Below, in pieces: positions 1 to 64,000 of a DNA stretch of 64,000 bases. Position 1 is the stretch's first letter. Each line of letters begins with the position of its first letter. Source of the stretch: an uncultured Acidobacteriota bacterium (lineage in GTDB: Bacteria; Acidobacteriota; Thermoanaerobaculia; Gp7-AA8); contig CAWGHO010000002.1 of NCBI GenBank assembly GCA_963822445.1, forward strand, positions 544,001-608,000, in the 5' to 3' direction. The position numbers were made by a program, and so were the translations under genes. The notes beneath the pieces were generated by a model. It saw only the letters and a program-made list of their open reading frames with translations, had not been told where the DNA came from and ran no database searches.

Positions 1-1710
1 AAGAAAGCCGAGAGAACCGTCTCGCGGTACGACAAAAACGTCGCGGATCTCATCCTCCGGCAACGTCAACCGGGCGATGCCGGATGGGTCGGTGACCGAG
101 ATTCCGACGCGCTCAAGGCCGCGGAAATCGAGGACTCTGGCACCGGACACGGGGACACCCCTGCTGTCGCGAACGGTGAGCGTAACCGGGGACGCGGTGT
201 CCAGGCGAATGACGATGGACCGGCTTTGTTCCGGCTCCAGGAATGAGTACTTCACCTCCGCAGGGGCGTAGCCGACGGCGGCAGCCTTGAGAACATGCTG
301 ACCGTAAGCGGGTCCGGCCAACCGAAAGGTGCCGTCCGCGGCCGCTGTCACCCGGACCGTCATGTGGTACCGCTCGTCACTCCGCATGGAGAGATTCACC
401 CCCGCTCCGCCGATCGGCGCGCCCGTTTGGGCGTCCACGACGCGTCCAGTGATCTCGCGTGTGGGAAGGTTGATGATCCACTCCGCCTCTTCGCCGTCTT
501 CGATCGTTCTCCGCTCGCGGAAGGCGACGATTCCAGGCGCGTGCACTGTCGAGTTCATCCTTCCGCCCTGCCATAGCTCGACCGCAGCCTCACCGTCCTC
601 GCCGGTCACCACCACTGCTTTCCAATGGACGTCCCGGCTCTGGACCTCTACATACGCTTTCGGGAACGGCTCGCCCTCTCGGATCGTTCGCACGCGCAAT
701 GGAAAAGGCGAGATCCGAAGCGGAAGTCTGACTGTCTCTCCGGCTTGCACTGCTACAGGCTCGCCAAGCCGCTCCCACTCCTTGTCGCCCTTAACGAGGA
801 CGACGTAATCACCTGGCTCGATGCGCTCGAGCGTGAGGACCGTGCTCGCTTCCGCTTTCGGTACGGCCAACTTCCTGACCGTGCCGCCGAGAGAACGTCC
901 GTCATTCCGAAGGCGCTGCAATTCGATTTCAATCGCGTCCCCCGGCGTGTCCTGTTGCAGTTCAACGACGACGGTTCCCCCGCGGCTGAGATAGATCTGG
1001 TCGAACGACGCGTTGACGCGCGCGGGCGGGACGTCGACGGTCGTGTCCGCATATCCGCCGGCATTCAAGGAGATCGTCTTCGGCCATTTGTCGGGATCAG
1101 CCTCGAGGGCAAAGCGACCCTCGGCATCGGACACGGTCTCCGTCTCGACGTCGGTGCTGATCAGCACACCGCCGACGCCGCGGCCGGTGCCGCGATCGAT
1201 GACCGTGCCGCTCAGTAACGGCAACGGTTTCAGATCGACTGCCAGCGTTGCGCGCGCATCAGCCACGGCCACGCTCGTACGGAAGGACGCGAAGTGCGGC
1301 GCGTCGACGAGGACCTTCCACGTTCCGCGTTGCACGTTGAAAACGATCGGGGCTGCCAGTCTGGGCGCCGAAAAGCGGACCGTCCACGAACGTTCCTTCT
1401 CGTCGGAGATCACGATTCGCACGTCGGAGCGCGGGTGCAACTTACGGGCGTTGATGCGCATCTCCAGCTCGCCGCCGCGCGCACACGAGATCGTTCGTTC
1501 GCCGGAACCGCGAATGCCCACGAACACCTCACCGCTTCGCGTGGTCAATGTGTACGGGGTGTCAGCGGCCTCCGGCGCCAGATCCTGCCCGCAGATGTAC
1601 TCGCGGCACTCTTTTCCCGCGACGCAGAGGGTGCCGGCGACCGGCTTCGCTGCGCGGGAAGCACCGGCGGTGAGGAAAATCCAAGCGACGAGAAGAGCCC
1701 AACGTTTCAC
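1..1710 (-). CDS. Secreted carboxypeptidase-regulatory-like (Cna-B/transthyretin-like) repeat protein; 3' end runs off the window
   Basis: Absent from the ORF track because there is no stop in the window. Manual translation of the 5' and 3' portions from GTG 1710 gives MKRWALLVAWIFLTAGASRA (signal peptide), then SGTVIDRGTGRGVGGV..VSDAEGRFAL, TAAADGTFRLAGPAYGQHVLKAAAVGYAP and TVRDSRGVPVSGARV..TDPSGIARL, all in one frame. GTGA overlap with the upstream stop. Confidence 0.8.
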   Translation of the reverse strand, partial: MKRWALLVAWIFLTAGASRAAKPVAGTLCVAGKECREYICGQDLAPEAADTPYTLTTRSGEVFVGIRGSGERTISCARGGELEMRINARKLHPRSDVRIVISDEKERSWTVRFSAPRLAAPIVFNVQRGTWKVLVDAPHFASFRTSVAVADARATLAVDLKPLPLLSGTVIDRGTGRGVGGVLISTDVETETVSDAEGRFALEADPDKWPKTISLNAGGYADTTVDVPPARVNASFDQIYLSRGGTVVVELQQDTPGDAIEIELQRLRNDGRSLGGTVRKLAVPKAEASTVLTLERIEPGDYVVLVKGDKEWERLGEPVAVQAGETVRLPLRISPFPLRVRTIREGEPFPKAYVEVQSRDVHWKAVVVTGEDGEAAVELWQGGRMNSTVHAPGIVAFRERRTIEDGEEAEWIINLPTREITGRVVDAQTGAPIGGAGVNLSMRSDERYHMTVRVTAAADGTFRLAGPAYGQHVLKAAAVGYAPAEVKYSFLEPEQSRSIVIRLDTASPVTLTVRDSRGVPVSGARVLDFRGLERVGISVTDPSGIARLTLPEDEIRDVFVVPRDGSLGFL

Positions 1711-2078
1711 GTGGGTCTGCCGAGCCCCCGATTCGCCGCAGAAGAAGGCCGCGCGGCCTCGGGACGTTTCTGGTAGACCCGGACGCGCGTCAGGCGCCAC
1801 TGGTCCTCGAGCACCGGCGCGACGCGAACTTCGGGCTCCTGCTCGCATCCCCCGCCATACTCGAAACATCCGTAATCGTCGCCCGTGCATGTGTCGTTGC
1901 AGCCCGGGCACATCTGCTCGATGCCGCAATTGAAAAAACCGCAATAGGTTGGTGCACAGAAAGCGCACCACGTCAACGTTTGATAGTCGAAGTAATCCTC
2001 GCAGTCCGCGCAGGCCCGTGCGGGAGCGGCGTAGAGAGCGAACACCAGAAAGGCGGCGGCAAGCAGAGATTTACGCAT
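1707..2078 (-). CDS. Small secreted cysteine-rich protein (11 Cys)
   Basis: Signal peptide MRKSLLAAAFLVFALYAAPARA, then a Cys-dense core of about 57 aa. GGAGG RBS upstream. Its stop overlaps the next start. Confidence 0.75.
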   Translation of the reverse strand: MRKSLLAAAFLVFALYAAPARACADCEDYFDYQTLTWCAFCAPTYCGFFNCGIEQMCPGCNDTCTGDDYGCFEYGGGCEQEPEVRVAPVLEDQWRLTRVRVYQKRPEAARPSSAANRGLGRPT

Positions 2079-2118
2079 GGTTCCTCCCGACTGACTTCTT
2101 TATGTTAGCAGCGCGTCC

Positions 2119-3375
2119 CTACGGCGTAGCCGAAAACTCGCCGGTCGCTTCGCCGAGCTCCTCGATCGCCTCGGGCTCCTCGCCTCTGACGACGCGCAGC
2201 AGCATTTCGGCGAGCACGCCCGCGGGATCGGCGGGAACGAGCGTGCGGATGCTCGTCGCGGCGGCGGCACCGATGGACCGCCATTCGTGACGGCGCTGCC
2301 ACGCGCGCTCCATCGCCTCATCCAGCAAGTCCTCGGTCGGCGCGGCGGCGAGGAAACCGGTCACGCCGTCGCGAACGATCTCGCCGCTGCCGGCCACGTC
2401 GGTCACGATGGGCACGCGTCCGCTGAGCATCGCTTCGACGAGAACGAGCGGCAGACCTTCGCAGCGCGAGGGGAGCACGAGTCCGTGATGGTCATTCCAG
2501 ACCGCACGGACGTCGCGGGTGAAACCGGCGAAGGTCACGCTGGTGACACCGAGGTAGCGGGCCATCTCCTCGAGACCCGTTCGCCGATCGCCGCGGCCGT
2601 AGAAGGTGACCGACAGAGCACGCGCGCGCCATTTGTCGCGGGCCAGCACGCGGATCAGGAGATCCTGCCCCTTTTCGGAGGGATAGAGACGGCCCACGCA
2701 GGCCAGGCGGAGACCCCCTGCGTCCGATGGCCAGTCATCCCGCGGTTTCCAGTCGACGAGGAACGGATTCCGGACGACGCTCGCGTTCGTGAGCCGGACA
2801 CCGATTTCTTCTTCCGTGAGACGGCGATTGTGCTCGGAAATGAAATACGTCCGCAGCGCCATGGGATAGAGCTCGCGCATGCGGTCGCGCAGCTCGTCGG
2901 CGGGCCAGTAAATCTCGCCGGCCTTCTGCGAAATGAGCACGAAAGGCTTCCGCAGCGAGCGGCAGACGCTCGCCAGCCTCAGACCGTCGAAGTTGCCTCC
3001 CTGGGAAACGATGACCAGATCGGGACGGGCCACGGCGATCGAATAAACCGCCTGCGCGAGGCTGTGCAGCGTGATGGCCGCGGTCGAGATGCTGGAGACC
3101 GCCATATGCACCCGGCGCGGCAGAAGAGGAAACCGGCCGATGTCCCGAATGCGGCAGCCGAGCGCTGCCAGCCGCCTGACCGAGGGGTTGGTGCGGTCGA
3201 TGTTCTGCTTGCAGACGGTGACGGCGTGGCCGGCCTCGGCCAGGCTGACGGCCACCGCGGCCCAGAGCTCTTCGCTCCCGCCCCAGGGCGATCGGTTACT
3301 GCTCAAGACGAGAAAGCGATAGCGCTTCGCGGAGGTGCCCTGGGCCGTGGTCTGTCGAATCACGCAAGGGTACAC
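2119..3375 (-). CDS. Glycosyltransferase family 4 (GT-B)
   Basis: WGGSEELW N-terminal loop, VGRLYPSEKGQD, PSRCEGLPLVLVEAM (ExxxxxxxE motif). Confidence 0.9.
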   Translation of the reverse strand: MYPCVIRQTTAQGTSAKRYRFLVLSSNRSPWGGSEELWAAVAVSLAEAGHAVTVCKQNIDRTNPSVRRLAALGCRIRDIGRFPLLPRRVHMAVSSISTAAITLHSLAQAVYSIAVARPDLVIVSQGGNFDGLRLASVCRSLRKPFVLISQKAGEIYWPADELRDRMRELYPMALRTYFISEHNRRLTEEEIGVRLTNASVVRNPFLVDWKPRDDWPSDAGGLRLACVGRLYPSEKGQDLLIRVLARDKWRARALSVTFYGRGDRRTGLEEMARYLGVTSVTFAGFTRDVRAVWNDHHGLVLPSRCEGLPLVLVEAMLSGRVPIVTDVAGSGEIVRDGVTGFLAAAPTEDLLDEAMERAWQRRHEWRSIGAAAATSIRTLVPADPAGVLAEMLLRVVRGEEPEAIEELGEATGEFSATP

Positions 3376-3387
3376 GGTTCTCTGATC

Positions 3388-4029
3388 TCACACGATCAGG
3401 CGCTTGCGCACCGCGTAGAGCACGATCTCCGCGGTGCTGTGCAGGTTGAGCTTCTGCATGAGATTCGCGCGGTGCGTCTCGACGGTCGACACGCCGACGT
3501 CGAGCAATGCCGCGACTTCCTTGTTCGCCCGCCCCTCGGCCAGCAGTTGCAGCACTTCCTTCTCCCGATCGGTCAGGAGGTCGTACGAGTCGGTGAGACC
3601 GCGATCCTGAAGCTGCCGGGTGTACTCCTCGGCCAGCACGCCGCTGACCGCGGGGCTGAAGAACGATTTCCCCGCCGCAACCGCGCGGATGGCCGGCAGC
3701 AGGTCCTCGTCCGTCGCATCCTTGAGCAGATAGCCGCGCGCGCCGGCATTGATCGAGCGGATCACGTACGACTCGTCGAGATGCATGCTCAGCATGATCG
3801 CTTGCGGCGGCGGCTGCATCTTCTGCACGCGCGCGGCGACGTCGATGCCGTTGAGTTTGGGCATGGCCACGTCGAGGATGAGCAGATCGGGATGATGCTC
3901 GTCGCACAACCGCAAGGCCTCCAGACCATCCGACGCTTCGGCCACGACCTCCACCGATGGCTCGGTCTCGAGGAGCGAGCGCATCCCCCGCCGCACGATG
4001 GAGTGATCGTCAGCCAGCAGCACGCGCAA
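3388..4029 (-). CDS. NarL/LuxR-family response regulator
   Basis: REC domain (LADDH, LDVAMP, YLLK) plus LuxR HTH (LTDREKEVLQLLAEG..TVETHRANLMQKL). Confidence 0.95.
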   Translation of the reverse strand: MRVLLADDHSIVRRGMRSLLETEPSVEVVAEASDGLEALRLCDEHHPDLLILDVAMPKLNGIDVAARVQKMQPPPQAIMLSMHLDESYVIRSINAGARGYLLKDATDEDLLPAIRAVAAGKSFFSPAVSGVLAEEYTRQLQDRGLTDSYDLLTDREKEVLQLLAEGRANKEVAALLDVGVSTVETHRANLMQKLNLHSTAEIVLYAVRKRLIV

Positions 4030-5395
4030 GGTGCGCCTCCTGAATGGACATGGCGACGGGCAGGGTCACGTGGAGCTCCGTTCCGCGCGGCTGACGCGGG
4101 CCGATGTGAAATGCGCCGTGCAGTTCGCGCACGCGCTCTTCGATGCCGAGGAGGCCGACGCCGCGGGCGCGGGCCGGATCGATTCCAACGCCGTCGTCGG
4201 ACACGACGAGATCGAGCGTGTTCTGCTCGTAGCGCACGGTGATCTCGATCCGCTTCGCATGGGCGTGACGCGCGCAGTTCGTGAGCGCTTCCTGCACGAT
4301 GCGATAGACGCAGGTGCGGTGCTGATCGGGAAGGGTATCGATGTCACCGCTGACGGTCAGGTCGACGGCGATGTTGAAGCGGCGCCGGAAATCGCGAACG
4401 TGCCAGGCCAGCGCCGGCTGCAGGCCGAAGTCGTCGAGCATGCTCGGCCTCAGACCCATGGCCAGGTCGCGAACGGAGCGAAGGATGGTGTCGATCAGCC
4501 GCTTCGCTTCGCCGATCGAGCTCCTGACGTTGGTGTCGGAGCCGCGGGCACGATCGGCCTTGCCGATCTCCATCCGCAGCGCGGTGAGCATCTGCCCGAC
4601 GTGATCGTGCAGCTCGCGGGTGAGCTTCTTCCGCTCTTCCTCCTGCGCCGCGACGAGTTGCTGCGAGAGGAGCCGCATCTCCTGCTCGGCCTCTTCGGCA
4701 TGCACGCGCTGCAGCTCCGACCGGCGCTCGAGCGCGCGCAGGCGGAGGACGGCGACGACTGCGACGATAAATCCGAGGGCGAGGGTTCGCCAGAGACGGC
4801 GATGAAGATCGTCGCGGAACGACGTCAAACGCCGGGTGACCTCGGCGCGCTGCATGGAGAGGTTCGCGTTGTTGAGCTGCTCGATGTCGCGTGTGATCGC
4901 AAGGACGGCCTCGCGGCGCGGCAGCACTTCGCGGCGGAGGAACCGCGCGCTGCGCATGATCTTTTCGTAGATCGACCATTCGAAGAGCGGCTCGAAGGCC
5001 TGCCAGTACTCGTCGAGCCCCGTCTGCAGGTTGTCCATGCGCGGCGCGGCGGACGGCGGCAACAAAGCGCGAAGCTCATTCACCGTGACGGTGTGACTTT
5101 TCCGAAGCTCGGTCAGACGCTGGCGATACTCCGGCGCCTGCTCGCGGTCCGTGTCGAGCAGATAGTCGCGGATGTAGATGCCGGACAGATGAACGTCGGC
5201 GCGCAGACGCCGCAGTTTGTTGTCGACCTCGCGATGATGCGTATTCAGCTGATCGAGCTGCGCGTAAATCTCCTCGGCCTTGTGCGACGTCGCGACGACG
5301 GAGGTGTAGATCAGCAGCAGCAGTCCGGCGAGGGCCGCCGCGGCGACGGGCCAGGTCCGGAAGAAGCGTCGCTGCAGGCGGAGGAGAAATCGCAT
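4010..5395 (-). CDS. Membrane sensor histidine kinase, HisKA_3 type, with four-helix periplasmic domain
   Basis: Two TM segments, RELHDHVGQMLT H-box, QEALTN, DDGVG, GLLGIEER. Confidence 0.92.
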   Translation of the reverse strand: MRFLLRLQRRFFRTWPVAAAALAGLLLLIYTSVVATSHKAEEIYAQLDQLNTHHREVDNKLRRLRADVHLSGIYIRDYLLDTDREQAPEYRQRLTELRKSHTVTVNELRALLPPSAAPRMDNLQTGLDEYWQAFEPLFEWSIYEKIMRSARFLRREVLPRREAVLAITRDIEQLNNANLSMQRAEVTRRLTSFRDDLHRRLWRTLALGFIVAVVAVLRLRALERRSELQRVHAEEAEQEMRLLSQQLVAAQEEERKKLTRELHDHVGQMLTALRMEIGKADRARGSDTNVRSSIGEAKRLIDTILRSVRDLAMGLRPSMLDDFGLQPALAWHVRDFRRRFNIAVDLTVSGDIDTLPDQHRTCVYRIVQEALTNCARHAHAKRIEITVRYEQNTLDLVVSDDGVGIDPARARGVGLLGIEERVRELHGAFHIGPRQPRGTELHVTLPVAMSIQEAHLARAAG

Positions 5396-5419
5396 CGTTC
5401 GATCTGACAACGCGAGGGG

Positions 5420-6124
5420 TCAGATCCTCACTTCCTCCCGGATCAGACGGAAGAGCTCGCGAAACGAGCCGACGACGGTGACGTTGGGAGGAGGAACGCG
5501 CTCGCTGCTGGCGACGAACAGTGCGCGGCCGCGCTCGGCTGCGAAGCGGAGCGGACCGAAATCGGTGAGGTCGTCGCCGGCGTAAACGACGCGGTCGGCG
5601 CCGATTGCGCCCGCCAGCCAGCGCAACGCCTCCTCTTTTCCACCGCCGCGGACGCGGGCCTCGACCACACAGCGGCCTTCGATCAGATCGAGGCCCGCGC
5701 ACGTTGCCCATTCGCGGAACGACAGCACGACCGGCTCGATGGCTTCTTGCGGGATGCCTCGCCAATGCACGGCGACCGCATGTTTCTTCGATTCCAGCCG
5801 CAGACCGCACGCTGCAATTTCGCGGTGCAGCTCGGGGTCGAGAGCGAAGGAAAGCGGAAGCGTGTCGCGCACGACGAGCCCTCCCGGCGCGCGAATTTCC
5901 AGACCGTGCGAGGCGATGAGATACGCGCCGGGCGTATTCACGCGCGCGGCGAGATCATCGGCATCGCGTCCGGACACGATCGCGACGACGACGCCTTCCA
6001 TCTGCGACGTCTCGGCGAGCAGCGCCGCGGCACCGCGATCGAGGCGGACGTTCGCCGGATCGTCGCAGATCGGCGCGAGCGTTCCGTCGAAGTCGAATGC
6101 GAGAAGCGTCGAGCCCATCGTCAT
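5420..6124 (-). CDS. otsB: Trehalose-6-phosphate phosphatase
   Basis: Intact HAD motifs DFDGTL, VSGR, GK, GDDLTD. ATGA overlap with otsA. Confidence 0.9.
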   Translation of the reverse strand: MTMGSTLLAFDFDGTLAPICDDPANVRLDRGAAALLAETSQMEGVVVAIVSGRDADDLAARVNTPGAYLIASHGLEIRAPGGLVVRDTLPLSFALDPELHREIAACGLRLESKKHAVAVHWRGIPQEAIEPVVLSFREWATCAGLDLIEGRCVVEARVRGGGKEEALRWLAGAIGADRVVYAGDDLTDFGPLRFAAERGRALFVASSERVPPPNVTVVGSFRELFRLIREEVRI

Positions 6125-7608
6125 CCGGCGACCACCACGGATCGCCGCGCGGGCACGTCCGGCACGCGCTGCGGCCAGAACCTTGCGCCGCGGTGGCGGA
6201 CCTTACGCATGTCGGTGAGGATCTTCTCGGACCAGTCGTAAATCGAATGCGAAGCGATCTGCTCGCGCATGACCTGCATGCGCGCGCGACGCTCGGCGAG
6301 GGGCATGCGGATCGCGCGGAGAATCGTCTGCGCGACCTGCTGCGTGTCGTACGGATTGACGAGCAGCGCGCCGTCGAGCTCCTTCGCCGCGCCGGCGAAA
6401 ACGCTCAGCACGAGCGCGCCGTGGCCGTCCTCGCAGGCGGCGACGTACTCCTTGGCCACGAGATTCATCCCGTCGTGCAGCGGCGTGACCAGCGCGCTGT
6501 CGGCCATGGCGTAGTACTGCCGCACTTCATCGGGGGAGAAGGTGCGCATCTGCAGCACGATCGGCTTCCAGTGCGCGGTGCCGAAACGCTCGTTCACGCG
6601 ATCGACGGCTTCCGTCAGATCGTCGGCGAGCTGCCGGTATTTGCGGATCCGCGTGCGCGTCGGCGAGGCCAGTTGCACGAAGACGTACCGGCCGATCAGC
6701 GACGGCGTTTCGTCGAGGAGCTGCTCGACCGCGGCCACGCGCTCGATCAGCCCTTTCGTGTAATCGGCGCGATCGACGCCGATGCTCACATGCGCATCGG
6801 AAGCAATGCCGAGCGATCGTCGCAGCATCGCCCCGTCGGCGCGCGGCGACGCGGGATACGGCCACTCGACGCTGATCGGATACGGACGGACCAGGGTCTT
6901 GTGGCCACCGTGCGAGACGGACATCTCTTCGAAATCGACACGGCATTCGAGATAGCGCTGCACGGTCTCGAGAAAGTTGAGGCAGTACTGACGGGTGTGA
7001 AATCCGAGGAGGTCGGCGCCGAGCATTCCTTCGAGGATGGCGTCCTTCCAGGGACAGATCCCGAACACCTCTGAATTCGGCCAGGGGATGTGCCAGAACA
7101 GGCTGGTCACGACGTGGGGCGCCTGCTCGCGCACGAGCCGCGGCACGAGCGCGAAGTGGTAGTCCTGAATGAGCAGCAGTCCGCCTTCATCGACTGCTGC
7201 TCGCGCGAAGGTCTCGTTGACGGCCTGGTACGAACGCCAGTCGGCGGCGCGGAACTGCGGCTGGGTATGGGCGATGTGGCAGAGCGGCCAGAGGCCTTCG
7301 TTCGCAAAGCCGGAGTAGTAGCGCTCGTATTCGTCCTCCTCGATCCACACCCGGCGCAACGTGTACTCCGGCTTCTCCGGCGGCACGGCCACACGGCCGT
7401 TGCGATCGGAATGGGCGCGATCCGCGGACCCGCCGCCATACGCGATCCACGTTCCGCCACACGAACGCAGAATCGGCTCGATCCCGGTGACGAGACCGCT
7501 GGCCGGCCGCTCGACGACGACCGAGCCATCGGATCCCCATTCGTGCGCATACGGCTCCCGGTTCGCGATGACGATGAGCCTGCTCTCGGCGTTCTCCACG
7601 GTCCGCAC
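6121..7608 (-). CDS. otsA: Trehalose-6-phosphate synthase (GT20)
   Basis: ANREP, YYSGFANEGLWPLCH, QDYHF, FWHIPWP, DRADYTKG, DGMNLVAKEY. Confidence 0.95.
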   Translation of the reverse strand: MRTVENAESRLIVIANREPYAHEWGSDGSVVVERPASGLVTGIEPILRSCGGTWIAYGGGSADRAHSDRNGRVAVPPEKPEYTLRRVWIEEDEYERYYSGFANEGLWPLCHIAHTQPQFRAADWRSYQAVNETFARAAVDEGGLLLIQDYHFALVPRLVREQAPHVVTSLFWHIPWPNSEVFGICPWKDAILEGMLGADLLGFHTRQYCLNFLETVQRYLECRVDFEEMSVSHGGHKTLVRPYPISVEWPYPASPRADGAMLRRSLGIASDAHVSIGVDRADYTKGLIERVAAVEQLLDETPSLIGRYVFVQLASPTRTRIRKYRQLADDLTEAVDRVNERFGTAHWKPIVLQMRTFSPDEVRQYYAMADSALVTPLHDGMNLVAKEYVAACEDGHGALVLSVFAGAAKELDGALLVNPYDTQQVAQTILRAIRMPLAERRARMQVMREQIASHSIYDWSEKILTDMRKVRHRGARFWPQRVPDVPARRSVVVAG

Positions 7609-7688
7609 CTTATGGGCGCGGCGGAGGTGTGTACATCCCGTGTTTACCGGATACCAACGCGCGGGCGGCCGTCTTACCGTGCGGGCTC

Positions 7689-8540
7689 ATGGATCCGAGA
7701 AAAACAACCGCTGTTCGCCTTCGTCCGCGCGTGCGGCCTTCCGCCGCGCATCGCCTCGCGGTGTTCACATCTGTCGACGGCACCCTGCTCGATGCCAGGG
7801 CCTTCGAGCCTGGGGCAAGCAGGAGCGCGGTGCGCAGGCTCCTGGCCGGCGGAGTCCCTGTGATTCCGGTCTCGGTGATGACCCTCGACGAGCTCGCGCC
7901 GATCGCCACCGACCTCGGGTTGCGCCACGCGATGATCGTCGAAGCAGGCGGAGCGATCGCGCGCTGGAGCGGATCGGCGTGGGAAGTCGAGCCGTGCGGA
8001 CCGCCGGCGGAGACGATGCTCGACGTCGTCCTCGACATCGAGAAGCGGTCCGGCGCGAATCTCCTCGTCTATTCGGCGTTGCCGGAGAGAGAAGCGGCGC
8101 AGCTGTCGGGGCGTTCCGGGGAAATGCTGCATGCGTCGACGCATCGCTGCTTCAGCGAGCCATTCGTCATCGAGAGCGGCGATCTGGAGAAAGTGAAACG
8201 GGCCGCGGCGGCCATCGGATTTTCCGTTCGGCGCGGACGGCGCTTCCTTCATCTCTGTCGTTCCTGCGATGAAGGCGAGGCCTTCACGCGGTTACGCGCG
8301 GAGCTCGGCTGCGAGACGGCGATCGCCATCGGCGGCGCGGCGGTCGACGGCGAGTTCCTGAGCCGCGCCGACCTTCCGATCATCGTCCCCGGACCGGACG
8401 GAAAGCCGGATCCCGAGCTCTTGTCGATGGTTCCGCACGCGAAGATCGCCGCCAGTCCGGGACCTGCCGGCTGGGCCGCGGCCATCGACGAGGTCTGGCA
8501 AAGCGTTTCCGCGCCGAAACGCCGCGCGCGGCGCGCGTGA
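7689..8540 (+). CDS. Mannosyl-3-phosphoglycerate phosphatase-like HAD-IIB protein with degenerate catalytic motifs
   Basis: MpgP-like segments (DGTLLD, EAGGAI, RCFSEPF, GRRFLH, GPAGW), but motif I reads SVDGT and motif IV reads GGAAVD. Confidence 0.8.
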   Translation: MDPRKTTAVRLRPRVRPSAAHRLAVFTSVDGTLLDARAFEPGASRSAVRRLLAGGVPVIPVSVMTLDELAPIATDLGLRHAMIVEAGGAIARWSGSAWEVEPCGPPAETMLDVVLDIEKRSGANLLVYSALPEREAAQLSGRSGEMLHASTHRCFSEPFVIESGDLEKVKRAAAAIGFSVRRGRRFLHLCRSCDEGEAFTRLRAELGCETAIAIGGAAVDGEFLSRADLPIIVPGPDGKPDPELLSMVPHAKIAASPGPAGWAAAIDEVWQSVSAPKRRARRA

Positions 8541-8577
8541 GACATCGCGACTAACATCCGCCCGCGAGAACGAGCGG

Positions 8578-10272
8578 ATGCCCCACGACGTCAACCTCAT
8601 CACCACCATCGCCGCCGGTCTCGGTCTGGCGATGGTCCTCGGCTTCCTCGCCGTCCGGCTGAAGCTTCCGCCGCTGGTCGGCTACCTGCTGGCCGGTGTG
8701 TTGATCGGGCCGCACACGCGCGGCTTCGTGGCCGACGTCGCGCTGGCGGGACAGCTTGCCGAGATCGGCGTGATGCTGCTTATGTTCGGGGTCGGGCTGC
8801 ATTTCTCGCTCGACGATCTGGCCTCGGTTCGAGGGATCGCCCTTCCCGGCGCGGTCGTGCAGATCCTCGCCGCGACCGTGCTGGGGACAGCCACGGCGAT
8901 GTTCTGGGGCTGGAGCTTCGGTGCGGGACTGGTCTTCGGCCTGGCGCTGTCCGTTGCCAGCACCGTCGTCCTCCTCCGCGCACTCGAGGCGCGCAATGCG
9001 CTGGAGAGCTTCAACGGACGCATCGCCGTCGGCTGGCTGATCGTCGAGGACCTGGTGATGGTCCTGGTGCTGGTGCTGCTCCCGCCGCTCGCCAACGTCT
9101 TAGGTGGCAGCGCGCAGGGCGCCGGGCAAAGCTCCGGGATCGCGGTGACGCTGGCCATCACCTTCGGGAAGGTGGCCGCGTTCATCGTGCTGATGCTCGT
9201 CGTCGGCAAGCGGCTCTTTCCGCGGATTCTGTGGCTCGTCGCGAAAACGGGATCGCGGGAGCTGTTCACGCTGTGCGTCATCGCCGCGGCGGTCGGCGTG
9301 GCGTACGGCGCGGCCGCGCTCTTCGGCGTCTCGTTCGCCCTCGGCGCGTTCTTCGCCGGGATGATGATGCGCGAGTCGTCGTTCAGCCATCGCGCGGCCG
9401 ATGAATCGTTGCCGCTACGCGACGCCTTCTCGGTCCTCTTCTTCGTCTCGGTGGGGATGCTGTTCGATCCGGCGGTCCTCGTGCGCTCGCCGCTGGCCGT
9501 GCTTTCGGTCGTGGCGATCATCATCTTCGGCAAGACCATCGCCGCGATCAGCCTGGTGCTGCTGCTGCGCTATCCATTGAACACCGCCCTCACCGTCGGC
9601 GCGAGCCTCGCCCAGATCGGCGAGTTCTCCTTCATCCTGGCCGGCCTCGGCGTGAAATACGGCCTGCTTCCGGAACAGGGACAGAGCCTCGTCCTCGCCG
9701 GAGCGCTGATCTCGATCGCGCTGAATCCGGCGGTGTTCGCCGCGATCGAGCCGGCGCAGCGATGGATCCGGGCGCGATCGGAAGCGGCGCGCAGGCTCGA
9801 GCGGCGCGCCGATCCGCTGGCCGAGCTGCCGACCTCCGTCGATGCGGCGTTGCTCACCGGCCACGTGGCAATCGTCGGCTACGGGCGGGTGGGACGGCGG
9901 ATCGTGCAGGCCCTGCGCGAACGGAACGTGCCCTTCACCATCGCCGAACAAAACCGCGACGTGGTCGAACGTCTGCGCGAGGAAGGACTGCACGCGGTCT
10001 CCGGGGATGCTCACGATCCGGCGGTCCTCATTCAGGCGCACGTCGCGCGCGCGGCGATGCTCGTGATCGCGACGCCCGATACGGTAGGCGTGCGGAAGAT
10101 GATCGACGTCGCCCGCAAGCTGAATCCGAACATCCAGATCGTCCTGCGCACGCACAGCGATGACGAGGCGGAGATGCTTCGTCGCGAGCAGCTCGGCGTC
10201 GTGTTCATGGGCGAGCACGAGCTGGCCCGGGCCATGACCCAGCACGTGCTCGAAAAAATGATCGGAGGGTAG
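8578..10272 (+). CDS. ybaL: CPA2 monovalent cation:proton antiporter with TrkA-N/RCK domain (YbaL/RosB family)
   Basis: LAEIGVMLLMFGVGLHFS, LSVASTVV, WLIVED, AQIGEFSFIL, C-terminal VGYGRVG. Confidence 0.92.
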   Translation: MPHDVNLITTIAAGLGLAMVLGFLAVRLKLPPLVGYLLAGVLIGPHTRGFVADVALAGQLAEIGVMLLMFGVGLHFSLDDLASVRGIALPGAVVQILAATVLGTATAMFWGWSFGAGLVFGLALSVASTVVLLRALEARNALESFNGRIAVGWLIVEDLVMVLVLVLLPPLANVLGGSAQGAGQSSGIAVTLAITFGKVAAFIVLMLVVGKRLFPRILWLVAKTGSRELFTLCVIAAAVGVAYGAAALFGVSFALGAFFAGMMMRESSFSHRAADESLPLRDAFSVLFFVSVGMLFDPAVLVRSPLAVLSVVAIIIFGKTIAAISLVLLLRYPLNTALTVGASLAQIGEFSFILAGLGVKYGLLPEQGQSLVLAGALISIALNPAVFAAIEPAQRWIRARSEAARRLERRADPLAELPTSVDAALLTGHVAIVGYGRVGRRIVQALRERNVPFTIAEQNRDVVERLREEGLHAVSGDAHDPAVLIQAHVARAAMLVIATPDTVGVRKMIDVARKLNPNIQIVLRTHSDDEAEMLRREQLGVVFMGEHELARAMTQHVLEKMIGG

Positions 10273-10327
10273 GGGAAAATCGGGCTCCCGGCACTCCTAA
10301 CGCATACGCGGGGGCAAGGAGGCTGGG

Positions 10328-10933
10328 ATGAGTCGACGCTGGGCGGTTGCGCTGCTGTTGGTCGGAGCTTTGGGATGTGCATCCACTCCACCGCCGGATA
10401 CGCCGGCGGCCGTCGCCGAAGAGGATGCGGCGACAGGTGTTTCGCCGGCGGCTGACGTGACGGCGGACGTCGTCGCCAAAGACGACCGCATCGCGCCCGG
10501 CCTGCGCGTTCGTGTGGTCTGCAGCGAGACCGAGAGCCGCACGGCCATCGCCATCATCGAGTGGCGCCAACCTCCCGCAGCCTTTGCGGCCGAGGAGCGC
10601 CTCGATTTCACGGTCTACAAGGACGGCTTCCAGAAGGGCTGGTTCGCGACCCTTTCGATGACCCCGGGCGGCGAAGTGCGCATGACCGAGCGCCTCAGAA
10701 CGATGGAAGGCGCGCGGAAGTCGGCGGCATTCAATGTGACCGCCGTTCGCGCGGTCGATCGCGCCGGATTCGAGCGCGACAAAGACACCGTGGCCATCGA
10801 GGTGCGCAACGTGGAGCCGGGGATTCTCTATCGCTGGCGCCTCGCGGCCCGCACCGAGCGTGGCTGGTTCGCGAGTGAAGAAGTGCAGGTCGAGATTCCG
10901 GTGTGCGTCGACGACCGTGAGGGGAGGAACTGA
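10328..10933 (+). CDS. Hypothetical lipoprotein
   Basis: AAGGAGG RBS, lipobox-like ALGC, Pro/Ala linker, beta-rich domain with two Cys. TGATG coupling to the next gene. Confidence 0.75.
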   Translation: MSRRWAVALLLVGALGCASTPPPDTPAAVAEEDAATGVSPAADVTADVVAKDDRIAPGLRVRVVCSETESRTAIAIIEWRQPPAAFAAEERLDFTVYKDGFQKGWFATLSMTPGGEVRMTERLRTMEGARKSAAFNVTAVRAVDRAGFERDKDTVAIEVRNVEPGILYRWRLAARTERGWFASEEVQVEIPVCVDDREGRN

Positions 10934-13719
10934 TGCGCGTCGCACGATTTGTTTCGCTCATCAGCCTGCTGGTCGCAATTCTGATCGCGCCAAGGGCATG
11001 GGCGCAGGTCACCGCGACCTTCACCGACATCAGCCCGAGCCAGTCCTCGCTTCACGCCACGAACCCGAACGGAGCCTCGGGCGGACGCGTGAACAACGTC
11101 GCCATGTCCGCCGATGGACGGACGGTCTTCGCGGCGAGCGAATGGGGCGGCTTGTGGCGAAGCACCGACGCCGGCCTGCGCTGGGCGCATCTGCCCGGGC
11201 ACGTGCCGCAGGTGACGTCTGACGTCGCCGTCGACGCGACGAACACGGCCCGCGTGTTCGCCACGTCGCTTTACGACGGACGGGTGCGCAGTCTTTCCGG
11301 CATCAACGTGAGCACGGACGGCGGGAACACCTGGACCAAGCCCGCAACGGCCACGCCGCCGGCGAACTTCTGCGAGACGGCCGTCCGGCATGAAGAACCA
11401 GCGGCGTACGGGATCAGCATCAATCCCGAGAACAACCAGAACGTGGTGATCGGGACGAACTGCGGCGTGGCCATCAGCAGGAACGCCGGGGTGGACTGGA
11501 CGTTCGTCGATCCGACGCCGGGCGACGCGGGAGCGACCGATGTCTTCGACGTGGTCGTGCATCACGGCGGAATCATCGACACCTGCGGTGCCGACGGGCA
11601 TCGCCGCTCGACCGACGCCGGGACGACCTGGACGACGGCGACGACCTCGCCCCTGCCGGGCGGTCGCTGCTCCATCGCCGTTTCGCCGGACGAGTCGTAC
11701 GTTCTGTTCGCGGTCGTCGGCAGAAACGAGCTGTTCGAGTCGGACAACGGCGGCGACAGCTGGCCGCACGCGTTCACGAATCCCAGCCCGCAGGGGCGTA
11801 TCCCCTTTTTCGCGACGAACCAGCGCACCGGCACCGCGTTCGATCTCTGGTTCGGCGACGTCGGCCTGCATCGCGAGAGCTGCACCACTCCCGCGACTCC
11901 CGCGCCGGGTGGCAATCGCCGCTGCCCGAACAACAGCTGGAGCGCGTCGTTCACCACCGCTGCCGGAGCCCACGCCGATTCCGGCGACATCGCCTTCACC
12001 ACCGCCGCGACCAACGCCTGTCCCACGCTCTTTTCCTCGGACGGCGGCGTCTACTTCAACACGGTGACCACCAGCCCCGGTTGTCACAGTCCCAAGTGGC
12101 AGCAACCGACGGTCACACCGCATGCGCTCTGGCTGATGACCATGTCCGGAGTGAATGTGTCGGGCGCGGCCGAGCATCTCTACATCGGCGCGCAGGACAA
12201 CGGTCCGTTCGGGACGTTGAACGCGCCCGCGGCGTCGCCGACCTGGACGAACGCGCGCTGCTGCGATGGGTTCGACACGGCGGCCGATCTGAACCGGGCG
12301 TTTTTCACCGTGTGTTGCGCGACGGATGGTTCGGGTACACGCGTCTTCAGGAGCAGCACCGGGTTTACAGCCGCGGCGAACGTCATCAACAACCGTCCCA
12401 CCGGCGCGCTGTCGGGGTTCCGCTATCCCGACATCCTCGGCACGTTCGGCGACAAAAAGTACGTGCTGGCCACCGCCAACGGCGTGTTCTTCACGAACGA
12501 CGTCACGGTCACGCCGATCGTCTGGACGGAGCTGGGCGATGCGACCTCACCGGCCAACGTCCGCGGCGTGCAGGTGGCGATCGAGGGCGGCACGCCGTCG
12601 TTCATCGTGCAGTCCGGCGTGGGCGACGGCATGAGCCGGGACCGGCTGTTCCGCTTCAACGGCACCGGCGCCGGAAACTGGGTGGAAATCGCACGGCCCG
12701 GCGGGGTGGGTGGATTCGGCGTGTACGGCGTCGACCCGCGCGATCCGGACCGGATCATCGTGTCGCACCTTCGAAACGGACTCGATCCGCAGATGATGCT
12801 CACCACCGACGGCGGCGCGAACTGGACCGCGCTGCCGGAACTGGACAAGCTCATGACCGGCGGTGGGGTGTTCCGCTACGTGACTCGCCGCGGTCTGTCG
12901 CACAGCGGCAACGCGATCAACGCCCAGGTCGGATATCCGCAGCCGACCATGGTGGCGATCGACGCGGAAGACAGCTCGATCATGGTCGCCGGCGGCGCCG
13001 ACTCGGGCCTGTTCCTGAGCACGAACAACGGCAGGAACTGGACGCTCCTCACCGACCCGCATACGCCTCTCGTATCGGGCAAGCCACACATCCCCCGTCC
13101 CCGCTTCGCGTACTTCGATCACGAGGCGCCGAGCAACATCGCCGTCGAGCGCCGCCTGAGCCTCTACGTCGGCAGCCAGGGGCGCGGTGCGTGGCGCATC
13201 GACCTGAAACTGCCGGGGATCGCGATCGCGCAGTCGTTCTGCGAGCAGAACCCCGGCGCCTGCGTGATCCCGGAACTGAGCCAGGAACTGATCGAGGTCG
13301 ACTGCAGCCGCACCATCGGCGGCCGAACGGGATTCGATTGCGTGGCGGTCGACGAGATCCCCGAGAACTGCACAAAGAAGTTCCCCTGCCCCGGATGCGA
13401 CGGCTTCGGCCTCTGTCCTCCTTACTACCGCTTCGTCATCGACAACGTCGATCCGAAGGAGTGGCTGGTGGGCATCCAGAGCGCGAAAGGCGGCCCTGTC
13501 GATTACGAGGTGCTTCCCTCGCGCAGCGGCGGTGTGATCGTGAGCTTCCGGCCCGACAAAAAGGATTTCGTGGAGAAGAAGATCGGCGACTACCGGCTCG
13601 TGCTCGCGCATCGCGCCGGCGACAAGCAACCTGGCCGGGTCAAGTTCCCGATCAAGCTGGAGACGGGAGAGAAGCCGTTTACGGAGGAGCAACTGGAGTG
13701 GGCGCGGAAACAACAGTGA
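10933..13719 (+). CDS. Secreted BNR/Asp-box beta-propeller protein (GH74/Vps10-like) with Cys-rich C-terminal domain
   Basis: Signal peptide, GGRV motif, repeated S-x-D-x-G-x-x-W boxes (STDAGLRW, STDGGNTW, STDAGTTW, SDNGGDSW, TTDGGANW, STNNGRNW), GSQGRGAW propeller closure. Confidence 0.85.
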   Translation: MRVARFVSLISLLVAILIAPRAWAQVTATFTDISPSQSSLHATNPNGASGGRVNNVAMSADGRTVFAASEWGGLWRSTDAGLRWAHLPGHVPQVTSDVAVDATNTARVFATSLYDGRVRSLSGINVSTDGGNTWTKPATATPPANFCETAVRHEEPAAYGISINPENNQNVVIGTNCGVAISRNAGVDWTFVDPTPGDAGATDVFDVVVHHGGIIDTCGADGHRRSTDAGTTWTTATTSPLPGGRCSIAVSPDESYVLFAVVGRNELFESDNGGDSWPHAFTNPSPQGRIPFFATNQRTGTAFDLWFGDVGLHRESCTTPATPAPGGNRRCPNNSWSASFTTAAGAHADSGDIAFTTAATNACPTLFSSDGGVYFNTVTTSPGCHSPKWQQPTVTPHALWLMTMSGVNVSGAAEHLYIGAQDNGPFGTLNAPAASPTWTNARCCDGFDTAADLNRAFFTVCCATDGSGTRVFRSSTGFTAAANVINNRPTGALSGFRYPDILGTFGDKKYVLATANGVFFTNDVTVTPIVWTELGDATSPANVRGVQVAIEGGTPSFIVQSGVGDGMSRDRLFRFNGTGAGNWVEIARPGGVGGFGVYGVDPRDPDRIIVSHLRNGLDPQMMLTTDGGANWTALPELDKLMTGGGVFRYVTRRGLSHSGNAINAQVGYPQPTMVAIDAEDSSIMVAGGADSGLFLSTNNGRNWTLLTDPHTPLVSGKPHIPRPRFAYFDHEAPSNIAVERRLSLYVGSQGRGAWRIDLKLPGIAIAQSFCEQNPGACVIPELSQELIEVDCSRTIGGRTGFDCVAVDEIPENCTKKFPCPGCDGFGLCPPYYRFVIDNVDPKEWLVGIQSAKGGPVDYEVLPSRSGGVIVSFRPDKKDFVEKKIGDYRLVLAHRAGDKQPGRVKFPIKLETGEKPFTEEQLEWARKQQ

Positions 13720-13752
13720 CGTAGTCCCGCTGCCCCATAATCGTCCGGCTCA

Positions 13753-16323
13753 ATGAACGTCGACGCCGGCACGCGCCTGGGTCCTTACGAGATCGTTTCG
13801 CGCATCGGCGCCGGAGGGATGGGCGAGGTGTGGCGCGCGCGCGACACGCGGCTCGATCGCAGCGTGGCCGTGAAAGTCCTCTCGCCGGCGATGGCCGGCG
13901 ACGCCAGCCTTCGCCTGCGCATGGAGCGCGAGGGCAAGGTCATCTCGCAGCTCAGCCACCCTCACATCTGCACGCTCTTCGACGTGGGCGACGGCTATCT
14001 GGTCATGGAGCTTCTCGAAGGGGAGACGCTGGCCGACCGCATTTCCCGCGGACCGCTTCCGGTGACGGAAGTGCTGCGCCTCGGCGAGCAGATCGCGCAG
14101 GCGCTCGACGCCGCCCATCGCCACGGCATCGTCCATCGCGATCTGAAGCCGGGGAACATCATGCTCACCAGGTCGGGAGTGAAGCTCCTCGATTTCGGCC
14201 TGGCCAGAGTCGGGCCGGCCACCATCGGCCCCGATGCGGAAACGCAGATGGGGGCGATCACCGATGCCGGGACGGTCATCGGCACCTTGCAGTACATGGC
14301 GCCGGAGCAGCTCGACGGCCTCAACGCCGACGCCCGCACGGACATCTTCGCCCTCGGCGCGGTGCTCTACGAGATGGCCACCGGCCAGCGGGCCTTCGGC
14401 GGCACGACACGCACGAGCGTCATCATGGCCATCGCTTCCTCCGATCCTCCGCCGATGTCGCAACTGCAGCCGCTGGCACCGGCGCGGCTCGAGCAACTCG
14501 TGCGCGGCTGTCTCGCAAAGCGTCCCGACGACCGGATGCAGAGCGCGCATGACGTCGCGCTCGAGCTGCGATGGATTGCGGCCGGCGACGCGCCGGCGAT
14601 GGTCACACGACGCTCCGCCACTCGCGAGCGCGTGGCCTGGAGCGTTGCGGCGCTGCTCGCCCTGGCTTTGCTGGGCATCGCGATCGGTCGCATGCGCGAA
14701 GGGCCCGCCGTCGCGTCTCCGCTGCGCTTCACCATTCCCGCGCCGCCCGAAACGAGCACCTTCCGCGCGGCTGTCATCTCCCCGGATGGCAAGCGCATCG
14801 TGTTCCGCGCGGAGCGTGCCGATGGTCAGAGCACACTCTGGCTTCGCTCGCTCGACGCGACCGAAGCAAAAGAGCTCGAGGGAACCGCGGGAGCTGAATT
14901 CGTCTTCTGGTCGCCCGATTCGCGGCACATCGGTTTCTTCGGCCGAGGAAAACTGAAGCGACTCGATACTTCGGATGGCACGATCCGGACGATCTACGAG
15001 CCGACGCACGGCGTCCCCGGCGGGGCGACGTGGAACAAGGACGACGTCATCGTCTTCTCGCCGAAAATCGAGGGAGGCCTGTACCGGATCGCGGCGACGG
15101 GCGGAGAAGCGGTGCCGCTGCCCGGCAAAGACCAACCCATCCACGCCTGGCCAAGCTTCCTGCCCGACGGCCGTCATTTCCTGTACGCGGTCATCGGCAA
15201 AGACAACCAGGGCGGCATCAACGTCGGCTCGCTCGACTCCGCTGAAACGAAGACGATCGTGCCGTTCAAGCGGCTGTATGACCTCACGCCGGCGTACTAC
15301 GGCGGCGGCCACCTCTTTCATGTGCGGAACCGCGCACTCGTGGCCCAGGCGTTCGATGCGAAGGCGTTGACGGCGACCGCAGCGGCGATCCCCATCGAAG
15401 AGTCGATCGACATCGACGGTCCGGGCCGCACGCCACTTTCGGTTTCGTCGAACGGAACGCTGGTCTATCGCAAGCCCGGGCCGCCCGTGGTTTCGAGCCT
15501 GTTCATCGTCGATCGGGCCGGGCGAAAGCTTCGCGGCGCCGGGGACGCCGGGCCGTACACCGCCGCTTCGATCGCACCCGACGGAACGCGGGTGCTCGTG
15601 TCGCGTGCTGACGCCGTCGAGGCGATCTGGCAGATCGATCTCGCCCGAGGGTCGTCCAGCCGGGTCACGTTCGAGGAGTTGTCCGCCCTGCCGGTGTGGC
15701 TTCGAGACGGGAAGTCCTTCGCGTACAGCGGGTCGAGCGACTCGCCGCCGAACATCTATCTTCATCGCGCGGACGGAAGCACGGCCCGGCTCACGAACAC
15801 GACGGAACAGCACTACCCGACGGGCGCCTCGCCCGATGGAAAGCAGGTCGTCTACACCGCTCCGTCGGCGGGCAAGAGCTGGAATCTCTACACGGTGACG
15901 ACCGCGGCCCCGCATGTCTCGATCCCTCTCCTCGAAACACAATTCGCGGAGACCGACGGCACGGTATCGCCGGACGGGCGGTGGCTCGCGTACACCTCGA
16001 ATGAGAGCGGACGGGGGCAGGTCTACGTCACGACCTTTCCGAAACCGGGCCCGCGCTGGCAGGTCTCGACGGCGGCAGGCGACAACCCGCGTTGGAGCGC
16101 GGACGGGCGCGAGCTGTATTACGAAATGCCGTCCGAGAAGCGCCTTTACGCGGTCAAAGTCGATGTGGAAGGGGACGAGCTTCGCGCGGGCCTGCCGGTC
16201 GCACTGTTCGATCTGCCGTCCAGTCTGTGGGCCGTTTTTCCCGACGGCCGCTTCCTGATCGCCGAGCGAAGCCTGAACCCGGCTTCCCCGCCGCTGAACG
16301 TCGTCGTCAACTGGCGGCCATGA
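13753..16323 (+). CDS. Hanks-type Ser/Thr protein kinase with TM helix and TolB-like PD40 propellers
   Basis: GAGGMGEV, VAVK, HRDLKPGN, DFGLA, YMAPE; SPDG/WSPD repeats. Confidence 0.95.
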   Translation: MNVDAGTRLGPYEIVSRIGAGGMGEVWRARDTRLDRSVAVKVLSPAMAGDASLRLRMEREGKVISQLSHPHICTLFDVGDGYLVMELLEGETLADRISRGPLPVTEVLRLGEQIAQALDAAHRHGIVHRDLKPGNIMLTRSGVKLLDFGLARVGPATIGPDAETQMGAITDAGTVIGTLQYMAPEQLDGLNADARTDIFALGAVLYEMATGQRAFGGTTRTSVIMAIASSDPPPMSQLQPLAPARLEQLVRGCLAKRPDDRMQSAHDVALELRWIAAGDAPAMVTRRSATRERVAWSVAALLALALLGIAIGRMREGPAVASPLRFTIPAPPETSTFRAAVISPDGKRIVFRAERADGQSTLWLRSLDATEAKELEGTAGAEFVFWSPDSRHIGFFGRGKLKRLDTSDGTIRTIYEPTHGVPGGATWNKDDVIVFSPKIEGGLYRIAATGGEAVPLPGKDQPIHAWPSFLPDGRHFLYAVIGKDNQGGINVGSLDSAETKTIVPFKRLYDLTPAYYGGGHLFHVRNRALVAQAFDAKALTATAAAIPIEESIDIDGPGRTPLSVSSNGTLVYRKPGPPVVSSLFIVDRAGRKLRGAGDAGPYTAASIAPDGTRVLVSRADAVEAIWQIDLARGSSSRVTFEELSALPVWLRDGKSFAYSGSSDSPPNIYLHRADGSTARLTNTTEQHYPTGASPDGKQVVYTAPSAGKSWNLYTVTTAAPHVSIPLLETQFAETDGTVSPDGRWLAYTSNESGRGQVYVTTFPKPGPRWQVSTAAGDNPRWSADGRELYYEMPSEKRLYAVKVDVEGDELRAGLPVALFDLPSSLWAVFPDGRFLIAERSLNPASPPLNVVVNWRP

Positions 16324-16356
16324 GCGCGGACCGCGACTCCTGATACGGTACGCGCC

Positions 16357-18951
16357 GTGATTGCCCGTCTGCTGGAAAGCCTCACCAACCTTCTCCTGCG
16401 CCGGCCGAAGCGTGTGCTCGCCGTGGCCGCAGTCATCGTTCTCGTGTTCGGACTCGCCGCGACGCGGATCCGCCTCGACCCCGACGTCCTCAACCTCATC
16501 CCCCGCGGCAATCGCGAGGTGAACGAGTTCCGGCAGCTTCTCAAAGAGACCGGCACGCTCGACTTTCACGTCGTCGTCGTCGAGTTCCCGAAAGGTACGG
16601 AGCCAGAAACGTACTTTCCGTTGCTCGACAAAATTGGCGAGGAGCTGAGCAAATCGAAGCGGATCGAGACCGTGACCTGGCGCCTGCCGGACATGTTCTC
16701 GGTGGTCGACAAGGTCATCCCCTACTCCATGCTCCTGCTCACGCCGCAGCAGCTCGACGCGGTCGCGCAGAAGATGAGCGACGAGGGCATCCGCGCAACG
16801 GTGGAACGCAATCGCGCGCTGCTGCAGACGCCGCAATCGACGGTGGCGAAGCAGCTCGTGCGCATCGATCCCTTCAATCTCATCCCGATCTACATGGAGA
16901 AGCTGCAGAGAGCCGGCGCGGGGCTCAAGGTCGATTTCTCGACCGGTTACTACGTCTCCGCCGATCACGGCGCGGCGATCATCATCGCCAGACCACACAA
17001 GGCCGCGCAGGACCTTCCCTTCAGCCGGCAGGTCATCGACGAAACGAAAGGCATCACCGCGCGGGCGATCAACGAGTTCCGCACGGAGAACAGCGGCGTC
17101 GCCCTGCCGCACATCGGCTACACCGGCGGCTACGCCATCGCGGCGACCGACGAAAAGATCATCCAGCGGGACATGATGGTCAACAGCATCACCTCGATGG
17201 TCGGCGTGCTGCTGCTCTACCTCTACGCCTACCGCCGCCCCTCGGCGATGCTCTACGCCGGCGCGCCGATGGTCGCCGCCATCATCATCACCTTCGGCCT
17301 CGGCGCGATGACCTACGGAACGCTCTCCGCGGCCAGCACCGGATTCGCGGCGCTGCTCGCCGGACTGGGGCTCGACTTCATGACCGTGCTGTACGAGCGG
17401 TACGTGGACGAGCGGAATCGCGGCGCCCAGATCGCGGACGCGGTGCGGACGCTGATGATGCGCACGCTGCCCGGCGTGATCGTCGGCGCGCTCACGACCG
17501 CGGCGACGTTTTACGCATTCCTGGCCACCGAGTTCCGCGGCATGACCGAACTGGGATTCCTCACCGGCAGCGGCATCCTCATCTTCCTGCTCTGCGTGAT
17601 GTTCGTCTTCCCGGCGGTGCTGATCCTCGTCGAGCGGCGCCGCGGCACGAAGCGGAAGCTGCGCGTGCACGCGTTCGGATCGGGCCGCGTCGTGCGGGCC
17701 AGCCTGCGGCGGCCGAAGCTGGTGATCCTCGCCTGGACGGTGGTGGTGGTCGCGACAGCGATCCTGGCGAAAGACGTCCGCTTCAACGACAGCCTGCAGG
17801 GTCTTCGCGCGACGGGAAACGAGGCCGTGGGGATGCAGGAAGCGGTGACGCACAGGTTCGGGCAATCCTTCGACGCGATGATGTACGGCGTCAGCGCGCC
17901 CACGGCCGCGGAAGCGATCGCTCGAACGGAAGCGGCGATTCCCGATCTCGAGACGATGACCCGAGACCGCGTCATCGGCTCGTTCCAGAGCGTCACCACG
18001 TTCCTCCCCAGCGAGACGCAGCAGCGCCGAATCATCGAGCAGCTGGAGCAGGGAAAGAACGATGCGTTCTCGTTCGCCCGCATCGAGCGAACGTTTCGCG
18101 AGGCGCTGACCGCGAACGGCTTCCGCGAAAGTGCCTACGACAACGTGCTGCCCCTGTTCGCCGCGGCCTTCGCGCAACGCGAGCCGCTGACCATCGACAC
18201 GCTGCAACAGCTGGGGTTAGCCGAATCCACCCAGCGATTCATCAAGAAAACGAAGACCGGCTACATGTCGATCGTCTACGTCTACCCGGCCACCGGAAAG
18301 TGGCCGCGGTTTCTCCCCGCGGAGCTGCAGCAGTTCCGCAGGGACCATCCCCAGGGCGTGCTGACCGGCGTGAATCTCGTTTCGGAAACGCTCCGCACGA
18401 TCACCCGCACCGACGCCACCCGCGCCAGCCTCCTCGGACTGGTCCTCGTCTTCGCGCTGGTGTGGGCCGGCTTCCGCTCCTTCACGCGGGCCTGCTTCGT
18501 GTTCGTTCCGTTCATCGCCGGCTGCACGTGCATGCTCGGCTTCATGGCCACGGCGGGCATCGAGTTCAATTTCATGAACGTCTTCGTCGGCCTGATGCTC
18601 GTGGGAACCGCGACGGATTACGCGGTGTACATGCTCGAGCGCTACGACGAAGCGCCGGATGATTTCCCGGTGAACGCGCAGGAAACCGGGCGGGCGGTGG
18701 TGCTGGCCGCGCTGATGTCGATCGTCGGCTTCGCCTCGTTCGCCATCTCGCACTACCCGGGCGTGCGGTCGATCGGACTGGCGTCGGTGGTGGGGATCGC
18801 GCTGAGTTGCCTCGCGTCGATCACGTTGCTGCCGTCGTTGCTGGCGACTGGGTATTTCAGGCGCCGTGTGGTGCAGGCCTCAGGCCTGCCTCTCGATGGA
18901 AACCGAAAGGCAGGCGAGACGCCTGCACCACACCAGGATCAGAACGAGTAA
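16357..18951 (+). CDS. MMPL/RND-family membrane transporter
   Basis: Two TM bundles (GLGLDF..LYERY; GTATDYAVYMLERY) with large periplasmic loops. The last ~28 codons run through a REP-like palindrome. Confidence 0.88.
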   Translation: MIARLLESLTNLLLRRPKRVLAVAAVIVLVFGLAATRIRLDPDVLNLIPRGNREVNEFRQLLKETGTLDFHVVVVEFPKGTEPETYFPLLDKIGEELSKSKRIETVTWRLPDMFSVVDKVIPYSMLLLTPQQLDAVAQKMSDEGIRATVERNRALLQTPQSTVAKQLVRIDPFNLIPIYMEKLQRAGAGLKVDFSTGYYVSADHGAAIIIARPHKAAQDLPFSRQVIDETKGITARAINEFRTENSGVALPHIGYTGGYAIAATDEKIIQRDMMVNSITSMVGVLLLYLYAYRRPSAMLYAGAPMVAAIIITFGLGAMTYGTLSAASTGFAALLAGLGLDFMTVLYERYVDERNRGAQIADAVRTLMMRTLPGVIVGALTTAATFYAFLATEFRGMTELGFLTGSGILIFLLCVMFVFPAVLILVERRRGTKRKLRVHAFGSGRVVRASLRRPKLVILAWTVVVVATAILAKDVRFNDSLQGLRATGNEAVGMQEAVTHRFGQSFDAMMYGVSAPTAAEAIARTEAAIPDLETMTRDRVIGSFQSVTTFLPSETQQRRIIEQLEQGKNDAFSFARIERTFREALTANGFRESAYDNVLPLFAAAFAQREPLTIDTLQQLGLAESTQRFIKKTKTGYMSIVYVYPATGKWPRFLPAELQQFRRDHPQGVLTGVNLVSETLRTITRTDATRASLLGLVLVFALVWAGFRSFTRACFVFVPFIAGCTCMLGFMATAGIEFNFMNVFVGLMLVGTATDYAVYMLERYDEAPDDFPVNAQETGRAVVLAALMSIVGFASFAISHYPGVRSIGLASVVGIALSCLASITLLPSLLATGYFRRRVVQASGLPLDGNRKAGETPAPHQDQNE
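18866..18933. repeat. REP-like palindromic element (GTGTGGTGCAGGC ... GCCTGCACCACAC)
   Basis: 13-bp terminal inverted arms with internal sub-hairpins at a convergent gene junction. Confidence 0.75.
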
Positions 18952-21582
18952 CCAACCCTCGTATACACAAACCGTCCATTCATCCCAAACGGTGAGTTGC
19001 TCGGGTACGTGAAGATCCCGTTGTTGCTCTGCGCGGTGAAGGCGCCGTTCTGGTTGCGGACTTTGTTCAGGTCGGGGTAGTTGTCGAAGAGGTTCTCCGC
19101 GCCAGCGGCCAGGGTGTATCCGCGCCACTTGTACGCGACCTCGAGATCGGCGATCCATTCCGGCGCGTAGGTCTGGTCGTCGATCGGCAGGATGGTGAAG
19201 CTGCAGTACTCGCCGTAGCGGCTCTCGCGCGCGGTCACGTTCCATCCGCCGCGTGTTGAAGCTCTGCATCAGGCGGACGTTGTCGCGCGGCTGGCCGCAC
19301 TCGACGCGGCGTCGCTCGATGCGGTCGAACAATACTTCGTTGAGGCCGGCCAGTTCCGGCGGCGTTTCCACTTCGCCGACGACCTTCGTCTGATTGTTGC
19401 TGTACGCCGCGGACAGGTCGATGTTGCCGCCCATCAGCGGGCGCTGGTAGTTCGCGACCAGATCGTAGCCGTCGGTCTCGGTCGAGATCGCGTTCGTGAA
19501 GTACCGTGCCGCGGTCGCGCCGAACGGCCGGATCAAGGCCTGCACCGCCGGCGTCGTGAAGTTGCCGGAGAACACGATGCGATCGTCGATGTCGATGTGG
19601 AAGAAGTCGGCGGTGACCTCGAGATTCGACATCGGTTGCCAGACCAGGCCGGCGCTGAAGTTTTTCGACTTTTCGGCGTCGAGGTCCTTCGAGCCGAGGA
19701 TCCGCGCGAGAGGCGTGTCGACGCGATAGGTACCCGTCTCGAACGGCTCGAGCAAGCCGGTCTGCTGATTCAGGAGGAAGTTCGTGCTGATCGCCGAGAA
19801 GTGGCCCTGGCTCAGCGACGGCGCGCGGAAGCCGGTGCTGGCCGCGCCGCGCACGATGAACTGGTCGGTGAACGAGTAACGCGCGGTGAGCTTGCCGTTG
19901 GTGGTGTTCCCGAAGTCGCTGAAGTTCTCGAAGCGTCCGGCCAGGCCGAGGCGCAGCTTCGGGAACACGTCGCCTTCGAAGTCCGCATACACGGACTTGC
20001 TGTTGCGTGAAACGTCGACTTCATTCGAGGGCTGGAAGCCCGGGAAGACCTGCGCACCCGCGGGAGCGACGCCGCCGTTGCGGTCGCGAACGCCGCCCTG
20101 GATGTACGAGTTCGGCTCGCCCGCTTTCTGCTCGAATCCATCTCTGCGGAGCTCGACGCCGAAAGCGACGTTCAGCGGTCCGGACATCGCCGCGATCTTG
20201 TACGCCTTCGACACGTCGAGGTTCGCGGTGAGCTGATCGTCGCCGAGGGATCCGGCGTAGAAGCGGGTCTGGTTGTTGGTGGGGCCGAGGGACGTGTTCA
20301 GGGAGTCGGTGACGTAGAAATCGAACGTGTTCTTGCCCCATCCGCCACTCAGGTCGTAGTACCAGGAGGCGAGCTCGCCTCGCGTTCCGATGGTCAGCGC
20401 GGTGTCGGCGACGCGCGGCTGAATCAGCGGAAGGAATCCGAGGGGGTAGATCTGCGGCCAGTTCTGCACCTGAATGGCTCGGCGATAGTTGCCGCCGTGC
20501 GATCCGTGACGCAGGCTGTGCCCGCCGAAGGCGTAGAAGATCTGCTTCGAATCGGCGCTGATGGGCAGGTTGAAATTGGCGAAGGTCATGAGGTCGCGCG
20601 CGTAGGAATCGCCCCAGTGCGTGTTCGGCTGCGGAACGGCGTTGTTGCCCGCGTCGCCCACCACGACCTGATCGCGCGGATCCACACCGGCGCGGTTCGT
20701 TTCGTAGCGCACGCGGTACTCGCCGGTCAGGAAGAGAACGCCGCGGCCGATGCCCCAGCCGCCGCTGATGCTTGTGTCGAGCATCTCCCCGTCGCTTTCG
20801 GAGGTCTGTCCCACCTTCGCGTCGATGCGCAAAGGCTGCAGATCGGATTTGAGGACGAGGTTGATCACGCCGGCGATCGCGTCGGAGCCGTACTGCGCGG
20901 CCGCGCCGTCGCGGAGGATCTCGATGTTCTGCAGGGCCGGTGCGGGGATGGCGTTGAGATCGACGCCGCTCGAGCCGCGGCCGACGGTGTTGTTCGCGTT
21001 CACCAGCGCGCTGGCGTGACGGCGCTTGCCGTTGACCATGACCAGCACCTGATCGGGTCCGAGTCCGCGCAGTGTTGCCGGGCGGACCGAGTCGGTGCCG
21101 TCGCTGATCGTCGGCCGCGGGAAATTGAAGGAGGGCGCGATCTTCTGAATGATCTGGCTGGTCTCGGTCGATGGCGAGGAGACGATCTGTTCCAGCGGAA
21201 TGATGTCGACGGGAACGGCTTTCTCCTGCGCCGCGCCGATCGCGCGCGAGCCGACCGTGATCTGCTCGCCGAACGAAACGCGCAAGGTGAAATTCTGGGT
21301 GGCGTCGCCGCCGCCGATGTCCACGAGCTCGGTGCGGGTCTGGAATCCCGACAGCGCGACGGTGACTCTCACCGGCCCGCGCGTGCCGGACGGAAGGGAA
21401 AGCACGTAGTCGCCGCTCGCGTCGGTCACGGTCTGCACGCCGGTGCCTTCGGCGGTCACCGTGACGCCCGGCAACCCCTCACCTTCCGGCAAGGCGACGC
21501 GGCCGCGGATGGATGTCGTCTGCGCTGCCAGAGGAAAAGCAAAAAACACGAACAGGAAAAGGATCCGGGCGCCGTTCTTCAT
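18939..21582 (-). CDS. TonB-dependent receptor with N-terminal carboxypeptidase-regulatory domain; one +1 frameshift near 19250
   Basis: Signal peptide, plug motifs LRGLGPDQVLVMVNGKRRH and IEILRDGAAAQYGSDAIAGVINLVL. The barrel continues in ORF 18939..19238 (GAENLFDNYPD..YTRVGYSF, terminal Phe). Confidence 0.9.
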
Positions 21583-21595
21583 ACGTCTGCGTTTC

Positions 21596-22972
21596 CTATG
21601 TCATGAAACGGTTTACCGAGAACGCTCCGGCAACGCCGATGAGCGCGACGAGCAACATCAACATCCATGAACCTAATGTGGGGATGCCTATATTGGCGGA
21701 AAGAATGGTGATTGTGTAGGGCGCTTCTCCGATGCAGCCGGCCGTATCCGTCGCCCGGACCCTGAAGCTGAAGAGTCCCGTCTGGCCGGTTACACCGCTG
21801 ATCAGGCCTGTAGCCGGGTTGAGGGTGAATCCGGGCGGAAGCGCGCCACTGGCAATGGTGTAGGTGAACGCGGACGGAGCGATGCCGTCGGCGATCGGAT
21901 TTCTGGAAGCCGAGGAATCATCCGCGGTGGCCGTGATCTGCTGCGAATAAAACGCTCCGACAACTCCAGGAGGCAGCGTGCTCGGAGACAGCGTAATGAC
22001 TTCGCAGCCGGCGACGGCAATGGTCATCGAATACAGCCGCGTTCCGCGGCAGCCTGTCGCGTCGGTGGCGGTGATCGAGAAATTGAAGGTTCCCGCGGCG
22101 GTGGGGATCCCCGTGAGGGCACCCGTTGCCGGGTTGAGCGTCAGACCGGTCGGAAGCGCGCCGCTGGAGACTCCGAACGTGTAGGGCGCGGTTCCGCCGC
22201 TCGCGGTGATGCTCTGGTTGTAAGCCGCGCCTACTGTGCCGTTCGGCAACGATGCCGGATTGACGGTGATGATCGGGCAGACCAGCAGCCCGCAGGTATT
22301 GACTGTGTTGCTGTCGAGCGTGACCGCACCATTGCGCGCCAGCGCCCGGCCGGACGTGTCCGCGCCGGTCGTCAGCGTGATGCTGGTGAGCGCCAGGATG
22401 TCCCCGGCAAAATTCGTGTTGGTGCCGATCGTCGCCGAGCTGCCGACCTGCCAGTACACGCTGTTGCACGCGCTGCCGCCGTTGATGACCGAAACCGACG
22501 AGCCGCTCGCCGTGGTGAGCGTGCTCCCGATCTTGAAGAGGAACAGCGCATTCGGATTGCCGAGCGCGTCGAGCGAAAGCGCTCCGGTGAGCTGCGCCGA
22601 TGTGTCGAAGCAGTAGACACCCGGCGTCAGCGTCAGACCGCCGAGATCCTGACCGGTCAGATCGACCGTGCAGGGCGTCGCGGCGATGTTGTTGTACGCC
22701 GTGGTCAGATCGTTCTGAGCCTGCTGGGCAACGGCATCATTGCTGTGGGCCGCCCCTCCCACGATGACGCCGGGAGGAAAGCCGGTGATCGAGCTGCCCG
22801 GGCTGACGCCGACGTTTCCGGTCACCGTCGTCGGACCGGTGTTGGTCACCGCCGATCCGCCGAGGACTCCGAAGCTCTGCGCGCTGCCGAGGGAGATCTG
22901 CGCCAGGGCCGGCGCGGTCACGAACAAGAACAGGACGGCGGTGATGGAAGCGAAGGCAAGATGGCGTTTCAA
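21596..22972 (-). CDS. Ice-binding-like protein (DUF3494) with two putative Ig domains and IPTL-CTERM sorting tail
   Basis: AGGAG RBS + TTG 22972, signal peptide, DUF3494 motifs (FGVLGGSAVTNTG, LGGLTLTPGVY, YWQVGSSAT, GRALARNGAVTL), two LPxGxVG..GxLPxGxTLNPATG repeats, IPTLGSW + TM tail. Confidence 0.9.
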   Translation of the reverse strand: MKRHLAFASITAVLFLFVTAPALAQISLGSAQSFGVLGGSAVTNTGPTTVTGNVGVSPGSSITGFPPGVIVGGAAHSNDAVAQQAQNDLTTAYNNIAATPCTVDLTGQDLGGLTLTPGVYCFDTSAQLTGALSLDALGNPNALFLFKIGSTLTTASGSSVSVINGGSACNSVYWQVGSSATIGTNTNFAGDILALTSITLTTGADTSGRALARNGAVTLDSNTVNTCGLLVCPIITVNPASLPNGTVGAAYNQSITASGGTAPYTFGVSSGALPTGLTLNPATGALTGIPTAAGTFNFSITATDATGCRGTRLYSMTIAVAGCEVITLSPSTLPPGVVGAFYSQQITATADDSSASRNPIADGIAPSAFTYTIASGALPPGFTLNPATGLISGVTGQTGLFSFRVRATDTAGCIGEAPYTITILSANIGIPTLGSWMLMLLVALIGVAGAFSVNRFMT

Positions 22973-23222
22973 AATTTGATCTCCTGATTTGCTGCTCTGA
23001 CGTCGCACGCTTCGCAGATCCATCCGTGTGCGGTGATCTTGAAAGGAGCGTCGTTCTCGTCGCGGAAGAGCGTTCGCGATTCGCGGCACCAGTTGCAGCG
23101 AACCGCATGCGGATTGCCGAGCTCCGGATGAGCGAGCAGGATCTGCACGGCGGCATCCCGCTCGCCTGCGACAAGGGTGTCGCTGCGAAGTACCTTTCCT
23201 GCTGTCGTTCGAACTTCCTGTC

Positions 23223-23226
<4 letters not shown>
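22969..23226 (-). CDS. Small CxxC..CxxC putative zinc-binding protein
   Basis: CNWC and CEAC pairs; 4-nt overlaps with both neighbours (ATGA and TTGA); GAGGAG RBS. Confidence 0.65.
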
Positions 23227-27035
<3,809 letters not shown>

Positions 27036-27200
27036 TCGATTCGCATCCTTTCGGGGACGACCGTCTGAGGATGGAGGCAGTGGCGGAACGCGCACGCGGG
27101 CTGCCACGATGGCAACCGGTCCGTGCGCGCCTGTCGCGACCGGCAGGTTCAGGCGTTTACTGAAGTAACGAAAAGCAGCATAAGCTGCCATTTCCTGATT

Positions 27201-27274
27201 GGCAAGGGGTACACTGTTGCTTACCTTTCCGGCAACACTGTCGCGGCCTGCAAAATGCTGCAATCCACTGTTGC
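27201..27274. promoter_or_regulatory. Three CACTGT(T/C)GC direct repeats in the divergent cheBR/XRE promoter, putative operator
   Basis: Copies at 27212, 27236 and 27266, each preceded by GCAA; the third forms GCAA-N7-TTGC. Confidence 0.45.
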
Positions 27275-27303
27275 GCGGGGCGGGAAACGGGGAGCCTTGA
27301 AAA

Positions 27304-27645
27304 ATGTACGGTCGCATCCTCAGGCAGCTTCGGGAATCGAAAGGACGCACCCAGGCTGACGTGGCCCGGAAGGTGGGCATCTCACCCGCTCAACTGGCCA
27401 GGCTGGAAGCGAATCAGCGCGGTCTCTACGTCGAGGACTTCGTCGCCATCGCCGAGGCGCTGGGGGAAAAACCGGGCAACCTGCTTCCGAATGATGCCGG
27501 CGACTTCGCGCACCTCAAGCCGCTCATCGATCGTCTGGCGGCGGTGAAGGCGGAGTTCATGCCCCGGGTGACGAGCATCATCGGAAGAATCGTGCTGCTC
27601 ACCGATGACGTGACCGCGACGCGGCCGGCGAAGCGCAAGCGCTGA
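27304..27645 (+). CDS. XRE-family HTH transcriptional regulator
   Basis: LRQLRESKGRTQADVARKVGISPAQLARLEAN..IAEALG. Confidence 0.9.
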   Translation: MYGRILRQLRESKGRTQADVARKVGISPAQLARLEANQRGLYVEDFVAIAEALGEKPGNLLPNDAGDFAHLKPLIDRLAAVKAEFMPRVTSIIGRIVLLTDDVTATRPAKRKR

Positions 27646-27648
27646 CGC

Positions 27649-27855
27649 TCAGGACTCCGTGTTGCCGGGAGTCTTCCCGCATTCGCGGCACTGCGTCTTG
27701 AGCCAGGTCTCCCACTCCGTGCCGGTGAGGGTCTCGTCATTGGCTTCAGCGGGCGCATTCTCCGACCGAAACCAGAGCGGATATTCAGCCTGGCAGTGCG
27801 GGCATTTCAGCCGAAGCAGGCTGCTGTCACCGTCAGGCTGATTTCGCGGTTGCAC
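27649..27855 (-). CDS. Small zinc-ribbon-like protein (CPHC..CREC)
   Basis: Two CxxC pairs. GTG 27855 chosen as start because the upstream part of the ORF is translated repeat. Confidence 0.5.
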   Translation of the reverse strand: MQPRNQPDGDSSLLRLKCPHCQAEYPLWFRSENAPAEANDETLTGTEWETWLKTQCRECGKTPGNTES

Positions 27856-27882
27856 CCTCGTGGGTGCGTGCAAGAGTCGTAC

Positions 27883-28033
27883 TTGGGTTGCGGGGTTGCG
27901 GGGTTTCGAGGTTGCTGGGAGGTTGTCGGGTTGTCGGGTTTCCGGGTTGTCAGGTAAACCACCGGACAACCTGACAACCTGACAACCAGACAACCCCCTC
28001 GAAACCCCGCAACCCCGAAACCTCGCAACCCAA
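27883..28033. repeat. Nested palindrome built from octamer tandem repeats
   Basis: 4x GTTGCGGG-type + 4x GTTGTCGG-type, a 10-nt spacer, then 4x CTGACAAC-type + 4x CCCGCAAC-type; ends TTGGGTTG / CAACCCAA. Confidence 0.85.
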
Positions 28034-28951
28034 CTAACGCAACTTCACAGTCGCAACGACCTCATTTCCATTTCCCCGATACTCCACCCGATCGAACGAC
28101 ATGGCCCGGGCGATGGCGATGCCGCGGCCGTGATTGTCGAAGGCCCGGCGGGTGTCGACTTCGACGTACTTTTCCCACGGAAAACCCGGGCCTTCGTCGC
28201 GGATGGTGAATCGGAGCTCGTCGGGAGTGCGGTCGATGTTCAGCTCCACCCGCTTGTTGGCGTTCTCCGGCAGCGCCAGGCGGCGGCGCACTTCCGCATC
28301 CCAGGTCCCGGCGGCATTGAGCGCGGTCTTGTCTTCGTAGGTGATGCCGAGGTTTCCGTGCTCGACGGCGTTCACCAGGAGCTCGGTCAGGCCGATGACC
28401 GCGCTGACCGGGTCGGGGCACGCATTCACCAGGACGGCGGCGGTGTCGCGAGCCTGATCGACAGTCTGGATGCGCAGCGTGGCGTGCTCGATGAGCGTCA
28501 GGCACTCCACGCCGAGGCGCACGCGCTGCTGCAGCTCTTTGTACTCCGCGAAATCGCGCACGGCCGTGCCGACGACGGCGGTCAGCGTCTGCCCGTCATA
28601 CGGTTTGGTGAGGTAGTAGTAGGCACCGGCGCGGATTCCTTCCACGATCTGCGGGCGGTCCGCGAGCGCCGTCTGCAGAATCACCGGAAGCATGCGCAGG
28701 TGCGGCGTGCTCTTGATGCGCGTCAAGACCTCGATCCCGTTCATGCGCGGCATCTGGCGATCGAGCAGGACCGCGTCATAGGAAAGCGGCTGCTGCTCGA
28801 GCAGGGACATGGCCTCGATGCCGTCGTTCGCGAACTCGAGCTCATAGCCGTTCGACGAGAGGTGGGCCTGGAGCAGCGTCCGGTCGAGCGCGTTGTCGTC
28901 GACGATCAGAACCCGGGCGTTGTCCGACACCGATTCGCGCTCGCTGTACAT
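28034..28951 (-). CDS. Response regulator receiver fused to an anti-sigma-factor-like ATPase (HATPase_c_2) domain
   Basis: LIVDDN, LLDRQMP, YLTKP; ELLVNAVEHGN, IRDEGPGF, GRGIAI; no H-box. Confidence 0.85.
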   Translation of the reverse strand: MYSERESVSDNARVLIVDDNALDRTLLQAHLSSNGYELEFANDGIEAMSLLEQQPLSYDAVLLDRQMPRMNGIEVLTRIKSTPHLRMLPVILQTALADRPQIVEGIRAGAYYYLTKPYDGQTLTAVVGTAVRDFAEYKELQQRVRLGVECLTLIEHATLRIQTVDQARDTAAVLVNACPDPVSAVIGLTELLVNAVEHGNLGITYEDKTALNAAGTWDAEVRRRLALPENANKRVELNIDRTPDELRFTIRDEGPGFPWEKYVEVDTRRAFDNHGRGIAIARAMSFDRVEYRGNGNEVVATVKLR

Positions 28952-28989
28952 GAAGGGATACAGCGTAGCGCATGAGATCATCGGCGGTC

Positions 28990-29256
28990 ATGCCGGACGC
29001 CTGTTCTCACCTCGCCGCAATCAAAGAGTTGAAGACGCCGCAGAAGCGCGAATGCGAGGAGTGCGTGAAGATCGGATCGCGCTGGCTGCATCTGCGCACC
29101 TGCCAGACCTGCGGCGGTACGCGCTGCTGTGATTCCTCGCCGAACCAGCACGCCAGCAAGCACGCCAGGGCCACCACCCACCCCGTCATCGCCTCGGCCG
29201 AACCGGGCGAGCGCTGGCTGTACTGCTTTCCCGATGACGAGATGGCGGAGTACTGA
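28990..29256 (+). CDS. UBP-type zinc finger protein
   Basis: CSH, CEEC, HLRTCQTCG, CCDSSPNQHASKH, H, EPGERWLYC. Confidence 0.9.
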   Translation: MPDACSHLAAIKELKTPQKRECEECVKIGSRWLHLRTCQTCGGTRCCDSSPNQHASKHARATTHPVIASAEPGERWLYCFPDDEMAEY

Positions 29257-29258
29257 CG

Positions 29259-30155
29259 ATGAAATCCTGGCCACCGCTCCGCTACGACGACTGGGCCGAT
29301 ACCGCGCAGACACTGCACATGTGGACGCAGGTCGTGGGCAAGGTCCGCATGATGAAGTCGCCGCCGGTGAATCACTCGTGGCATGTCGTCCTGTACGTCA
29401 CGTCACGCGGTCTGAGCACATCTCCGGTTCCCAGCGGTGAAGGGACGTTCGAGATCGAATTCGATTTCATCGATCACAAGCTGCGCATCGTCACCACGGA
29501 AGGCGACGAGCGCGATTTCCGGCTCGAGCCGATGACGGTCGCCGATTTTTACGCGAAGGTCATGGCCGCGCTGGCGGAGCTCGGCGTCGACGTGACCATC
29601 TATCCGATTCCCAGCGAAGTCGCGGAGCCGATCGCCTTCACGAAAGACACGGTTCATCGATCGTATGACCCCGCCGCGGTGGAGCGCTTCTGGCGCGTGC
29701 TCGTCGATTCGTGCCGCGTCCTGACCCTCTTCCGCTCGCGGTTTCTGGGGAAGGTCAGCCCCGTGCATTTCTTCTGGGGGGCGATCGATCTCGCGGTGAC
29801 GCGCTTCTCGGGACGCGAGGCGCCACCGCATCCGGGAGCGCCCGGCCTCCCGCTCCGCGTGGCGCGCGAGGCGTATTCGCACGAGGTCTCGAGCGCGGGA
29901 TTCTGGCCGGGCGGCAACGGCTTCGATGCGGTGTTCTACTCGTACGCGTATCCGGAGCCGGAGGGCTATGCGCAGGCCGCTGTGAAACCGGCCGAAGCGT
30001 TTTACAGCGCCGATCTGCGCGAGTTCGTGCTGCCGTATGACGCCGTGCGCAACAGCGCATCGCCGGACGAGACGCTCATGGAGTTTCTGCAGTCGACGTA
30101 CGAGGCGGCCGCGGATCTGGGGAAGTGGGACAGGAAGGCGTTGGAGCGAACGTAG
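29259..30155 (+). CDS. DUF5996 family protein
   Basis: TLHMWTQVVGKVR, NHSWHV, SPVHFFWGAIDLAVTRFSGR, EAYSHEVSSAGFWPG, FYSYAYPEP. Confidence 0.85.
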   Translation: MKSWPPLRYDDWADTAQTLHMWTQVVGKVRMMKSPPVNHSWHVVLYVTSRGLSTSPVPSGEGTFEIEFDFIDHKLRIVTTEGDERDFRLEPMTVADFYAKVMAALAELGVDVTIYPIPSEVAEPIAFTKDTVHRSYDPAAVERFWRVLVDSCRVLTLFRSRFLGKVSPVHFFWGAIDLAVTRFSGREAPPHPGAPGLPLRVAREAYSHEVSSAGFWPGGNGFDAVFYSYAYPEPEGYAQAAVKPAEAFYSADLREFVLPYDAVRNSASPDETLMEFLQSTYEAAADLGKWDRKALERT

Positions 30156-30251
30156 GGCGGGCGTCTCGCCCGCTATGCGCCGGGCATCCTGCCCGGCGGG
30201 ATCACGGCCGCGCAGGATGCGCGGCCGGAGCGGGCGGGACGCCCGCCGTAC
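30152..30251. repeat. GTAG/GTAC-bounded REP-like element
   Basis: GTAGGGCGGGCGTCTCGCCCGC ... GCGGGCGGGACGCCCGCCGTAC with internal hairpins; same family as 45548-45660. Confidence 0.75.
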
Positions 30252-31207
30252 TGTCCGCATGCTCATCGAGCCACGCCAGAATCTCGCGGATGCTACCCGT
30301 CGCCAGCGCGATGCACGTATCGGCCGCGCCGTAGTACAGATTCAGCGTGTCGCCGTCCGCACCGATCGTGTAGCCGCAGGGAAAGGCCACGTTGCCGACG
30401 TCTCCGTGGATCTCGTACGGCGTTTCCGGTCCGAAGATCCATTCGTCGCCGCGCAGCAGCAGTTTCTCCGGCTGTTCGAGATCGAAGAGGGCCACGCCCA
30501 GATCGATACAGGCTGCCGGCGGCGTTGTGCCGAACGCCGTGGTAGATCATCAGCCAGCCGCGCTCCGTCTCGATGAGCGGTGGTGAAAGGCCGACCTTGT
30601 TCGCGTCCCACCATCCACCGCGCCGGGCCTGCAGCATCATCCGGTGACCGCCCCAGCTCCGCAGGTCGGCGAGTAGGAGATCCAGACGTGCGCGCCGGAA
30701 TCGGCGATGGGCCGGTGCACGAGCGCCCACATGCCGTCGATGCGGCGCGGCAGCAGCGCCGCATCCTTGTCGTCGGGCTGCATCACCAGGCCGAGCCGCT
30801 CGAAATGGACGAAATCCTCGGTCATCGCCAGCGACACGCCCGGCCCGCCCTTGCCGAACGCGGTGTACGCGATCGCGTACTTGCCGAGCTCCGGAACGAA
30901 CGTGATGCGCGGATCTTCGATGCCCCACAGCTCCTCGGGATGATTCTCGGGATCGGCGACGGAGCGTCGGCTCGCGATCGATGACCCAGCCGGTGACGCC
31001 GTCGGCCGAACGCGCCGCGCAGAGATGCGAGTGTCCGCGCCGGTCCTCGACCCTGCACAGCAGCAGCGTCGTGCCGTCGGGGAGCAGCGTCGCACCGGCG
31101 TTGAAGACCGTGTGCACTGGATATGGCCAGTCCGCCGCGGTGAGAATGGGATTGCGCTCGCTGCGATGGAAGAGCGTTTCGTATCGAACCGCGCTGACCG
31201 CGCTCAT
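30202..31207 (-). pseudogene. Glycoside hydrolase/phosphorylase family 130, about 3 frameshifts (assembly error or pseudogene)
   Basis: Motifs spread over several frames: NPIL..VFNAGA..RVEDRRGHSHL; WGIEDPRIT..DKDAALLP..HRP; KVGLSPPLIETERGWLMIYHGV; GDVGNVAFPCG..YYGAADT. Confidence 0.85.
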
Positions 31208-33516
31208 CCCGCGCTCACCGCCATCATTGCTTCGACAGGCTCGCTGACCGGGATCTGCATCGCGTTCCAGCGCACTTCATCCGCACGCATGTCCATCAGC
31301 GCGAGGAGGAAGGAGAGCGTCGACTCGGCGCCCTGGTTCTCGTTCACGCGATCGACGTGCAGCGCGTCGCGGCATCCGCCGGACAGCGGATCGTAGAGCG
31401 GCTGCTGCAACTGGTTCTGGCCGAGGAACCAGGTGAATGCGCGGCGGGCATGCTCGGCCCAGCGATGATCGCCGGTCGTCGCGGAACGCGTGCATGCACG
31501 CGGAAACCGTCGCGCAGGCCTCGACCGGCTGCTGATCGAACGCCGCCACGGTCATCCCGCGATCGAAGAAGCCGTTCGTTCCGACGGGCGCGAAGTATCC
31601 GTCCGGCGTCCGCTGAATGGTCATCAGCCACTCCAGCGAGCGGAGGCCGGTCGCCGTCATCTCCGCGTCGCCGGTCCACGATCCCGTTGCGATGAGCGCC
31701 TGCGGCAGACGCGCGTTGCAGTACGTGACGCGGTTCTCGCACCACGGCCATTCCGGCTGATCGGTGCGGCGGAAGAGCGTGAGCAAGCGGTCCGCGATCT
31801 CGCGTCCCATCGTCTGCACGTTTCGATCGCCCTCGAACGCGCGCAGGTATTGCTCGATTCCGAGCAGCGTGTACGCCCACGCGCGGGGGCTGGTGAAGGT
31901 CGACACCGCCGGAAGCGCGTCATGGAACAGCGCGCTGGCGAGACTCTGCCGGCCGGGATCGGGTGAAGTCCCACCACCGTTCCCAGCGCCCACAGCGCGC
32001 GGCCATGACTGTCTTCGGAGCCCTGTTCTTCCCGCCAGAAGCCGCGAGTAGGACATGAAGTTGCGGAAGCGGCCGAGGGGGCGATTGAACGCGTGGCTGA
32101 CGAAGGCCAGGTAACGCGAAGCCAGCGATGCGCACGAGCTTCGGATCGCTCGATCCCGCTTCTTCGAGGAGCGTCATCAGCATCAGCGCGCGGGCGTTGT
32201 CGTCGACGCAATAGCCCTCGTCGTAACGCGGCACGGTGTAGGTGGCGTGCTGCAGCATGCCCGTGCCGTCGGTCATCATCGCCACGTGGTCGAGATTGAC
32301 GTCCGGCAGCTCCGCGGGCCGCGTTGCGAGCGTGCTGGCGCGGAACGCCGTCCGCCGGCGGTGCCCATGTTCGGTGTGGGCGCGCTCGAAGGTCCGCAGA
32401 TACGAATGCGCGACGGCCGGCCACAGCATGGCCCGGCCATGTTCCGCGGCGCGCGCGTCGCAGCGTGTAGCGCTTCTCGGGATCGTCGAGCAGGCCGACG
32501 ATCTCCGTCGCGATCGCCGAGGAATCCTTCCACGGAACGAGGATGCCCCGCCCGTCGGCGAGCAGCTCCTTCGCGTAACGGTACGGCGTGGAGATGACTG
32601 CCTTCCCGGCGCCGAGCGCATATGCGAGCGTGCCCGAGGTGATCTGCTCGGGATTGAGATACGGGGTGATGTAGATGTCGGCCGCGGCCAGGAACTCCGA
32701 GAGCTCGGACTGGCTGACGAAGCGATTGTGAAAGATGACGTTTCCGTCGACGCCGAGCCGTTTGGCGCGTTCCTCGAGCACGAGGCGGTACGTCTCGCCG
32801 TGGCGCTCCACGATGTGCGGATGCGTTGCGCCGAGGACGATGTAGACCACGTCCGGGTAGTGGGCGAGGATCGTCGGCAGCGCGTCAATGACGTGCTCGA
32901 TGCCCTTGTCCGGCGAGAGCAGGCCGAAGGTGAGGATGAGCGGACGCCCTTCCACGCCGATGCGGTTCTTGCTGCCGGCGAACGGCACGTTGGGGATGCC
33001 GTGCGGGATCACGTCGATCTTGTCGCGTGGAAACGCCGTGCACGTCGTGCAGCAGGTCCGCGCCGCCGTCGGTCATCACCACGAGGCGGTCGGAGAGCGC
33101 GTGAGCTCGTCCATGACCCGGCGCTGCTGCAGATTCGGCTCGGCCAGGATCGTGTGCAGCGTCGTCACGATTGGCATGCGCAGCTCGCGGAGCATCGGCA
33201 GCAGATGGCTGCCTGCCTTCCCGCCGAAGATCCCGTATTCGTGCTGCACGGAGATCACGTCGACGGCGTTGACGTTCAGGAAATCGGCGGCGCGCGTGTA
33301 CGCGGCGACGTCGTTGTCCGCCAGCTCGAACCGCACCCGGCTGGGATAGGCGTGCTGGTGGCCGGCGTCATTCATGGCCAGGACGAAGCAGTCCAGGTCC
33401 GCGCCCACCGCGCTGATGGCATCGGTCAGATCGGTCGTGAACGTGGCGATGCCGCACTGCCGGGGCAGGTGATTTCCGAGGACGGCGATGCGGCGGATGT
33501 TTTTTTCATCCGCCAT
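31204..33516 (-). pseudogene. GT4 glycosyltransferase with C-terminal helical hydrolase-like domain, many frameshifts
   Basis: PRQCGIATFT, QHEYGIFGG, IPHGIP, FGLLSPDKGIE, QITSGTLAYA, GMLQHA..GYCVDDNARAL, SEDSHGRALWALG, FTSPRAWAY, FDQQPVEA, NQGAESTL, found in alternating frames. Confidence 0.85.
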
Positions 33517-33533
33517 CGATCTCTGTGACGCGG

Positions 33534-33764
33534 TCAACAGCGATCCTTGACGATTGCGCTGGCTTTTTCGCGGAGCGAATCGCAGCAGGTGGTCCACTGC
33601 GTGTCGAACCAGCCGTTCTCGCGTCCGTGAATGGACACGGCTACGACGGGACGATTGTGCTCATCACAGCGGAGGGCGGCGGCGCGATCGAGCCGCTCCC
33701 GCAATTTCTCGCGCAATACGGAGCGGCCGCGGTCTTCGATTTTGATTTCCATTGGATTTCTCAA
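33534..33764 (-). CDS. Small hypothetical protein with CxxH and CC motifs
   Basis: Fills the gap in a co-oriented run, 4-nt overlap with the upstream gene; RCDEH..TTCCDSL. Confidence 0.55.
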   Translation of the reverse strand: MRNPMEIKIEDRGRSVLREKLRERLDRAAALRCDEHNRPVVAVSIHGRENGWFDTQWTTCCDSLREKASAIVKDRC

Positions 33765-34201
33765 AGCGCGGATGCGACCTGCGGCACGAGCGGGGTCGCT
33801 GTCTCGCGGCGCGGCGGAAGCATCATGTGCCAGCGCGCGACGACGTCATTGGGGATGATGAACTCGAAGGTCTGACTGTGCGAGCGCAGACGCAGTACTT
33901 TCCCGCTGGCGATGGCCAGCCCGGTGGCCAGTTCCGTGTCGTATTCGATCTCGCGGACCCACTGCAGGTCGATCGAGCCTTCCATGTCCCCGTTCTCGTA
34001 AAAGAACGTTTCCTGCGTCAGTGCCAGGGCGACGGCCTGATGGCGGTTCGCGTCGACGAACTCTCCCCTGCTGACCATGCGGGAGGTCCCGCGGCGTTTC
34101 TCATTGAATGCGGCAATGCGATCGGCGCCGAAACGGCGATAGAGATTCCAGCCGAGGAGTGCGACGGCGATGACTGCGGCAATGGTTAACGCTGTAAACA
34201 T
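33761..34201 (-). CDS. Hypothetical membrane-anchored protein (possible PH-like domain)
   Basis: AAGGAG RBS, N-terminal TM helix, beta-rich domain ending in a W-containing helix. Confidence 0.7.
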   Translation of the reverse strand: MFTALTIAAVIAVALLGWNLYRRFGADRIAAFNEKRRGTSRMVSRGEFVDANRHQAVALALTQETFFYENGDMEGSIDLQWVREIEYDTELATGLAIASGKVLRLRSHSQTFEFIIPNDVVARWHMMLPPRRETATPLVPQVASAL

Positions 34202-34223
34202 GAAGAGTCTCCTTCCAAAGAGA

Positions 34224-34251
34224 GGGAGAACGATCAGCCGATCGTTCTCCC
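34224..34251 (-). terminator. Hairpin after the RRM gene, probable intrinsic terminator or processing stem
   Basis: Perfect 12-bp stem GGGAGAACGATC/GATCGTTCTCCC, 4-nt loop, followed by TCTCTTT on the minus strand. Confidence 0.6.
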
Positions 34252-34260
34252 GGCGGACAA

Positions 34261-34524
34261 CTAGGCGTGGATGGCTGCGTCTTTTTTCGGCTTGGCCTCG
34301 TTGACTTTGAGGTTCTGGCCATTGACGTCGCGTCCATCGAGACCGGTGATGGCCGCGCGGGCCTCATCGGCGGTGGTGAACTCGATGAAGCCGAAGCCCT
34401 TCGACTCGCCGCTGGAACGCTCGGTGGCGACGTTCGCCGAGACGATCTTGCCGAACGGCGTGGCCAGATCGTTGAGCTGGGAGTCGTTGATCTGCTTGGA
34501 GAGATTGCCTACATACAATTTCAT
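34261..34524 (-). CDS. RRM-domain RNA-binding protein
   Basis: RNP2 LYVGNL, RNP1 KGFGFIEF, LKVNEAKP; AGGAG RBS. Confidence 0.95.
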   Translation of the reverse strand: MKLYVGNLSKQINDSQLNDLATPFGKIVSANVATERSSGESKGFGFIEFTTADEARAAITGLDGRDVNGQNLKVNEAKPKKDAAIHA

Positions 34525-34850
34525 TTGAAGCTCCTGGCCGGCTTCTGGCCGGCAATTCATTCGAAAGCTGTAGCAGAGGGCTTGCGCCGCTTGTCACGCT
34601 TCGAAGGAATGGGAGGCTAAGAGGGGTGAGTCCAGAGGATCTGACTTAGTTCAGATGGACTGAAATGCCGGAGAAGTTTCCCCGGCCGGACCCACCATAC
34701 GCGGTTTGGCTGCCAATGTCACTGCCGGGACTTTACGGCGCCGTTAATGCATTACCACTTGCAGTCCCGCAAAGTTCTCTGATTTTCACGTCGTAACTTC
34801 GACGGCTGCGTCTTGCGATCGCGACCGGTACTCAAACCAGGAGGCGATTC

Positions 34851-37195
<2,345 letters not shown>

Positions 37196-37199
<4 letters not shown>

Positions 37200-37582
37200 G
37201 CACGATCCTGATCGTCGAAGACAACGAGATGAATCGCGACATGCTCTCGCGCCGGCTGATGCGCGTTGGTTACGAGGTATTGATTGCGGTGGATGGCGAG
37301 ACCGGGATCGAGATGGCCCGCACGACCGCGCCCGACCTGATCCTGATGGACATGAGCCTGCCGGTGATGGATGGCTGGGAAGCAACGCGCCGCATGAAGT
37401 CGGATGAGACTCTCAGGCACATCCCGGTCATCGCGCTGACCGCTCATGCGATGGCAAACGACCGCGACAAAGCGCTCGCAGCCGGGTGCGACGACTACGA
37501 CACGAAGCCGATCGAGCTTCCCCGCCTGCTTGCAAAGATGGACGCGCTGCTGTTCGCGCCCGCTTCCGAGCGTGGGTCATGA
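37196..37582 (+). CDS. Single-domain response regulator (DivK/CheY-like)
   Basis: ILIVEDN, ILMDMSLP, ALTAHA, DTKP; ATGA overlaps on both sides. Confidence 0.92.
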
Positions 37583-39000
37583 GCACGTTGCCGAAGCCGC
37601 ATTCGGGCCGGCGCTCCACCAAGACGACGCTTTCGCCGCAGCTTCTTCATGACCTGCGCAGCCCTCTGAATCAGATCATGGGCTACTCGGAGATCCTGAT
37701 CGAGGAGGTCGACGGTCCGCTTCGCGATGGATTCGTCGCCGATCTTCAGAAGGTCCGGGACGCCGGCCAGAAAATGCTCCGGATCATCGAGGGGAACTTC
37801 ACCACGGTCGCCGACAGCCGTCCGGCCACGATTGCGCTGGCCGAGGAAGACGAGCCGGCACCGGAGCCTGCTGCGTACGCGGACCGGCGGGTGATTGCAC
37901 CCGGTCTGCTACTCGTGGTCGACGATGACGAAACCAATCGCGACGTGCTGTCCAGAAGGCTGAAACGCCAAGGCCACAAAGTCGAAACGGCCAGCAGCGG
38001 CAGCGAGGCGCTGCTGCTCATGCGCGCCACCGAGTTCGACGTCGTGCTGCTCGACATCATGATGCCGGACATGGACGGCTACGACGTCCTCGGCCAGATC
38101 AAGGCCGACGAGCAGCTCAAGCACATCCCCGTGATCATGATCTCCGCGCTCACGGAGTTGCGGTCAGTGGTGCGCTGCATCGAGGCCGGCGCGGAAGACT
38201 ATCTGGCCAAGCCGTTCGATCCGACGCTGCTCCGAGCACGCATCGGGGCGTCGCTCGGCAAGAAGCGCGGACGCGATCGGGAGACCGAGCTGTACGCGCA
38301 GCTTCAGGAAAACTACAAGCGGCTTCAGGAGATGGAGAAGCTGCGCGACGACATGCGGAACATGATCGTCCACGATCTGCGCACGCCGCTGACGTCGGTG
38401 ATCGTCGGCGTGGAGATGCTCGAGAAGCACGGCGCATTGAACGAAATGCAGCGGGACATGATGACCATCGCCGCCGGCGGCGGCCGCACGCTGCTGAGCA
38501 TGATCAACGACCTGCTCGACGTGGAGAAGATGGAAGCGGGCGCCACGAAGCTGCAGTTCGAAGAGCTGGCCGCTTCGACGCTGGTCGCCGGTGCGGTGAC
38601 GCAGGTCGCGTCGCTGGCCGTGGACGCGCAGACAACCGTCGTAACGGACATCGCCGAAGATCTTCCGGCGTTCCGCGGCGATCAGAACAAGTTGAGCCGC
38701 ACGCTGGTCAATCTGATCGCGAATGCCATCAAGTTCACCCGCGCGGGAACGGTGACCGTCACCGCCTCTCAGAACGACGGCCACATCGTCTTCGCGATCT
38801 CCGACACCGGACCGGGGATCCCGGAGGAAGCGTTCGACCGGATCTTCGAGAAGTTCGGACAGCTCGATCCGCGGAACAAGGTCGGCACCGGACTCGGACT
38901 GGCGTTCTGCAAGCTGGCGGTGGAAGCGCACGGCGGGCGGATTCGGGTCGAAAGCACGCTGGGGGTGGGAAGCACGTTCTCGTTCACGATTCCTGTCTAG
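37579..39000 (+). CDS. HisKA-REC-HisKA-HATPase hybrid kinase
   Basis: LLHDLRSPL, LLDIMMP, VHDLRTPL, NLIANAIKF, GTGLGL. Confidence 0.9.
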   Translation: MSTLPKPHSGRRSTKTTLSPQLLHDLRSPLNQIMGYSEILIEEVDGPLRDGFVADLQKVRDAGQKMLRIIEGNFTTVADSRPATIALAEEDEPAPEPAAYADRRVIAPGLLLVVDDDETNRDVLSRRLKRQGHKVETASSGSEALLLMRATEFDVVLLDIMMPDMDGYDVLGQIKADEQLKHIPVIMISALTELRSVVRCIEAGAEDYLAKPFDPTLLRARIGASLGKKRGRDRETELYAQLQENYKRLQEMEKLRDDMRNMIVHDLRTPLTSVIVGVEMLEKHGALNEMQRDMMTIAAGGGRTLLSMINDLLDVEKMEAGATKLQFEELAASTLVAGAVTQVASLAVDAQTTVVTDIAEDLPAFRGDQNKLSRTLVNLIANAIKFTRAGTVTVTASQNDGHIVFAISDTGPGIPEEAFDRIFEKFGQLDPRNKVGTGLGLAFCKLAVEAHGGRIRVESTLGVGSTFSFTIPV

Positions 39001-39066
39001 GAGTGCGGCGGCAGAGCCGCCGCTTTGGTACGTCCTCGCAAAGCGGCGGCTCTGCCGCCGCACTCC
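39000..39066. repeat. REP-like palindrome GGAGTGCGGCGGC...GCCGCCGCACTCC
   Basis: Perfect long inverted repeat with internal GCCGCCGCTTT/AAAGCGGCGGC between two convergent stops. Confidence 0.8.
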
Positions 39067-40394
39067 TAAACGTACTTCTTCGGCAGGATCACCCGAAACG
39101 TCGTCCCTTGGCCGGGACTGGTGGCCAGTTCCAGACCTGCATCGAGCAACTCGCAAAGGCGCTTGACGATCGACAGACCCACGCCCTCACCGGGCTGCTG
39201 CACGTCGGTCAGCGCGGGTGACTGCGAGCCGAGGGTCGTCGCGGAGGGCATGTCTTTGCGGCGATCGGTACTGGCGTTGCGCGCATCGGCGGCGGCCTTC
39301 GTCGCGTCGTGCAGCTCGTGCGCGAACGGCGCGGCCTGGTTCTCGTCGATTCCCGGTCCGGTGTCCTGCACGGAGAAGGTCCAGCGATTGGTATCGCGGC
39401 CGGTATCGAAGCCCCAGGTGACCGACACGCCGCCGACCGGCGTGTATTTGAGCGCGTTGAGCAGCAGATTCTGCACGATGCGCAGGACCTTGCTCTTGTC
39501 GCCTTCGACGATCAGTTCATCGGGCCCGGACATCTTCAGATACAACCCGCGATCCGTCGCCGCGGCCTGCGATGCGGTGCAGAAATCGCGCAGTAGTTCC
39601 GCCGCATCAAACTCGGAGATCTCGCGCAGCTCGTGACCCGCTTCGAGACGGGCCAGGCTCAGAAGGTCGTTCAGCATGTCGTGCAGCGAGGCCACGCTCT
39701 TGCTGAGCATGTCCGCGACTTCGACGCGGATCGGCTCCGGCAATCCATCACCGCCCTCGCCGCTCAGCAGCGTGGTCGCCCCGCGCACCACGGTCACGCT
39801 GCCGCGAAGGTCATGAGCGGCCCTGCGCCACGCTTCGGCGCGCGACCGTTCCAACGTCTGCAGGGCGTCCATTGCCCGCTCGAGATCGGCGGCATGGCCG
39901 GCCGCCTCGCTCTGATGGCGCTGCCAGTACTGCATCGCGCTTTCGGTCACGCCGTGTGTACACAACTCCGTCCACGCCCGGCGTGCGGTGGGCATGACGC
40001 TCCGCTCGAGTTCGTCGTGGGCCGCTTCGTAGCGCTCGAGCTCATCGGCGACGGTGATCTGAAGATGTCCCCACTCCCGGATCAGCTCGCGAAGTTGATA
40101 GCCCTGCTGCCAGCGCTGCAGTCCATGCTCGCAAACCTTGGCGTGCTCGTTCCGATCGGCGGCCGCGTCCTGGGCATCGGGCCAGGCCTCGATGGTGCTG
40201 GCCAGACAGTCGAGAACGGCCGGGATGTGGTCGTTGAACTGCGCGCGGGACAGCGAGGAGGCGATGCTGTGCTCGGCGTCGGCGTTCCCCGCATCCCGCC
40301 ACGCCTGGAGGATCACATCGCGGCGTCCGAGCAGATGATCGGAAAGCGCACCGAGTTGCTGGCGCGCATGGTTAGCCTGGAGGAGAGCGGACAC
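39066..40394 (-). CDS. Cytoplasmic histidine kinase with N-terminal RsbRD_N-like helical domain
   Basis: HGLQRWQQGY sensor segment, AHDLRGSV, NLLLNALKYT, DTGPG, GEGVGLSIV. Start uncertain. Confidence 0.85.
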   Translation of the reverse strand: MSALLQANHARQQLGALSDHLLGRRDVILQAWRDAGNADAEHSIASSLSRAQFNDHIPAVLDCLASTIEAWPDAQDAAADRNEHAKVCEHGLQRWQQGYQLRELIREWGHLQITVADELERYEAAHDELERSVMPTARRAWTELCTHGVTESAMQYWQRHQSEAAGHAADLERAMDALQTLERSRAEAWRRAAHDLRGSVTVVRGATTLLSGEGGDGLPEPIRVEVADMLSKSVASLHDMLNDLLSLARLEAGHELREISEFDAAELLRDFCTASQAAATDRGLYLKMSGPDELIVEGDKSKVLRIVQNLLLNALKYTPVGGVSVTWGFDTGRDTNRWTFSVQDTGPGIDENQAAPFAHELHDATKAAADARNASTDRRKDMPSATTLGSQSPALTDVQQPGEGVGLSIVKRLCELLDAGLELATSPGQGTTFRVILPKKYV

Positions 40395-40508
40395 GTGAAG
40401 GGAAGGAATGCACGAAACGACCCACAAAAAGAAATATGGGCCTCCCCGTAATAAGCTGGTTCACATTCTGCTTTGCTTTGAGGTAACTGAAGTCTGCGGA
40501 GACGATTG

Positions 40509-41597
40509 ATGACTGAAGCGGCCCGGAACCCCGATCAAGAAGTGCGCGCGGGAGGCATCGACTATTTCGTGATGTCCTTCCTCATCTTCACGCCCATTGT
40601 GGGCGTGCTGGGCACCGCGCTTTACACGTATTTCAACGGATTCCAGCTCTGGATGCCTCTGCTCGCGCTCGGCATGTACGCCCTGGTCGGAATCTCGATC
40701 TGCGCGGGATACCACCGCTTCTTCTCCCACAAGAGCTACGAGGCCTCGAAGCCGGTCCAGATCTTCTACGCGATCTTCGGCGCGATGGCCGCGCAGAACT
40801 CGATCCTCTGGTGGTCGTCCAGCCATCGCAATCATCACCAGTTCGTCGACAAGGACTGGGATCCGTACAACATCAAGCGCGGCTTCTGGTGGGCGCACAT
40901 CCTCTGGGTGTTCTATCGCCACCCGGCTCCTGACGCGGAAGCGAACGCACCTGACCTGCTGAAGAACCCGATCGTCCGCTGGCAGAACCGCTGGTACAAG
41001 GCGATCCTGATCGTCGGCGGCTTCGGCCTGCCCACTCTCGTCGGCGCCGCGTTCGGCGATCCGATCGCCGGTCTGCTCTGGGGCGGCTTCCTCCGCCTGG
41101 CCGTGATTCATCACACGACGTTTTTCGTGAACTCGCTCGCGCACTACATCGGCAAGCCGGCGTACAACGCGGAAGTCTCAGCCCGCGACAACTGGGCCGT
41201 CGCCCTGCTCACCCTGGGCGAGGGCTATCACAGCTTCCATCACCGCTTCCCCGCCGATTTCCGCAACGGGATCCGCTGGTATCACTGGGACCCGGCGAAG
41301 TGGTTCATCGCCAGCCTCCGCGGAGTCGGTCTGGCCAGCGATCTCCGCTCGGCCACGCCGCCGCAGATCGAACAGGCGCGCATGGAAGCGGAGCTTCGCG
41401 AGATCGAGCCGCGCCTTGCGGTCGCCCACAGCGACATCGCCGATCACGTGCGCAAACTGATCGCCGACGCGCGGGTGCATCTGGAGACGGCGATGACGCT
41501 CTGGCGCGAGCACGATACGCGTCGCGTCGCGCGTCGCCACGTTCGCGAGGCCCGTCGGCGCTGGCGTCGTGCTTCGCGCGTTGCGGCTGCGGCATAG
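40509..41597 (+). CDS. Acyl-CoA/acyl-lipid delta-9 fatty acid desaturase
   Basis: His boxes HRFFSH, HRNHH, HSFHH; NSLAH; WDPAKW. Confidence 0.93.
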   Translation: MTEAARNPDQEVRAGGIDYFVMSFLIFTPIVGVLGTALYTYFNGFQLWMPLLALGMYALVGISICAGYHRFFSHKSYEASKPVQIFYAIFGAMAAQNSILWWSSSHRNHHQFVDKDWDPYNIKRGFWWAHILWVFYRHPAPDAEANAPDLLKNPIVRWQNRWYKAILIVGGFGLPTLVGAAFGDPIAGLLWGGFLRLAVIHHTTFFVNSLAHYIGKPAYNAEVSARDNWAVALLTLGEGYHSFHHRFPADFRNGIRWYHWDPAKWFIASLRGVGLASDLRSATPPQIEQARMEAELREIEPRLAVAHSDIADHVRKLIADARVHLETAMTLWREHDTRRVARRHVREARRRWRRASRVAAAA

Positions 41598-41599
41598 GG

Positions 41600-41747
41600 G
41601 ACCGACGGGGGGCCTCCGGCGGGCCGGCCGCGGGCCGGCAGGCGCTGGTGTTGGCGCGAACGCGACTCGCGCCAGCTACCGCGACTTCGGCAGAAGGCAC
41701 AACCAGCGCCTGCCGGCCCGTGGCCGGCCCGCCGGAGGCCCCTCGGT

Positions 41748-41748
<1 letters not shown>
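41600..41748. repeat. Long GC-rich palindromic (REP/MITE-like) element
   Basis: Arms of about 50 bp (GACCGA..GGCCTCCGGCGGGCCGGCC..GGGCCGGCAGGCGCTGGT and its complement) between convergent genes. Confidence 0.75.
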
Positions 41749-43406
<1,658 letters not shown>

Positions 43407-43496
43407 TTAGTTTAGTGACCCACGGCACGCTCCGGTTTCTCCGGCGTCCCCATAATCGCCGGCCTCTCTCTCTTCACAACTCGCAGGAGGAACATC

Positions 43497-45545
43497 ATGG
43501 CTCGGTCTCTCGGGACATTTCTCTTACTTCTCTGCGCCCTCGGCGCGCAGGCGGCGGTCCTCGAAGTCGAAGGTCCGCAGGACAGTCTGGCCGGTGCGCC
43601 AACCATCAATCACTGCACGCTGCGCAAAGCGGTCATCAACGCGAACACCAATGGCGGCGGGTATCCGCAATGCCTCGCAGGCACGCTCGGCGTCGACACG
43701 ATCACCATCCCCGCGGGCATGTCCATCACCTTCGCGCTGGCAGGGACGATGGAAGACGCCGGACTTACCGGCGATCTGGACATCACCGACGACCTGATCA
43801 TCCAGGGCAACGGCGCGACGATCGACGGCGCGGATCTCGACCGCATCTTCGACATCCATCCCGGCGTGACGGTCACCATCTACGACCTCACGCTCCAGAA
43901 CGGGCGCGGGAACGGCGCCGGCGGCGGAATCCAGCTGAACGACTCCACGCTCAACCTGCACAACGTGACCATCACCAGCTGCCACGCTCCGAACGGCGAC
44001 GGCGGCGCGATCCTCACCGCCAACAGCGCCGTGCTGAACATGACCAACTGCACGATCAGCGGCAACACCGCCGCGCATTACGCCGGCGGCGTGATCATCG
44101 GCGGCGGCACGGCGACGGTGAAAAGCTGCACGATCACGGGCAACTCGTCGGGCTTCAGCAATCTCACCGGCGGCTTTCACGCCGGCGGCATGACCACGCT
44201 GCAGAACACGGTCATCGCCGGCAACACCGGCCTCGATCTTCCCAACGTCGCCGGCTTCTTCACGAGCCTCGGCCACAACATCATCGGCAACTACGGAACG
44301 AACGTCGCCGCGATCAGCATCACCGCCACCACCGGCGATCAGTTCCAGGTCAACGACGCACTGCTGAACTTCGGACCGCTGCAGAACAACGGCGGACTGA
44401 CGCCGACCCATGCGCTGCTTGCGGGCAGCATCGCCCTCGATGCGGGCAACAGCGGCGGCGTGATCACCGACCAGCGCGCTCTGACCCGCCCCTGCGACAA
44501 CGCGGCGATCGCGAATGCCGCGGGCGGCGACGGCGCGGATGTCGGTGCGTTCGAAGAGCAGGTCCTCTGCGCCACGGTCAACGTGGCGCCGGATGCGGTT
44601 GATGACGCGGCGGTGGTCGCGGAAGACAGCGGCTCGAACAGCATCGACGTGCTGGCGAACGACAGCGATTCGAACGGCGACGCGCTGACGATTCTCAGCG
44701 TCACCGCGGCCTCGAACGGCACCGCCGGCATCAGCGGCGGCATGGTCACGTACGCGCCGGATCCGAACTTCTTCGGCAGCGACTCCTTCACCTACACGAT
44801 CTCCGACGGCACGGAGAGCGACACGGCCACGATCAACGTCACGGTGACGAACGTCAACGACGCGCCGGTCGCGGCTGGCGAGTCGTACAACATGAATCAG
44901 GACACCACGCTCACCGTTCCGGCGGCGGGCGTGCTCGCCAACGACTCGGACATCGACGGGCCGTCGCTGAGCGCGGTGCTCGACAGCGGTCTGCCCGGCC
45001 TCGCGCTCAATGCGAACGGCGGCTTCTCCTACACGCCGCCGCTGAACTTCGCGGGTCAGGTCTCGTTCACCTACCACGCGAGCGACGGCGTCGCGTCTTC
45101 GAACACAGTCACAGTGACGATCGACGTCGCCGATACGCAGGCCCCGGAGATCACCGCGTCGACGGCGATTTCCTCGATCTGGCCGCCGAATTCGAAGATG
45201 GTCGATGTCGGCCTGACCTACAGCGCAATCGACAACAGCAGCGCGGTCACGACCTCGTTCACGGTCTTCAGCGATGAGGACGACGTGACGCCGGCCGGAG
45301 GCGAGCAGTTCCCCGACGCGATCGGCGCGCTGAGCCTTCGCGCGGACCGCAACGCGAAGAGCGACGGCCGCGTGTACCTGATCCGCATCACCGCGACCGA
45401 TGCGTTCTCGAACACGAGCTACGCGTGCCTCACCGTGGTCGTGCCGAAGAGTCTCAGCGCGGCCGACGTCGCCTCGGTGAATGCGCAGGCTGCCGCGGCG
45501 CAGGCGCAATGCACGGGTGGCGGGATGTTCATCATCGGGGATTGA
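43497..45545 (+). CDS. Secreted CSLREA-like/beta-helix protein with choice-of-anchor Q, two Ig/cadherin-like domains and a WPPN C-terminal domain
   Basis: CTLRKAVINAN, GDLDITDDL, NNGGLTPTHAL..DQR..DVGAFE, DVLANDSD repeats, IWPPNSKM..DGRVY. Confidence 0.85.
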   Translation: MARSLGTFLLLLCALGAQAAVLEVEGPQDSLAGAPTINHCTLRKAVINANTNGGGYPQCLAGTLGVDTITIPAGMSITFALAGTMEDAGLTGDLDITDDLIIQGNGATIDGADLDRIFDIHPGVTVTIYDLTLQNGRGNGAGGGIQLNDSTLNLHNVTITSCHAPNGDGGAILTANSAVLNMTNCTISGNTAAHYAGGVIIGGGTATVKSCTITGNSSGFSNLTGGFHAGGMTTLQNTVIAGNTGLDLPNVAGFFTSLGHNIIGNYGTNVAAISITATTGDQFQVNDALLNFGPLQNNGGLTPTHALLAGSIALDAGNSGGVITDQRALTRPCDNAAIANAAGGDGADVGAFEEQVLCATVNVAPDAVDDAAVVAEDSGSNSIDVLANDSDSNGDALTILSVTAASNGTAGISGGMVTYAPDPNFFGSDSFTYTISDGTESDTATINVTVTNVNDAPVAAGESYNMNQDTTLTVPAAGVLANDSDIDGPSLSAVLDSGLPGLALNANGGFSYTPPLNFAGQVSFTYHASDGVASSNTVTVTIDVADTQAPEITASTAISSIWPPNSKMVDVGLTYSAIDNSSAVTTSFTVFSDEDDVTPAGGEQFPDAIGALSLRADRNAKSDGRVYLIRITATDAFSNTSYACLTVVVPKSLSAADVASVNAQAAAAQAQCTGGGMFIIGD

Positions 45546-45547
45546 TC

Positions 45548-45660
45548 GTACGGCGGGCGTCCCGCCCGCATCCGGCCGGGCATCGTGCCCGGCCGTCACA
45601 GCGAAGTGATAGCGCCGGGCGGAAACGCCCGGCGCGAGGCGGGCGAGACGCCCGCCGTAC
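45548..45660. repeat. GTAC-bounded REP-like element
   Basis: GTACGGCGGGCGTCCCGCCCGC ... GCGGGCGAGACGCCCGCCGTAC; paralog of 30152-30251. Confidence 0.75.
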
Positions 45661-46188
45661 TCACTTCTGTCCGAAGATGCTGCCGAGCGACGGGATGTTC
45701 AGACCGCCGCCCAGGCCACCCTCATTCAACACGTTGGGCAGCGCGTTCGCGTCGATGCCCTTCTGCCTCTTCATCCGTCCGAGAACGCCCATGATGATCG
45801 GGGCGAGCATGGCCATCAGCTGCGCGACCTGAGCGGCATCGAGTCCCGAGGCCTTGCCCACTCCCTGCTCCACGGGATCGCGCTTGGAGCCGAGGATGTG
45901 GCCGAGGATCTTGCCGCCGATCCCGCCGAGTGCACCGCCACCGCCGCCGCCACCGAGCAGGCCGCCGAGGTTGTCGAGGATGCTGCCGTCGTGTGCGTTG
46001 AGGGCGTTGTCGAGCGCGGCCGCGCCCTGCGGCTCCGCGACGTTCTGCGAAAGGCCGCCGAGAAGCGCGGGCAAAGCCATCGAGATCGCCTTCGACGTCG
46101 CCTCGGGGTCCGCGCCGAGCGTGCCGCTCAACTGATGAATCGTGTCCGGGCCAAGTTGCTGGCGTACTTCTTCGAGGATCGAGCTCAT
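45661..46188 (-). CDS. DUF937 family protein
   Basis: ALPALLGGL..LDNALNAHDGSILD..GGKILGHILG..LAPIIMGVLG. Confidence 0.8.
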   Translation of the reverse strand: MSSILEEVRQQLGPDTIHQLSGTLGADPEATSKAISMALPALLGGLSQNVAEPQGAAALDNALNAHDGSILDNLGGLLGGGGGGGALGGIGGKILGHILGSKRDPVEQGVGKASGLDAAQVAQLMAMLAPIIMGVLGRMKRQKGIDANALPNVLNEGGLGGGLNIPSLGSIFGQK

Positions 46189-46194
46189 GACGCG

Positions 46195-46620
46195 CTAATC
46201 CAGAAGACTCGCCGGCACCTTGCCGCCGTTCTCAGCCAGCTTCTTCATCACTTCCTTGTGCAACCAGATGTTCATCTTCGCGGAGTCGTCCGTGTCGCCG
46301 GTGTATCCGAGCTCCTTCGCGAGCTCCTTGCGCTCGGCGAGGCTGCTTTCCATGCCGACGAGCTTCATCAGGTCGACGATCGAATGCTTCCAGTCGAGCT
46401 TCTCGCTGTTCTTCGCGGCCATGCCGTTGAGCACGGCCTCGACGTCGACATTGGCTGCGGTCCCGAGACCCGGCACGGCCTGTCCGACCGGCACACCCTG
46501 CCGCTGCGCTGCTTCGACGCGCGATTCGTTGCTCTGCCCCGGTTTGTAAGCGTCATGCGGAGCTTCCGCCGTCGCGCCGCCGCGGAAGATCTTGTCCATC
46601 ATTTTTCCGAAGAGTCCCAT
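46195..46620 (-). CDS. DUF3597 family protein
   Basis: LDWKHSIVDLMKL..SSLAERKELAKELGY..DSAKMNIWLHKEVMKKLAENGGKVP. Confidence 0.9.
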   Translation of the reverse strand: MGLFGKMMDKIFRGGATAEAPHDAYKPGQSNESRVEAAQRQGVPVGQAVPGLGTAANVDVEAVLNGMAAKNSEKLDWKHSIVDLMKLVGMESSLAERKELAKELGYTGDTDDSAKMNIWLHKEVMKKLAENGGKVPASLLD

Positions 46621-46753
46621 GTGTTGCCTCCACTCCCGGATAGTGCAATGTACGGTCCCGTACGAATCCCTCTTGCCGGCCGGCCCGCGACGCCTTTAAA
46701 CTCATCAGTAATTCCCCCAAAAAAGCAGTCGCGCGGCCGCGAAAGGAGTGTCT

Positions 46754-48463
46754 ATGTCCTGGACGAGACGCCAATTTCTGGAGATGGTCGGCATGCTCGG
46801 TGGCTCGGTCGCCGTCCACGAAGTGATGACGGCGATGGGCTGGATGAAGATGCAGGCCTGGGAAGGGCCGGTGAAGCTCGAGGCCGGTTCGGGACGAGGC
46901 AAGAAGGTACTGATCCTCGGCGCCGGCATCGGCGGACTGACCACCGCCTTCGAGCTGCGCAACGCCGGCTACGAAGTGCTGATCCTCGAGCCGCAGCAAC
47001 GGGCCGGCGGGCGCAGTCTCACGGCGCGCCGCGGGACCGTCGTGACCGAGGAGAGCGATGAGCATGGCGTGACCCACCAGACCTGCGACTTCGACGAAGG
47101 TCTGTACCTGAACATGGGCCCGGGACGCCTCCCCTTCCACCACCGCCGCGTCCTCCACTACTGCCACATCCTCGGCGTCCCGCTCGAGGTCTACAACATG
47201 ACCACGACCGCGAACCTGTGGGAGCGGCGCGACGCCTTCGCCGGCAACGCGGTCGTGCGCCGCCAGCTGCAGACCGACGCCCAGGGCTACATCGCCGAGA
47301 TGATGGCCAAGGAAGTCTGCAAGGGATCGCTGAACAAGGAACTGACGCCGCAGGAACGCACGTGGCTGCTCGATCTGCTCGTCACGTTCGGCGATCTGAA
47401 CGCGACCGGTTCGACGTGCGTGCTGCACGGCGATGAGAAGGAAAAGTGCGGCGATCCGGCGTCGTACAAATATTGCGGATCGACGCGGTCCGGTTGCGCG
47501 CAACTCAACATCTTCGACACCTGCACCGCGCCGCAACCGGTGCCCCTGCGCACGCTGCTCCGTTCGCAGTTCTGGTCAGGCGCTTCGGGCTCGTTCTACC
47601 AGCCGCTCGAGTTCGAATGGCAACCGACGCTCTTCCAGCCTGTCGGCGGCATGGACATGATCTGGAAGGGATTCCTGCGCCAGGTCGGGACGCTGATCGC
47701 GTATCGCTCCGAGGTCACGGGATTGAAGCTGTTCGATGACGCGGTGGAAGTCGAGTACCTGAATCAGTTCACCGGACAGAAGTCCGTGCTGCGCGCCGAC
47801 TACTGCATCAGCAACATTCCTCTGCCGATCCTTCAGAAGATCCCCGCGAACTTCGAACAGGAGTTCGCGGAGGCCGTGGCCGTGGCGAAGTTCGACGCGA
47901 CGTGCAAGGTCGGATGGCAGGCCAACGCGCGGTTCTGGGAGAACGACACGAATCAGATCTACGGCGGCATCAGCTACATCGAGGCGCCGATCACGCAGAT
48001 CTGGTATCCGTCGTATCAGTACTTCGAGCCGAAGGGCACGCTCACCGGCGCGTACAACTATCCGCCACAGGCCAACGCCTTCGGCGCGCTGCCGCTGAAG
48101 GAGCGGCTGCGTCATGCGCGGGAACAGGCCGCGATGCTGCACCCCGAGTTCAATGACCGGGCGATCGTCCCCGAGGAGAAGGGGTTGTCGATCGCGTGGC
48201 ACAACATCCCCTACCAGCGCGGCGGCTGGGCGAACTGGAAAGCGGAGTCGGCGGATCACGCGGATGGATACGAGCGGCTGCTCGCGCCCGATCGGCGTTT
48301 CCACATCGTCGGCGATCAGGTCTCGACGCTGCCCGGCTGGCAGGAGGGGGCGATGATGTCGGCCGAGCACGTGGTCGAGCAGATCGCCGGGATCCGTCCG
48401 ATGACGGTGCCGGACATCAAGCGCGCGCCGAGCACGAGGAAGATGATTCTCGGAGTAACCTAG
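46754..48463 (+). CDS. Tat-signal flavin monoamine oxidase / L-amino acid oxidase family protein
   Basis: TRRQFL twin-arginine, ILGAGIGGL, RAGGR, NMGPGRLP, FQPVGGMD, VGDQVS..WQEGA. Confidence 0.9.
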   Translation: MSWTRRQFLEMVGMLGGSVAVHEVMTAMGWMKMQAWEGPVKLEAGSGRGKKVLILGAGIGGLTTAFELRNAGYEVLILEPQQRAGGRSLTARRGTVVTEESDEHGVTHQTCDFDEGLYLNMGPGRLPFHHRRVLHYCHILGVPLEVYNMTTTANLWERRDAFAGNAVVRRQLQTDAQGYIAEMMAKEVCKGSLNKELTPQERTWLLDLLVTFGDLNATGSTCVLHGDEKEKCGDPASYKYCGSTRSGCAQLNIFDTCTAPQPVPLRTLLRSQFWSGASGSFYQPLEFEWQPTLFQPVGGMDMIWKGFLRQVGTLIAYRSEVTGLKLFDDAVEVEYLNQFTGQKSVLRADYCISNIPLPILQKIPANFEQEFAEAVAVAKFDATCKVGWQANARFWENDTNQIYGGISYIEAPITQIWYPSYQYFEPKGTLTGAYNYPPQANAFGALPLKERLRHAREQAAMLHPEFNDRAIVPEEKGLSIAWHNIPYQRGGWANWKAESADHADGYERLLAPDRRFHIVGDQVSTLPGWQEGAMMSAEHVVEQIAGIRPMTVPDIKRAPSTRKMILGVT

Positions 48464-48550
48464 CCGGGCCGGCACGGCCGGCAGCGCTGGTTGCTGCGCC
48501 ACGGGCCACATGATCGCCCTGGCCGCGAGCGGTGCGAGATCGAAGGCGAC

Positions 48551-49180
48551 ATGAAGATCGGAATCATCGGCGCGGGACACATCGGCGGAACGACGGCGCG
48601 GCTGTTCATCGACGCCGGCCACGAGGTCGCGATCAGCAACTCGCGCGGCCCGGAAACACTCCGCGATCTGATCACCGAGCTCGGACCGAATGCGCGCGCG
48701 GTCACGGCTTCCGAGGCCGCGCGGTTTGGGGACGTCGTGCTGGTGGCGATTCCGCTGAAGGACTACAAGACCCTGCCCGTCGATGAGCTGAACGGAAAGA
48801 TCGTCATCGACGCGATGAACTACTACCCAAACCGCGACGGTCACTACGCGGAGCTCGACACCGCCGTATCCACGTCGAGCGAGATGCTCGCCGCGCACCT
48901 GCCCGGTGCGCGCGTGGTGAAGGCGTTCAACACGATCTGGTTCGAGCACCTGAAGACCAAGGGCAACAAGACCACGTTCGCCGACCAGCGCCGGGCGATC
49001 TTCGTCTCCGGCGATGATGCCGAGGCCAAGGCGGTGGTGTCGAAGCTGATCGAGGAGATCGGTTTCGGACCGTACGACATGGGATCGCTCGCCGACAGCG
49101 GCGAGCAGCAGCCGGACAGCGCGGTCTACAACAAAGACGTGACCGTCGCGGAAGCGCGCGCTCTCGCACCTCGCTCGTGA
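48551..49180 (+). CDS. NADPH-dependent F420 reductase-like oxidoreductase
   Basis: IGIIGAGHIG, NSRGPETL, IDAMNYYP, VVKAFNTI. Confidence 0.9.
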   Translation: MKIGIIGAGHIGGTTARLFIDAGHEVAISNSRGPETLRDLITELGPNARAVTASEAARFGDVVLVAIPLKDYKTLPVDELNGKIVIDAMNYYPNRDGHYAELDTAVSTSSEMLAAHLPGARVVKAFNTIWFEHLKTKGNKTTFADQRRAIFVSGDDAEAKAVVSKLIEEIGFGPYDMGSLADSGEQQPDSAVYNKDVTVAEARALAPRS

Positions 49181-49770
49181 ACTTCAGCCGCATCGTCGCC
49201 GCGCTGCTGTCGATCGCGAAGAACGGCGTGCCCGCCCTCGGCATACTCCTACGCGACTGGGCAGCACCGAGCGCACTCCTCCTCTACCTCGGCGAAAACA
49301 TCGTCCTGGCGCTGCTCGGTGCGCTGACCGTTCTGCTGGTCGCGCCGAAATCCGAAGTGATCGAGGGAAAGCTCAAATCGCGCCGTGAATCGCTGCAGAC
49401 GTTCTTTCTCATCGCCGCGCCGTTTACCTTCGGCGCAGCGGTGATCACGCTGGCGGTCATCGTGATTCGCACGGAGTACGCGATCGACGCGCGCGAGCTC
49501 GCGACCGGCTTCGCGCTGATGCTTCTCTTCCAGGCGATCGGATTCTTCGTCGGCCTTCGCCAGATGCGCGGCATCACCCTCGCCGATTCCGAGAACATGC
49601 TCGTCAGCATCCTCGGCCGCATCTTTCTGCTCGCGCTCGCGGTGTGGATCGGTCTGATCCTCGCGTTCTTCGTATCCAGCGCGTTCGTGATTCCGTTCAT
49701 GATCCTGAAGACGATCGTCGACCTCGGGAGTCTGCGATCGGACGCGATCAAGCGCCGCTTAGCGCAATGA
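49177..49770 (+). CDS. Hypothetical multi-pass membrane protein
   Basis: About 6 hydrophobic segments; GTGA overlap with the upstream gene. Confidence 0.7.
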   Translation: MNFSRIVAALLSIAKNGVPALGILLRDWAAPSALLLYLGENIVLALLGALTVLLVAPKSEVIEGKLKSRRESLQTFFLIAAPFTFGAAVITLAVIVIRTEYAIDARELATGFALMLLFQAIGFFVGLRQMRGITLADSENMLVSILGRIFLLALAVWIGLILAFFVSSAFVIPFMILKTIVDLGSLRSDAIKRRLAQ

Positions 49771-49870
49771 CCGCGTGAGCGATCCGCTGGTCCCGAGGGA
49801 GATGAGAGCCAGACCTCAAGACCCGCCAGTAACCCGACACAAAATGGATTCGACGCGAAGAATCTGTCGG

Positions 49871-49899
49871 TTGGCAATCTGTGCGTGGCCTCTTACGAT
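49871..49899 (+). promoter_or_regulatory. Sigma70-like promoter of the islet ORF
   Basis: TTGGCA-N17-TACGAT, then GGAGG and ATG 49921. Confidence 0.55.
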
Positions 49900-49920
49900 C
49901 GCCTCTCCTACATGGAGGTC

Positions 49921-50601
49921 ATGATGAACGAAGAAGAAGATCTCGAGGTAGATGCCGCCATCGAGGCGGAAATCGACGAGTACCAACGGAAACAACGTCC
50001 GTCGCTCAGACAGAGCCTGCAAGCCGAGTACACGCTGCGAGAGATGCAACGCGTGGTTGTGGAGCTATCGACATGGCGTATCGAGCAGCTGCTTAAAGAC
50101 GCTGATGCCGGCCGCCATCTCCAGCGACTACAAGATGAAGGCTGCGATCGTCAGCACCTGCTCTACCTTTTGGCTATGGTTGAAAAGAATGAGCTCCCCG
50201 AACGGTGGCTTGGTCTCAAGAGTCGTAGCGAGTTGAAGACCGCCATGAAGAAGGTCGCGGACGCGATGCACGTCATCCGAACCGTTCAGCCTAGCATTTG
50301 GCTTTGCCGTACTCTTGCCCGCGACTGGGCTTGGTTTGCGATGTTTCCAATGCTGGAGACACTCCTTCAGAGTTATCTCTCTTTTCTCGCTCTGTTTGGC
50401 GACTCCAAGGAAGCCATACCGGATGTTTCGCGCGAGTTTATCGTCGCTCACGTTGTCAATCGTACTGGAACTGCGTTCGACCATCAGGTAGCGGCGTTAA
50501 TTGCTGCTCTGCCCGGCCATGGCGGCTATTCGACCGAAGCGCATGCTAAGTGGCGCAGCCGAAGCACGTTCTTGAGGTCTGGCGCCTCTTGGCCGACCTA
50601 G
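49921..50601 (+). CDS. Hypothetical protein (islet cargo)
   Basis: Has promoter and RBS, 226 aa, atypical A/T-ending codons; no family recognised. Confidence 0.65.
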   Translation: MMNEEEDLEVDAAIEAEIDEYQRKQRPSLRQSLQAEYTLREMQRVVVELSTWRIEQLLKDADAGRHLQRLQDEGCDRQHLLYLLAMVEKNELPERWLGLKSRSELKTAMKKVADAMHVIRTVQPSIWLCRTLARDWAWFAMFPMLETLLQSYLSFLALFGDSKEAIPDVSREFIVAHVVNRTGTAFDHQVAALIAALPGHGGYSTEAHAKWRSRSTFLRSGASWPT

Positions 50602-50658
50602 GACGGCACCAACTACGGGGGGCGTCCGATGGGAGGAATGGACATTGGAGGTTATCGC

Positions 50659-51513
50659 TTAGCGCAATGACCCCGTGAGCGATCCGCTCGTCCCCTCAGG
50701 AGCGCGAACGAACGAACCGTTCGCGAAGACGATGTCTTCGCTGACGTTTGTGTTCGCAACGAATTCCGTACCGTATTCGGACAACGGCCGATCGAGCGAT
50801 CCGTCCTTGCCGGCGCTGGCGACGTAATAACCTGCGCACGACGGGGTGCACTGCGCGGGCTCATAGAAATACGGGGTTCCCCATCCATCAACGCGCGGCA
50901 ACGATTTCGAGTACGTCGGCTCCAGGAACGGAACGAGCTCGTCGATCGTCCGAACCGCCGGATAAGCATTGTGATCGGTGGCATACGCCTCGACAGCTAC
51001 GGCGATGGTCCGGATGTCCGCCATCGAACGCTTCTGTTTCGACCGCTGCATCGCCGTCAGCAGATTCGGGATCGCGATCGCGGCGATGATGCCCGGGATG
51101 TAGAGCACGAGCATCACCAGGGCCATGATTCCGGCGAACTTCCAGAACGACTTCTGCTCGCGCAAAGCACGCTCGACAGCTGCCGACTTGGATGGCGCGT
51201 CCGCAGCGTCCGCGATCGCGCTTGCATACCGGTACAGATATCGCGACGGGAAGATATAGAGGATGGACATCAGCAGGTACAACGCGCCCATGCCGACGAG
51301 AAAACCTCCTTGTCCGTTACCCGTCACCATCTGGTAGCCGCCGAAGCCGGCCATGCCGAGGGCAACGAGCACCATCAGGCCGGCACACACGAAGCCCAGG
51401 ATGGAAAGAAACCGCACCCATGGCCTGGTCGCCTCGAGGGCGTCGACCATACCGGCGGTCAAGACATCGAGGGGCTGAGCGGGCGAAGCCGGGGAAACCG
51501 GAATTTCGGTCAC
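50659..51513 (-). CDS. DUF5362-like membrane domain fused to a GspG/pseudopilin-like domain
   Basis: TRPWVRFLSILGF..LYRYASAI..QKSFWKFAGI, then AAIAIPNLLTAMQRSKQKRSMADIRTI..DGWGTPY..SAGKDG. Confidence 0.75.
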   Translation of the reverse strand: MTEIPVSPASPAQPLDVLTAGMVDALEATRPWVRFLSILGFVCAGLMVLVALGMAGFGGYQMVTGNGQGGFLVGMGALYLLMSILYIFPSRYLYRYASAIADAADAPSKSAAVERALREQKSFWKFAGIMALVMLVLYIPGIIAAIAIPNLLTAMQRSKQKRSMADIRTIAVAVEAYATDHNAYPAVRTIDELVPFLEPTYSKSLPRVDGWGTPYFYEPAQCTPSCAGYYVASAGKDGSLDRPLSEYGTEFVANTNVSEDIVFANGSFVRAPEGTSGSLTGSLR

Positions 51514-51594
51514 GCGAAGTCCTCCCTGGAAACGAGTTGGATTTCCACGATGTTAGCAGGTGGTTCCCGACGTCCGCGGGCATAATTCGCGGCC

Positions 51595-53641
51595 ATGAAA
51601 CTCACCCGCCTCCTCTCCGCGATCCTCTTCGCGTCCCTTTCGCTGTTCGCCTTCGCCGCCGATGCGCCGTCCGTCGCAAAACGCTACGGCACCTGGGGCG
51701 TCGATCTCGAAGGGATGGACAAGACCGTCAAGCCCGGCGACGACTTCTTCCGCTACGTCAACGGCAAGTGGGCCGCGACGACGCAGATCCCGCCGGACAA
51801 AACGTCATTCGGCGCATTCACCGGGCTGCGCGACATTTCCGAGGAGCGGGTGCGCGTGATTCTCGACCGCTGGGCCGCGGACAAGAATCTGAAGGCCGGC
51901 TCGGACGAGGCCAAGGTCGCGGCGATCTACCGCACCTTCCTGGATGAAGCCGCGGTGGAGAAGCTCGACGCGAAGCCGATCGAGCCGCAGCTCGAAGCGC
52001 TGAAGAAGGCGGAGACCCGCGACGACATCGCGAAACTGATGGCTCGCACGACCTCGAGCTTCGGCCGCGCGCTGTTCAACGCCGGCGTTTCCGACGATTC
52101 CAAGAATCCGGAAAAGTACGCGCTGTATCTGTCGCAGTCCGGGATCGGCCTGGCCGATCGTGAGTTCTATCTGCGCGAGAACTTCAAGCCGCAGAAGGAG
52201 CGCTATCAGAAGTACGTCGCGGACATGCTCCGCCTCGCGGGTTGGGAAGAGCCGGACAAGAACGCGGCGGACATCGTGGCCATGGAAACGGCGATCGCCG
52301 AGGGGATGTGGACGCGGGCCGAGGGACGCAATCGCGACAAGACGTACAACCCGATGACCGTCGCCGATCTCGAGAAGAACGCGCCCGGATTTCCGTGGAC
52401 GGTGTTCTTCAAGGAAGCGGGCATCGACAAAGCCGATCGCGCGGTCGTCAGACAGAACACGGCCTTCCCCAAGCTCGCGAAGATCTACGCCGACACACCC
52501 GTGGCCACGCTGCGGGCCTGGCAGGCGTTCCATGTCATCGACGACGCGGCGCCGCTTCTCTCCAAGCGCTTCGCCGAGGCGAACTGGGAGTTCCGCTCGA
52601 AGTTCCTGCGCGGACAGCAGGAAGAACGACCGCGCTGGAAACGCGCCGTCGAAGCCGCGGAGGGCACGATGGGCGAAGCCATCGGCCGCACGTACGTCGC
52701 CGAGCATTTCCCGCCGGACTCGAAGATGAAGATGGAGAAGCTCGTCGCCGACCTGCGGGCAGCGATGAAGGGACGCATCGAGAAACTGGAGTGGATGGGT
52801 CCGGAGACGAAGGCCCGCGCGCTGGACAAGCTGGCGAAGTTCGGCGTGAAGATCGGCTATCCGACGAAGTGGCGCGACTACTCGAAGCTCGAAGTCCGGG
52901 AAGGCGATCTGGTCGGCAACGCTCAGCGGGCCGCGAAGTTCGAGTGGGACTACGACGTGGCCCGCATCGGCAAGTCCGTCGATGAAGCCGAATGGGGCAT
53001 GACCCCGCAGACAGTCAACGCCTACTACTCGTCGGCGAAGAACGAGATCGTGTTCCCCGCGGCGATTCTGCAGCCGCCGTTCTTCGATCCGAAGGCCGAC
53101 CCGGCCGTGAATTACGGCGCGCATCGGCGCGGTGATCGGCCACGAGATCACGCACGGCTTCGACGACCAGGGCCGCAAGTCCGACGGCACGGGCATGCTG
53201 CGCGACTGGTGGGCGGCGACGGACGCGGCGAAGTTCGAAGCGCAGGCGGCGAAGCTCGGCGCGCAGTACGAAGCCCTCGCGCTGCCGCAGGCGAAGGACC
53301 TCAAGATCATCGGCAAGCAGACCATGGGCGAGAACATCGGCGACCTCGGCGGCATCCTGATGGCCCTCGATGCCTACCGGATCTCGCTGAATGGCAAACC
53401 CGCGCCGGTCCTCGACGGATTCACCGGCGACCAGCGCGTCTTCCTCGGCTGGGCCCAGGTCTGGCGGACGATGATGCGCGACGACGCGCTCCGCCAGTAC
53501 GTCATGACCGACTCCCACTCCCCCGGCATGGTCCGCGCCTTCGCCCCGCTCCGAAACGTCGACGCCTGGTACGAGGCCTTCGAGGTGAAGGAAGGGGACG
53601 CGAATTACGTGAAGCCGGAGGAGCGGGTGAGGATCTGGTAG
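51595..53641 (+). CDS. M13 family metallo-endopeptidase (PepO/neprilysin-like); one +1 frameshift near 53120
   Basis: PGDDFFRYVNG, KIGYP, VNAYY, NEIVFPAAILQPPFF; HEITH and ENIGD in the second frame. Confidence 0.92.
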
Positions 53642-54010
53642 TCAGGCAACGGCAAACGCCAGGCGAAGGTCGCTCGCGACCTCGCCCAGGCGTTTGTCGG
53701 CCGTCCAGAGAAGGCCGCTGTCGGTCAGCGTCACCGCAGCGAGCAGATGAGCGTCGATGTAGCCGATCCCTTTTCCCATCAGCCGTCTCTCTTCGATGAA
53801 GAGCAGGGTTTCCCGGTCATCGGCAACGAGAGTGGATGGGAGAGCGCTCAGGAGGTCCAGCACTTCCCGGCGATTCTTCAACTGACCGCAGGCGAGCTCG
53901 CCGATGATGAAGGGATGGGTGAGGACGTCCTCGCGCTCGAGGGCATCCACGAGTGTCGGATTCGCGCGATGGAAGTGGTCGATCCACACCGACGTATCGA
54001 CCAGAATCAC
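53642..54010 (-). CDS. vapC: VapC PIN-domain toxin
   Basis: ILVDTSVWIDH, GELACG, GYIDAHLL, LWTADKRL. Confidence 0.92.
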   Translation of the reverse strand: MILVDTSVWIDHFHRANPTLVDALEREDVLTHPFIIGELACGQLKNRREVLDLLSALPSTLVADDRETLLFIEERRLMGKGIGYIDAHLLAAVTLTDSGLLWTADKRLGEVASDLRLAFAVA

Positions 54011-54198
54011 GACGAGCGCCGGCTCCTCGGCGCCCTGGCCCGCGGATCAGTGCCGCCCAGACGCGCCAGCCTCTTCGCGCTCTCTCTCGCGATCAAGGCC
54101 CTCAGTCCATCGTGAATGAGAGCCGTCCGCTCCTGAGTTCCGGTGACGCGACGAGCCTGGTCGAGCAACTCCTCATCGAGATTCAGTGTGGTTCTCAT
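54007..54198 (-). CDS. vapB: VapB antitoxin
   Basis: MRTTLNLDEELL..RTALIHDGLRALI..RLARLGGT; overlaps vapC by 4 nt. Confidence 0.9.
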   Translation of the reverse strand: MRTTLNLDEELLDQARRVTGTQERTALIHDGLRALIARESAKRLARLGGTDPRARAPRSRRSS

Positions 54199-54199
54199 G

Positions 54200-54237
54200 T
54201 GCCTTCAGGATACATCAGGTGATGCATCCTGAAGGCA
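54200..54237. promoter_or_regulatory. Palindromic vapBC operator
   Basis: TGCCTTCAGGATACATCA-GG-TGATGCATCCTGAAGGCA (18-bp arms, 1 mismatch) directly upstream of vapB. Confidence 0.7.
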
Positions 54238-54252
54238 TCACTCACGCCACCC

Positions 54253-56097
54253 TCAATCGCTGGTCGCCCTCGCAATCTGCAACGTCGCGTCGCCGCTCGC
54301 GTTGTTGATGCTCACGCCGTAAGCGATGACGCTTCCGCTCTCCACGGTCATCACCACCGACTGATTCGCGCCGAGCGCGCCGCCGAGAAGGTCCTCGGCG
54401 GACGCCTGCGTGAAGTAGTTCGGCGCATAGGAATGGGTCGCGGTGCGCAGCACAGTGCCGTTGACGTCGTGGACGCGGAACGTGATCGTCGCCCCAGCGG
54501 CGAGCGTGCGGATGCCGATATTGAATCGCGTACTCGCAGGATTCGACGGGGCGATGAGCGTTCCGCGGGTGCCCGCGGTCAGCGCCTGGGCGGGATCGAT
54601 CTGCGGCACCTGCACGAGCGGCATCCCCTCCGCGGCGACGTCGACGATCGTCGTCACCGTGACCGGCGCCGACCCCACGGCCGCGACCACGTCGACGGAA
54701 CCACCTCCTGTCGCGGCGGCCGTCGCCAGGAAATCCGAATAGCTGCGCGTCTCGAACGGCGCAAGCGTGTACGCGACGGACGGATCGGCCGGCGTGCCGC
54801 TCGCTCCCTGCGGATGAACGACCAGACGCCCGGAGATCGCGAACGGGTGCGGATTACTGATCTGCATCGCCGTCCTGTACTGCGACCCATGCGCGCCCGG
54901 CAGCGAGGCGACGACGGGAATGATCGCCGTCGGCAACGCTGCGGGTATCGTCGCCGCGTTCACCCGCGTGATCAGACCGGGAAAAATGTGAGCGATGAAC
55001 AACTCGCCACTGCGCTGATCAACGGCGATGCTCGTCGGCGTCGGTAAACCGGAAGCGAGCGTGGTTGACGATCCATCGGAACCGACCAGGCGCGCGCGTC
55101 CCGGCTGCTGTTCGGTCATGTTCGTGCTGAACTCGAGCACCACCACGGAATCCGTTCCGCTGAGCGGCTGCACGTCGATCCCCGCGGTGAGGCCGGCGAT
55201 GTACGATTCATTCGCGCCAGTATTGACGTTCACCTTTCGCACTTCGGCGCGGCCCGGCGGGAAGGGGAAGCCGGTGAGCGTCGTGACCAGCAGATCGTTC
55301 CCGCGCAAGGTGATGCTGTCCGGAACGGCGTCGATGAACGGCGGTCCGAACGGCAGCGGGTTCTGCATCGGCGCGAACGTCGTCAGCGTCTCGAACGCCC
55401 CGCTCGTCGCATCGACGCGGCGGATGAGGTTCTGACTGGCGTCGACGACGAAGACGGTCTGGCCGAGGACTGCTACGCCGAATGGGTTGCCGGCCCGGAC
55501 GTTCTGGGGGAAATCGGGGCGCGGCGACGCGGTGAAGTTCGGGAAGTCGGCGACGAGCTTCACCGTCAGCTTCTGTCCGCTCGCATTCGTCAGTTCCACC
55601 GTCTCGCCGTTCTTCAGCCGCGCGTGATCAGAAGGCAGCAGCGCGAAGCCGCCGCTGACGAGGTCGAGCGGCGTCGTGGTCTGCAGCGCCAGCAGCGAGC
55701 TGAGGATCGGCGACGCGGGCGCCTCATTCGGCAGCTCGGTGCCGGGCGCTGGACCGGGAAGCACGCCATTGCCGGCGCCGATGACGACGTACAGGGTCGT
55801 ACCGCGCAACGCCGCACCGGCCGGCCCCGACGGCGCGGCCTCGGCGCCGCTTCCGCTGACGCCGGACGGCAGTCCTTCGATCAGCGTGCGCCGCGCGCCG
55901 CTCGTGCGATCGATGATGGAGACGCGGCCGGAGTTCGCGGCGGGCGTCCCCGATTCAGTGACGATCAGATTGCCGTGATTCGTGAAGATGATGCGCGTCG
56001 GGGCCTGCAGGCCCGCGGCAAATGGCGGGCCCTGCGAAAGCGCGGGCAATGCAGCGAGCGCCGTGAACAGACATGCGATGAGAACCTTGTTCTTCAT
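54253..56097 (-). CDS. ScyD/ScyE-family secreted beta-propeller protein with extra C-terminal domain
   Basis: Signal peptide; GNPFGV, VVDASQN, DAVPDSI, TLTGFPFPPG, VLEFS; C-terminal IIPVVASLPGAHGSQYRT..RFNIGIRT..AYGVSINNASGD. Confidence 0.85.
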   Translation of the reverse strand: MKNKVLIACLFTALAALPALSQGPPFAAGLQAPTRIIFTNHGNLIVTESGTPAANSGRVSIIDRTSGARRTLIEGLPSGVSGSGAEAAPSGPAGAALRGTTLYVVIGAGNGVLPGPAPGTELPNEAPASPILSSLLALQTTTPLDLVSGGFALLPSDHARLKNGETVELTNASGQKLTVKLVADFPNFTASPRPDFPQNVRAGNPFGVAVLGQTVFVVDASQNLIRRVDATSGAFETLTTFAPMQNPLPFGPPFIDAVPDSITLRGNDLLVTTLTGFPFPPGRAEVRKVNVNTGANESYIAGLTAGIDVQPLSGTDSVVVLEFSTNMTEQQPGRARLVGSDGSSTTLASGLPTPTSIAVDQRSGELFIAHIFPGLITRVNAATIPAALPTAIIPVVASLPGAHGSQYRTAMQISNPHPFAISGRLVVHPQGASGTPADPSVAYTLAPFETRSYSDFLATAAATGGGSVDVVAAVGSAPVTVTTIVDVAAEGMPLVQVPQIDPAQALTAGTRGTLIAPSNPASTRFNIGIRTLAAGATITFRVHDVNGTVLRTATHSYAPNYFTQASAEDLLGGALGANQSVVMTVESGSVIAYGVSINNASGDATLQIARATSD

Positions 56098-56203
56098 GAC
56101 CTCTCCTTCGGTTGATGGGATGCCCTCGCAATCTGCGCGGAAGGGCGCCGGAAGTCCTGAGAAAGGCGACTAGAATTTCAGAGATCTTCTTAGAGCGACC
56201 TTC

Positions 56204-58024
56204 ATGACCGCAGAATCAGCGGTTTACGCGTTCGGCCCCTACGTCCTCGATCGCCAGCGGCGCCTGCTGCTGCGCGACGGCGCGGCGGTGGCGCTCACGC
56301 CGAAAGCGTTCGATCTCCTCACGGTGCTCGTCGAGAGCGACGGCCGGCTGGTCGCGAAGGAGACGCTGATGTCCCGGCTCTGGCCGGAGACGGCAGTCGA
56401 GGAGAGCAACCTCACCTTTCAGATCTCGACGCTGCGCAAAGCTCTCGGCGACGGCCGGTACGTCGTCACAATCCCCGGCCGCGGCTATCAGTTCGCGGGG
56501 CCGGTCGCGCTCGTCGGCGAGCCGGAAACGGTCGTCGAACAGGACGAGCGGCAGGCGCGGCCCTGGCTCGCCATCGCCATCGCCGCACTGGCAATCGTCG
56601 CGATCATCGCCATCGCGGCCCTGCTGACGAGGCGGAACCCTGCACCGCCGCCTGCCCCGGGAACGCGATCGATTGCCGTGCTCCCGTTCCGGCCGATCGA
56701 CGCCTCGCATCGCGACGAGGTGCTCGAGCTGGGGATGGCCGACACGCTGATCACGAGGCTGAGCCACATCCCGACGATCGTGATCCGCCCGACGAGCGCC
56801 ATCCGCCGCTACACGGCGCTCGACGCGGATCCGCTGAAGGCTGGCCGCGAGCTCGGCGTGGACAGCGTCGTCGACGGCAGCATTCATCGCAGCGGCGAGC
56901 GGATTCGCATCACTGTCCGTCTGCTTCGAATCGCCGACGGCAAGCCGCTGTGGGCGGCGCAGTTCGACGAAAGCGTGCGAGATCTTTTCGCCGTGCAGGA
57001 TCGTGTGGCCGATGGCGTGGCGCGATCGATCGTCCCGTCGCTGTCCGGCCGCGAACAGCAGTTGCTGGCCAAGCGTCCGACGGGCGATCTCGAGGCCTAC
57101 GATCTGTATCTGAAGGGCCGCTACTCGATGGATCGCATGGACGCCGAGCGCGCCCGCGAATTCTTCGAGCGCGCCATCGAGCGTGATCCCCGATTTGCCG
57201 CGGCATGGGCGGGTGTGGCGGACACGTGGCTGATCCGCGCGAAGTTTTCGGATTCACCTCCCCACGACCAATTCGCCAAAGGTCGCGCCGCCGCGGAAAA
57301 GGCAATCGAGCTCGATCCAGAGCTCGCCGAAGCTCATACGTCGCTTGCGTCGATCTACGGCGACTACGACTGGCGCTGGGATGACGCGGAACGCGAGTAC
57401 CGGCGCGCACTGCAGCTCAATCCGAATTCCGCCATTGCTCACATGTGGTACGCCGTGCTCGCGATGCACCGGCGTAAATTCGACGTCGCGCTCGAGCACA
57501 GCGGACGCGCGGTGGAGCTCGACCCTAGCTCTTCGATGATCGGCGTCGGCCGCGGCCAATGCCTGAACTTCAGCGGACGCAGCGACGAGGCCATCCGCCA
57601 TCTCCAGCAGGTCGTCCGGCAGAATCCCGAAAACCCCGGCGCCATGCTCCACCTCGGCCTGGCCTACATGCAGGCCGGCCGGATCCAGGAGGGTGTCGAG
57701 CAGTTCCGGCACAGCTCCACGCGAACCGGTCACGCGCAGCATCGGGCGCTCTACGCGTATGCCCTGGCGACAGCCGGACAGCGCGATGAGGCTCTGCGCA
57801 TCGCTCGCGACATGGAGCAACTCAGCACTCGCGAGGACATTCCGCCGGTGAACCTGGCCCTGGCCTGGACCGCGCTCGGCGATCACGATCGCGCGTTCCA
57901 CTGGCTCGAGCGCGCATACCGCGACCACCTTTATTTATTGCGCGCGATCAACGTGATGGACGGGTACAAGCCGCTGCACTCGGATCCACGCTACGCAGAC
58001 CTGATTCGGCGCATGGGGCTTTGA
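56204..58024 (+). CDS. Winged-helix (Trans_reg_C) - TM - TolB-like - TPR one-component regulator
   Basis: LTPKAFDLL..EESNLTFQISTLRKALG..TIPGRGYQF; SIAVLPF; EAYDLYLKGR; TPR repeats; DPRYADLIRRMGL. Confidence 0.9.
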   Translation: MTAESAVYAFGPYVLDRQRRLLLRDGAAVALTPKAFDLLTVLVESDGRLVAKETLMSRLWPETAVEESNLTFQISTLRKALGDGRYVVTIPGRGYQFAGPVALVGEPETVVEQDERQARPWLAIAIAALAIVAIIAIAALLTRRNPAPPPAPGTRSIAVLPFRPIDASHRDEVLELGMADTLITRLSHIPTIVIRPTSAIRRYTALDADPLKAGRELGVDSVVDGSIHRSGERIRITVRLLRIADGKPLWAAQFDESVRDLFAVQDRVADGVARSIVPSLSGREQQLLAKRPTGDLEAYDLYLKGRYSMDRMDAERAREFFERAIERDPRFAAAWAGVADTWLIRAKFSDSPPHDQFAKGRAAAEKAIELDPELAEAHTSLASIYGDYDWRWDDAEREYRRALQLNPNSAIAHMWYAVLAMHRRKFDVALEHSGRAVELDPSSSMIGVGRGQCLNFSGRSDEAIRHLQQVVRQNPENPGAMLHLGLAYMQAGRIQEGVEQFRHSSTRTGHAQHRALYAYALATAGQRDEALRIARDMEQLSTREDIPPVNLALAWTALGDHDRAFHWLERAYRDHLYLLRAINVMDGYKPLHSDPRYADLIRRMGL

Positions 58025-58738
58025 TCAAGCGATTGCGCGCTCGGCCGCCTGAAGCTCGAACAAGCTCCTGACCGTCTCCAGTTCTGCCTCGATCGACTCC
58101 ACCGGGACGATGGATTCGATGATCACCGCGCAGCCGGGCGGGACGCGATGCGCAAGACGTCGAAATGCCATCGCCGCCAGGGTCCGAACCGGCAGATGAT
58201 CGCCCAGAGGGCCGACTTCGCTCACGTGAAGCTGCACGAGACGATCGGCGAACTCGGACAGCATGAGCAGAGCCGCGGCCATCGTCGGATCAATCTGCCG
58301 TGCATGGCCGACATCCAGGCAGAACGACGCTTCCGGAAAGCGATCGAGCAAGGTCCGCAACTCGCTGACGGTGCGGCCGGTCATTTTCCGATTGTCCATG
58401 TTCTCGATGCACAGCCGTGATCCGAAGGCCTGCCACTTCGCAGGATTGACGAGGATCTCCGGGTGCACGATGACCGGCCAGGCTTCCGGCAACTGGTTCA
58501 ACGCCGCGATCACCTCGTCCTCGGTCAGCGCGGCCAGGCTGCCCGGCGCATGGAACGAAACGTAGTCGAAGGAATCGAGATCGAGTGTCGAAAGCGCTTC
58601 AACGAGCGGCCGCAACTCAGCGTCGCGCAGGGCCGAGAGTTCGATTGCGGAGACGCCCGGTCTCGCGACCTGAAGCTGCACTCCTCGACGAAAATCGCCT
58701 TTCGCCAAAGCACCGGTCGAGAATCCGATCGGTCGCAT
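58025..58738 (-). CDS. Xylose-isomerase/AP-endonuclease-2-like TIM-barrel metalloenzyme
   Basis: IGFSTGAL, IELSALR, SFHAP, IVHP, IENMD, CLDVGH, LHVSE, DH, IIES. Confidence 0.8.
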   Translation of the reverse strand: MRPIGFSTGALAKGDFRRGVQLQVARPGVSAIELSALRDAELRPLVEALSTLDLDSFDYVSFHAPGSLAALTEDEVIAALNQLPEAWPVIVHPEILVNPAKWQAFGSRLCIENMDNRKMTGRTVSELRTLLDRFPEASFCLDVGHARQIDPTMAAALLMLSEFADRLVQLHVSEVGPLGDHLPVRTLAAMAFRRLAHRVPPGCAVIIESIVPVESIEAELETVRSLFELQAAERAIA

Positions 58739-59790
58739 CAAAAGACTCCGTATTCGCGGATCAACTCCCGCAGTCTCGGATGGGCGTCGAAGAAGAGGGC
58801 GTTCATCCCCTCGCGAAACTCCCGGCTCGTCACGCGGAGGCTGCCGTACGTCGGATCGGTCTCACTCTGCTCGAAAGGCACCTGCTGCAACGCGCCTCGT
58901 GTCTCCGGATCGATCAGCATGCGCAGGAACTCATCGTACGACGAAAAGATCTGCCGCGCGATCGTCGCATCGTTGGTCTCGAGAACGACGCGAGCAAGCA
59001 GATCCAAAGGCGCAACATTGGTCTGCTCGCCGATCAGGTTCGACAGACGAACCAGCCTCTCATGGTCATCCGTCACGCCGTCGAACGCAGGCCCCGCAAA
59101 GAGCTCTCCCGCAAACGACGCGAGCAGTCCCCACGCAAAGAGAAGCTTTCGCGAGAAGCGGAGCTTGATATTGCGAATGGCCCATCCCTCGTGATGGCGC
59201 TCCCACATCTTCGAGGCGTAGTCCGAGGCGACGGTTCTCCAATAGCGAACGACGTCGTTCACGAGAAACAGCGGCAGCGTGTGGGTCTGACCGCGCCGGA
59301 CCGACGGGTCATGGATGACGTATCGCGCGAGCACATTGCCAATCACCCGGTCGCGAATGACGTCGCCGGTGAGCGGGCGGGATTCCGACAGCAGCAGGAT
59401 GCGGCGCGTGAGGTTCTCGTTCGTGTCGCGCGTGCCTGCGATGTAGTGAACGAGCTCGTGACCGGTGACGAGCTGGCCGAAGGTGTCGGTTCTGCCAGGG
59501 GACGCGAATCCAAGTTCGAGGATACGTGCGGCGATCTTTTGCCGGATCGGACCGTGATCCGGATTGGAAAGACCGTCGACGAGCAGAATCCAGTCGACAT
59601 CGCTACTGTCGCTTGCTTCCCCCCGGCCCAGCGAGCCGGTGACGACAATCGAATAGTTCGGGTCTTCGAACTCACGCAATCCGTCACGAAGCCGTATGAG
59701 AAGGCGATCCGTCGTGTCGCGCGCCTCGAAAATCGCCGGCCATCTCTCACCCGTGCGTTCTGCAAGCTGTTCGAGCCACGTCATCGCCAT
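58738..59790 (-). CDS. Pol-beta superfamily nucleotidyltransferase (DUF294/GlnD-like NTase plus helical domain)
   Basis: VTGSLGRGEASDSSDVD signature; DTNENLTRRILLLSES; LVNDVVRYWRTVASDY; WAIRNIKLRFSRKLL. Confidence 0.85.
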   Translation of the reverse strand: MAMTWLEQLAERTGERWPAIFEARDTTDRLLIRLRDGLREFEDPNYSIVVTGSLGRGEASDSSDVDWILLVDGLSNPDHGPIRQKIAARILELGFASPGRTDTFGQLVTGHELVHYIAGTRDTNENLTRRILLLSESRPLTGDVIRDRVIGNVLARYVIHDPSVRRGQTHTLPLFLVNDVVRYWRTVASDYASKMWERHHEGWAIRNIKLRFSRKLLFAWGLLASFAGELFAGPAFDGVTDDHERLVRLSNLIGEQTNVAPLDLLARVVLETNDATIARQIFSSYDEFLRMLIDPETRGALQQVPFEQSETDPTYGSLRVTSREFREGMNALFFDAHPRLRELIREYGVF

Positions 59791-59839
59791 GGGAGTGTGC
59801 CAGAAGAGCGGCGCGACTCCACAAGAGGTAGAGGGGCTC

Positions 59840-60607
59840 TTAACGCTCGCGGGTCGTCTTCACCATCGCCACCAAAACGCGCCGAGCATCCTCGGACGAC
59901 CGCACTTCTTCGCTGAACGCGATGCGCAAGCCCTTCATCCCCTCGGCGGTGCGGGCGCGGACGACGAAGCCGAGGCGGTCGCAGGCGACCATGGTCGCCT
60001 CTTCGGCTTGCAGATTTCCGAAGTGGCGGGTGATCTCGCGAAGAGCATCGGCGTGGTCGCGGTTCATGTGCTCGATGATTCCACCCGCGGCCTCGGCCAG
60101 CGGATCCGCTTCCGCGGCCGCATACTCCTCGGCCGGCACCCAGCCCATCACGCCGAATCCGCCGACGAAGTAGATCTGGGTGACGTCGAGGCGGAAGAAG
60201 CCGAAGTCCGAGTAGGAGATCCAGTGCCGCGCGTTGGGATGGCGGTCGAGATAGGCCTGGCGCAATTCGTCGGGAACGTCGTTGATCGCGGTGACCGTGC
60301 CGAGAAGCGTGGCCCGGGCAAGGCCGAGCGGATCGCGCTCGTTGCCGCTCTGCATGACCATGAGACTCGCGCGCGGGTCGGCGAGCACGTTCTGCGTGTG
60401 AATGGCCATCCCGCTGATGAGAAAGACCGGCGCGCCGTCGCTGGTGAGCGCATACGGCATGACCGAGCCGAACGGCCATCCGGGGTGTTTCACCGATTGC
60501 GTGGAGAGTGCGCCGATGCTCTCGCGCTCGAGGAGCGTCCGGGCGCGCTCCGCGTACGTCGGCTCGGGCGCGGTCGAGGGTGGGAGGGAGGAGGCGTGCT
60601 GAGTCAT
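59840..60607 (-). CDS. HugZ-like pyridoxamine 5'-phosphate oxidase family protein with DUF2470
   Basis: GWPFGS, ISGMAIHTQN..DPRASL, RATLLG, FVGGFG, IIEHMNRDH. Confidence 0.88.
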   Translation of the reverse strand: MTQHASSLPPSTAPEPTYAERARTLLERESIGALSTQSVKHPGWPFGSVMPYALTSDGAPVFLISGMAIHTQNVLADPRASLMVMQSGNERDPLGLARATLLGTVTAINDVPDELRQAYLDRHPNARHWISYSDFGFFRLDVTQIYFVGGFGVMGWVPAEEYAAAEADPLAEAAGGIIEHMNRDHADALREITRHFGNLQAEEATMVACDRLGFVVRARTAEGMKGLRIAFSEEVRSSEDARRVLVAMVKTTRER

Positions 60608-60737
60608 GGGAGGGGGAGTATGACTCCGGAACGGGCAACGCGACACGCGATTGCCCCACGCCCATCAGTGCTCTGCGCTATCAACCTCGCACAACAGATC
60701 GCTCAGGAAACGCTCACCGTCGCCGACAATACCGGCG

Positions 60738-61649
60738 ATGCGTTTGCTGCCGCTTCTCCTGATCGTCGCCTGCACGACCGCGACGCCGGTCTCGACGACC
60801 GAGCCGTTCGTCGTCGTCCTCGGCATCGCCCAGGACGGCGGTTACCCGCAGGCCGGCTGCCGCCGTCCCGATTGCGTCGACGCGTTCGAGAGCGGGAAGC
60901 GCGAACACGTCGCGTCGCTGGGCATCGTCGATCCGCGCTCAGGTCAGCGATGGATCATCGACGCGACGCCCGACTTTCCGCGTCAACTGCATCATCTCGA
61001 ACTAACTGCAGGACCGCCTCGCGACGGTGCGCCGATCCTCGACGGCGTCCTCCTCACCCACGCCCACATCGGCCACTACCTCGGCCTGGCCCACCTCGGC
61101 CGCGAAGTCCTCGGCGCGCGACGCGTCCCGGTCTTCGCCATGCCGCGCATGCGCACGTTCCTCGAGACCAACGGTCCATGGTCGCAACTGGTGAAGCTCG
61201 AGAACATCGCGCTCACGACGCTCGAAGCCGATCGGCCCGTCGCGTTGAACGAGCGGATCAGCGTGACGGCGCTCGTCGTACCGCATCGCGACGAATTCTC
61301 GGAGACCGTCGGCTTCGTCGTGCGCGGCCCGGAGCGATCGATCCTGTGGTTGCCGGATATCGACAAATGGGAGAAGTGGTCGACGCGAATCGAAGACCTC
61401 GTCGCGTCCGTCGACGTCGCGTATCTCGACGCGACGTTCTACAGTCCGAGCGAGCTTCCGGGCCGCAATCTCGCCGAGATTCCGCATCCGACTGTCGAAG
61501 AGACGATGGCGCGTTTCGCGAGCTCGCCATCGCGGGCGAAAATTCGCTTCATTCACCTGAACCAGTCGAATCCGCTCCTGCGCGATCCGGCGCGCGTGCG
61601 ATCGGCGGGATTCAGCGTCGCGCGGGAAGGCGATCGTGAAGGACTCTAG
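60738..61649 (+). CDS. PqqB-like metallo-beta-lactamase-fold lipoprotein
   Basis: LIVAC lipobox, LGIAQDGGYPQAGC, DATPD, THAHIGH, VPHRDE, PDIDKW, IHLNQSN. Confidence 0.85.
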   Translation: MRLLPLLLIVACTTATPVSTTEPFVVVLGIAQDGGYPQAGCRRPDCVDAFESGKREHVASLGIVDPRSGQRWIIDATPDFPRQLHHLELTAGPPRDGAPILDGVLLTHAHIGHYLGLAHLGREVLGARRVPVFAMPRMRTFLETNGPWSQLVKLENIALTTLEADRPVALNERISVTALVVPHRDEFSETVGFVVRGPERSILWLPDIDKWEKWSTRIEDLVASVDVAYLDATFYSPSELPGRNLAEIPHPTVEETMARFASSPSRAKIRFIHLNQSNPLLRDPARVRSAGFSVAREGDREGL

Positions 61650-62370
61650 CAACGAAGAACGCCCGCAGGTCGAGGGGCAACTGCTGCGCATCGGCCTCTT
61701 GCAGCGCGGCCGCCGGTTCGGCGTGCCGATTCCCGATGGTCTGATGGCGGTGGTCTTCGCGCTGTCCGCGCTGATGGACTTTCTCACACCCGAACAGATC
61801 GCCAGGATCCCTTCGATGTTCTTCGAATATCGCCAGGAGCTCGTCTACGTGCTCATCGTGGAGGGCGGATTTCTGATGATGCAGGGGACGCTGGTCGACA
61901 TCGCCACGCGGCTGCGGAAGCGCCCGCCGATCTGGACGATTCCGATCATCTTGGCCGCGGTGGCCATCTTCTCCGGCCACTCGCTCGACGTTCTGAAAAT
62001 GGCGTGGGGACGCGGCGCGGTGGTCTTCCTTCCTCTCCTGATCTCACTCGCCGAGCGCGGCACGGTGCTCTGGAACATGCCCAATCGCTCGCAGATCGAG
62101 AAGCTGGCCGCCCGCGCGCTGATCGCCAATCGCATCGTCACCGGTCTGGGGCTGTTCGGTCTGATGACCCTGACCATGGTTGCCGGCGTCGCATTCAACC
62201 GCTTCGAGTGGGCGAACCTCGGCGCGTGGCCGACGCTCACTGCCGGCGCGATCTACTTCGCCGTCGCGTCGTTCGACGACTGGCGCGTGCGCGGCCGGCG
62301 ATTCGCGGAGAATCCGCGGGTGCTGTTCGGGTGGGATGTGATGGGGGTGAAAGAAATGCCGGCGTTGTGA
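61636..62370 (+). CDS. Hypothetical multi-pass membrane protein
   Basis: About 6 hydrophobic segments; overlaps the upstream gene. Confidence 0.65.
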   Translation: MKDSSNEERPQVEGQLLRIGLLQRGRRFGVPIPDGLMAVVFALSALMDFLTPEQIARIPSMFFEYRQELVYVLIVEGGFLMMQGTLVDIATRLRKRPPIWTIPIILAAVAIFSGHSLDVLKMAWGRGAVVFLPLLISLAERGTVLWNMPNRSQIEKLAARALIANRIVTGLGLFGLMTLTMVAGVAFNRFEWANLGAWPTLTAGAIYFAVASFDDWRVRGRRFAENPRVLFGWDVMGVKEMPAL

Positions 62371-62409
62371 ACGGCCACCACGGCGGTGGCCGTTCATCTT
62401 CATCGCTGC

Positions 62410-63705
62410 TTACGGCAGAACGCTATCGATCGCCGCGAATGCGTTCACGTATCCCGCGCCGACCTGATGCGGGCCGTACGACGGCATCGGCGTGGCCGTG
62501 CTCACCAGCGCGGCTTTCACCTGCGCCGGGGTCATGCTCGGCTTCGCGGACAGGAGCAACGCGGCGATGCCGGCCACCTGCGGCGTAGCCATCGAGGTGC
62601 CGCTCATGGTCGTGTAGTACGGGATCCAGGCCGGGTTGAGGTTGATGTCGGCCGGGGCGCCGAGGAGCGGCAGAACGGTGTTCAGGGCGCGGGTCGAGAC
62701 TACGTCGACGCCCGGCGCGGTGATGGTCGGCTTGTAGACCGGATCGCCGGCGATGCCGCGCGATGAGAAGTCGGCCAGCGTGGCGCCGTCCTTGTTGCCG
62801 GCCGCGACGCCGATCACCCACGGCGCGACGCTGTACGGGTTCAGGGTGTTGTCGCCGGGGCCTTCGTTGCCTGCCGCGAAAACGACCGTCATTCCCGCGT
62901 CATGCGCGGCCTTCGAGGCCACGTTCACGGGGTCGTTCGGATCGTACGCGCCGGTCGTGCCCCAGGAGTTCGAGACCACGCGGATGCCGTAACGGCTGCG
63001 ATTGGCGAGGACGTAATCGAAGCCTTCGAGCGCATAGAAGACGAAGATCGCGTCGCCGGTGCCGACGCCGACGAGATGCGCGCCGGGAGCCATGCCGGCG
63101 TGGTGCCCGCCTGACGCTGCGCCACTGCCGGCGACCGAACCGGCGCAATGCGTTCCATGACCGCTCGACGTGTCGCTGGTCGGCAGGTTCTCGACGGCCT
63201 GCACGATGTTGCTGGCCAGACCGACCGTGCCGACGATCTTCACGTTCTGGACGACCTTCGTTCCGTACGGAAGATCCTGATGCGTGCCGTCGATCCCGCT
63301 GTCGATCACGGCGACACCGACGCCGCTGCCGTCCACGCCGAAGGCCTGCCGTGCCGCGGGCGCGCCGACGACGGTGTTCGACGCGTTGTTGTAGTAGTGA
63401 AGCTGCCGGTCGAGATACAGCGAGCGGATGTTCGCTCGGCCGATGAGGCTGGCCACGCCGCCGGCCGGAATCTCCACCATGGCCATGGGCAGGTTGCGCA
63501 GGAACTGCGCGCGCGACGAGAGGGTATTGATCAGGGCCCGATCGAGCAGGCCGGGCATCGAGTTGAAGGTCACCACCACCCGCAAAGGCGCCGGCGACAG
63601 CACGTTTCCGAGTTTCGCCTGCAGGGCCGGATCGACGACCTGGGCCGGAAGATTCAGGGCAAAAATGACAACCAGAGCCGTTACAAGAGAGACGCGCAGT
63701 CGCAT
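62410..63705 (-). CDS. Secreted S8 subtilisin-like serine peptidase
   Basis: AAGGA RBS, signal/propeptide, VAVIDSG, GHGTHCAG, FAAGNEG, SGTSMATP. Confidence 0.95.
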   Translation of the reverse strand: MRLRVSLVTALVVIFALNLPAQVVDPALQAKLGNVLSPAPLRVVVTFNSMPGLLDRALINTLSSRAQFLRNLPMAMVEIPAGGVASLIGRANIRSLYLDRQLHYYNNASNTVVGAPAARQAFGVDGSGVGVAVIDSGIDGTHQDLPYGTKVVQNVKIVGTVGLASNIVQAVENLPTSDTSSGHGTHCAGSVAGSGAASGGHHAGMAPGAHLVGVGTGDAIFVFYALEGFDYVLANRSRYGIRVVSNSWGTTGAYDPNDPVNVASKAAHDAGMTVVFAAGNEGPGDNTLNPYSVAPWVIGVAAGNKDGATLADFSSRGIAGDPVYKPTITAPGVDVVSTRALNTVLPLLGAPADINLNPAWIPYYTTMSGTSMATPQVAGIAALLLSAKPSMTPAQVKAALVSTATPMPSYGPHQVGAGYVNAFAAIDSVLP

Positions 63706-63808
63706 GAAGTTCAGTTCCTTTCGAGTTGTGGTGGGGCTTGGCCGGAATGGTAGCCGTACCACTACCGCCAACTCAAGAAGAATTTTTGCCGTCAATCGGC
63801 AGGGCATT

Positions 63809-63906
63809 GGAGCGCCGGCGTCCGCGCCGGCTGGTTCGCCGGCGTCTCGCCGGCCCCGGTGCCCGCGGGACGCGGGCGCAACAGCCGCCGCGGACGGCGG
63901 CGCTCC
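63809..63906. repeat. REP-like palindromic element (GGAGCGCCG ... CGGCGCTCC)
   Basis: Terminal inverted arms with internal GC hairpins upstream of the S8 gene. Confidence 0.6.
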
Positions 63907-64000
63907 GCTAGGCCGGCCCGGCGCACACGTCGCGTAGCCACGTTTCGGCCGCGGAGTCATCGCGGGCCGAGGTCAGGAAGCGGAGCCATGCGCTCCGCTC

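Follow-up and report, generated by a model that had tools for sequence, protein, structure and literature searches.

A nucleotidyltransferase and TIM-barrel gene pair of the catalogued PDC-M70 family as a candidate writer and eraser module in phage conflict

The gene pair and its catalogue entry

The window, by which we mean the whole analysed stretch of 64,000 nucleotides from an uncultured Acidobacteriota bacterium (assembly GCA_963822445.1), contains two adjacent genes, here termed A and B, that encode a nucleotidyltransferase (NTase) and a TIM-barrel metalloenzyme (Table 1). The initial annotation had described two minus-strand reading frames of 350 and 237 residues with a stop/start overlap, a stop of B that abuts the convergent gene without any spacer, and a position between unrelated genes, and all of this was confirmed; the flanking genes encode a winged-helix/TPR regulator on one side and a HugZ/CREG-like protein on the other. 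No terminator-like site was found at the stop junction of B and the convergent gene, and no sigma-70-like promoter was found in the 49-base gap upstream of A, so that read-through from the upstream gene is possible. The higher use of A/T-ending codons that had been noted relative to the neighbors is real but mild, as GC3 is 0.751 in both genes versus a genome median of 0.837, placing both near the 9th percentile of the 3,180 genes that crude gene calling gave for the genome.

Table 1. Features of the locus, with positions counted in the window
Feature	Position	Strand	Description
Gene A	58738..59790	-	NTase, 350 aa; reading frame confirmed
Gene A, assignment			Pol-beta-superfamily NTase (PDC-M70A) without regulatory domains, comprising a catalytic domain and a predicted C-terminal GlnE/DrrA-type helical bundle
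Gene B	58025..58738	-	TIM-barrel metalloenzyme, 237 aa counted from ATG; reading frame confirmed
Gene B, assignment			TIM barrel of the endonuclease IV / xylose isomerase family (PDC-M70B); predicted metal site E33, H63, H92, E112, D115, D142, H145, H171, H181, E208
TGATG	58736..58740	-	Stop of A and ATG of B with one base in common (translational coupling)
TGATCA	58022..58027		Stop of B abuts stop of convergent winged-helix/TPR gene, zero spacer
Gap	59791..59839	-	49 bases between gene A and the upstream same-strand HugZ/CREG-like gene

It had been stated that no named system pairs an NTase with such a fold, and this could not be upheld, as the pair is already catalogued in PADLOC as PDC-M70. 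A matches the PDC-M70A model with an E value of 9.5e-111 (residues 4-350 on positions 6-355 of 355), and B, directly adjacent with its one-base overlap, matches PDC-M70B with 1.1e-84 (1-231 of 238). The gene content of the locus is thus identical to that of the entry, with both models matched near full length, and the locus is a real, conserved and mobile module and a member of this catalogued family. The possible match to a named system that had been set out as a refutation therefore applies in so far as the entry exists, and does not apply in so far as the entry is an untested one without a described mechanism in the sources covered. As far as the covered part of the preprint goes, PDC-M70 belongs to a set of 145 "phage defence candidates" that are untested, each modeled on a family of which one or more members sit within BREX, DISARM or type I RM; these candidates are predictions by embedding, the reported tests concern HEC systems only, and the candidates adjoin other defence systems less often than finds made by island enrichment (Payne et al., bioRxiv 10.1101/2024.01.29.577857). 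The covered text of this preprint mentions neither nucleotidyltransferase nor xylose isomerase nor AP endonuclease, and the literature searched, with the supplementary tables S3-8 of Payne et al. outside it, yielded no description or mechanism of PDC-M70. Searches for a pairing of an NTase with a TIM barrel or AP endonuclease returned either nothing or unrelated papers. A 2023 survey by Nicastro et al. is said to cover nucleotide-targeting effector systems and could mention the pair. What was already known is hence the catalogue entry, and what is new are the predicted GlnE/DrrA-type fold of A, the endonuclease-IV-type metal site favored for B, the one-sided loss, the variety of partners and a phage-borne B. 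As a locus, it adds a further copy to a catalogued candidate, and what makes it valuable is a testable polarity.

Folds and active sites of the two proteins

The Pol-beta-type motif that had been recognized in A, G52-S53-x-x-R56-x-E58...S63-D64-x-D66, is highly conserved, with G52, S53, R56, S63 and D66 invariant and E58 and D64 at 99% in 141 aligned homologs, and the protein matches Pfam NTP_transf_2 with an E value of 9.2e-5. The motif also reads as G52-X11-D64-x-D66. The noted absence of GlnD regulatory domains held as well, since matches to HD and ACT domains were absent. Sequence searches of solved structures with A or B as single proteins gave nothing useful. The predicted structure of A (pLDDT 96.3) aligned best with Legionella DrrA/SidM (Z 14.5, 249 residues, rmsd 4.2) and with two GlnE domains (Z 13.6 and 12.9), and these Z values of 12.9-14.5, which span 249-262 residues, have to be read with the largely helical nature of A in mind, as a Z of about 13 is near the level that common helical arrangements can reach. 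The next-best match falls to Z 7.6, Hailong HalB reaches 5.7, Foldseek agrees on the top four matches, and no CD-NTase was among the top 50 fold matches. Catalytic domain, C-terminal helical bundle and G-X11-D-X-D motif are all present in A, and by its modeled fold, A is closer to the GlnE/DrrA branch than to the CBASS or Hailong enzymes. The likeness extends over about 250-260 residues at 11-13% identity; A differs in being a stand-alone single NTase unit without a regulatory or GEF domain, and the pair differs in being patchy and mobile. DrrA and GlnE adenylylate proteins reversibly and share the G-X11-D-X-D motif, and they have dedicated erasers, which in the case of DrrA is the adjacently encoded SidD, as described in the covered part of the source (PMC12894286); the candidate for an eraser at our locus is the TIM barrel.

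In B, the apparently complete metal-ligand set of the initial annotation was found to be conserved in 80 homologs, with the nine residues from E33 to H181 in Table 1 invariant and E208 at 99%. Pfam gave no match, and the only NCBIfam match was the CbiR phosphodiesterase with an E value of 6.7e-8 and 32 bits versus a cut-off of 105. The predicted structure (pLDDT 95.7) is a single domain, and no sensor domain was recognized in it or by domain search. In fold comparison, endonuclease IV (Z 18.8, range 17-19) and sugar epimerases (Z 20.1) score almost equally. A weak alignment with the mycobacterial endonuclease IV 5zhz (E 0.51) covers residues 109-208 and matches the residues E, D, H, H, H and E, and the identity to endonuclease IV (Nfo) and CbiR is 15-17%. 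We take H63 and H92 to correspond to the two N-terminal histidine ligands of endonuclease IV, whereas D229 and the base-flipping Y72 of the E. coli enzyme presumably have no counterpart in B. On sequence grounds, B is more likely to be a phosphodiesterase with several metals than an epimerase with one, because five histidines (H63, H92, H145, H171 and H181) are invariant and are accompanied by E112, D142 and E208, a reading that leans on the weak 5zhz alignment and on the ligand numbering of endonuclease IV. Three prediction runs for a complex of A and B scored 0.00, 0.52 and 0.02, with a median of 0.02 versus a mark of 0.32, and count neither for nor against an interaction.

These folds also bear on a metabolic or regulatory pair unrelated to conflict, which would serve a reversible protein modification such as nitrogen control, or the processing of nucleotide sugars or cobamides. 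Glutamine synthetase adenylyltransferase domains are among the closest folds of A, the sole NCBIfam match of B is CbiR, sugar epimerases match the fold of B equally well, and one distant relative of A lies inside a glycosyltransferase cluster. However, the loci compared have neither a third gene nor a pathway context in common, and patchy presence, a tree that conflicts with genus and frequent decay all argue against such a role, which we regard as very improbable. The nitrogen regulators GlnD/GlnE themselves were rejected, as A reaches 21 bits versus equivalog cut-offs of 519 and 631 and has no HD or ACT domain.

By the features tested, the pair is also neither Hailong, Clover, CBASS nor MNT-HEPN. 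In the covered parts of the respective sources, Hailong (HalA/HalB) and Clover (CloA/CloB) resemble the pair as two-gene phage defences composed of a Pol-beta NTase and one partner, and these partners, an ion channel (review PMC13434031) and a dGTPase (PMC12265719), are toxic without the NTase. The transmembrane ion channel HalA is absent from our locus, where the partner is a soluble TIM barrel, and B has a TIM fold instead of any HD or dGTPase match. For CBASS, no PADLOC cyclase model matched A at E<=10, whereas a true CBASS cyclase elsewhere in the genome was detected with 8.6e-69. MNT-HEPN (type VII toxin–antitoxin) and MenT/AbiEii share with the proposed pair the use of nucleotidylation in a two-gene conflict module. 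A, however, has 350 residues versus about 100-130 in a minimal NTase, its match to the MntA model is at E 0.067 and 13 bits versus a cut-off of 60, and the HEPN RNase partner is replaced by a TIM barrel; Pfam and PADLOC gave no AbiEii match for the pair.

Coupling, spread and one-sided loss

The co-occurrence of the two genes, proposed as a check by the initial annotation, turned out to be tight. We compared 86 loci fetched with NTase A, which were the best 80 of 461 metagenome matches and 6 genome contigs and included some near-duplicates, and B lies downstream of A in all 69 that have at least 750 bases of downstream sequence (67 whole, 2 frameshifted). The one-base overlap recurs in 57 of these 69 loci, and the remainder are spaced within 21 bases. 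The apparent natural A-B fusion P0321 (633 aa) was left uncounted, as its junction reads as a frameshift run-through of the overlap. The family is broad, with 545 clusters at 50% identity and E<=1e-30, and its occurrence is scattered: among 401 genomes of the phylum scan, full-length A was found in 6 and a B match in 9, and the host family gave B matches in 40/124 and A matches in 36/124 genomes, and a second family in 18/201 and 25/201, with distant relatives included in the A counts. In a tree of 42 whole NTases, the genera are mixed, and copies from Myxococcota and Binatota MAGs nest among those of the host family; MAG binning errors could explain these cross-phylum rows, but not the mixing within the family, and a single clade for the host genus was rejected (p-AU 3e-113). 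In none of 14 same-genus loci with the upstream HugZ-like gene (1.5-kb flanks, some cut by contig ends; G485 included) was the pair adjacent to that gene, and there was no clean empty site among them, as their downstream neighbors differ from those of our locus. A scan of 72,556 plasmids found the pair on two, from Mesorhizobium and Sinorhizobium, which represent the cultured carriers. The pair is thus tightly coupled, patchy and horizontally spread.

The link to defence islands is weak. We counted three genes on each side of the pair at 19 genome loci (111 proteins) and 20 metagenome loci (111/128 proteins, three loci left out), leaving out a duplicated locus and an NTase remnant, and compared them with 115 proteins from 12 stretches chosen arbitrarily in the host's own genome. 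PADLOC matches of any kind were found for 29/215 neighbors versus 7/115 (p=0.027), and after generic matches such as kinases and cyclases had been removed by hand, 15/215 versus 3/115 remained (p=0.074). Most copies stand among ordinary genes, and our locus has no defence neighbors. Both plasmid copies and several chromosomal copies lie inside defence-like clusters, one plasmid copy amid SIR2, ATPase, ThiF and helicase genes and the other beside AbiEii. These contexts have to be weighed when the same writer and eraser chemistry is considered without any antiphage role, as a selfish addiction module or a stress-dormancy toxin–antitoxin module. Horizontal spread, the weak neighbor enrichment and the many copies among ordinary genes would fit such a module, as would the one-sided loss described below. 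The defence-like clusters and the existence of a phage-borne B speak against it, as does the status as a phage defence candidate, which, according to the covered part of the catalogue preprint, implies embedding in RM-type defence operons. We consider this alternative to be rather improbable.

The two genes also differ in their decay. For the census, we took 58 genomes of the two families with a close A or B, leaving aside a marginal B match and the distant relatives of A, and counted a gene as whole if a single frame spans its profile. Both genes are whole in 36 genomes, a whole B is accompanied by an A that is not whole in 13, neither is whole in 9, and there is no case of a whole A with a B that is not whole; each of the 36 whole NTases hence has a whole barrel. 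Two of the 13 cases are cut by contig ends, and 11 are informative: A is wholly lost in G442 and G510, reduced to a 17-residue remnant in G040 and to C-terminal remnants in G475 and G599, shortened by an in-frame internal deletion in G515 that leaves the coupling to B intact, interrupted in G527 and G534, and affected by a simple frameshift in G463, G514 and G627. A length-weighted binomial gives p=0.0034 for 11:0, which is overstated as the genomes are related, and p=0.016 for 8:0 when the three simple frameshifts are omitted, a significance likewise inflated by kinship. All 13 unpartnered B proteins have kept the ten metal-site residues. Two short metagenome contigs (L066 and L120) contain a whole A with a frameshifted B, which could reflect either errors of assembly or true counter-examples. 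Since A is upstream of B, a deletion in A may silence B by polarity, and the retained B genes are therefore a weaker test of the harmlessness of B, except in the case of G515. By this pattern, B is tolerated alone and A seemingly is not, which suggests a toxic writer A that is held in check by an eraser B.

The one-sided loss is relevant for the opposite assignment, the polarity of Hailong, Clover and MNT-HEPN, in which B would be the toxic effector and A would restrain it by an inhibitory nucleotide or by adenylylating B. This is the pattern of the characterized NTase guard systems in the sources covered, HalB shows a weak match to A in sequence (E 0.12) and fold (Z 5.7), and one distant relative of A has as its neighbor an HD protein that matches dGTPase weakly, which is a Clover-like layout. 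Nevertheless, 11 genomes keep a whole B with a complete metal site after A has been broken or lost, including by the in-frame deletion, and barrel B thus persists after NTase loss, unlike the Hailong and Clover partners as far as these are described in the covered texts. The possible priming tyrosine at the C-terminus of A, Y347, is Y in only 79% and F in 18% of the 141 homologs, in which Y285 is invariant, and B has a single conserved tyrosine, Y59, located where a barrel strand begins. A polarity of this kind is therefore quite unlikely in our view.

Exchangeable partners, a phage-borne barrel and the proposed mechanism

Distant relatives of A, which match the PDC-M70A model with E values of about 1e-12 to 1e-54, occur without B. 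A DEDD exonuclease adjoins the distant A in 8/9 loci of the second family and also in L045, L260 and L261, and it matches the PADLOC model "Effector, Exonuclease" with an E value of about 1e-35. Other neighbors are NT5C, HAD, a histidine phosphatase together with 2H, a histidine phosphatase alone, and HD, with the 2H-like partners in L044, L046 and L275 judged by eye from their HxT motif. The common theme of these partners is the hydrolysis of nucleotide phosphate bonds. Two plasmid-borne relatives have no phospho-hydrolase partner in the operon: the one on a 4.5-kb E. coli plasmid has an unannotated ORF upstream, and the one on a Mycobacterium plasmid has a convergent HIT gene.

B was also found on a phage contig. 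An IMG/VR contig of 193,518 bases, classed as provirus and 61% complete, encodes a B with 38% identity near a DNA polymerase, a clamp loader, a primase and an exonuclease, and this B keeps all ten metal-site residues. No A was detected on the contig at E<=1. The phage-borne B is a single case: 50,697 INPHARED phages gave no further one, other search patterns revealed no additional viral B, the phage B as query found itself alone, and no viral copy of A appeared in two scans.

We propose, with a confidence that stays somewhat short of an even chance, that A is a toxic nucleotidylating writer and B a phosphodiesterase eraser in phage conflict, with a polarity reverse to that of Hailong, Clover and MNT-HEPN, the last of which has the opposite polarity also according to the covered part of its literature. 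A would be a Mg-dependent NTase that attaches an NMP or a short chain via a phosphodiester bond to a cellular target, which may be a protein hydroxyl, as for GlnE and DrrA, or a nucleic-acid 3' end, and it would inhibit growth when unopposed. B would remove this modification as a multi-metal phosphodiesterase and thereby keep the cell alive. Phage infection would tip the balance, either by a loss or inhibition of B or by a stimulation of A, leading to dormancy or abortive infection, and a phage with its own B would be immune. The coupling, the folds, the intact catalytic residues, the mobility, the one-sided loss, the partner exchange and the phage-borne B are the observations on which we build this proposal. 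By inference, we add that A is toxic and B an eraser, along with the substrate, the trigger and a role against phages. The initial annotation had considered a writer with an eraser or effector in an antiphage or toxin–antitoxin context, and of this, the writer and its partner fit the co-occurrence, the patchiness, the horizontal spread and the one-sided loss, whereas the defence side suffers from the weak island link.

An effector role of B would be realized if A, as in CBASS, made a diffusible nucleotide or oligonucleotide upon infection that switches on a dormant nuclease or phosphodiesterase B. A harmless unpartnered B is also predicted by this scheme, B has an endonuclease IV fold, and the DEDD partner of the distant relatives resembles a catalogued effector exonuclease. 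It would, however, leave unexplained why no whole A occurs with a broken B (0/36) and why a phage carries B alone; furthermore, A has neither a PADLOC cyclase match nor a CD-NTase among its leading fold matches, and B is a single domain with no recognized sensor. We therefore judge an activating signal to be unlikely.

Returning to the writer and eraser proposal, a wider version is possible yet doubtful. PDC-M70 would then be the prototype of an undescribed antiphage class that inverts Hailong and Clover: a GlnE/DrrA-type NTase would act as the toxic effector, and one of several interchangeable phospho-hydrolases, be it an endonuclease-IV barrel, a DEDD exonuclease, 2H, HAD, a histidine phosphatase or HD, would serve as the catalytic eraser. 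Large phages would have captured this eraser as counter-defence. If true, this would be a defence logic of reversible nucleotidylation opposite to that of the NTase guard systems described in 2025, the endonuclease-IV fold would gain a role as de-nucleotidylase, a wider NTase family that has five or more types of hydrolase as partners would be tied together, and a phage gene would be nominated as an anti-defence eraser.

As to the product of A, the exonuclease partner of the distant relatives hints at a possible chain or 3' extension in place of a single protein-bound AMP. A word search of PMC11541572 found no mention of an oligoribonuclease that detoxifies MenT. According to the covered part of another source, the cognate MenA3 does not erase, whereas an encoded eraser is proposed for our pair, and the NTase toxin MenT3 is suppressed by RNase PH, a 3' exoribonuclease, which provides a precedent for the rescue from an NTase toxin by a 3' exonuclease (PMC7450476).

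Distant relatives of the nucleotidyltransferase on plasmids

Relatives that match the model of the nucleotidyltransferase (NTase) PDC-M70A and lack its TIM-barrel partner PDC-M70B were also found on plasmids (see table). The NTase on the small, Rop-containing plasmid pISHS7_5 matches PDC-M70A with an E-value of 5.3e-54, and the sole cargo of this plasmid is the NTase together with an unannotated 157-aa ORF, for which neither Pfam nor PADLOC gave a match. The plasmid represents a convenient test case that is native to E. coli. In pRspBT04e, the genes of the relative and of the histidine phosphatase sit within a glycosyltransferase/MFS cluster, and this surrounding suggests that part of the NTase family is in metabolic use.

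Positions of the compared features
Feature	Position	Strand	Remark
HD-domain gene, distant NTase relative directly downstream	L043:8516-10572 (G003:C8)
Distant NTase relative, then 756-aa protein	L046:9275-12555 (G034:C16)
PDC-M70A-like NTase, 157-aa ORF upstream	L184:211-1706		E. coli plasmid pISHS7_5, 4,499 bases
Distant NTase relative and histidine phosphatase	L187:4866-6561		Rhizobium plasmid pRspBT04e
PDC-M70B without partner, adjoining RadC	L057:2-9725 (G040:C56)
Decayed distant NTase relative directly upstream of whole PDC-M70A/B pair	L201:5067-7814 (G509:C34)
238-aa ORF	window 49885-50601	+	foreign codon use; GC3 0.626, 1st percentile of the genome's crudely called genes
Probable M13-type metallopeptidase gene, apparently frameshift-split	window 51595-53641	+	ORF reading
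CBASS cyclase and adjoining 4TM effector	L255:487-2320 (G000:C1, about 500,500-502,300)		own genome

Other relatives and unusual arrangements of the pair

The gene layout of L043 is similar to that of Clover, the known defence pair of an NTase and an HD-domain dGTPase (CloB/CloA), as the HD-domain gene directly precedes the NTase relative, and the HD-domain protein itself shows a weak dGTPase match (E 3.6e-7). The 756-aa protein of L046 is a type II DNA methyltransferase fused to an N-terminal 2H-like motif, the motif being judged by eye.

The island with the unpartnered PDC-M70B also contains an adenylosuccinate-synthetase-like gene. P0321, with 633 aa, comprises both partners within one protein; we do not count it among natural fusions, as the junction rather looks like a frameshift run-through.

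Other genes of the window and genome

A Pfam search with the 238-aa ORF gave nothing above the cut-off. The gene of the probable M13-type metallopeptidase appears to be split by a frameshift: from about residue 510 on, the long ORF no longer makes sense, and HExxH is encoded instead in the ORF at 53132-53641. Elsewhere in the genome, the CBASS cyclase was detected by PADLOC model search with an E-value of 8.6e-69.
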